IMG/VR virus record: IMGVR_UViG_3300020464_000011
Location: 1-36,740 of that record
Length of the DNA: 36,740 nucleotides
DNA from: a virus
Taxonomy: Duplodnaviria > Caudoviricetes
Reading direction: 5' to 3' (one strand)
How positions within the stretch are numbered: the first letter of the stretch is position 1; every line of letters starts with the position of its first letter. This document shows, in pieces, positions 1 to 36,740 of this stretch. Both the position numbers and the translations under genes were made by a program. The notes below the pieces were generated by a model. It searched no databases, was not told the DNA's origin, and saw nothing but the letters and a program-made list of their open reading frames with translations.

Positions 1-324
1 CTAGAGTTCAGCAATGGCACTCTGATGTATCCCCAAGACAATATGACCAGCAACAATGGTGGCCCGGTCTATGTCATCGAGGGCAGGGAGCTGCTAAGCG
101 ATGAGGGAACTGTTCTGATCAAATATATAGCGCGCATTGAAGATCCAAACCAGTATGACACGCTTTTGATCGATACGATTGCGGCACGGCTGGCAATGGA
201 GATCTGCTATGCCATTACCGGCAGCAATGCGATGATTAGCACAACCAAAGCGCTATATGATGAAAAGATAAAGGAAGCCCGGTTTGTTGATGCCACCGAA
301 GGTGCGGCGGCTAAGTTTGAAGCC
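1..324. repeat. Terminal direct repeat, copy 1 (circular overlap with 36417-36740)
   Basis: Bases 1-324 align ungapped with 36417-36740 (offset 36416), with 9 substitutions counted by eye. Confidence 0.97.
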
Positions 325-351
325 TCTGACCTCATTGAAAGCCGGTTCTAA
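1..351 (+). CDS. Tail tubular protein A / head-tail adaptor, 3' part (gene starts at 36168 and wraps around)
   Basis: ORF 25..351 is in frame with the ATG at 36168 across the overlap; lies directly before tail tubular B. Confidence 0.85.
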   Translation, partial: LEFSNGTLMYPQDNMTSNNGGPVYVIEGRELLSDEGTVLIKYIARIEDPNQYDTLLIDTIAARLAMEICYAITGSNAMISTTKALYDEKIKEARFVDATEGAAAKFEASDLIESRF

Positions 352-353
352 CA

Positions 354-2609
354 GTGGCGCGTTCTGCACCATCATTAACCAGCTTTGTTGCCGGTGAGCT
401 ATCGCCAAGGCTTGAGGGCCGGGTTGATCTTGATAAATACCGGCAAGGTGCGGCTGAGTTACTAAATATGGTGGTTCACCCACATGGCGGTGCATCACGC
501 CGTCCCGGTACTGAGTTTATTGGCGAAATCCAAAACAGCGCTGTAAAAGGCAGATTAATACCGTTTCAGTTTAAAACGACTGACACTTACATCCTAGAGT
601 TTGGCAATAGCACCATGCGGATCATCCGCAACGGCGGCTATGTTCTCGACACAGCTAAAAACATTACTGCCGCAACCAAGGCTAACCCCGGTGTTTTGAC
701 CAGCAACAGTCACGGCTTTAGCAATGGCGATGAGATATTTATTTCATCTGTTGGCGGTATGACTGAGCTGAATGGCCGAAACTATCTTGTGGCTGGTGCT
801 ACCACTAACACATTTACGCTGACTGATTTGTATGGCGTTGCTATCGATACAACCAATTTCACAACATATACCTCTGGCGGTACTGCCGATAAACTTACCA
901 AGATTGTATCGCCATACCCGGAAGCTGCGTTGCCAGATCTGCGATTTGTCCAATCAGCCGACACCATGTTTATTGTGCATCAAGATTATGCGCCGCGAAA
1001 ACTGACAAGAACTGACCATGATGCATGGACATTTACAGAGGTAACCTTTATTGACGGCCCCTATCTGGATGCCAACACAACAACCACAACGCTAAATCCC
1101 GGCGCTACAAGCGGCACTGGGGTGGCATTGGTTGCATCAGCTAACCTTTTTGCCTCTACAGATGTAGGGCGGCTGGTGAGCCTCCCCGGCGGCAATGCCA
1201 CGATCACAGCATTTACTGACGCGCAAAATGTGACCATAACCATAAACGCTACGCTTTCAGCCTCAACAGCTACAGACAATTGGGCGCTAGGTGCATTCAG
1301 CGGCACAACCGGCTATCCATCTGCCGTCACATTCTTTGAACAGCGCCTGATCTTTGCGGCAACCACCAACGAGCCGCAATCAATATTCATGTCAAAGTCT
1401 GGCGATTATGAAAATTTTACGGCTGGCACTAATGACAATGATGCCATCATCTACCAAATTGCATCAAACCAAGTGAACAACATACGCTATTTAGCAGCGA
1501 CAAGAGTTTTGACTATCGGCACATCTGGTGGTGAATATGTCCTAACCACCACCAATGATGGCCCGATCACACCGACAAACGCGCAAATCAGAAAATATAG
1601 TAACTATGGGACAGCGGCGCTGGAGCCGGTTCAAGTCGCTGATGTAACGCTTTTCCTACAACGCGCCAAGCGCAAGCTGCGAGAGTTTAAATATTCTGGC
1701 GAGATCAATGCTAGTGGCTATGCAGCGGCTGACATGACGATCCTGTCAGAACATATAACCCAAGGCGGCATGTCGGACATGGCCTATCAACAGGAACCTG
1801 ACAGCATTGTCTGGATGATCCGAAATGATGGCCAGCTTATCGGCATGACATATCGCCGGGAAGAAGAGGTGGTTGCGTGGCATCAACATAAAATTGGTGG
1901 CACATACACCGGCACACATGGATCTCTCGCATCAGCTACATATGACTATGGGCTGGTTGAAAGCATTGCCACGCTGCCCACTGAGGACAGTGAGGATGAG
2001 CTTTACATGATCGTAAAGCGTACAATCAATTCGGTGACCAAGCGTTATGTCGAGCGGATGAAGCCTTTTGACTTTGGGTCTGTTGCATCAGGTGCATTCT
2101 TTGTTGATAGCGGCTTATCTTACTCTGGATCGGCAACAACAAGCCTTTCTGGCTTGTACCATCTACATGGTCAAAGCGTCAGCGTTCTGGCTAATGGTGC
2201 CACGCACACAAATGAAACTGTGGCCTCTGGCGGCATTTCATTAAATGTATCGGCAACAACAGCGGCGGTTGGTTTGGCATACACAAGCAGGCTGACAACG
2301 CTACGGCTTGAAAGCGGCAGTGTTGACGGAACAAGTCAGGGAAAGATCAAGCGCATTCACGACATAACCTTGCGGCTGCATGAAACGGTAGGTGTTGAGG
2401 TTGGCAGCTCTGTTTCCACGGTTGACCGCATACCCTTTAGAGACAGCTCTATGGCCATGTCTGCCGCTGTTGAGTTGTTTACCGGCGATAAAGAAATTGA
2501 GTTCCGGGGTGGCTTTGAGGAAGACGATCAAATCGTTATTCAGCAAACCCAGCCCCTGCCGCTAACAGTTTTGGCGATTTATCCACGCATGAACACTTTT
2601 GATAGTTGA
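354..2609 (+). CDS. Tail tubular protein B / nozzle (T7 gp12-like)
   Basis: 751 aa; N-terminal SFVAGELSPRLEGRVD...GGASRRPGT and C-terminal QPLPLTVLAI are typical of podoviral nozzle proteins; synteny. Confidence 0.9.
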   Translation: MARSAPSLTSFVAGELSPRLEGRVDLDKYRQGAAELLNMVVHPHGGASRRPGTEFIGEIQNSAVKGRLIPFQFKTTDTYILEFGNSTMRIIRNGGYVLDTAKNITAATKANPGVLTSNSHGFSNGDEIFISSVGGMTELNGRNYLVAGATTNTFTLTDLYGVAIDTTNFTTYTSGGTADKLTKIVSPYPEAALPDLRFVQSADTMFIVHQDYAPRKLTRTDHDAWTFTEVTFIDGPYLDANTTTTTLNPGATSGTGVALVASANLFASTDVGRLVSLPGGNATITAFTDAQNVTITINATLSASTATDNWALGAFSGTTGYPSAVTFFEQRLIFAATTNEPQSIFMSKSGDYENFTAGTNDNDAIIYQIASNQVNNIRYLAATRVLTIGTSGGEYVLTTTNDGPITPTNAQIRKYSNYGTAALEPVQVADVTLFLQRAKRKLREFKYSGEINASGYAAADMTILSEHITQGGMSDMAYQQEPDSIVWMIRNDGQLIGMTYRREEEVVAWHQHKIGGTYTGTHGSLASATYDYGLVESIATLPTEDSEDELYMIVKRTINSVTKRYVERMKPFDFGSVASGAFFVDSGLSYSGSATTSLSGLYHLHGQSVSVLANGATHTNETVASGGISLNVSATTAAVGLAYTSRLTTLRLESGSVDGTSQGKIKRIHDITLRLHETVGVEVGSSVSTVDRIPFRDSSMAMSAAVELFTGDKEIEFRGGFEEDDQIVIQQTQPLPLTVLAIYPRMNTFDS

Positions 2610-2617
2610 GGTAAGTA

Positions 2618-3172
2618 ATGAGCTTTTGGCAAATAGCGTCTGTTGGACTGAGCCTTTATAAAGGCATGAAAGAAAAACAAGCTAACGACAAAGCGGCTAG
2701 GTTAGCTTTGGAAATTGGTGAAGAAAACGCCAAGATCATAGAACGAAATGCTGAAATTGCAGACCGCCAAATAGAAATTTTAAACCGCGCTTTAGACATT
2801 TCAAACGAGCGCAAAACCAAAAAATTTGGTGCATTCCAAGGTAAGGCCACAGCAATATATGGTGGTGGTGGCATAGAGCTAAGCCGGGGCGCGCCTGTGA
2901 CTGTTGCGCGTGAATCAGCCGCTGAGTTTGAGTATGAGCTGGCTGTTGATGCTTATAACACTGAAATTGCAATTCTTGAGCAAGAAGACAGAAAAGTTGA
3001 AACGGCTATGCGCGCCAAGGTCAGCCGCATGGGCGGTCAAGCTGAAGCATCAGCATACCAATCAAGAGGCACAGCAGCGCTACTAACTGGTCTTGGCACC
3101 GGCCTCCAAAAAGCAGATGAATACGGTATGTTTTCAGATAATTACTGGAACGATTTTGCCCTCACATTTTAA
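2618..3172 (+). CDS. Internal virion (ejection) protein, gp14-like
   Basis: 184 aa, Ala/Gly-rich with coiled-coil character; first gene after the nozzle; RBS GAGG. Confidence 0.65.
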   Translation: MSFWQIASVGLSLYKGMKEKQANDKAARLALEIGEENAKIIERNAEIADRQIEILNRALDISNERKTKKFGAFQGKATAIYGGGGIELSRGAPVTVARESAAEFEYELAVDAYNTEIAILEQEDRKVETAMRAKVSRMGGQAEASAYQSRGTAALLTGLGTGLQKADEYGMFSDNYWNDFALTF

Positions 3173-3189
3173 TTTAGCGGAGCCGCTTC

Positions 3190-4890
3190 ATGCCTAGAGT
3201 ACCAGTTTACGAAACACAAGCAGCGCCAACATTAGGCACTGGTATGGTAAGCTATGACCGCGCGCAAATGGATAGCCGCCCATTTATCCAAGCAGCGTTG
3301 GCAGAGGGTGAGGCAGCGACACAAACGGCCACAATGATTGAATCATATATTGATGGCCGCATCAAAGCTGAAGGGACTTTATCGGCTGACAATGCGTTGA
3401 TGGGCGCTGAGCTGGCGATGCAACAGGCATCATCGAGACTAGAGAGAACACCTGACCTCAGTGCGGTGTTTGGCCCTGATTTGTCAAACCAGTATTCTTG
3501 GCAAGGTGCGCTCAATGACATTCAGACAGACGCACAAAGTGCCTTAAACCCCTATGCGCGCAAATTGTTCAATGCAAAATTTGGATCTATGGCAGCGAAA
3601 TACGGCGCTAATTTGCGTGTCAAGATTGATGATCGTGTTGACAAAAGCCTTGTGTCGAGCTGGCAAGTAAAGCTGACAGAATATAAATTAGGCTTTGGCG
3701 ATATTAACAATAGTGAGCTGATGCCAAATTCTATAGAGGCGATACGCGCTCACAAAGAATACACAACAAAAATTGCAAATGAAGGGCGCGGTCTTGTAGC
3801 AAGTGGCAGAATGCTTGAAGAAACTTTGGTTTCGGAAATGCTGAAAGCAAATAAAGAAATAGCCACAAACGCTATAACACTGCTTTTTAATGAACAAACA
3901 AATCCAATAGAAGCTTATCAAGCCTTAATTAGCGGTGATGCAGAGGCTCTCAAACAATTAAGCATGAGCCACGAAAATGCTGCCTACGCATTACATATGT
4001 TGAGGGAAGCAATCCCAGACGCTAGTGAACGCCAAAAAGTTATAGCAGAACTCAGGAAACAAGCTTTTGATCAATACGATACCAATAAGAAGCTAGAAGC
4101 AGACGAAGAAAAAAAACTAAAAGCAACAAACACCAAGCTGCAAAACGAGTTTTTTGAACCCGGTACAAATAATCGCAGGCGAACAGAAATCCGTAGAATA
4201 CTAGAAAGCCAAGATTTTATTACGCCTCAAATGCAAAAGCTTATGAAAGAATTTTTAGCAGTTGGGGGTGTCGGATTATTCCGTCAGCCCGAAAGTGAGG
4301 GCGGTCTTGGCGATGATGAACAAACTGTTATTGATCTCGATTCAAAAGTTGGCATTGAAGAGCTTACAATTGAGGAGCTTGTCAGCAAATCAAATATGCT
4401 AACGCAAGCAACATTCAGATCATTTATGAATGATGTTGGAACAATTAGAAAAACTAATTGGACTGAAGCTGTAAAAGTTATTGAGAGTGAATTTAACTAT
4501 GCTGAAGAGCGCGGCACAGACATTGAGCAATATGAGAACGCAGCGAAACTAGCGTTTCGTAGAGCAAAGCGCGCATGGCTTAAATTTAAAAGATCAAATC
4601 CAGACGCTGATGAAGAAGCAATGAACACAGAGTTAAATCGTGTCATTGATAAGGAATGGAAAAATTTAGATCTTGTATTAAAAGTTGAACTTAGATCTGC
4701 AGTAGATGGTCTAAAAAATTTTCGAGGGTTACTTGCAAAAATCCCAAAATCACAAAGTGGCGAATATGACTATAGCCAAGTCGTGCCAGTTATAAGGCAA
4801 CACATAATTGACAACCCCGGTACTGCTGGCCAGTTAGCAACAAGAATCGATGAGCTTTTGTATTTGATTGATATGGTAGGGAGCCGCTAA
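3190..4890 (+). CDS. Internal virion (ejection) protein, gp15-like
   Basis: 566 aa helical protein starting MPRVPVYE; position between the gp14-like and the large core proteins. Confidence 0.6.
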   Translation: MPRVPVYETQAAPTLGTGMVSYDRAQMDSRPFIQAALAEGEAATQTATMIESYIDGRIKAEGTLSADNALMGAELAMQQASSRLERTPDLSAVFGPDLSNQYSWQGALNDIQTDAQSALNPYARKLFNAKFGSMAAKYGANLRVKIDDRVDKSLVSSWQVKLTEYKLGFGDINNSELMPNSIEAIRAHKEYTTKIANEGRGLVASGRMLEETLVSEMLKANKEIATNAITLLFNEQTNPIEAYQALISGDAEALKQLSMSHENAAYALHMLREAIPDASERQKVIAELRKQAFDQYDTNKKLEADEEKKLKATNTKLQNEFFEPGTNNRRRTEIRRILESQDFITPQMQKLMKEFLAVGGVGLFRQPESEGGLGDDEQTVIDLDSKVGIEELTIEELVSKSNMLTQATFRSFMNDVGTIRKTNWTEAVKVIESEFNYAEERGTDIEQYENAAKLAFRRAKRAWLKFKRSNPDADEEAMNTELNRVIDKEWKNLDLVLKVELRSAVDGLKNFRGLLAKIPKSQSGEYDYSQVVPVIRQHIIDNPGTAGQLATRIDELLYLIDMVGSR

Positions 4891-7800
4891 TGGAACAAAA
4901 CAACTCCTCACCATTATTTAACGAACAGGGTATGGTCACTGGATCTCCACCGCTGTCTGATGACCAAAACACACAAGCAACAGCAACGCCTGACCTTAGT
5001 AGTCAATTCCTGATGACTGTAGAGGAAGCCAATGATGCTGACGCTGTAAATGAAAAGTACAGCATGGCTGCTAATCTACGCAAGATTGGCATAGAGCCTT
5101 TTCCAGATCTAGGTGCAGATGACAGGGGCGTTACACTTGCCAGTATGTCAGCCGGGCCTGCCGATAGTTCCATTACAAATGACATGACAAAAGGCATCTT
5201 TATTGGCGCAAACAAAGGCGCAAATGAAATGCTAGATGCGGCAGCATTCATAGCTGGCGCGCCTGTCGAACTAGCCAAAAATGTTATAAATGTTGGATTA
5301 GAAGCTGTTGGCATGGAGCCGGTTAAGAATGCCTTTGGTGACATTGATTCAATGAAAAGCATGATGGACACCTATAAAGGCTTTGTGAATGATCTGATCC
5401 CAATGCCTGACGCTATAGTTGATTGGGCAGGCCAGCCCTATGACAACAAGTTGCTTGGTGATTTAACGGCTGGCATAACTCAGTTTGGCGTGGCTGGTTT
5501 CCCGGCTGCAAAGATGGTCAAAGCCATGACCACATATAACCCAGTGGCGCGCGGTTTTATTTGGGGCGCTATAGCTGATTTTACAGCGTTCAACCCAGAT
5601 GACCCAACCCTTACGAATGCTATTACTAAGCATCTTGAGATGGCACCGCCAGAGGAGCGCAACGCTGTATTGCAAGCGTTTTTGTCTCAGATAGAAAAAT
5701 ACGACACTGATGGCGAACTAACGAAGCGCGCCAAGGCTGCCCTTGAGGGCGGCATTATTGGCGGCGTAGTTGAAGCCGCTATAAGGACAGCTAAGTTTAT
5801 ACCATTTGGCCAGATCATCGATGGCACCAAGCGCGCCATAGGCAGGGCCGGTGCAGCGGCTGATGCTAGGATTGCTGAGCGCCAAGCTGACAACAGTGTA
5901 ACGCTAGGGGCTGGCGTTGACCCTATGCCAGCCGTTGATGCTGCAATATCCGCTGCTGGCAAAGCCATGCGAAAAAAAAATCTAGCGGCAACAGATAACC
6001 CAATTTCCATTGATCTGCCTGAGATCGATCCAGATATTTTGATCGGTAAAAAAATATTTCCGATACAAGCTGATTTAACTAAAGCTGGTGGCTCTTTTAA
6101 AGGCGTTGATAGCTCACAACTTGATGAGCCTATTCCTTTGCAAGGAGGCCCGGATTTTCCACTTTTGCAAACATCAGCGGATGGTAAAGTAGTCTGGGCC
6201 GTTGACGCTAAAGGTGTCACTAGCAAAAAGTTAAACAAAGATGCTGATTATGCTGTCGTCATGGCAATGTCACCAAGAGCGCACAAAACAAATGCAACTG
6301 TCATAAAGTCTTTGACTGATACCGCTATTGCATATGCGAGGGATGGACGCATGACCGCAGAGGGGATAGCAGAAATCGATGCAGTAATACAAACTCCATC
6401 TGTACAGCCAGCGTTAAGACGCATCCAAGAGTTTCCGGGGTTAGCCTCGCCAGACGCAGCCGCTTGGATGCGTAATGCTTCTTTTGAAGAGCGCAATAGA
6501 ATTGCTCAAGTGCTATCGTCACCGATGGCGCAAGATAGGGGCGCGCCAAATGTTCAGATGATTTTGGATGAAACATCTGAGGGTGTTTATACCGGCATGA
6601 ACTTAAATGACAGTATAATGGTTATAAAAATAGACAAGGACGCTGGCGCGGTTGAGCTGGGCAAAGAACCGGGAACAGTGCCACACCACAGTTACAAGTA
6701 TGCGTTAAAAGGAGAGCCTGTTGGTAGGCTTTCTATGGTCAATGTGCAAAATTTGTTTCCAGATTGGTTTTCAAAACAGGCTCCTATTTGGGAGCAAAAG
6801 CAAAAAGCGTTTGAAGCTGGCGAAATGCAAAAGCCGCCTAACCCAAGCAGAGCGTTTCAATTTCAATTGCCAGTTGAAACAATGACGAAAGAAAAAATTG
6901 AAAAGATAAAACGCATAAAGGTTCAATCGATTAAATCGCCGTTGCAAGCAAAACTGACTGCACAAATGATGGATGGCCAATGGTCATCTTCTAATGACAG
7001 TTTGCTTAAAGGCGGCACCAACGCTTTGGAATGGGTTAGAGAAGCCAGAGCTTCTAAAGAGGGCATCACGCTCTCTATACCAAAAGGCGATGCCGGGGAA
7101 AGATTAACTGACAAGGAAGCGGCAGCGGTCATGCAAAAAGAAATTAAATCAGGCAATTTGACATTATATAAGCTTGGCAAAGATAGCCGTACATTTTTTG
7201 GCATTCAAAAAAACTACAACTATAATGAGGTTTATCAGGGCTGGAAGCCGACACCCGGTGGGCCTGAGATTGGTGATAATGAGGTAGCGCTTGTATCTGT
7301 TTTGTCCAATGACAGAGCCGCAAACGGTATTGGCAAAGCTACTGTTTTAAAGGCAATCGAAGAGGGCGTGACTGTTCTTGATTGCTTTGAGGTCAAATCA
7401 GCTAAAAATCCTGATGGATTTTTAACTACATTCTATGGTATGTTTGACTTTGTAGAGGCTGGGCGTGTAAAGTTTGACCCACAATACTACAGCAAACAAG
7501 AAATTGCAGACCTAGAAAAAGTCTGGTCTGACAGAGGTTGGAAGCTAGGTGACCCATACCCAGATGTGGTCATTATGAAATATATTGGGGATGATAATGC
7601 TAGATCAAACGCAACAAAACGCTTTGTCACAGAAGGTAATTTCAGCTCTGGGGCAGACCAAACTGGAAACGCTTTCGGAAACGCAGCTTCAAATGTGCAA
7701 CAGTCTGTTGACCAAACGGTTACAGAAACTGGATTTCCAAGTGGATCAAATACAAGACGAAGAGCTGATCGGGATCTACGAGATGGTGACAGAGGAGCTG

Positions 7801-7928
7801 CAACCGATAGACTTGCAAAAGTAGCGCAAGAAATACTGTCTCTTTCTGATGAGCAAATACAAAACCTTGGTCTAGACGCAGCCCAAATATCACGGCTAAA
7901 AACGCAATATCAAACAGCATCACAATAA
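4890..7928 (+). CDS. Large internal virion protein with C-terminal polyvalent-protein/GNAT-like region
   Basis: 1012 aa; N-terminal half has Gly/Ala-rich hydrophobic helices of ejection proteins; C-terminus has GIGK..VLKAIEEG..VLDCF..LTTFY..FDF.E..RVKF..PDVVIMKY. Confidence 0.65.
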   Translation: MEQNNSSPLFNEQGMVTGSPPLSDDQNTQATATPDLSSQFLMTVEEANDADAVNEKYSMAANLRKIGIEPFPDLGADDRGVTLASMSAGPADSSITNDMTKGIFIGANKGANEMLDAAAFIAGAPVELAKNVINVGLEAVGMEPVKNAFGDIDSMKSMMDTYKGFVNDLIPMPDAIVDWAGQPYDNKLLGDLTAGITQFGVAGFPAAKMVKAMTTYNPVARGFIWGAIADFTAFNPDDPTLTNAITKHLEMAPPEERNAVLQAFLSQIEKYDTDGELTKRAKAALEGGIIGGVVEAAIRTAKFIPFGQIIDGTKRAIGRAGAAADARIAERQADNSVTLGAGVDPMPAVDAAISAAGKAMRKKNLAATDNPISIDLPEIDPDILIGKKIFPIQADLTKAGGSFKGVDSSQLDEPIPLQGGPDFPLLQTSADGKVVWAVDAKGVTSKKLNKDADYAVVMAMSPRAHKTNATVIKSLTDTAIAYARDGRMTAEGIAEIDAVIQTPSVQPALRRIQEFPGLASPDAAAWMRNASFEERNRIAQVLSSPMAQDRGAPNVQMILDETSEGVYTGMNLNDSIMVIKIDKDAGAVELGKEPGTVPHHSYKYALKGEPVGRLSMVNVQNLFPDWFSKQAPIWEQKQKAFEAGEMQKPPNPSRAFQFQLPVETMTKEKIEKIKRIKVQSIKSPLQAKLTAQMMDGQWSSSNDSLLKGGTNALEWVREARASKEGITLSIPKGDAGERLTDKEAAAVMQKEIKSGNLTLYKLGKDSRTFFGIQKNYNYNEVYQGWKPTPGGPEIGDNEVALVSVLSNDRAANGIGKATVLKAIEEGVTVLDCFEVKSAKNPDGFLTTFYGMFDFVEAGRVKFDPQYYSKQEIADLEKVWSDRGWKLGDPYPDVVIMKYIGDDNARSNATKRFVTEGNFSSGADQTGNAFGNAASNVQQSVDQTVTETGFPSGSNTRRRADRDLRDGDRGAATDRLAKVAQEILSLSDEQIQNLGLDAAQISRLKTQYQTASQ

Positions 7929-7931
7929 CTC

Positions 7932-7960
7932 TTCACGAATGTAACGAAATCGTGTAGTGT
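7932..7960 (+). promoter_or_regulatory. Putative internal late promoter
   Basis: TTCACG-17 bp-TAGTGT in the intergenic gap; spacer resembles that of the promoter at 28797. Confidence 0.45.
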
Positions 7961-7971
7961 TTTTCTAACAT

Positions 7972-7994
7972 GGGCGCATCAGCGCCCTTTTTTT
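7972..7994 (+). terminator. Intrinsic terminator within the virion operon
   Basis: GGGCGC-ATCA-GCGCCC followed by T7. Confidence 0.8.
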
Positions 7995-8007
7995 ATGGGT
8001 AACTTTC

Positions 8008-11000
8008 ATGTCAATCCAGATGCCACCATCTGAGACTGAGCAACTCGCTCAGCTCAACGAAAACGCTATGCGTGATGTTGCACAAGGTGGGGTCACAGAA
8101 TTTGCGTCTGACCCCGGCATTCAAGTAGCTGGCAGAGGCGATATTGTAAAAGGGCTGTTTCAGTTATTCAAAGGCGTTGGCAAAAACGAGCCAGCAGGGC
8201 CACCGACAGCAACTGGAGAAAAGCCGACAGGCAAAAAAGGCATTGATGTAAAACCGCGCGTACCGGCTGAAGGTAACCTAGAGCCTGATGAGCTGGCCTA
8301 TCGTGATACACAATCTATGTCTGCTGCCAAAACATTGTCGGATGATGGCCAAGCTAAATTTAAGGAACAGGGCAACCGGGCAACGGATCTTAGCCCATCA
8401 GGCCAAAGACTAGCACAAGCGCTGTCTGAAGCTGATGAAGCGGTGGAGCTGACACCTGACCAGCAATTGCGCGCCACAATTACTGATAGTCAAAGAGGCG
8501 TTACGGCTGACAAACAAGGTTTTAACCTCACAGAGGATTCGGCTGGCGTTGCAAGCCAAAGTCAGGCTGATGAGGTTATTGAGGCCGCTTCCCTTGAAGA
8601 GGGATATTTAAGAAGCATAAAAGACGGCGCGCCATTTAACTGGGATAGGATCAAGCAGCCTGACGATGTAAAGGCTTTGATCCAAGCTGTGTCAGACAGT
8701 TTGCCAGATCAACAACAAGCGGCAACGAGAGGCGTTATATCTAACGCAGACACTGTCGAAGCTGCAACAAGTCAACTAGCAGACAGCCTTGGCCTGACAA
8801 GAAGTATATTGAAAAGAAAGCGTGGCACTGCTTTTGCCAATGCGGCTGAAGCAACAGCGGCGAGAATGCTGTTGTCAGACAGCGCAAAAAAGCTGGCAGA
8901 TCTTGCCAAGCAAGTAAAAGAGGGCGGCGGCGATGCCGTCATGCTGCAATTTAGGCGGCAGCTTGCGATCCACAACGGCATTCAATTGCAGATCAAGGGC
9001 GCGCAAACTGAGGCAGCTAGATTACTGCAATCTTTTAACATCCCGGTTACTGAGGGTATGGCCCCGGATGCTGTTGCCTTAATGAACATGGATGTAATCG
9101 AAGCATCTGGTGGTGCTAAAAGTTTAATGAGAGCTGCTGATGGCCTGTTGAAAGCTGCCGAAAATGGTGAGGGTGCGTTTAATCAGGCGGCTCAAAAAGG
9201 CATCATGTCTCGCTTTCGGCAAGGCGCTGAGCATCTTTATATCAATGGATTATTGTCTGGCCCAAAAACGCAGTTTAAAAACATTGGCGGCAATATGTTG
9301 TTTATGATTATGCAAGTGCCAGAGGAGTTCATTGCTGGTGGCATAGGGGCGGCAGAAAGAGGCATTCGCCGGGCTGTTGGCGCTGAAATTGATTACACGC
9401 AGCAACGCTATATGTCGGATGTTCTTGCTAGATGGACAGGGTATTACAAGTCGTTTGGTGACGCACTGTCAGCAGCGGCAATGGCAGTCAAGACAAATCA
9501 ACCCGGCGATGCTGTAAGCAAAGTCGAGATGAACAGCTATCGTTCTGCAAGTTTGGGTGACACTCCTCTTGCTAGGGCTTTGGATTATTTTTACAAAGGC
9601 ACAAGCTTACCGACTAGATTGTTGCTTGGTGGTGACGATTTTTTTAAAGTGTTGTCACAAAACGGCGAGTTATATGCCAAGGCCAACCGCCAATATAAAG
9701 CAGCATTAGCCAGTGGTATGACACAAAGGCAAGCGCAAGATGAAGCTGCTATGGTGTTGCTTAGCCCACGACAATTTGCTGATGAGTTAGATGTTAAAGG
9801 GCGTTATGACACGCTAATGACTGATCTAGGCCAGTTTGGCAAATCAGCGTCAGCTTTGCAAAACACTTGGTTTGGCCGTTACATACTGCCTTTTGCAACA
9901 GCGCCAACAAACGATATTTTAAGAACATTAGAACGCACACCCATTGGTTTAGCGCATCCAGAGATATACGGCAAAGATGCTGGTAAACGCCAAATTAAAC
10001 TGGCGCGTTTAGCAAGCGGCGGCGTAATTATGTCAATGACCGCGATGTACGCTGGGCAAGGTCGAATAACTGGGGCAACACCGAAAGACAAAAAGATCCG
10101 CGAAAAACTACCACCGGGATGGCAAGCTTATTCGTTTGTGTTCCGGGGTGATGATTTTCCTGTTGATGCAGACGGTGAGCCATTGCCGTTGTTCAATTCA
10201 TTTGGCGCGCCCAACGGCCCTTTAAAATACATATCTTATAGTGGCATGGGGCCACTAGCCAGCACGATTGGCATTGCTGCCGGTGCTATGCAAAAAATGT
10301 CTTTGGCCAGAACAGCGGAAGAAAGGCAATCAGTTGCAGCGGCGGCGGTGTTTGCTGTGAGCGATTATTTTAGAGAGCTGCCCATGTTGCAGGGCGTTGC
10401 TCAAGTTTTAACGGCGTTAGAGCGCGGTGATCCTGATTTTATTACTAGAGGCCCATTGGGTTCTATGAACTTAGTGCCGGGTATTCCAAATCCTTTGTCT
10501 GCACTAACACGCACAGTCGAGCGCATTGGTGACAACACAGTTACAAAGACCGGCGCTAATTACGACATTTACACCCGCGATGATGTAATCCGAATGACTG
10601 ATGCCAATGAATTAAAACTTGGCCCGAATGGCAACTATGATTTTCGATGGGTTGGAATGCCCAAAGGTGATGCCGGTGAACAAATGTTTAACGCTGTTCA
10701 CAATGGTTATTTAAATATGGTTGCCACAAATGTTTTTGCAGATAACAAATATGCTGAGATCCCACGCTATGACAGTCTTGGCCGATTGGTCACAGATGGG
10801 CCGACATACGAAGAGGCACCATACACACGGCTTTATAATGCTTTTAGCCCTATGGTCATTGGCGCATCTGAAGATCAGCCAGCTTATGTCGATGAGCTTG
10901 TACGCTTAGATTGGCCGGTGCCAATGCAGCCAGCAAACAGAGTGGTCAAAGGTATTAAGCTTACTGAAATGCAGCTTAGTAATTTGGTTTGGATTGCCAA

Positions 11001-11286
11001 AGGAAACCCGGATCAAGTCCCAGCCAACATGGCTGAGCTTGGCATTGTGCCAGTAAATGTTCGTGTTAAGCGCAGATATAGCTCATTTAAAGATGGGCTG
11101 GAAAGATTGATGAATTCTAGAGAATATCGCAATTCTACGGACAAAGAGAAAAAGTCCTTAATTACATCACTTAACGATTCATTTATGGATGCCGCATTTC
11201 AAGTCCTGTCTGACATGCCCGGCAATGAGCGAATAGGGGAAGCCGCCAGAGATATTGAATCTCTCAAAAAGGATGAATTATTATGA
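8008..11286 (+). CDS. Large internal virion protein (gp16-like)
   Basis: 1092 aa; YINGLLSGPKTQFKNIGGN, PTRLLLGGDDFFK and ILPFATAPTN motifs recalled from the largest core protein of this podovirus type; directly precedes the tail fibre. Confidence 0.7.
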   Translation: MSIQMPPSETEQLAQLNENAMRDVAQGGVTEFASDPGIQVAGRGDIVKGLFQLFKGVGKNEPAGPPTATGEKPTGKKGIDVKPRVPAEGNLEPDELAYRDTQSMSAAKTLSDDGQAKFKEQGNRATDLSPSGQRLAQALSEADEAVELTPDQQLRATITDSQRGVTADKQGFNLTEDSAGVASQSQADEVIEAASLEEGYLRSIKDGAPFNWDRIKQPDDVKALIQAVSDSLPDQQQAATRGVISNADTVEAATSQLADSLGLTRSILKRKRGTAFANAAEATAARMLLSDSAKKLADLAKQVKEGGGDAVMLQFRRQLAIHNGIQLQIKGAQTEAARLLQSFNIPVTEGMAPDAVALMNMDVIEASGGAKSLMRAADGLLKAAENGEGAFNQAAQKGIMSRFRQGAEHLYINGLLSGPKTQFKNIGGNMLFMIMQVPEEFIAGGIGAAERGIRRAVGAEIDYTQQRYMSDVLARWTGYYKSFGDALSAAAMAVKTNQPGDAVSKVEMNSYRSASLGDTPLARALDYFYKGTSLPTRLLLGGDDFFKVLSQNGELYAKANRQYKAALASGMTQRQAQDEAAMVLLSPRQFADELDVKGRYDTLMTDLGQFGKSASALQNTWFGRYILPFATAPTNDILRTLERTPIGLAHPEIYGKDAGKRQIKLARLASGGVIMSMTAMYAGQGRITGATPKDKKIREKLPPGWQAYSFVFRGDDFPVDADGEPLPLFNSFGAPNGPLKYISYSGMGPLASTIGIAAGAMQKMSLARTAEERQSVAAAAVFAVSDYFRELPMLQGVAQVLTALERGDPDFITRGPLGSMNLVPGIPNPLSALTRTVERIGDNTVTKTGANYDIYTRDDVIRMTDANELKLGPNGNYDFRWVGMPKGDAGEQMFNAVHNGYLNMVATNVFADNKYAEIPRYDSLGRLVTDGPTYEEAPYTRLYNAFSPMVIGASEDQPAYVDELVRLDWPVPMQPANRVVKGIKLTEMQLSNLVWIAKGNPDQVPANMAELGIVPVNVRVKRRYSSFKDGLERLMNSREYRNSTDKEKKSLITSLNDSFMDAAFQVLSDMPGNERIGEAARDIESLKKDELL

Positions 11287-14147
11287 CAATTAGCACCACA
11301 AACATCACCAAGTCATATAATGGCAATGGGTCTACGCATTCATTCGCTTATGATTTCCCCATCTTTGCTGATGCCGATTTAACAGTGATTGTGCGCTCAG
11401 CGGCTGGAACTGAAAGTACAAAAACCCTAAACACCCATTACATTGTCACTGGCGCTGGTTCATCCTCTGGCGGCAATGTGTTGTTTAAGTTCAACACCGG
11501 CACCAGTTCTGACGCGCATTATAGTGCAACGGATCATCGCCCGGCGAATGGCGAAACTGTTGTGATTAGGTCAGAGCTGGCAAACACGCAAACCCTAGAT
11601 CTTGTTGCTAACGATCCATTCCCGGCAAGTAGCTTTGAGGACGCGCTTGATCGATTGGTGCGAATGGTACAGCAACATGATGAGGAACTAGACCGCTCTC
11701 TTAAATTGTCACGCACAAACACAATGACAAGCACTGAGTTTGCAACAAGCGCAACTGATCGTGCGTCTAAAGTTTTGGCATTTGACAGCAGCGGTGAGCT
11801 TAGCGTTACCACTGAGCTTGGCACATTTAAAGGCAACTGGGCAGCGTCAACAACCTACGCCATCAGGGACATAGTCAAGGACACAAGCACCAACAATATT
11901 TTTATAGCCACAGCAGCACACACCAGCTCTGGCTCTCAGCCGCTAACGACTAACACCGACAGCGCAAAATGGTCATTGCTTGTTGATGCAGCGTCTGCAA
12001 CCACCAGCCAGACTGCCGCCGCAACAAGCGCAAGCACAGCATCTGATCACCGGGCTGATGCCGCCAAGTATGCAGTCACAGCGCACAATTCAACATTCAC
12101 ACTTTCATCCACAAACAGTGGAACCAGCGGTTTATATTCCGCGCTTCATTACGCAACAGAAGCTGCATCAAGCGCGTCAACAGCTACTAGTCAGGCTACC
12201 GCAGCAACGACTGCGAAGACAGCCGCTGAGACAGCCTTAGATAGTTTTGATGATCGGTTTCTTGGCGCAAAAGGCTCAGATCCATCGACTGATAATGACG
12301 GCAATGCTTTACTTACATCAGCCCTTTATTGGAACAACAGCGATGGTTTGAAGGTTTACAATGGTTCAGCATGGGTTTTGGTCAAACCATCATCAAGTGA
12401 GCAAGCTAACATCAATACTTTGGCCGGGATAAGTAGCGATGTAACAACCCTGTCTAACGCGCTGTCTGCAACAACGACTTATACGGTTACTGTTGCAAGT
12501 GTTGGCGGCTCAAATGTTTTTGTTTTGGATGGATCTAATAATCCTGCAATTCAGCTTGACCGTGGCAACACTTACATTTTTGACCAATCTGATGCCAGCA
12601 ATTCTGGTCATACACTAGCTTTCAAGAATGGATCTAGCAGTTACACCACTGGTGTTACAACCACTGGCACAGCCGGGCAGGCTGGGGCTAAAACAACAAT
12701 TATTGTTGATGCTGGTGCGCCATCAAGCGGGCTTCTCTATTATTGTGTCGCTCATGGCAATGCGATGGGTAACAGCATTACAACTGTTACAAATAACTTT
12801 TCTGTGGTTGCTAGTAACATAGGTAATATCAATACAGTCGCAGGGGCCAATACCAACATTGGATCTGTTGCCGGTTCTATAGCCAATGTGAATACGGTGG
12901 CTGGCACCCTTACTGCTGTAAATTCATTTAATGATTTGTTTACGGCTGGCTCATCCGCGCCATCATCGCCTAGTGCTGGTGATCTTTGGTACGACACAGC
13001 AAACAGCCAGCTAAAAGTTTATGTGGGTTCTGCATTTCAAATAGCTGGTGCATATCTGCAAGGCTTAACAACAACGCATGTGTTTACAGCAACAAGCAAT
13101 CAAACAACCTTTACGACTGACGATGCCAGCCAAACTATGTCTATACATGCTAATGGCAACACACTGGTCTTTAAGAATGGTATTCGTTTAGTCGAAGGTT
13201 CCAACAGTTCAACAAACGATTATCACATCAGCGGCAACAATGTAGTTCTGAACGCTGGTGCTACGGCTGGTGACATACTCTATGTTGAGGTGTTTACAAA
13301 GATTAGCACGACACAAGAACAATCTCTAAATACTCTTGTTTCAAACGCAACAACTCAAGCTAATACAGCCACAACTCAAGCAACCAATGCAGCAACAAGT
13401 GCAACCAATGCTGCTGGATCAGCTACAACAGCAACAAATCAAGCTACAACTGCGACAACTCAGGCAACTAACGCAGCATCAAGCGCAACGGCAGCACAAA
13501 CAGCACAGACTGCGGCTGAGACAGCACTGGATAGCTTTGATGACAGATATTTAGGAGCAAAGTCATCAGCGCCGACTACCGATAACGACGGAAACACGCT
13601 TCTTACTGGCAGCATTTATTGGAATAGCACAAACAACAAGCTGAATGTTTGGGATGGATCAGCGTGGCAGCAAGGGGCGTTTAGTGCTGGTAGTTTGCTT
13701 GCTAATGTTGTCGAGGACACAACGCCTGTGCTTGGAGGTTCGCTGGATGTTGGAACGAATAGTATTGTTTCTGTCAGCAACCGTGATATTAACATCACTC
13801 CTAATGGTTCTGGCTCTGTGGTTCTTGATGGACTGAACTACCCACAAGCCGATGGATCGGCTGGACAGTTTCTAAAAACTGATGGATCAGGCCAGCTATC
13901 GTTTGGCACTGTATCTACACCTAGCCTATCAAGTCTTGGCATAGCAAATCACGACAATCTTTCGGTTGATGGCAGTGGCAATGTTGCGCTTGGCTCAAGC
14001 AGCATAGCATTCGGTTCTAGCAAATGGACAATTGTCTTAGACGGCAATGATTTGGATTTTAAATATAACGGCACGACAGTATTCAAGCTGGCCTCAAATG
14101 GGGCTGTAACATCTGCTGATAATATCACAGCTTACGGGAGTCCATAA
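11283..14147 (+). CDS. Tail fibre protein (T7 gp17-like N-terminal anchor)
   Basis: 954 aa; N-terminal YNGNGSTHSFAYDFPIF...EDALDRL anchor; Ser/Thr/Ala-rich repeats. Confidence 0.9.
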   Translation: MTISTTNITKSYNGNGSTHSFAYDFPIFADADLTVIVRSAAGTESTKTLNTHYIVTGAGSSSGGNVLFKFNTGTSSDAHYSATDHRPANGETVVIRSELANTQTLDLVANDPFPASSFEDALDRLVRMVQQHDEELDRSLKLSRTNTMTSTEFATSATDRASKVLAFDSSGELSVTTELGTFKGNWAASTTYAIRDIVKDTSTNNIFIATAAHTSSGSQPLTTNTDSAKWSLLVDAASATTSQTAAATSASTASDHRADAAKYAVTAHNSTFTLSSTNSGTSGLYSALHYATEAASSASTATSQATAATTAKTAAETALDSFDDRFLGAKGSDPSTDNDGNALLTSALYWNNSDGLKVYNGSAWVLVKPSSSEQANINTLAGISSDVTTLSNALSATTTYTVTVASVGGSNVFVLDGSNNPAIQLDRGNTYIFDQSDASNSGHTLAFKNGSSSYTTGVTTTGTAGQAGAKTTIIVDAGAPSSGLLYYCVAHGNAMGNSITTVTNNFSVVASNIGNINTVAGANTNIGSVAGSIANVNTVAGTLTAVNSFNDLFTAGSSAPSSPSAGDLWYDTANSQLKVYVGSAFQIAGAYLQGLTTTHVFTATSNQTTFTTDDASQTMSIHANGNTLVFKNGIRLVEGSNSSTNDYHISGNNVVLNAGATAGDILYVEVFTKISTTQEQSLNTLVSNATTQANTATTQATNAATSATNAAGSATTATNQATTATTQATNAASSATAAQTAQTAAETALDSFDDRYLGAKSSAPTTDNDGNTLLTGSIYWNSTNNKLNVWDGSAWQQGAFSAGSLLANVVEDTTPVLGGSLDVGTNSIVSVSNRDINITPNGSGSVVLDGLNYPQADGSAGQFLKTDGSGQLSFGTVSTPSLSSLGIANHDNLSVDGSGNVALGSSSIAFGSSKWTIVLDGNDLDFKYNGTTVFKLASNGAVTSADNITAYGSP
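12219..12335 (+). repeat. Internal duplication in tail fibre, copy 1 (copy 2 at 13509-13625)
   Basis: TAAETALDSFDDRFLGAKGSDPSTDNDGNALLTSALYWN versus TAAETALDSFDDRYLGAKSSAPTTDNDGNTLLTGSIYWN. Confidence 0.9.
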
Positions 14148-14380
14148 TGGCAACAACTAAAGCTCTAAAAATGGCTGACCTCATCGACAATAATGGTGAT
14201 GTTCAAGCTGCAAACTTAGATAATGTGGCGGCATTCCCTTCTGGCTGGGATGCAGCATTGGATGGCTCTGACATGGTTTTCAGATACACCTCTGGCGGTA
14301 CAACTACTGAGGTTTTCAAAATAACCACGGCTGGAGCTGTGATCGCAAAAGACAATATAACAGCGTATGGAACTCCGTAA
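14147..14380 (+). CDS. Mini tail-fibre protein paralogous to the fibre tip
   Basis: 77 aa; ends VFKITTAGAVIAKDNITAYGTP, matching the fibre end VFKLASNGAVTSADNITAYGSP; TAATG coupling on both sides. Confidence 0.75.
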   Translation: MATTKALKMADLIDNNGDVQAANLDNVAAFPSGWDAALDGSDMVFRYTSGGTTTEVFKITTAGAVIAKDNITAYGTP

Positions 14381-15471
14381 TGGCTATAGCAGCATCAGGC
14401 ACAGTATCGTTTAGTGATTTAAGAACTGAGTTTGTTGGCGGTTCGTCATCAATTTCTCTTGGTGACTTGTATCGTGGTGGCTCTAACATTTTGTCAAAGG
14501 CTGGTGACAATACAGCAACTAATCTTGCTGCGTCTGTTCCAACAAGCGGAACAATAAACATTGGCAATTTTTACAGCGCAGCTAAAGGGTTTAAGTTTAC
14601 TTACTCAAGCGATGCCAGCAATCAAAATTTTAGTACAGTTTTTGGTGACGATTACGATGTCAATTACCCCAAAATTGTAGACATTAATTCTGGTGTTAGC
14701 GTCTATGGCACTAACACTCACGCAATCACTATCCCTTCTGGGTTAGCTGGGGGGCTGACATTAAATAATGCTGGCACTGTTTACGGCTATGGTGGTGCTG
14801 CAAACGGAGGGGCAGGTGGCAATTGCATTAGCTGTGCTACATCGGGAGTAACTATAAATAACAGTGCTAATCTGTTTGCTGGCGGCGGCGGCGGGGGCCA
14901 AGGGGGAACAGGGGGCGGCGGCAGTTATACAACCACCAGTTATAGCTATAGCCGAGGAAGCTACGATTGGATGTGTTATTCAAATGGAAACTGTTATGTG
15001 AACCTGTTTGGTATTTCCCCTAATTATCATTGTCATTGCATGGGTTACTGCTGGATGTCTACCTCAGATACCACTTGTACCATTGGTGGGGTTCTCCGTC
15101 GTAAAGGAAGTTTACACACTACTGACCAAGATGGTGATGGCAATGTCACTGCCTATCGTTATTACCTTGGTTCCGATACTGCTAATTCTACATCAGGTGG
15201 GGCTGGTGGGGCTGGCGGTGCAGGACAGGGCTACAATGTCACAAACGCATCAGGTGCGGCTGGATCGGCTGGCGGCACATCAGCTGGAACTGGCGGTGCT
15301 GGCGGGGCTGGAGCCACTTACGGACAGGCTGGGTCTGCTGGCAGTTCAGGTGCTAACGGAAACGCATCAAATGGAAGTGCTGGCTCTGCTGGTGGAGCTG
15401 CCGGGGCTGCTGTGGCTGGGACAAGCGTGACCATGAACAATACTGGGACGATTCACGGAGCAGTTGCTTGA
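14380..15471 (+). CDS. Glycine-rich adhesin / receptor-binding tip protein (T-even gp38-like)
   Basis: 363 aa; N-terminal SGTVSFSDLRTEF..ISLGDLYRGG..VPTSGTI; polyglycine tracts flanking a non-repetitive insert. Confidence 0.7.
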   Translation: MAIAASGTVSFSDLRTEFVGGSSSISLGDLYRGGSNILSKAGDNTATNLAASVPTSGTINIGNFYSAAKGFKFTYSSDASNQNFSTVFGDDYDVNYPKIVDINSGVSVYGTNTHAITIPSGLAGGLTLNNAGTVYGYGGAANGGAGGNCISCATSGVTINNSANLFAGGGGGGQGGTGGGGSYTTTSYSYSRGSYDWMCYSNGNCYVNLFGISPNYHCHCMGYCWMSTSDTTCTIGGVLRRKGSLHTTDQDGDGNVTAYRYYLGSDTANSTSGGAGGAGGAGQGYNVTNASGAAGSAGGTSAGTGGAGGAGATYGQAGSAGSSGANGNASNGSAGSAGGAAGAAVAGTSVTMNNTGTIHGAVA

Positions 15472-15608
15472 CGGCTGATGAACGATACGAGATTTGCAAG
15501 GTTTGTGAGTTTTTTAGATCAACTATCAAGCAATGCAAAAAATGTGGTTGTTTCATACCACTTAAAATTAAACTAGAAGGGCAGAAATGCCCATTGAGGA
15601 AATGGTAA
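15468..15608 (+). CDS. Small Cys-rich protein (DUF6171-like), absent from the ORF track
   Basis: Hand translation MTADERYEICKVCEFFRSTIKQCKKCGCFIPLKIKLEGQKCPLRKW (46 aa); TTG start overlaps the upstream TGA; GGAG RBS; its TAA overlaps the next ATG. Confidence 0.8.
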   Translation: MTADERYEICKVCEFFRSTIKQCKKCGCFIPLKIKLEGQKCPLRKW

Positions 15609-15970
15609 TGACTGATTATAGCATTGAAAAAATTGAGAATGGCATTGCCACAGTTCGGTATGCGGATGATAGTTGGGCTGAGTTGGTGCTTTCCAACGAT
15701 ATGACGGAAGCTCAACTTGATGATCTGGCTCATAAGTTCGCACCGAAACAAGGCGTTGCTCCTTCTTTTGCAACCGTCGGTTTCAAGTCTACAGCGAGTG
15801 CTTTGCCTGTTGAGATCGACGAAACGCCAGAAACTCCAGCTTGGCTTAAAGCAAGAATGGATGCCTACGGTACAGTAGACGGTCAAATCGAATACATCAC
15901 AGAGAATGGGCTTGATAAGTGGCAAGAACACGTTGCACAGATCAAAGCCGATAATCCGAAGCCAGAATAA
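15608..15970 (+). CDS. Putative tail fibre assembly/chaperone protein
   Basis: Start moved to ATG 15608 (coupled); C-terminal RMDAYGTVDGQIEYI..WQEHVAQIKADNPKP is typical of small fibre-associated proteins. Confidence 0.55.
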   Translation: MTDYSIEKIENGIATVRYADDSWAELVLSNDMTEAQLDDLAHKFAPKQGVAPSFATVGFKSTASALPVEIDETPETPAWLKARMDAYGTVDGQIEYITENGLDKWQEHVAQIKADNPKPE

Positions 15971-16006
15971 TTCTGCCGCTTATCGCACCGAAAATCGAGA
16001 CATATT

Positions 16007-16507
16007 ATGGAGCCTATCACCACCGCATTAGCGGCAGTCAGTGCTGCGTCTGCCAGCATAAAGTTTTTGAAAGAACGCATCTCTGATGCACAAGACGCAA
16101 AAGAGATTTTTGGCCATGTGTCCCGATTAATGGATTGCGAAAAGGCAATCAATGCAGACCAAGCAAAACACTCATCCGTTGGTGAGATTAGTCTTAAAAG
16201 CACAATAGATCATGGCATTCAAAAGCGATTAATCCGTGAATCCCTACAAGACGCAAAATTGCAAATTGATCTTAGATTCGGCCCCGGTACATATCAGTCG
16301 TTTATTGACGATCACGCCAAAGCAGTCAGGCAAGCTAAAGAGAAAGAGGCCCAAGCGCGCAAAGAGATTTTGCGTAAAGCTAAAGAAACTGAGGATGCGG
16401 TTAAGAGCGCGCTCATCGCCACTTTTATCGTCATCTGTGTAGTGGCCTTGTTTGTCTTTATGTTTGCGGTGATTGCGCGTAGTGCGATAGAGGTAATAAT
16501 CCTATGA
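16007..16507 (+). CDS. Hypothetical membrane-anchored protein (lysis region)
   Basis: 166 aa; coiled-coil followed by a C-terminal hydrophobic helix. Confidence 0.65.
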   Translation: MEPITTALAAVSAASASIKFLKERISDAQDAKEIFGHVSRLMDCEKAINADQAKHSSVGEISLKSTIDHGIQKRLIRESLQDAKLQIDLRFGPGTYQSFIDDHAKAVRQAKEKEAQARKEILRKAKETEDAVKSALIATFIVICVVALFVFMFAVIARSAIEVIIL

Positions 16508-16836
16508 AAAAACTTAGCGCTGATAGCAAGTTGAACCCGGCAGATCTCGACAACGATGGCGAGATTAGCAACGCAGAGCTGGATCGGCATGAGCGCCAGA
16601 TCACCATTGAGAATAACGACAAGCTTCAAGACCAACAGCGCCTCATTTGTTGGGTGAGTGTCGCTGCCAGCGCCATCAGCATTCTATTAGTCGTGTTTCC
16701 CTTTATAAGCCCCGACAGGGTGCCTCTGGTCACCTCACTGCTGTCAACCTACGTTGTTGCCAACATGGGCATTGTAGCGGCGTTTATGGGGGCTACAGCA
16801 TTTAGCCGGGCTAAAGAAGCACAGCGGCCACGCTGA
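16504..16836 (+). CDS. Two-TM membrane protein with EF-hand-like loop (holin/antiholin candidate)
   Basis: DLDNDGEISNAE followed by two hydrophobic segments; ATGA overlap. Confidence 0.6.
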   Translation: MKKLSADSKLNPADLDNDGEISNAELDRHERQITIENNDKLQDQQRLICWVSVAASAISILLVVFPFISPDRVPLVTSLLSTYVVANMGIVAAFMGATAFSRAKEAQRPR

Positions 16837-17039
16837 TGTGGCAGGCGCTAGTCACAGTCTGTTTTATAGCAAACATGGAAAAGTGCGTAACTTTAGAAAG
16901 CCAACAGTGGTTTGAGACAGAGCTGAGCTGCAAGCGCAGAGCGCTTGAGATGGCGGGTGATGTCAACCGCTACATGAAAAGCCACAAGCCGGTCAGGTAC
17001 AAATGCCGATATCTTGCTGGGGGGATGTTGACTAAATGA
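16836..17039 (+). CDS. Hypothetical protein
   Basis: 67 aa, four Cys, translationally coupled at both ends. Confidence 0.6.
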   Translation: MWQALVTVCFIANMEKCVTLESQQWFETELSCKRRALEMAGDVNRYMKSHKPVRYKCRYLAGGMLTK

Positions 17040-17248
17040 CTGAAGAAAAGAAAAAGCCAGTTTCTATGAATGTTGGGCAGAATAGTTTTGAGCTTATTCT
17101 GAGGATTTTAGGCAATGAGTTTGTTGCCATAAAAATCGGCTCAACAAATTTTAGCGGCAAGCTGATCGCTGGGTCAGTCTTGTTGTTGTTCTTCACATTT
17201 ATAATGCTTGAGGTGTTTGGCTTGTCCAAAGTGTTGGGGGTTGAGTAA
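17036..17248 (+). CDS. Small membrane protein
   Basis: 70 aa with a C-terminal TM helix; coupled starts and stops. Confidence 0.6.
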   Translation: MTEEKKKPVSMNVGQNSFELILRILGNEFVAIKIGSTNFSGKLIAGSVLLLFFTFIMLEVFGLSKVLGVE

Positions 17249-17652
17249 TGCTTAATTTATTAGTTGGCCCAATCGCTGAGCTGGCTGGCGGCTGGTTAAA
17301 ATCAAAAGCACAGACCAAGGCGGCTGAGACTGAAGCCAAGGTTGCGATGAAAAAAGCTGAAGCCAAAGTCTATGAGACTGAAGCAACATCATCGATGCTC
17401 ATGGAACAGCAGCTCACCAAGCAAATGGAATCATCGTGGAAAGATGAATTTTGGGTAATAATTTTTGGCGCGATTCTGTGCGGCTGCTTCCTGCCTTGGA
17501 CACAGGAATATGTAAAGAATGGTTTTATATTCCTAGATGAGTACACGCCAGAATGGTTTGCAAATTGTTTGTACATTTCTATCAGCGCCAGCTTTGGATA
17601 TCGGATTGGTAAAGCCGGGATCGGAGCAATTGCAAAGAGGGGCGGCAAATGA
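17248..17652 (+). CDS. Putative holin (3TM type)
   Basis: SSWKDEFW followed by TM helices and a basic tail; directly precedes the endolysin. Confidence 0.65.
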   Translation: MLNLLVGPIAELAGGWLKSKAQTKAAETEAKVAMKKAEAKVYETEATSSMLMEQQLTKQMESSWKDEFWVIIFGAILCGCFLPWTQEYVKNGFIFLDEYTPEWFANCLYISISASFGYRIGKAGIGAIAKRGGK

Positions 17653-18110
17653 ATTTATCACGAAACTTTACACTTGCTGAAATGTGCAAGTCTCAGACGG
17701 CTGAGCGCAAAGGCATCCCCAACGAGCCTACAGACGGACAGATCGAAGCGCTGATTATGCTGTGCGAAAATATATTGCAGCCGGTACGCGATGAGTTTGG
17801 TTCGTTTATTGTTTCATCAGGCTTCAGATCCCCGGAGCTGTGTTTGGCAATCGGATCAAAAGTTACCAGCCAACATTGCTGCCCGGATAACCTATCAGCC
17901 GCTGCCGATTTTGAGGTGGCTGGCTATGACAACTTTGATCTGTGTGTCTGGATCCAAGACAACCTAGTGTTCGATCAGCTTATTCTAGAATGCTACAACG
18001 GCGAGGCGAACAGCGGCTGGGTGCATTGCTCTTACGCAGCAATCGACAACCGGGCTGATGTGCTTACCTACGACAGAACGAATGGATACAGAAAAGGGTT
18101 GATCGCTTGA
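17649..18110 (+). CDS. Endolysin, peptidase M15 family
   Basis: LSRNFTLAEM, SSGFRS, SQH, AADF, DQLILE and WVHCSY zinc-peptidase motifs. Confidence 0.9.
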   Translation: MNLSRNFTLAEMCKSQTAERKGIPNEPTDGQIEALIMLCENILQPVRDEFGSFIVSSGFRSPELCLAIGSKVTSQHCCPDNLSAAADFEVAGYDNFDLCVWIQDNLVFDQLILECYNGEANSGWVHCSYAAIDNRADVLTYDRTNGYRKGLIA

Positions 18111-18376
18111 GCAAGACACCCGCATGGCAAAGAAAAGAAGGTAAGTCCCAATCTGGTGGGCTTAACGAGAAGGGCCGCAAATCAGCGAAAGCGCAAGGGC
18201 ATAACCTAAAGCCGCCGGTCAGTAGCAAGATGGCAGCAAAGTCTGAAAAAGCGAAGAAACGCCGGGATAGTTTTTGCAGCAGAATGGGCGGCATGAAAAA
18301 GAAACTAACCAGCGCCAAGACGGCGCGAGATCCTAATAGTCGGATCAACAAAGCATTGCGGAAATGGGATTGTTAG
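18107..18376 (+). CDS. Basic conserved phage protein (DUF6321-like)
   Basis: PAWQRKEGKSQSGGLN...RRDSFCSRM...SRINKALRKWDC pattern common in marine phages; TTG start. Confidence 0.75.
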   Translation: MSKTPAWQRKEGKSQSGGLNEKGRKSAKAQGHNLKPPVSSKMAAKSEKAKKRRDSFCSRMGGMKKKLTSAKTARDPNSRINKALRKWDC

Positions 18377-18388
18377 AGAGGATAAGCT

Positions 18389-18538
18389 ATGAGCCTTTAT
18401 GAAAATATGAACAAGCGTAAAAAAGCTGGAACCAGCCGATCAAAAAAAGACAGTACAGTTGATCCAAAAACTTACAGCAAGATGAGCCGTAAGGTTGGTG
18501 GCTTTGCAGAAAAGAAAAAGAAAAAGTCATACGCATAA
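18389..18538 (+). CDS. Small basic protein, absent from the ORF track
   Basis: MSLYENMNKRKKAGTSRSKKDSTVDPKTYSKMSRKVGGFAEKKKKKSYA (49 aa); GAGG RBS. Confidence 0.7.
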   Translation: MSLYENMNKRKKAGTSRSKKDSTVDPKTYSKMSRKVGGFAEKKKKKSYA

Positions 18539-18562
18539 TTGGATACAGATTGGATACGCTTT
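18539..18562 (+). repeat. attP left arm-type direct repeat (TTGGATAC x2)
   Basis: TTGGATAC-AGA-TTGGATAC-GCTTT about 80 bp left of the core. Confidence 0.75.
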
Positions 18563-18643
18563 TGCTAAAGTAAGCAGCGTATAAACCTTCTTTTATGTGG
18601 CGCAAAACCTAAGAAAATAGCCTTCAACACCCTTAAATATCGC

Positions 18644-18689
<46 letters not shown>

Positions 18690-18704
18690 TTTATTTTATA
18701 ATAA

Positions 18705-18717
18705 TATCAGTATATTA
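18705..18717 (+). promoter_or_regulatory. IHF consensus site in attP
   Basis: TATCAG-TATA-TTA is a full match to WATCARNNNNTTR, between the core and the right arm, with AT-rich flank. Confidence 0.6.
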
Positions 18718-18719
18718 AT

Positions 18720-18753
18720 AGCCCTCGGCCTTAACTGGCCGGGGGCTTTTTTT
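18720..18753 (+). terminator. Intrinsic terminator (would end the restored tRNA transcript after integration)
   Basis: AGCCCTCGGCC-TTAACT-GGCCGGGGGCT followed by a T run. Confidence 0.85.
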
Positions 18754-18757
18754 GCGT

Positions 18758-18777
18758 TTGGATACAATTTTGGATAC
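18758..18777 (+). repeat. attP right arm-type direct repeat (TTGGATAC x2)
   Basis: TTGGATAC-AATT-TTGGATAC about 70 bp right of the core. Confidence 0.75.
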
Positions 18778-18784
18778 GTTTTTG

Positions 18785-18820
18785 TTGCATTGCTTGACAC
18801 AATATGTCATAACTGATTCG
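18785..18820 (+). promoter_or_regulatory. Promoter of the integrase operon with overlapping repressor operator
   Basis: TTGCAT-17-CATAAC; operator TGACA-CAATA-TGTCA at 18795-18809. Confidence 0.65.
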
Positions 18821-18846
18821 TAAGGTATCAAACAAGGGAGCATAAA

Positions 18847-19077
18847 ATGATTTATAAAGCATTCCACCACGGCGCAAAGATGAGAGCCAAAAAAGACGCA
18901 GGCGGTAAGTGGATGGTCGGCGGTGACTACGACACAAACAACGCCCTCATCATGTTGCCTTCTGATAACTGGTCTGGATGGGGTTGGTATCAGTTGCGCG
19001 GCTGTGTTCTGAAGTTTCAAGACAACGCTGTAGAAGAAGAAATTGCGTTAACAGTAGACGAATGGGCGGCGGCTTAA
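18847..19077 (+). CDS. Hypothetical protein upstream of integrase
   Basis: 76 aa; strong AAGGGAG RBS. Confidence 0.7.
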   Translation: MIYKAFHHGAKMRAKKDAGGKWMVGGDYDTNNALIMLPSDNWSGWGWYQLRGCVLKFQDNAVEEEIALTVDEWAAA

Positions 19078-19103
19078 CAGCCCCGCCCTCAAGGGAGCAT
19101 GAC

Positions 19104-20264
19104 ATGCCTAAAAAAGTAGAAAGCTGTAGAGTGTATGAGCGCATTGGAAGACCCGGTGTTTGGACTATCGATATGCGTAAGCTTGGAAGAGGCCCAACTG
19201 TCGGTTCATATTCAAACAAACCTGATGCTATCGATGCAATGGTTGAGGCCGTCAATAATTTTAATAAAGGCACAATCGTTGCCCCGGTAAAGCCAACCAG
19301 TGTGCAGTCAGCCGCTGACAAATTTTTTGCTGAACAAAAAGGCCGGGCTGATTCAAAGCAAATAAGTAAAGCTCACAAGGATGAGATTGTGCGAGGTGTA
19401 AAGTTTTGTCTCAGCATCCGCATCGATGGGTTTGCATTGGCAAAGCACAACATATCTGACCTGATGCAAACAGCGACTAGGGGGCCAGTGGGGCTTGCCA
19501 TTATCTCTGGCATAGAAGCTGAGCAAAAATCTAAAGCGACTGCTGAGAAGCGCGTCAAAGCGATTAAGATGCTGTTTAATTATGCTGTGACGCAAGGTTG
19601 GGGTCAGGTCAATCCGTTAGACAAAATGTCGTTGATTGTAGAAGATGATTTGACTGATGATCGCGCTCCACGCATCCAGCCAGAGATTGTGCAGTCTGTT
19701 GTTACCGCATTGGACAATGAAAGCTTGTTGGTCAAGGCGATGGTGCTTACTGCCATAGCGTCTGGCATCCGACAAGGTGAGCTGCGCGCACTGCCTTGGT
19801 GCAATGTTAACTTCGATGAATGCACAATCAAAATTGATCGTGCCATCAAGCATCAATGCAAAGGTGTGGGCAAAACAAAAACCAAGCGCGGCAATCGTAC
19901 TGTGCCAATCCCAGCAGAGGTCATAGCTGTTCTGCGTCAGCTTAAAGTGTCATCCAAATATTCAGCCGCTGACGATTTTGTTTTTGCAAACAATGCTGGT
20001 GGTTTCCAGACCAAAAAAACTTTCCCTAAAATTATGGATCGTATCTGTGATCGTGCCGGGGTGCCGCTGATGCTTTGGGGTGACTTTCGACATTTCTTTG
20101 CCAGTGTCCAGATCAGCTCATTGGGTGAGGATTTTGCAGAGGTAGCTGCATTGATGGGACATGCTAACAGCGCGTTTACCTATCGCCAATACGGTCATTA
20201 TGTGAAGAACGCTGAGAAGCAAAAGCAAGTGACCAGCGCGACAGCCGCCGCAATGGGCATATAA
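19104..20264 (+). CDS. int: Tyrosine recombinase (phage integrase)
   Basis: GIRQGEL (R), KTKTKRG (K), DFRH (R), LMGH...YRQY (H, Y); start set at ATG 19104 after AGGGAG. Confidence 0.93.
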   Translation: MPKKVESCRVYERIGRPGVWTIDMRKLGRGPTVGSYSNKPDAIDAMVEAVNNFNKGTIVAPVKPTSVQSAADKFFAEQKGRADSKQISKAHKDEIVRGVKFCLSIRIDGFALAKHNISDLMQTATRGPVGLAIISGIEAEQKSKATAEKRVKAIKMLFNYAVTQGWGQVNPLDKMSLIVEDDLTDDRAPRIQPEIVQSVVTALDNESLLVKAMVLTAIASGIRQGELRALPWCNVNFDECTIKIDRAIKHQCKGVGKTKTKRGNRTVPIPAEVIAVLRQLKVSSKYSAADDFVFANNAGGFQTKKTFPKIMDRICDRAGVPLMLWGDFRHFFASVQISSLGEDFAEVAALMGHANSAFTYRQYGHYVKNAEKQKQVTSATAAAMGI

Positions 20265-20290
20265 AAAAGGGGGCGCTTGCCCCCCTCTCT
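20263..20290. terminator. Terminator between convergent operons
   Basis: A6-GGGGGC-GCTT-GCCCCC; U run on the minus strand. Confidence 0.75.
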
Positions 20291-20405
20291 ACAATCCAAG
20301 CAGCCTACGCCACCACGGCTTTGCTGCTTTTTTCTTTGCGGCCCAATATGCTTTGACCCGCTTGCTTTGGATCTCACGCTGTTTCTTTGTCCATTTTCTG
20401 CCCAT
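20289..20405 (-). CDS. 38-aa basic peptide, absent from the ORF track
   Basis: MGRKWTKKQREIQSKRVKAYWAAKKKAAKPWWRRLLGL; GAGGAG RBS. Confidence 0.7.
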   Translation of the reverse strand: MGRKWTKKQREIQSKRVKAYWAAKKKAAKPWWRRLLGL

Positions 20406-20415
20406 GTCGATCTCC

Positions 20416-21285
20416 TCAGAACGCAATTAGCTTGTCATCCAAGCTCACAGAAATGTCAGCCTTTGTTGATGATTTGCCAGCCTTATAATTTTTGTATGCC
20501 CGGCTAAGCAAAACGCTAAAATGGTGAGCGCGCAAAATAAACTCTCTGCTGTTCTTCATTCGGTTTACATTTTCCAAAAGAAAGGGAACCGGCGCTCTTG
20601 GCTTTGATCCTATGCCTTTGCAAAAATCATCAAAAAATTCTGTGATTTGTTTGCGTTGTCCTTTTTGTACGGCAACGTAAAAGAACGCGCCAACAACGCC
20701 TGTTTGCCATTTGGTTGTGTTGTAAACACGCTTAGCCAAATGTATTGATTCTTGTAACAAATTATGGTCAATTTCTTCTAAATATTTACGTTTGACCCAA
20801 TCGTTTGACACGCCAGACTTTGGCGAATCTGTCATCTCAGCTTCGTAAGCAATGATCATTTTTATGATTGTCGATGCTTTGCTGTAATTTGGTACACCCA
20901 TCATGGCTAGCGTGTCAGACGCATCACGCTTTTTACCAATGTCGATGTGGTGAAAAGTCTCCGGGTTGATCCCCCAAATGACATGTGTGTCGAATGGTGT
21001 GTTAGCCCTAACACAAGCCTCTAGACGATGTTGCCCATCTTTTAAAAGCCCGTCATCACCAAACTTAATGGTTTCGCCAGTGACGCTCCAATTCCTTTTG
21101 ACCATGTCTTTTGAGTAATTGATTATTTTTTTACTGCTTAATGGCCTGTTTTTGTGGTTGGTTTGGTCAAGACAATATTGGGCAACTTTTGGGCCAATGG
21201 TTACTACTATACTGCCAGCAGGCGGCTTGCCTAAATATTTGTCTAACACGCTTTCACTAAGCATTTTCGGTTTCATTGATAACAT
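20416..21285 (-). CDS. ParB/Srx-fold protein with DGQHR motif
   Basis: NRPLS...GETIKF...LKDGQHRLEA; GGGAG RBS. Confidence 0.75.
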   Translation of the reverse strand: MLSMKPKMLSESVLDKYLGKPPAGSIVVTIGPKVAQYCLDQTNHKNRPLSSKKIINYSKDMVKRNWSVTGETIKFGDDGLLKDGQHRLEACVRANTPFDTHVIWGINPETFHHIDIGKKRDASDTLAMMGVPNYSKASTIIKMIIAYEAEMTDSPKSGVSNDWVKRKYLEEIDHNLLQESIHLAKRVYNTTKWQTGVVGAFFYVAVQKGQRKQITEFFDDFCKGIGSKPRAPVPFLLENVNRMKNSREFILRAHHFSVLLSRAYKNYKAGKSSTKADISVSLDDKLIAF

Positions 21286-21487
21286 CTTCTTCGCTCCCTT
21301 TCATTTTACGAATACGATCAATTTCTTCGGCGGGTATCCACCACTTGCGGCCATCCCTGACGCTGGCCAATGTGCCTTTTTTCAACAGGCGATAGGTTGC
21401 ATCCCTTGTGCCGGGTGTCCATCTGCCAAACAGCGCCACGGCTGTATTGCGAACATCCAGCAAGGCAGGGCCGGGGTTCCTATCCAT
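21257..21487 (-). CDS. xis: Excisionase-like HTH protein
   Basis: From ATG 21487 (GGAGG RBS): LLDVRNTA...TYRLLKKGTLASVRDGRKWWIPAEEI, a MerR/HTH_17 pattern. Confidence 0.75.
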   Translation of the reverse strand: MDRNPGPALLDVRNTAVALFGRWTPGTRDATYRLLKKGTLASVRDGRKWWIPAEEIDRIRKMKGSEEDVINETENA

Positions 21488-21833
21488 TGTTAAACCTCCC
21501 ACCAAAGCCACCGCCTGATGGTGCAGCCGGGGCAGCATCATTGTCTTGCGGCTCTTCGTAAGGCTTGTTGGCAAAAATATTGACAGACCCAAGAAGCTTG
21601 TCGTTCTTGTAATCATCATCAACAGACTGATTAAATTTTACATTGAATTGCAGATCATGTTTGATGACCAAATCGCGGATCGTGTTGCAAGCCGCAATCT
21701 TTTGCTCATCGAACTTGTCTGCCTTTTTAGGGTTAACCCAGCAAGCTAGCTTCAGCTTTAATGGTTCCCCGGACGCGCTACGAATACACTCCATCTGAGT
21801 GTTATTGTTTGTGAATGTTGGTCTGTTGCTCAT
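21480..21833 (-). CDS. Putative ssDNA-binding protein
   Basis: Follows Erf; 117 aa with a flexible Pro/Ala/Gly tail ending in Phe-containing residues. Confidence 0.45.
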   Translation of the reverse strand: MSNRPTFTNNNTQMECIRSASGEPLKLKLACWVNPKKADKFDEQKIAACNTIRDLVIKHDLQFNVKFNQSVDDDYKNDKLLGSVNIFANKPYEEPQDNDAAPAAPSGGGFGGRFNNG

Positions 21834-22417
21834 TTAAAGCCCTCCATTTTTTTGTCGTATTCATCACCCACAGTTTTGTAAATATCAGGCGCTGCGGTTT
21901 CAGCCTGCACAATTATTTTTTCATTGTCGTCAGTCCATTTATCAAGCTGCGCTCTGTTGCATGTTTTAATTGTGGCAAGCGCCTCGTCAGCCCAGCCTTT
22001 CCAATCAAAGTTTGCCTCACCATCGTCATCATCATCGTCATCAAGCTCAGCGATCCCGGCGGCAAGGCCAAGGATGCCTTGCAAGAGATATCGCCGCCCA
22101 TATGACATTGCAGAGCCAAGCTTCTGGCAATGCGTCATGTCATCGACAATAAGGGGCCAAGCCAGATCAGGTGATGACCAGCTCACGCCACTGCTATGCA
22201 CAATGACCGGGGATATAAAATACTCATTGTTTTCGGTGCGCCGCACAGGGAATGAAATACCAATGCCATGATCTTTTGCTGCTTTTTTGACAAGCGTCAT
22301 CATTGATCCGATTGATGCGTACTGTGATCGATTGCCAGTTTTGTCCAGATTCATAGCTTCATTAGATTCTTGGAATGCAACCAGTGCCGTTGCGATGGCC
22401 TCTGGCATTGCAGTCAT
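21830..22417 (-). CDS. erf: Erf-family ssDNA annealing protein
   Basis: YASIGSM, QKLGSAMSYGRRYLLQGILGL and DDDGE. Confidence 0.88.
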   Translation of the reverse strand: MTAMPEAIATALVAFQESNEAMNLDKTGNRSQYASIGSMMTLVKKAAKDHGIGISFPVRRTENNEYFISPVIVHSSGVSWSSPDLAWPLIVDDMTHCQKLGSAMSYGRRYLLQGILGLAAGIAELDDDDDDDGEANFDWKGWADEALATIKTCNRAQLDKWTDDNEKIIVQAETAAPDIYKTVGDEYDKKMEGFK

Positions 22418-22743
22418 CGTGACATCTCCATCATGCCAAGCATTGTCAGCAAGTAGATTGCAGCCGGTCTGCCAGCTACTGTTTTGCGCGTTGCTTGCGT
22501 TTTAAAAACCAGCTTCAATTGCTCCAGCTTGACCCGCGCCGGGCGGTAGCTGTTGCCGGTCATGCCGGTGGCGGTGCAACCCTCTTCATCCGTGAGGCCG
22601 CGCTTGTCGTGGGCTTGTAGCGCCTCAAGAACCTTCACCATGTTCTTCCCAAACTTGGGCTTGATCTTGGCGGCTGACGCTGAGCTGGTGGGGCTGTGGG
22701 CCTGATGCGGCGGTTCGATATCAAACAGATCTTGTATCATCAT
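22414..22743 (-). CDS. Winged-helix DNA-binding protein
   Basis: Start at ATG 22743; TSSASA..KVLEAL..GLTDEE..NSYRPARVKLEQLKLV. Confidence 0.65.
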   Translation of the reverse strand: MMIQDLFDIEPPHQAHSPTSSASAAKIKPKFGKNMVKVLEALQAHDKRGLTDEEGCTATGMTGNSYRPARVKLEQLKLVFKTQATRKTVAGRPAAIYLLTMLGMMEMSR

Positions 22744-22894
22744 CGTTGTCACTTTCCTTGAGGGTTGAGTTGATTGCGTTGAGCAACACGCCACGAGCGA
22801 TGGCATCGTTTTGCATTTGCTCAAGAATGTGCCGAATGCGGCGTAGTTCGATTTCTGATTCGGTTAGTCTTTTGCGTGTGAAAATTTCAAACAT
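22721..22894 (-). CDS. Small coiled-coil hypothetical protein
   Basis: 57 aa from ATG 22894; GGAG RBS; coupled to the exonuclease stop. Confidence 0.6.
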   Translation of the reverse strand: MFEIFTRKRLTESEIELRRIRHILEQMQNDAIARGVLLNAINSTLKESDNDDDTRSV

Positions 22895-23901
22895 CAGGAT
22901 CTCCAAATCTTTTGAGCGCGGTCTATGAGTTCTGGTGGTAAATCACGCCACACAAACATGTGATCCCATTGCGGGTCACAGAGCTTCAACAGCTCTTCAG
23001 TGGTGTTGGCGGTGGCAAGTAGGCGTTCACGCCGCATGCAGGCTTCCCTGATGGCGGCAACCCCGGCATGTAATTGATCCAGCTCTGGCTTGAACACGCG
23101 ATAGCCAAGCCTGTTGGCATACACAATTTGCGGCCATATCCCGGTAATGTGCCAATAGCCAGAAATCTGCATGAGGTTTGGAAAAGTAATTTCTTTGGGC
23201 AAACTGCCAGCGCTGGGCTTGTCAGTGTGGGCTTTGGTATCCCACTTGGTTTTCAGCTCGACGCCGCCGTCTTGGTAATCGGTATAACCAAGGTAAGGCA
23301 GCGTTACATCGTCAAAATTACCTTTGATTTTCTTTTGCCCGGTGATGCGGTTGGCACCGGCAAACGCCTCGCGCAAGCCATCTAATGCATTGCTGCACAC
23401 CAGCTCAAATTCAGTGTGGGTTGGGATAATATCTTTTTTAGGAACAGAACCATCAGCGCCATAGCGCACTGTGGTTTTGTGTTCAATCTCACGCTTGTCT
23501 TTGTCAGTGTCACGCCATTCAGCGCCATGAAAGCAGTGCAGCTCATTGATTGCGTTCTTAAACGCATCAGCCGGGCTGACATCATTTACAGCAACATCAG
23601 TGCAATAGTTCTCAACGGCCCTCCCAGAGATCAATGGCGGCTTATCGCCTGTTTGTGGTTTGCCCCGGCTGTCAATGTAAAAGCCATGCATGTCGAGGAT
23701 GCGTTGTGCTTCAGCCTTATTGCCTTTTGCTTCTCCAGCTATGACCGCCTTGGCATTCTCCAGCTCTGGTCTAACAACAGCTTTGTCATAGAAGGTGAAG
23801 CCGTCAGGCTTGTTTGGCTGGCTGTGATGATAGTAAGAGTGCCGGGCTGATTGCCTGACAAAGTCTTGTTTCTGTGGTTTAGAAAAGTTTTTAAACGACA
23901 A
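22894..23901 (-). CDS. PD-(D/E)xK exonuclease (Erf partner)
   Basis: GYTDY..VELKTK..LMQISGYW motifs; TTG start with AGGAG RBS; first gene of the leftward early operon. Confidence 0.75.
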   Translation of the reverse strand: MSFKNFSKPQKQDFVRQSARHSYYHHSQPNKPDGFTFYDKAVVRPELENAKAVIAGEAKGNKAEAQRILDMHGFYIDSRGKPQTGDKPPLISGRAVENYCTDVAVNDVSPADAFKNAINELHCFHGAEWRDTDKDKREIEHKTTVRYGADGSVPKKDIIPTHTEFELVCSNALDGLREAFAGANRITGQKKIKGNFDDVTLPYLGYTDYQDGGVELKTKWDTKAHTDKPSAGSLPKEITFPNLMQISGYWHITGIWPQIVYANRLGYRVFKPELDQLHAGVAAIREACMRRERLLATANTTEELLKLCDPQWDHMFVWRDLPPELIDRAQKIWRS

Positions 23902-23926
23902 AGAACCGCTCCTAAAGTTTGGAACG

Positions 23927-23957
23927 GTTCTATCAGTTCATGACATACAGTGTCAAG
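23927..23957 (-). promoter_or_regulatory. Leftward early promoter with operator (PL/OL-like)
   Basis: Minus strand TTGACA-18-TAGAAC; operator TGACA-TACAG-TGTCA at 23941-23955. Confidence 0.7.
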
Positions 23958-23981
23958 CGTTATGCTTGTAGGGCATAAAAT

Positions 23982-24851
23982 TTAATCTCTGATGTGTATA
24001 ACCTCGCCTGTTGCGTCATCATGTATAACCTTTGTAGCGTCTTTTGTTATCTCATCCAAATGCGCTTGATGCTGCGAGCCAGCCTTGCCATCCGGCACAA
24101 TGTCGTAAATATCACCATATTCTTTTTTACGCGCAGCAGACTGCGGCAAAATAATTTTTTCATGATGCTTTGCAATAAAAGGCGATTCGTAAGGAATAAT
24201 GGATGCAAGATCACCAGTGCGATGGAATTTAGTTTCCATGATAGGGCTGGCCCAAGACAATTCGATATCTGTACGAGTTCGCTTTTTGGGATCTTCAACG
24301 CCCATCATATTCGTCAAAGTGTATTTATCGTTGTGGGGTTGTGGCCAGACAATACCACAAACCATTACTCCGTTTTTAGTCATGGCATACGAGAGACACA
24401 TTAAAGATCGGCGATCAATAATTCTTTTTTCTACAGCAGAAATATCAACAAGGTGAACAGCGCCATTGAGATGAAAAAATGATCCCCGGTAATTACTACT
24501 AAGTTCCCACACAACAGCACCATAATGGTGATCGTAGTTGCCGTGGACTAAAACGCCTTTTTTGTAATATTCTGGATAGACTGAAAATCTACAAGTGCAT
24601 TTTGGGTTGCCTGTTTGCTCACAATTTCTCCAAGCACCAATGATTGGCAACGGAGCGCTTGTATAAGCGATCTCATGCGGCTTGCAATTAAGGATGCGCG
24701 CATAGTCGTCAACATCTTGGAGGGTCATTGAGATTTTACTGTGAATGTGGCGCGATACCGTTTCTGGTGTCACGCCCTTTTCTTCAGCGACTACCTTCTT
24801 TGACATGCCAGATTGGCTGATCATTTCGTTAAGATTGTTTGCCATGTTCAT
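23982..24851 (-). CDS. CI-like repressor (XRE HTH plus atypical C-terminal domain)
   Basis: LNEMISQSGMSKKVVAEEKGVTPETVSRHI HTH; start 24851 with AAGGGG RBS; divergent from the cro-like gene. Confidence 0.8.
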   Translation of the reverse strand: MNMANNLNEMISQSGMSKKVVAEEKGVTPETVSRHIHSKISMTLQDVDDYARILNCKPHEIAYTSAPLPIIGAWRNCEQTGNPKCTCRFSVYPEYYKKGVLVHGNYDHHYGAVVWELSSNYRGSFFHLNGAVHLVDISAVEKRIIDRRSLMCLSYAMTKNGVMVCGIVWPQPHNDKYTLTNMMGVEDPKKRTRTDIELSWASPIMETKFHRTGDLASIIPYESPFIAKHHEKIILPQSAARKKEYGDIYDIVPDGKAGSQHQAHLDEITKDATKVIHDDATGEVIHIRD

Positions 24852-24963
24852 AACGTAAGCCCCTTTGTCACAATGTGTCAAACTGATTTGTCTATACCTA
24901 AATATCTTGTCATCACATGTCAAGTCTGATACTACAACTATCAAAATAGTTGAGGAATTAGGC
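24852..24963. promoter_or_regulatory. Lysis-lysogeny switch (divergent promoters, two operators)
   Basis: TGTCA-CAATG-TGTCA (24866-80) and TGTCA-TCACA-TGTCA (24908-22); TTGACA on the minus strand at 24923-18 and TTGTCA on the plus strand at 24907-12. Confidence 0.75.
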
Positions 24964-25182
24964 ATGACACTTGATCAATACAGACAGGCCAAAGGGCTTA
25001 GTTATTCAGCGCTGGCGCGGGTTACCGGCGCTTCTCATGCGGCAGTAGCCCGGCGCTGGTGTCTGCCAAGCAGCCACAAGGACGCAAAAATACCCTCACG
25101 CAAATTTATGCTGCGAATCGTAAGTGTCACTGATGGGGCCGTCCAGCCCACCAGTTTTTACGCTGTTGGATTGAATGACTGA
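24964..25182 (+). CDS. cro: Cro-like HTH regulator
   Basis: MTLDQYRQAKGLSYSALA...VARRW...IP...IVSVTDGAVQPTSF; GAGGA RBS. Confidence 0.82.
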   Translation: MTLDQYRQAKGLSYSALARVTGASHAAVARRWCLPSSHKDAKIPSRKFMLRIVSVTDGAVQPTSFYAVGLND

Positions 25183-25591
25183 AGATCAGCTCCAAGACTA
25201 TGTCGTGCAGTGGCTTGATGCGTCACTGCCGGTCAATGCCGTCTTGCATCACAGCCCCAACGAGGGAACCCGGCATATCAGTTACAAGCGCCGCTTGAAA
25301 AAGCTTGGCACAAAGTGGGGCTGGCCTGACTTGGAACTGTTTATTGATGATGCCGGGTGGCTGGCCAATGTGCAGCGTTTGCCAATCTTCATAGAATTGA
25401 AGCGGCCCAAGGGCGGCAAGGTTTCCGACAATCAAAAGAGAATGCATGAAGAGCTGAGCGCGGCTGGCGCGCATCTTGTTGTGGCCAAGAAGCTGCAAGA
25501 GGTTGAGCTGTTCCTCAAGCCGCTCATCAAGCTGCGTCAGACAAGTCAGGCCAAGCTTGTAAAGCAGATCTGCGAGGCGGCTGGTGGTTAA
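25175..25591 (+). CDS. VRR-NUC nuclease / Holliday junction resolvase
   Basis: TEDQLQ..HHSPNEG..GWPDL..FIELK..GKVSDNQK. Confidence 0.85.
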   Translation: MTEDQLQDYVVQWLDASLPVNAVLHHSPNEGTRHISYKRRLKKLGTKWGWPDLELFIDDAGWLANVQRLPIFIELKRPKGGKVSDNQKRMHEELSAAGAHLVVAKKLQEVELFLKPLIKLRQTSQAKLVKQICEAAGG

Positions 25592-25778
25592 TCTCAGAGA
25601 CATTGTGATCCCGGTCATCAGACACCCGGATGTTGGTGTCGAGTACATGAAGGAATGCCCCGAATGCTTGGCGCTGGGTTGCTGGGAGTGTGATTACAGC
25701 GGCCATCGACAACTGACAGAGGAGGAAGAAATTGCTGTGTACCAAATGTTCCAGCGACACCATTGTCAAAGACAGTAG
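25584..25778 (+). CDS. Small zinc-finger protein
   Basis: CPECLALGCWECDYSG; GTG start with GAGG RBS. Confidence 0.5.
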   Translation: MVNLRDIVIPVIRHPDVGVEYMKECPECLALGCWECDYSGHRQLTEEEEIAVYQMFQRHHCQRQ

Positions 25779-26067
25779 GTGGCACGACAACAACACAATC
25801 AGGCGGCGTAGGGCTTGCCTCAAGTGCGATCATCGATTTTCCACCAGTGAAGAACTGTTCATACCCATGCCGATAGCCAAAGGGCCAGCTCCAAAGCTAA
25901 GGGTCAAAACTGAGTACCGGCAAAAGTTTGTTCCAAAGCCAAGAGTTCAACCGGCTGAGCTGCACCACAAGGAAGACATAGAGCCGTCATTTGCTACTGA
26001 AAATCTTAGCGATGAAGAGCTGGAAGCGATGATTTTTGAGGGAAAGATATATGTCGATGAGGACTAA
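25732..26067 (+). CDS. NrdR-like zinc-ribbon protein lacking the ATP cone
   Basis: CTKC..TIVKDSR..IRRRRACLKCDHRFSTSE; GGAGG RBS. Confidence 0.8.
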   Translation: MLCTKCSSDTIVKDSRWHDNNTIRRRRACLKCDHRFSTSEELFIPMPIAKGPAPKLRVKTEYRQKFVPKPRVQPAELHHKEDIEPSFATENLSDEELEAMIFEGKIYVDED

Positions 26068-26458
26068 GGCGCTCATAGAAGCCGACAGAGAGCTGTCGAG
26101 GCTGTTGCAGCTAGGGTTGGGGCCATTTGCCATTGCAGAGGCTTACAGCGTCCCTGTGCGCCGTTTAGGCACTGATGCACAGCTTGAGGTTGATGAAAAC
26201 CACCAATCATTGCCGGAATACCTCAAAGGAACCCCCGGCATTCTTACATGGGATTATTTGCGGTCAGCGCTGGCTGATCAAATCATGGAGATTTGGCTCA
26301 ATGAAGAAAAAGAAACGGCACTTTGCAATGAAGCAAAGCGCAACGGAACATTGCGTTGTCTGCAACAGGGAACACCGGGTGGACGAGGGGACATGGATCA
26401 TATTGGGAACCGGGCAACTGACATGCAGCAACAACAAGTGTTGGAGAATATTGCATGA
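26051..26458 (+). CDS. Hypothetical protein
   Basis: Open frame overlapping both neighbours; start at 26051 or 26057 is uncertain. Confidence 0.55.
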   Translation: MSMRTKALIEADRELSRLLQLGLGPFAIAEAYSVPVRRLGTDAQLEVDENHQSLPEYLKGTPGILTWDYLRSALADQIMEIWLNEEKETALCNEAKRNGTLRCLQQGTPGGRGDMDHIGNRATDMQQQQVLENIA

Positions 26459-26582
26459 GCGCTCCACAAGATCTAGCGAAAGAAGCCGCACAGACAATGG
26501 CAGACCGGGGCAAGAAGCTGGGGCCGTATCAGCCACTGTACAAGGAGCTAGCCATAAGGTGGTCACTGGTGATGGGCGTTGA
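26301..26582 (+). CDS. Possible overlapping zinc-binding protein
   Basis: GGAG RBS, ATG 26301, CVVC...CSNNKC; fully overlapped by two other ORFs. Confidence 0.45.
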   Translation: MKKKKRHFAMKQSATEHCVVCNREHRVDEGTWIILGTGQLTCSNNKCWRILHERSTRSSERSRTDNGRPGQEAGAVSATVQGASHKVVTGDGR

Positions 26583-26721
26583 GGTCACGCCAGCTCAGAC
26601 AGCCAGAATGCTTGTCGAGATGAAGCTTGCGAGATGGAACGCCGGGTATGACAAGGATCATGCGGTGGACGGTGCCAATTACAGCTTTATAGCAGCGGCA
26701 TTGGAAAGCGAATCGAAATGA
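26455..26721 (+). CDS. DUF6378-like (MazG-type helical) phage protein
   Basis: DRG..LG..LAIRWS..TARMLVEMKLAR..DHAVDGANY pattern; GGAG RBS. Confidence 0.65.
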   Translation: MSAPQDLAKEAAQTMADRGKKLGPYQPLYKELAIRWSLVMGVEVTPAQTARMLVEMKLARWNAGYDKDHAVDGANYSFIAAALESESK

Positions 26722-27155
26722 GTTTTAAGAATTTCAAATTGGTGAAAACACATAAGGATAATCCTTATAAGGATAATCCTGTTAAGGATCAGCCGAACCA
26801 ATTTATTGATATAACCGATAAGGATAAGCCTCAACTCGCTTCGCTCGATTATACTGAAACCAGTAAATCATCAGATCAGGATTGTCAACAGGACAGATCA
26901 AGTGAAATACGCGACATGTTAAATACGATCACCAAAAGGACAAACCACAACTATGTCTCAGCCACCTCCAAAGCAAAAAATGATCCATTGCTATTTCGCA
27001 AAGACCGGGCGCTGCGGCAGTTACGCCCAACAATGTCAGCCGATAGATTCGCAGACACACTCAAAGCAATTGCAAGAATGGATGCCACACAAGTTCTTGA
27101 TTGGGTGATTGAGGCAGAGCGGCATCTAGAAAGGGTCAGGCATGGACATCAATGA
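26718..27155 (+). CDS. Hypothetical protein containing iteron-like repeats (replication initiator candidate)
   Basis: 145 aa in the rightward early operon with internal AAGGAT repeats. Confidence 0.5.
   Translation: MSFKNFKLVKTHKDNPYKDNPVKDQPNQFIDITDKDKPQLASLDYTETSKSSDQDCQQDRSSEIRDMLNTITKRTNHNYVSATSKAKNDPLLFRKDRALRQLRPTMSADRFADTLKAIARMDATQVLDWVIEAERHLERVRHGHQ
26752..26832. repeat. 15-bp palindromic iteron-like repeats (putative origin)
   Basis: ATAAGGATAATCCTT, ATAAGGATAATCCTG and TTAAGGATCAGCCGA in tandem, plus ATAAGGATAAGCCTC at 26818. Confidence 0.7.
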
Positions 27156-27528
27156 GCTGCACACCATGTTTCTGGACATGGCTGTTACTGAGCGTAGATT
27201 GCCCAAGGCTATCAGGGTGCAGAAACAGGCATCATGGCCAGACTATCCAATGGATTGGCATGGCTATGGTTGGACACAACAAGGTGAGGTCAGGCTCAGA
27301 CCAACGAATGAACAAATCGATGCAATGGATAAAGCTCATGGCATGCTGATGGCAATGGATCAGGACACAAGGCGTTTGATCATGGCTGTTGCACACAGTG
27401 CAGTGGGAAGGGATCGCGGCCCTAGATGGACAAAGCTGGCTCACATACTAGGGCTGAATGATCCACGGATTGTCAAGCGCAACTACCGGGATGCGCTGAC
27501 TAGTCTGTATTACGGGGCATTGTCTTAG
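27142..27528 (+). CDS. Putative late-gene regulator (DUF6362-like, C-terminal HTH; Q position)
   Basis: TERRLP..SWP..RPTNEQIDAMD..RWTKLAHILG..VKRNYRDAL; last gene of the early operon before the packaging genes. Confidence 0.55.
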   Translation: MDINELHTMFLDMAVTERRLPKAIRVQKQASWPDYPMDWHGYGWTQQGEVRLRPTNEQIDAMDKAHGMLMAMDQDTRRLIMAVAHSAVGRDRGPRWTKLAHILGLNDPRIVKRNYRDALTSLYYGALS

Positions 27529-27931
27529 GATTGACAACACTCATAAGGTTACCTTTTCGCGTGTAAAGGTGGATTAGGGCGTTTGTACCTTCAGCCATTT
27601 TAAATGCGTCCTCCCATGCATCCTCTTGTAGGTGTGAATATGGGCATTCGGTAAAAACGCAATCAAGATCATCAAAATCAACTTGGTTACCATCACTATC
27701 GTATGGCACAACAAACCACCGATAATGATCATCTAAGTAACGAACCTCAATTTTTGTGCATTCCATGCGCTTTCCCTCTGGCGCGAGGCCAAGCAAATCG
27801 ATTTTGGTTTGTGCTAAATGGGCAAAATAATCTAGGACATTCTGCCTGACCTCGCTGATATCAATGCCGTACTCAGTTGCCCAAGCTTCAGCATCTACCT
27901 CGACAGTTTGTGATGGTATACGAATTTTCAC
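27500..27931 (-). CDS. Hypothetical protein (accessory cassette)
   Basis: Acidic ORF; GTG 27931 is better spaced from the GGAG RBS than 27937. Confidence 0.65.
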   Translation of the reverse strand: MKIRIPSQTVEVDAEAWATEYGIDISEVRQNVLDYFAHLAQTKIDLLGLAPEGKRMECTKIEVRYLDDHYRWFVVPYDSDGNQVDFDDLDCVFTECPYSHLQEDAWEDAFKMAEGTNALIHLYTRKGNLMSVVNPKTMPRNTD

Positions 27932-27943
27932 GGTCACTCTCCC

Positions 27944-28051
27944 TTACAGTGTGCCAGCCAAAGCATGTAGCAATATGGCTGTCAGGTAAAGGCTGGCAAA
28001 GAATAGTGCCAGCCCGGCTAATTCAAAGATGAAGCGGATGATAGACATCAT
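27944..28051 (-). CDS. 35-aa single-TM peptide, absent from the ORF track
   Basis: MMSIIRFIFELAGLALFFASLYLTAILLHALAGTL; TGATG coupling; fills the gap exactly. Confidence 0.65.
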   Translation of the reverse strand: MMSIIRFIFELAGLALFFASLYLTAILLHALAGTL

Positions 28052-28338
28052 CAATATCTCTCACATGACACGATTGCACCGTGATCTATGCAGAACTTTT
28101 TTGCAGCCTTTAGTGTCTTAAACTCATGGCGTGTGAAATCACCGCACCACTCCTCGCCGCGTTCTGTCTGTTCAAGGATAGGCACATCAACCACCCACAT
28201 ACCGTGACCATTTTTTGCAATGATCTCTCCATCTGCTGATCCGCAACTAAAATCGGCAATGTAAGTTAGTTTGCCAAGCGGAGCTTTCTTTTTGACTTTG
28301 CGACTGATGCTGAACATTCCATTCCATAAATCTTCCAT
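28051..28338 (-). CDS. Hypothetical protein (accessory cassette)
   Basis: 95 aa; TAATG coupling; ends FKTLKAAKKF. Confidence 0.65.
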   Translation of the reverse strand: MEDLWNGMFSISRKVKKKAPLGKLTYIADFSCGSADGEIIAKNGHGMWVVDVPILEQTERGEEWCGDFTRHEFKTLKAAKKFCIDHGAIVSCERY

Positions 28339-28703
28339 TACTTTGCTCCAATCTCTGATTCAGCCCATGTGTTGCCATTGGCAATGCTTGGCTTGTCTTT
28401 GCCGCCGATCAAGAGGTACTGCTTGCCCTCTTCGGGTTTGTTAGGCTTGGCAACGCTATATTTGTTGATGAAACGCTCAAGCTGACGAGCATCACGCTGA
28501 TAGTCAGGGTCATCTTCGTTTGCATTGCAGATAGCTAAACGGTTTTCAGCTTCGCCTATGATGTAAGCGTCACTGTATTTTTCGTTGACCTCTTCTTCAG
28601 TGCCATCGATTAAAAACGTATCTTCTACATCGATGATGCCAAATTGATAGACAAGCTCATTACACTTGAAAGCGTCTTTGACGATTTGGCGTAATTTAGT
28701 CAT
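28338..28703 (-). CDS. Hypothetical protein (accessory cassette)
   Basis: Start ATG 28703 with AAGGGAG RBS. Confidence 0.7.
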   Translation of the reverse strand: MTKLRQIVKDAFKCNELVYQFGIIDVEDTFLIDGTEEEVNEKYSDAYIIGEAENRLAICNANEDDPDYQRDARQLERFINKYSVAKPNKPEEGKQYLLIGGKDKPSIANGNTWAESEIGAK

Positions 28704-28734
28704 TTCAGTCTCCCTTCGTTGTTGAATTACCTTA

Positions 28735-28771
28735 CACAACTAATATGGGTATCTTGACACAATATGTCAAG
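28735..28771 (-). promoter_or_regulatory. Cassette promoter with perfect operator
   Basis: TTGACA-17-CATATT on the minus strand; palindrome CTTGACA-CAATA-TGTCAAG at 28753-28771. Confidence 0.8.
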
Positions 28772-28796
28772 GACTATGCATAAGAAATAAAGGGTG

Positions 28797-28824
28797 TTGC
28801 AAATGTCGTCAAAATCTGCATAGT
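28797..28824 (+). promoter_or_regulatory. Putative late promoter (pR'-like)
   Basis: TTGCAA-16-CATAGT upstream of terS. Confidence 0.55.
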
Positions 28825-28829
28825 CATTC

Positions 28830-28897
28830 TATCGTGCGGTTCACAACCGCTCCTCCCCACTGGCTGGTTCTGTAAATGCAGATCCAGCCTTTTTATT
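28830..28897 (+). ncRNA. Putative late-leader small RNA ending in an intrinsic terminator
   Basis: Hairpin GCGGTT-CAC-AACCGC, linker TCCTCCCC, terminator GGCTGGTTCTG...CAGATCCAGCC plus TTTTT, 12 nt before terS. Confidence 0.5.
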
Positions 28898-28906
28898 TGG
28901 AACATC

Positions 28907-29329
28907 ATGGCACCTCGTAAGATCAATAAAACATTGATGACAGACATTGCTGACCGTCTTGGCAGTGGTGAGACATTGCTCAGCATTTGCAATGATGCAG
29001 GCATGCCAAGCTATCGGACTGTCACAAGGTCAGTGCTGAAGGATGATGAGCTGTTTGAGATCTATCGCCGTGGCCGTGTCATGCAGGCTGAGTATTATGC
29101 GGATCATATCAATGATCTTGCTATGTCACCGTTACCGGCTGACCTTGATCCACGCATGCTGAATGCAGAGGTGCAGCGCCGTAGGCTTGAGGTGGATACA
29201 TTAAAGTTCACGATGGCTAAGCTACAGCCTTGGGGCTTGAGGGATAAGAAGGAAGACGCACCAGCTCAGCAAAGCATCACGATTAGCTGGCAGGGTAATG
29301 AGGTAACAGCAGAGGAAGGACAGGGGTAA
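28907..29329 (+). CDS. terS: Terminase small subunit
   Basis: IADRLGSGETLLSICNDAGMPSYRTV HTH and RRLEVDTLKFTMAKLQP; upstream of terL. Confidence 0.88.
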   Translation: MAPRKINKTLMTDIADRLGSGETLLSICNDAGMPSYRTVTRSVLKDDELFEIYRRGRVMQAEYYADHINDLAMSPLPADLDPRMLNAEVQRRRLEVDTLKFTMAKLQPWGLRDKKEDAPAQQSITISWQGNEVTAEEGQG

Positions 29330-29476
29330 GGGTCACTATATATCAGTGCTGTGTCTGACCCAGCTACGCGCGTGAGGCAGGCCGGGCTGGCCATCGATGC
29401 ACCGCCTGAGTAGAGCGGTAACCTTTGATGCTGTGTCTCGCAGAATTGCTAGGGAAAGAAGGACATGCCTGATTGT

Positions 29477-29500
29477 TTGGATACAGAATGGATACGCTTT
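29477..29500 (+). repeat. Distant copy of the attP arm-type repeat
   Basis: TTGGATACAGAATGGATACGCTTT, 23/24 identical to 18539-18562. Confidence 0.85.
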
Positions 29501-29607
29501 GCCTAGAATATTGATCAGGTTTTTGAGATATGCCTGACCCCACCCTCCAAAAATTTACCGCGCCCTCATACATCAATAATCTTCCCGACTAATGGAGCCA
29601 TACATCC

Positions 29608-30897
29608 ATGCAGATTGTCATCCCCTATGCTCCCCGGCCTCTACAAGCAAAGCTGCATGATCAGCTCTCTGAGAAGCGTTGGGGCGTAGTTGTATGCCAT
29701 CGCCGGTTTGGCAAGACAGTCATGGCGGTCAACCATTTGTTGCGCGATGCGATAATGAACGACAAGCCCAACCCACGCTATGCGTACATGGCTCCCACTT
29801 ATCGGCAGGCCAAGAATGTGGCATGGGATTATTTGAAGCAATTTGCTGGCAAGATCCCCGGTGTGCGGTTTCATGAGACTGAGCTGCGTTGTGATCTACC
29901 AACAGGGGCTAGGATCAGCCTGTTGGGCGCTGAGAACCCCGACAGCTTGCGAGGGATCTATCTGGACGGCTGTATTATGGATGAGGTCGCAGACATGCCT
30001 GAGAGCGTGTTTCCTGAGATCTTACGCCCGGCATTGTCTGATAGGGCTGGTTGGTGTGTGTTTGTAGGCACACCGCGCGGAACCAACATGTTTTACGATT
30101 ATTATGAGCTGGCGGCATCGAATGATGATTGGGTTGCTGCTGTTTATAAGGCCAGCGAGACAGGCATATTGCCAGAGGAAGAGCTGGAGGCTGCAAGGGT
30201 GATGATGTCACCTGACCAGTATGAACAGGAATTTGAGTGCAGTTGGGTGGCGAATGTACCCGGCAGCATTTACGGCAAAGAGATGCAGACCGCTTTGGAA
30301 GAGGGCCGCATTACGAATGTGCCGTATGACCCGGCGATGAAGGTACAGACATTCTGGGATCTGGGCATGGGCGATGCGACAAGCATTTGGTTTGCACAGA
30401 CAGGCGGCAGTGCCGGGAAGGGCATTCATGTCATTGATTATTATGAGGCGCGCGGTGAGGGCTTACCGCACTACTGTGCAGTCCTTGCGCGTAAAGGTTA
30501 TTTGTATGGCGATCACTTTGCGCCTCACGATGTTGAGGTTAGGGAACTTGGTTCGGGCAAAAGTCGAAGAGAGATTGCGTGGGATCTTGGGCTTAATTTC
30601 AGAGTTCTTCCAAAGCTTCCGTTAGAGGACGGCATCCACGCAGCGCAAATGTTGATCCCCCGGTGTTACTTTGACCGGGATCGATGCAAGGCTGGCCTAG
30701 AGGCGTTACGCCAATACCACCGGGCTTACAATGAGAAAAGCAGAACATTCAGACTAACGCCTGTTCACGATTGGTCATCACATGCGGCTGACAGCTTTCG
30801 CTATATGTCGATTGGTGTGCAGGAAAGCCGTGTGAACGCCCGGCCACCACAACAGGTTGCGATGACCGCATATGATCCATTTGCGGTTGCAATGTAA
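29608..30897 (+). CDS. terL: Terminase large subunit
   Basis: HRRFGKT Walker A, CIMDE Walker B, GTP coupling motif, WDLGMGD and HAADSFRY nuclease motifs. Confidence 0.96.
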   Translation: MQIVIPYAPRPLQAKLHDQLSEKRWGVVVCHRRFGKTVMAVNHLLRDAIMNDKPNPRYAYMAPTYRQAKNVAWDYLKQFAGKIPGVRFHETELRCDLPTGARISLLGAENPDSLRGIYLDGCIMDEVADMPESVFPEILRPALSDRAGWCVFVGTPRGTNMFYDYYELAASNDDWVAAVYKASETGILPEEELEAARVMMSPDQYEQEFECSWVANVPGSIYGKEMQTALEEGRITNVPYDPAMKVQTFWDLGMGDATSIWFAQTGGSAGKGIHVIDYYEARGEGLPHYCAVLARKGYLYGDHFAPHDVEVRELGSGKSRREIAWDLGLNFRVLPKLPLEDGIHAAQMLIPRCYFDRDRCKAGLEALRQYHRAYNEKSRTFRLTPVHDWSSHAADSFRYMSIGVQESRVNARPPQQVAMTAYDPFAVAM

Positions 30898-30908
30898 GGA
30901 GTAGAAAT

Positions 30909-31772
30909 ATGGCGCACTCAAAAATGTCACCAAAGCGAAAAGTTAATGTAAGGGGCCAAAAGCATTCGCTTGCCTACATTAATGATCGTGAGAAAAGACT
31001 GCTTAGAAAAGCTGGTGGATCTGGTAAGCCCGGCCCTAATGGCATTCCTACTTACTTTGATGTTGGTGAGGGCTGGGGCGGTTACGATAGCACAGAAAGT
31101 AGAGGCGGCGTTTCAGCAGCCGAAACTGCTGGCGGCGCTGGCGATCCTGATGCTGGCCGCGATGATGGCGGCACTTATTCAGATGACCAGACAGGGCGCG
31201 ACACATCTGGCGATGAGCAACGAGCAGAAATGGCAAGGTCTAGCACGCTGCCATCTCAATTTCTTGCAGACAAAGTAGCAGACCGCGAACCCCCAGTAAA
31301 AGGCATGATGAAATATAGCCCTGTGGGCGCTATTGCAAATAAGATTGCAAAATTTACTAGGGGTCAGATTGAAAAACAATTACGAGCTGGCGGCACTCCT
31401 ATTTTTAATAAAGACCGCGAAATCATGGGTGTAATGCACGATGGCCCTTTTGGTGGTAGATTTGGCAAGGTTTACACCGGCAGAACAATGGATCCAGACC
31501 AGTATGACGGCCCTGCTGAATTTGCTGATCAGGTCACAATGGATCTAGGTGGTGGCGAAAGCGATGATGTTCGCACTGGCGCTAAAAAGAAAATACTGCC
31601 CAAAGATGTTATTGACGGCAAATTGCCTGATGCACCTAAAGCCGGTGATGGTGACGATACAGAGCGCCGTTCCAAGATGGGCAAGGAATCAACCATAAGC
31701 ACCACAGCGCAAGGTTTGCTTGGCTCAGCAAAAACACGCAATCGTTCATTAATGGCGGGTCTTATTTCGTAA
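30909..31772 (+). CDS. Pre-portal virion-associated protein, function unknown
   Basis: 287 aa; HSLAYINDREKRLLRKAGGSGKPGPNGIPTY N-terminus, Gly/Asp-rich middle, STISTTAQGLLG C-terminus. Confidence 0.6.
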   Translation: MAHSKMSPKRKVNVRGQKHSLAYINDREKRLLRKAGGSGKPGPNGIPTYFDVGEGWGGYDSTESRGGVSAAETAGGAGDPDAGRDDGGTYSDDQTGRDTSGDEQRAEMARSSTLPSQFLADKVADREPPVKGMMKYSPVGAIANKIAKFTRGQIEKQLRAGGTPIFNKDREIMGVMHDGPFGGRFGKVYTGRTMDPDQYDGPAEFADQVTMDLGGGESDDVRTGAKKKILPKDVIDGKLPDAPKAGDGDDTERRSKMGKESTISTTAQGLLGSAKTRNRSLMAGLIS

Positions 31773-31966
31773 TGGATCTGAAGGGCAAAAAAAACCTTGC
31801 TGGCCGCATGGGCATGTCTGCACCGCAACCAATGAATTTTAGCGCTGCCATGAATGTAAACCCATTAGAGCGCTTGCTGCAAAAAGCTGCCGGTAAAAGC
31901 CAAGGCAGATCAATTGCTGGCATCAAACGAGACAAACCCAGCAAAATGTCCGGGGGCATGTATTAA
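31772..31966 (+). CDS. Small basic hypothetical protein
   Basis: 64 aa; TAATG coupling at both ends. Confidence 0.65.
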   Translation: MDLKGKKNLAGRMGMSAPQPMNFSAAMNVNPLERLLQKAAGKSQGRSIAGIKRDKPSKMSGGMY

Positions 31967-33582
31967 TGGCAGATCCTGTTAAAAAAGAGGTGGCGGCGCT
32001 TGATCGGCGCTTAAAGACACTACACAACACGCGCGCAAACTGGGAAAGCCATTGGCAAGATCTGGCTGACTATATGTTGCCAAGAAAGGCAGACATTACC
32101 AAAAAGCGCGCTCAAGGCGATAAGCGCACAGAGCTGATCTATGACGGCACCGCTATCCATGCCGTTGAGCTGCTGGCTGCAAGCTTGCATGGCATGCTGA
32201 CCGGGGCATCAGCCCCTTGGTTTAGTTTGCGGTTTAGGGATCCTATTCTGCAAGACAACGATGCAGCCAATGAGTGGCTGGAAGAAACCACTGACCAAAT
32301 GTATATGGCGTTCAATCGGTCTAACTTTCAGCAAGAGATCCATGAGCTTTACTATGATCTGGTTGTGTTTGGCACAGCGGCGATGTTTGTCGAGGCTGGC
32401 GATGAGGAAGGATTGCGGTTTAGCTGCCGCCACATTGCTGAGATCTATATATCAGAGAATGCACAAGGCAAGGTTGATACTGTCTATCGCAAGTTTGAGC
32501 TGACGGCCAGAGCCATAGCCACAAGATTTGGTGAGAAGAACTTGCCGCAAAAGATTGCAAAAAGTCTGGCAGAGGATCCATTCAAAGAACACCCGCTAGT
32601 CCACTGCATTTTTCCAAAGGACGGCATCAAGTCAGATCTGTTTGCAAAATTAGATAAGCCAATCGGCTCAATATATTATTGTGAAGAAACCAAAATGATA
32701 TTGGGTGAGGGCGGCTTTGATGAAATGCCAATGCTGATCCCAAGGTTTAATAAAGACAGCGTTTCGGTCTATGGCCGGTCACCCGGCATGACATGCCTCA
32801 GTGATACGAAAATGCTTAATAAGATGAGCGAGATCACGATTAGATCAGCTCAAAAGCAATTAGATCCACCGCTGATGGTGCCTGACGATGGGTTCCTGTT
32901 GCCAGTTCGCACAACGCCCGGCAGCTTGAACTTTTACCGCACCGGCACAAGAGATCGGCTTGAGCCTCTACAGATGGGAGCTAATAATGCCCTTGGGCTT
33001 AATATGGAAGAGCAACGCCGCCAAGCAATCCGCGAGGCTTTCTATGTAGATCAGTTGCTTATGGGTCAAGGCCAAACCATGACTGCAACAGAGGTTCTCC
33101 AGCGCAACGAAGAAAAAATGAGGCTGCTTGGCCCGGTTATGGGGCGCATGCAAAGTGAGTTATTACAACCACTTATTAATCGTGCTTTCGCTATATTATT
33201 AAGACAGGGCGCATTCCCAGCAGCGCCAGAAGAATTGCAGGGGCTAGATATCGATATTGAATATGTCAGCCCATTGGCCAAGTCACAGAAAATGGCTGAG
33301 CTGCAATCGACACTACGAGGCATTGAGGTGCTGTCGCAGTTTGGTGAGATGGCCCCGGTTATGGATTATTTGGATAGCGACAAGATGATTGAATATCTTG
33401 TGGATGTTCTTGGCCTACCGGCCAGAGTAATCCGTTCATCCGAAGAGGTGATGATGGTTCGCCGCCAGCAACAACAGCAGGCACAAGCCCAAGCAGCGGC
33501 TGAACAGCAGGCCGCTAACGCTGAGCAAGCTGGGCAGATAGCCCCTTACATAAAAGCAACCGGCGAGGTGCCTAACATATGA
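31966..33582 (+). CDS. Portal / head-tail connector (T7 gp8-like)
   Basis: 538 aa; DLVVFGTA, YGRSPG, MTATEV..R..EK..LGPV and IEYVSPLAK motifs. Confidence 0.95.
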   Translation: MADPVKKEVAALDRRLKTLHNTRANWESHWQDLADYMLPRKADITKKRAQGDKRTELIYDGTAIHAVELLAASLHGMLTGASAPWFSLRFRDPILQDNDAANEWLEETTDQMYMAFNRSNFQQEIHELYYDLVVFGTAAMFVEAGDEEGLRFSCRHIAEIYISENAQGKVDTVYRKFELTARAIATRFGEKNLPQKIAKSLAEDPFKEHPLVHCIFPKDGIKSDLFAKLDKPIGSIYYCEETKMILGEGGFDEMPMLIPRFNKDSVSVYGRSPGMTCLSDTKMLNKMSEITIRSAQKQLDPPLMVPDDGFLLPVRTTPGSLNFYRTGTRDRLEPLQMGANNALGLNMEEQRRQAIREAFYVDQLLMGQGQTMTATEVLQRNEEKMRLLGPVMGRMQSELLQPLINRAFAILLRQGAFPAAPEELQGLDIDIEYVSPLAKSQKMAELQSTLRGIEVLSQFGEMAPVMDYLDSDKMIEYLVDVLGLPARVIRSSEEVMMVRRQQQQQAQAQAAAEQQAANAEQAGQIAPYIKATGEVPNI

Positions 33583-33800
33583 GCGAGAAACAGCGAGAAA
33601 CAATCCAGCTTTTTTACCGGCAAGCATTCAACACAGCCGAAGGTTTGGTTGTCTTAGATGATTTAAAAAAGCGCTTCAATCTTAACGCCACGACATTTGA
33701 GCGCGGCGATCCGCATTACTCAGCATATCTGGAGGGCCAGCGATCTGTTGTGCTTTCCATTATGCGTTTCATGGAAGAGAAACAACAACGAGAGGATTAA
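33579..33800 (+). CDS. Bbp19-like small protein
   Basis: YRQAFNTAEGLVVLDDL..AYLEGQRSVVLSI between portal and scaffold. Confidence 0.75.
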   Translation: MSEKQRETIQLFYRQAFNTAEGLVVLDDLKKRFNLNATTFERGDPHYSAYLEGQRSVVLSIMRFMEEKQQRED

Positions 33801-33806
33801 ACCAAA

Positions 33807-34622
33807 ATGAATGACCAAGTTGAGACAACCCCGGTTGACGATAGTGGATCTCAGGAAGCGGCCCCGATTGGCTTTCTGGATAGTTTGCCAGAAGAGTTAA
33901 GGCATGAGCCGTCACTAAAAAATTTTACAGATGTTGGACAATTAGCAAAAAGCCATGTCCACGCACAACGGATGATCGGTGCAGATAAAATTGCAATACC
34001 CGGCTCCGGGTCTAATGATGATGATTGGATGCCGATCTTTCAAAAGCTTGGCGCGCCTATCAATGCTGATGGCTACCAATTACAGAATGTGGAGCTGGAT
34101 GAAACCACGCTCCAATCGTTTAAAGAAATGGCAGCGGCTAAAGGCATGTTGCCTCGACATGTACAAGCCACGGCTGAGTTCTTGCAAAACCAATCAGCGG
34201 CTGGCAGCGAGGCAGCACAAGCCAACATGGATGCAGTATCAGCGCAATGGGATGCTGAGCTGCGTGAAGAATTTGGCGCTGGATACGATGCAAAGCATGA
34301 TCGCGCTGCCGCCGCCGGTAGAGCGATGGGCATCGATCCAGATATTTGGGATCAAATAAAATTGGATAATGGTCTGCCGCTTGGCGATCACCCATTCATT
34401 ATTAAACTGTTTGCCGGGCTGGCTGACCAGCTTGGAGAAGATACCCTTGAGGGCGTGACAACCGAACTGGTGATGACACCAGATGAGGCCGCGCGAAAGG
34501 TTAATGAATTAACCGCTCAAGGAATGCCCTATTGGGATAAAAAGCATCCAGCACATGAACAGGATGTTGCAGAAGTTTTAAGGCTCCGGGGGTTTCAATT
34601 CCCAGAGCCTGTTGAGGGATAA
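33807..34622 (+). CDS. Capsid scaffolding protein
   Basis: Acidic 271 aa; LPEELR..LAKS..LREEFG..YWDKKHPAH; precedes the capsid gene. Confidence 0.82.
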   Translation: MNDQVETTPVDDSGSQEAAPIGFLDSLPEELRHEPSLKNFTDVGQLAKSHVHAQRMIGADKIAIPGSGSNDDDWMPIFQKLGAPINADGYQLQNVELDETTLQSFKEMAAAKGMLPRHVQATAEFLQNQSAAGSEAAQANMDAVSAQWDAELREEFGAGYDAKHDRAAAAGRAMGIDPDIWDQIKLDNGLPLGDHPFIIKLFAGLADQLGEDTLEGVTTELVMTPDEAARKVNELTAQGMPYWDKKHPAHEQDVAEVLRLRGFQFPEPVEG

Positions 34623-34687
34623 GCCTTACGGCCCCCTACGCCTACGCCTACCATAGTTCAAGCCCGGCTGAGCTGGATAACTGGAAC
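34615..34687 (+). promoter_or_regulatory. Structured capsid-leader RNA (two hairpins with the same AUAA/C internal loop)
   Basis: Base pairing traced by hand; see findings. Confidence 0.55.
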
Positions 34688-34731
34688 GAAAACTCACTTA
34701 AATTTCAACTTTAAATGTGGAGGGTGACATT

Positions 34732-35589
34732 ATGTCAACTCAAATTACTACCGCATTTGTGAACCAGTTTTCAGCAAATGTGACAATGCTTTCACAGCAG
34801 CAGGGTAGCTTGTTGCGTGATACAGTTGATTCCGAATCTGTAAATGGCGAGAAAGCCTTTTTCGATCAAATTGGATCAGCAGCGGCAGCTCTTAGAACGA
34901 CTCGTCATGGCGATACTCCGTTAATGGAAACACCACATGATCGCAGAATGGTCACGCTAAATGACTACGAATATGCTGACCTGATTGACGATCAAGACCG
35001 CATCAGAATGCTTGCCAGCCCCGAAAGCTCATATGCAAAGGCAGCCGCCAACGCATTGGGAAGGGCAATGGACGATGCAATTATTACAGCGTTCAATGCC
35101 TCTGCCAAAACAGGCAAGTCTGGCTCAACATCAACAGCGCTACCGGCTGGCAATGTTATTGCTCATGGTTCCGCTGGACTGACTGTTGCAAAGCTGATCA
35201 CAGCTAAAAAGCTACTTGATGCTGGTAGCGTTGATCCATCGATCAATCGTTACATTGTTGTCTCACCAGAGCAAATCGAAGATCTGTTGAACACAACATC
35301 AGTCACTAGCGCTGATTTCAATACCGTAAAAGCTCTTGCGACTGGAACTGTTGACTCCTTTGTTGGCTTTAAATTCATAGTTTCCAATAGGTTAAAGGAC
35401 GATGGAACCTCTCGGCAGTGCTATGCATGGGCTGAAGATGGAATGAAGCTGGCTATTGGTAAAGACATCAAAGCTGAGATCACCCAGCGTCCTGATAAAT
35501 CTTACGCAACTCAAGTCTATTATTGTGCCTCATTTGGTGCAACGAGGATGGAAGAAGCCAAAGTAATTCAGGTGCTATGTAACGAGTAA
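34732..35589 (+). CDS. Major capsid protein
   Basis: MSTQITTAFVNQF..QQQGSLLR..TPHDRR..ADLIDDQD..GRAMDD..FGATRMEEAKV; GGAGG RBS. Confidence 0.93.
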   Translation: MSTQITTAFVNQFSANVTMLSQQQGSLLRDTVDSESVNGEKAFFDQIGSAAAALRTTRHGDTPLMETPHDRRMVTLNDYEYADLIDDQDRIRMLASPESSYAKAAANALGRAMDDAIITAFNASAKTGKSGSTSTALPAGNVIAHGSAGLTVAKLITAKKLLDAGSVDPSINRYIVVSPEQIEDLLNTTSVTSADFNTVKALATGTVDSFVGFKFIVSNRLKDDGTSRQCYAWAEDGMKLAIGKDIKAEITQRPDKSYATQVYYCASFGATRMEEAKVIQVLCNE

Positions 35590-35623
35590 ACTGTTTTAAT
35601 ACAGTTAGTTAAAGGAGACTAAA

Positions 35624-36082
35624 ATGGGTACAGTTTATTCTGACCAGAAGACCAAGTGGGATCAAAACGATCCGACTGAGAAGATCAAGCCTATTGAGCA
35701 AGGTGGGCGTGTTCGTATTGCTTATGGAAGCTACACAGCTTCCGCTGAGCAATCAGACATCCACATGTTCAATTTGCCAAATGGAGCGCGGATCCTTAGT
35801 GGTCAGCTTGTCCATGCGGCACTTGGTTCATCAACAACATTGTCTGTTGGGCATGCTGAGTACAAAAATGCAGCCGGTACAACTGTTGCCGCTGATGTAG
35901 ATGAGTACAAAGCTGCTGCCGCCTCAACATCAATTTCCACTGTCGGTGCATGCTTAACCGCTGCACTGGGCCTAAATTCTGTGGTTGATGCTGATCAGGA
36001 TGGCATTCCAATTACTGTGAGCCTAGCTGGTGCCAACGGCACTGGCCTGATCGAACTCACAATGGAATATGTCCTAGACTAA
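35624..36082 (+). CDS. Capsid decoration / minor head protein
   Basis: 152 aa predicted beta-rich protein directly after the capsid gene; AAGGAG RBS. Confidence 0.6.
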   Translation: MGTVYSDQKTKWDQNDPTEKIKPIEQGGRVRIAYGSYTASAEQSDIHMFNLPNGARILSGQLVHAALGSSTTLSVGHAEYKNAAGTTVAADVDEYKAAAASTSISTVGACLTAALGLNSVVDADQDGIPITVSLAGANGTGLIELTMEYVLD

Positions 36083-36087
36083 AAAGC

Positions 36088-36140
36088 TTGGGTCAGGCGG
36101 TTAATACTCCCTTTCGTACCTTACGTTGCGTCTGACCCAA
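36088..36140 (+). other. Long-loop hairpin after the head genes
   Basis: TTGGGTCAGGCG pairs with CGTCTGACCCAA (one G-U) around a 29-nt loop. Confidence 0.65.
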
Positions 36141-36167
36141 CCCCCTTCTATTTAATGAGGTATAGCT

Positions 36168-36740
36168 ATGCCATCAGCCGTGGACATTTCTAATGCCGCG
36201 CTCAACACGCTTGGCGCGACAAACATCACAAGCCTGACTGAAGATTCAAAGGCTGGGCGTTTGATCAACCAGCGTTACGAGCTGGTGCGTGATGCTGTGT
36301 TTCGCAGTCATAATTGGAACAGTTTAATAAAACGCGCTGATTTGGCTCAGAACGCCGTTGCACCGGCTTTTGGCTATCTGCATCAATATACCTTGCCAAC
36401 CGACTGTCTGCGTGTCCTAGAGTTCAGCAATGGCACTCTGATGTATCCCCAAGACAATATGACCAGCAACAATGGTGGCCCGGTCTATGTCATTGAGGGC
36501 AGGGAGCTGCTGAGCGATGAGGGAACTGTCCTGATCAAATATATAGCGCGCATTGAAGATCCAAACCAGTATGACACGCTGTTGATCGATACGATTGCGG
36601 CCCGGCTGGCGATGGAGATCTGCTATGCCATTACCGGCAGCAATGCGATGATCAGTACAACCAAAGCGCTCTATGATGAAAAGATAAAGGAAGCCCGGTT
36701 TGTTGATGCCACCGAAGGTGCGGCGGCTAAGTTTGAAGCC
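36168..36740 (+). CDS. Tail tubular protein A / head-tail adaptor, 5' part (continues to 351)
   Basis: MPSAVDISNAALNTLGATNITSLTED..YELVRDAVFRSHNWN..YTLPTDCLRV; GAGG RBS; open to the window end. Confidence 0.88.
   Translation, partial: MPSAVDISNAALNTLGATNITSLTEDSKAGRLINQRYELVRDAVFRSHNWNSLIKRADLAQNAVAPAFGYLHQYTLPTDCLRVLEFSNGTLMYPQDNMTSNNGGPVYVIEGRELLSDEGTVLIKYIARIEDPNQYDTLLIDTIAARLAMEICYAITGSNAMISTTKALYDEKIKEARFVDATEGAAAKFEA
36417..36740. repeat. Terminal direct repeat, copy 2
   Basis: Matches 1-324. Confidence 0.97.

Follow-up and report, generated by a model that had tools for sequence, protein, structure and literature searches.

The gap between the terminase genes terS and terL of a marine, temperate podophage contains a direct repeat that is, judging from its distribution among relatives, an arm-type site of a lambda-family integrase. 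We consider it evenly balanced whether this repeat provides the arms of a second site for integrase (Int) that recombines with a copy of itself, joining the repeated ends of injected DNA into a circle. The gap site appears to be attL-like: it combines an arm pair with a predicted core that follows the phage's own attP, at a fixed and phased spacing and with a private overlap, and it alternates with a dif-like site among relatives. On these comparative grounds we regard the feature as real, under selection and a new version of known recombination systems.

The window, which is the whole stretch of 36,740 nt analysed here (IMGVR_UViG_3300020464_000011), is a circular assembly of a podophage genome of ~36.4 kb. 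Its ends (1-324 and 36417-36740) overlap within a tail gene at 315/324 identity, which probably reflects an assembly circle joining two strain variants and not a physical terminal repeat. Among isolates, the HTVC010P-type pelagiphages encode the TerL nearest to that of the window, a similarity that does not reveal the packaging type. The phage resembles the HTVC010P-type subgroup II temperate pelagiphages (PMC8477408) in its gene order, TerL (52-57% identity) and tRNA-targeting integrase, but it has a higher G+C content. Integration has been shown by PCR for HTVC028P (Du et al. 2021, PMC8477408); passages of that paper describe the attP core and mention neither arms nor a second site. The features of the window are collected in Table 1.

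Table 1. Features of the window discussed in the text (positions of the whole stretch)
Feature	Position	Strand	Remarks
attP left arm pair	18539..18557	+	
attP core, 3' part of tRNA-Asp	18639..18689	+	identity with host tRNAs from ~18644
IHF consensus site	18705..18717	+	between attP core and right arms
attP right arm pair	18758..18777	+	
tyrosine integrase, 386 aa	19104..20264	+	N-terminal ~45 aa tracks arm type
excisionase-like gene	21257..21547	-	weak match to TIGR01764 (E 5e-5), below family cut-off
Erf-like ssDNA-annealing protein	21830..22417	-	alternative route to circularisation
terS	28907..29329	+	Sf6-like small terminase; PF20901, E 4e-20; Sf6-type gene 1 structures, E 2e-9
CGCG-type motif	29364..29376	+	just 3' of terS; common to cassette-type and dif-type relatives
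predicted core-type Int site	29401..29419	.	half-sites 29401-29406 and 29414-29419, 6 bp, 5/6 symmetric
CGCAG-N5-YTR-like motif	29438..29452	+	between core and arms; in 14/18 clade gaps
predicted Int arm-type pair TTGGATAC / ATGGATAC, period 11	29477..29495	+	left-arm match runs on to 29500
IHF-like 13-mer	29513..29525	+	8/9 consensus positions; distal to arms, poorly conserved
GACCCC-ACCCYCC motif, then A-tract	29536..29548	+	in both cassette-type and dif-type relatives
terL	29608..30897	+	52-57% identical to HTVC010P-type pelagiphage TerL

The terS-terL gap measures 278 bp. Two motifs, one CGCG-type and one C-rich, flank the site in all gap types; each may be a signal for packaging or for the genome terminus. 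A search of the gap revealed nothing resembling a promoter. A repressor-like HTH protein is also encoded in the window, and the palindrome TGACA-N5-TGTCA occurs at 18795-18809, 28755-28769 and 23941-23955, with variants at 24866 and 24908. The copies at 18795 and 28755 are identical, and the palindrome overlaps TTGACA boxes before int and before a leftward operon; these palindromes are likely repressor operators.

TTGGATAC is found exactly at positions 18539, 18550, 18758, 18770 and 29477 of the window, and ATGGATAC at 29488. That the att repeat recurs in the terS-terL gap had been noticed from the window by itself, and the recurrence holds: positions 29477-29500 match the left att arm (18539-18562) at 23/24 positions across a distance of 10,938 bp, while the next-best match of this 24-mer on both strands of the whole window reaches 16/24. 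The arm pair is confined to the two att arms and the gap, where 113-131 bp separate it from the downstream terL start and one conserved gap motif lies on either side. Although the accompanying IHF-like 13-mer is present as claimed, its position is distal to the arms and it is not conserved in 17 close relatives, of which 12 score 6/9 and five score 7/9. This 13-mer and the site at 18705-18717 were scored with what we take to be the IHF consensus.

At the att site, direct-repeat pairs flank the attP core on both sides. Contigs with host tRNAs join this core at ~18644 and 18689-18692 (loose ends 18642-18644 and 18679-18697), and because identity with the host tRNAs begins at ~18644, the crossover is predicted to fall in the anticodon loop, at 18645-18651. 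A scan of contigs in MAG bins returned two phage-sized contigs and no integrated prophage. The annotated ORFs of the window include a single integrase, whose N-terminus tracks the arms and whose attP lies in a tRNA sequence. Sorted by arms, close integrases form four types, as they do by N-terminus; by tRNA target they form two groups (Asp and Glu cores). Across ten integrases with known arms, the N-terminal ~45 residues sort with the arm type and the remainder of the protein with the tRNA target, which is why we read the gap and att repeats as arm-type sites of Int. The same split between an arm-recognising N-terminus and the remainder is described for lambda Int (PMC4880445).

Some further variation was observed around int. 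In the integrases of L001-L012, the N-terminus, which binds the arms, and the body, which binds the core, have been shuffled independently of each other; the exchange point lies near residue 50, and arms and core are swapped to match. A small ORF between attP and int (18847-19077 in the window) is kept, lost or replaced among relatives. Extra core-type half-sites are present just before the -35 box of int in the att regions of G016, G018, G033, G054, G059, G066, G070, G111 and G115; G070 has a full inverted repeat there, and G054 and G066 have several half-site copies. Autoregulation by Int is a possible explanation of these half-sites.

The link between gap and att was assessed in 20 related genomes or contigs that hold both the terS-terL gap and the att region. 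A repeat unit was picked blindly from each gap and then sought in the att region of the same phage. In 18 of the 20, the unit recurred exactly at least two times in the phage's own att region, in agreement with the expectation, formulated from the window, that the gap motif co-varies with each phage's own att arms. In a thinned set, 13/14 own pairs matched versus 4/182 cross pairs, a result reached in 0/100,000 permutations. G016 carries gap arms one base off its att arms, in both copies, and G019, which has a truncated att region, yielded no exact pair. More than 12 different arm words were found across the co-varying genomes, the cultured HTVC028P included. The comparison phages P22, Sf6 and BPP-1 have matching arm pairs at att only, save for one weak pair with two mismatches in gene 10 of P22; the blind finder returned no unit in lambda, which was thus used for geometry only. 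An earlier scoring by longest local match between gap and att was dropped in favour of the blind test, as differing inter-arm spacers made it too blunt. Four records with the C-rich motif and an integrase (G048, G077, G078 and G091) and G095 were excluded because their flanks show unrelated phages. An arm-like pair and the same C-rich motif were also seen in the gaps of L154, L161 and L210, whose TerL identity is only 31-48%, so the cassette may reach beyond this TerL family.

The absence of a tRNA core near the gap arms had been noted from the window and stands, but a symmetric core-type site on the terS side of the arms had been missed. Its predicted 7-bp overlap (29407-29413) is unlike that of attP, and in the window the arms begin 70 and 81 bp downstream of the first base of this overlap. 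Gaps of 17 genomes were scanned with the half-sites of each phage's own att and compared with 100 shuffles each. The scan did not include G070 and G105, in which no tRNA core was identified, or G019, whose contig stops within the core. A core-type site was significant (≤5/100 shuffles) in 13 of the 17, and the score was not significant in the window (95/100), G010 (68/100), L128 (19/100) and HTVC028P (33/100). In the clade of the window (18 gaps), symmetry has its main peak at 70-71 bp before the arms, even as the letters of the half-sites change (mean 3.8/6 at -71, with lesser peaks at -44 and -35). This peak is the reason for placing the window core at 29401-29419, a prediction drawn only from position and kept symmetry.

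In the genomes of the core scan, arms start either 47-49 and 58-61 bp or 69-71 and 80-82 bp from the overlap start, and they lie on one side of the core only; the cassette as a whole is found in either orientation. The gap overlap never equals the att overlap (0-4/7 identical forward, 2-5/7 reversed), so with 0-5/7 identity in either direction the gap site is not a true prophage attL or attP. Cassette overlaps vary even between phages that are nearly identical. G115, which has a different tRNA target, has correspondingly different core half-sites, while the remaining gap is common to G086, G090 and G108. Words like the CGCAG-N5-YTR motif also occur in the left att arm of relatives, and this motif is a candidate site for a DNA-bending protein. 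Between core and arms, the best match to the presumed IHF consensus scores 5-8/9 across 18 cassettes and 6/9 in the window. The gap of cultured HTVC028P has an arm pair 48 and 58 bp from its candidate core, with an 8/9 IHF match in between. A small HNH-like ORF seems, by eye, to lie just upstream of the cassette in L066/G033 and L049.

This order of parts (core, candidate bend site, two arms on one side) is that of lambda attL, in which a core inverted repeat with a 7-bp overlap is followed by the bend site H' (IHF) and the P' arms and is bridged by heterobivalent Int (PMC4880445). In lambda attL, IHF lies at +35 and an arm at +66, a spacing that differs from the gap cassette by about one helical turn. 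The gap cassette further differs from lambda attL in lying 11 kb inside the phage instead of at a prophage junction, in having an overlap unlike attP and attB, and in being kept by selection.

These properties bear on the function that the original prediction gave to the repeat, namely that Int, sitting in the gap, prevents terL from being transcribed or packaging from starting in situ before excision, or else brings pac and att together in a loop. The position of the arms, upstream of terL and between conserved motifs, is as such a model would have it, and arm sites are the high-affinity sites of Int (PMC4880445). Yet a roadblock needs no core site at a fixed phasing and would not be swapped for dif, and the gap has no promoter-like site that we could find. 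Moreover, the int promoter shares its operator-like palindrome with an early promoter; Int levels are therefore probably low in the lysogen and high once it is induced, the reverse of what a guard would require. We consider the blocking and looping functions quite improbable as the main role: a phased core, a cassette found in either orientation and its replacement by a dif-like site at the same place point to recombination rather than repression. The gap site may still have a secondary regulatory effect.

If the gap site is recombined, attP is one conceivable partner. The site could invert or delete the 10.8-kb early region together with attP, or be a dead duplicate; we consider this the least probable of the readings, and very improbable. 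Identical Int determinants at att and gap are what it would predict, and the gap overlap of L145 matches the reversed att overlap at 5/7 positions. Full matches of the overlaps never occur, however; int and terL are co-oriented in 20/20 genomes, and neither a strand-changing nor an att-to-gap joint was seen in contigs of four runs. The gap arms are also renewed with every change of the Int N-terminus, unlike a dead copy.

Relatives without an integrase have a different site in the same gap. Among 49 distinct gaps selected by TerL, a strict rule assigned 23 to the arm pair only, 22 to dif only, three to dif with a repeat elsewhere and one to neither; in shuffled gaps, a pair was found in 42/2,120. 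The dif-like sites, present in 25/49 of these gaps and often beside an IHF match, have an 11-6-11 layout with XerC-like and XerD-like 11-bp arms around 6 bp, and were called with a pattern that we take to be the dif consensus. An integrase was found in 18/45 cassette records and 0/33 dif records, which are similar in mean length and mostly fragments; among records of at least 28 kb the counts are 9/9 and 0/4. The arm motif is thus absent from relatives without an integrase, as had been anticipated from the window. On a quick TerL tree this anticorrelation corresponds to ~3 changes, two of them forced, and the records are not independent. Across 56 gaps, 29 different dif centres were counted.

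The dif pattern has no match within the window, nor upstream of terL in the four pelagiphage isolate records HTVC010P, Lederberg, Skadi-4 and HTVC106P. Pelagiphage isolates do have a GATAA-N6-8-TTATC-like symmetric word upstream of terL (approximately L418:1150-1200, L419:1090-1130, L421:1100-1140 and L287:480-520), possibly a SAR11-type Xer site missed by the dif pattern. Three complete records without a TerL match and without an integrase (G116, G120 and G163) show a dif-like site beside the same C-rich motif. A count of 0/50 dif-motif records with an integrase was set aside, as many of these lie outside the TerL family (three of the five long ones checked had no match).

A dif-like site at the place of the Int cassette relates these phages to XerCD/dif and the mobile elements that exploit Xer. 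It would fit a second integration site, with the gap as an alternative attP for Int, the dif-type relatives using XerCD at the host dif, and prophages split between terS and terL. Gokushoviruses reportedly integrate at dif through XerCD. The same is known for CTXphi (PMC8026635), and the dif-type phages indeed have no integrase of their own. A fixed host partner should, however, forbid the free variation of overlaps and dif centres seen in close relatives. The window itself has no dif, and the central hexamer of its relatives is highly variable, unlike a site that pairs with one host dif. The arms flank the cassette on one side only, and none of the family records is classed as a provirus, though few prophages of any type were sampled. 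We judge a second integration site improbable, if somewhat less so than a brake on packaging. Drifting overlaps and varied dif centres are instead as expected if the partner of each site is a copy of itself.

Two direct copies of one site are also at hand in multimers. Self-recombination at the gap site could have no other purpose than to reduce dimers or multimers, whether of replicating circles or of sister prophage copies, to single units, irrespective of where the genome ends lie. All evidence for a self-recombining site fits this explanation equally; resolving dimers is what dif is known to do, and what the Xer-like recombinases of plasmid prophages are assumed to do (PMC8026635). A resolution site could be anywhere, however, and the constant placing of both the Int cassette and dif between terS and terL would be unexplained. 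We regard resolution as the sole role as unlikely, although it is the strongest of the alternatives. The joining of ends after injection is favoured because of this fixed place between the terminase genes, flanked by the two universal gap motifs.

In the favoured circularisation by Int, early Int would be made from the operator-covered promoter at 18794 and would link arm to core with the help of a DNA-bending protein of the host. The gap would sit in the terminal repeat or redundancy, so that each virion DNA would hold two direct copies of it; direct copies of the site would arise in terminal repeats and in dimers alike, and dimers would be reduced to monomers at this site as well. The unlike overlap would stop the gap site from reacting with attP, attB, attL or attR. 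Since recombination needs identical overlaps (PMC4880445), a site with a private overlap should be unable to complete recombination with attP or attB and able to do so with its own copy.

Several points speak against circularisation. A cut downstream of the cassette would leave the cassette outside the redundancy, and the phage-encoded Erf could circularise redundant ends without Int. The non-significant core scores of the window, G010, L128 and HTVC028P, the inexact arms of G016 and G019, the few tree changes behind the dif anticorrelation and the lack of a dif match in the four pelagiphage isolates weigh on the same side. Contig ends are not clustered at one base: among 160 pattern loci, 15 begin no more than 240 bp upstream of the C-rich motif, at distances from 22 to 236 bp. 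This could mark a terminus, or else a variable segment at which assemblies broke. Contigs of four runs showed no pile-up of ends and no joint in the gap, and we found no publications on the termini of this phage group.

A functional parallel is Cre/loxP of phage P1, which cyclises terminally redundant DNA and resolves dimers. P1 is listed as a headful phage with Cre (PMC8026635, Table 1). In both systems a phage tyrosine recombinase would act on two copies of one site, but Cre, encoded by a plasmid prophage, is a monovalent enzyme in its own right and uses no arm sites. In the present phage, the second task would fall to the enzyme that also integrates the genome, which would rely on arm sites and an overlap of its own, and the gap site can be exchanged for host dif. 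Our search of mainly open-access main texts returned no account of an integrase site with arms and core in the gap between the terminase genes, nor of its exchange for dif.

Taken for the family as a whole, the proposal is that a very abundant group of marine podophages closes its linear genome at the packaging end, either with its own Int on an attL-like site or with host XerCD on a dif copy; we place this wider claim slightly short of evenly balanced. Nanopore-resolved marine phage genomes have fixed terminal repeats in 93.7% of cases, with a mean of ~450 bp (PMC7111524). Circularisation after injection is rarely known for tailed phages with short terminal repeats, and a swappable gap site would supply a mechanism for it. 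In lambda, attL recombines with attL through the 'bent-L' pathway, a side reaction to which the gap site would give a natural role. The many natural pairs of arms and N-terminal domains in this family also offer material for reading out the recognition code of integrases. If the proposal is true, one integrase runs two separate reactions, with the unlike overlap insulating the attL-like gap site from integration and excision; lytic growth, and not just lysogeny, would then depend on Int, and the integrase gene would be more than a marker of lysogeny.
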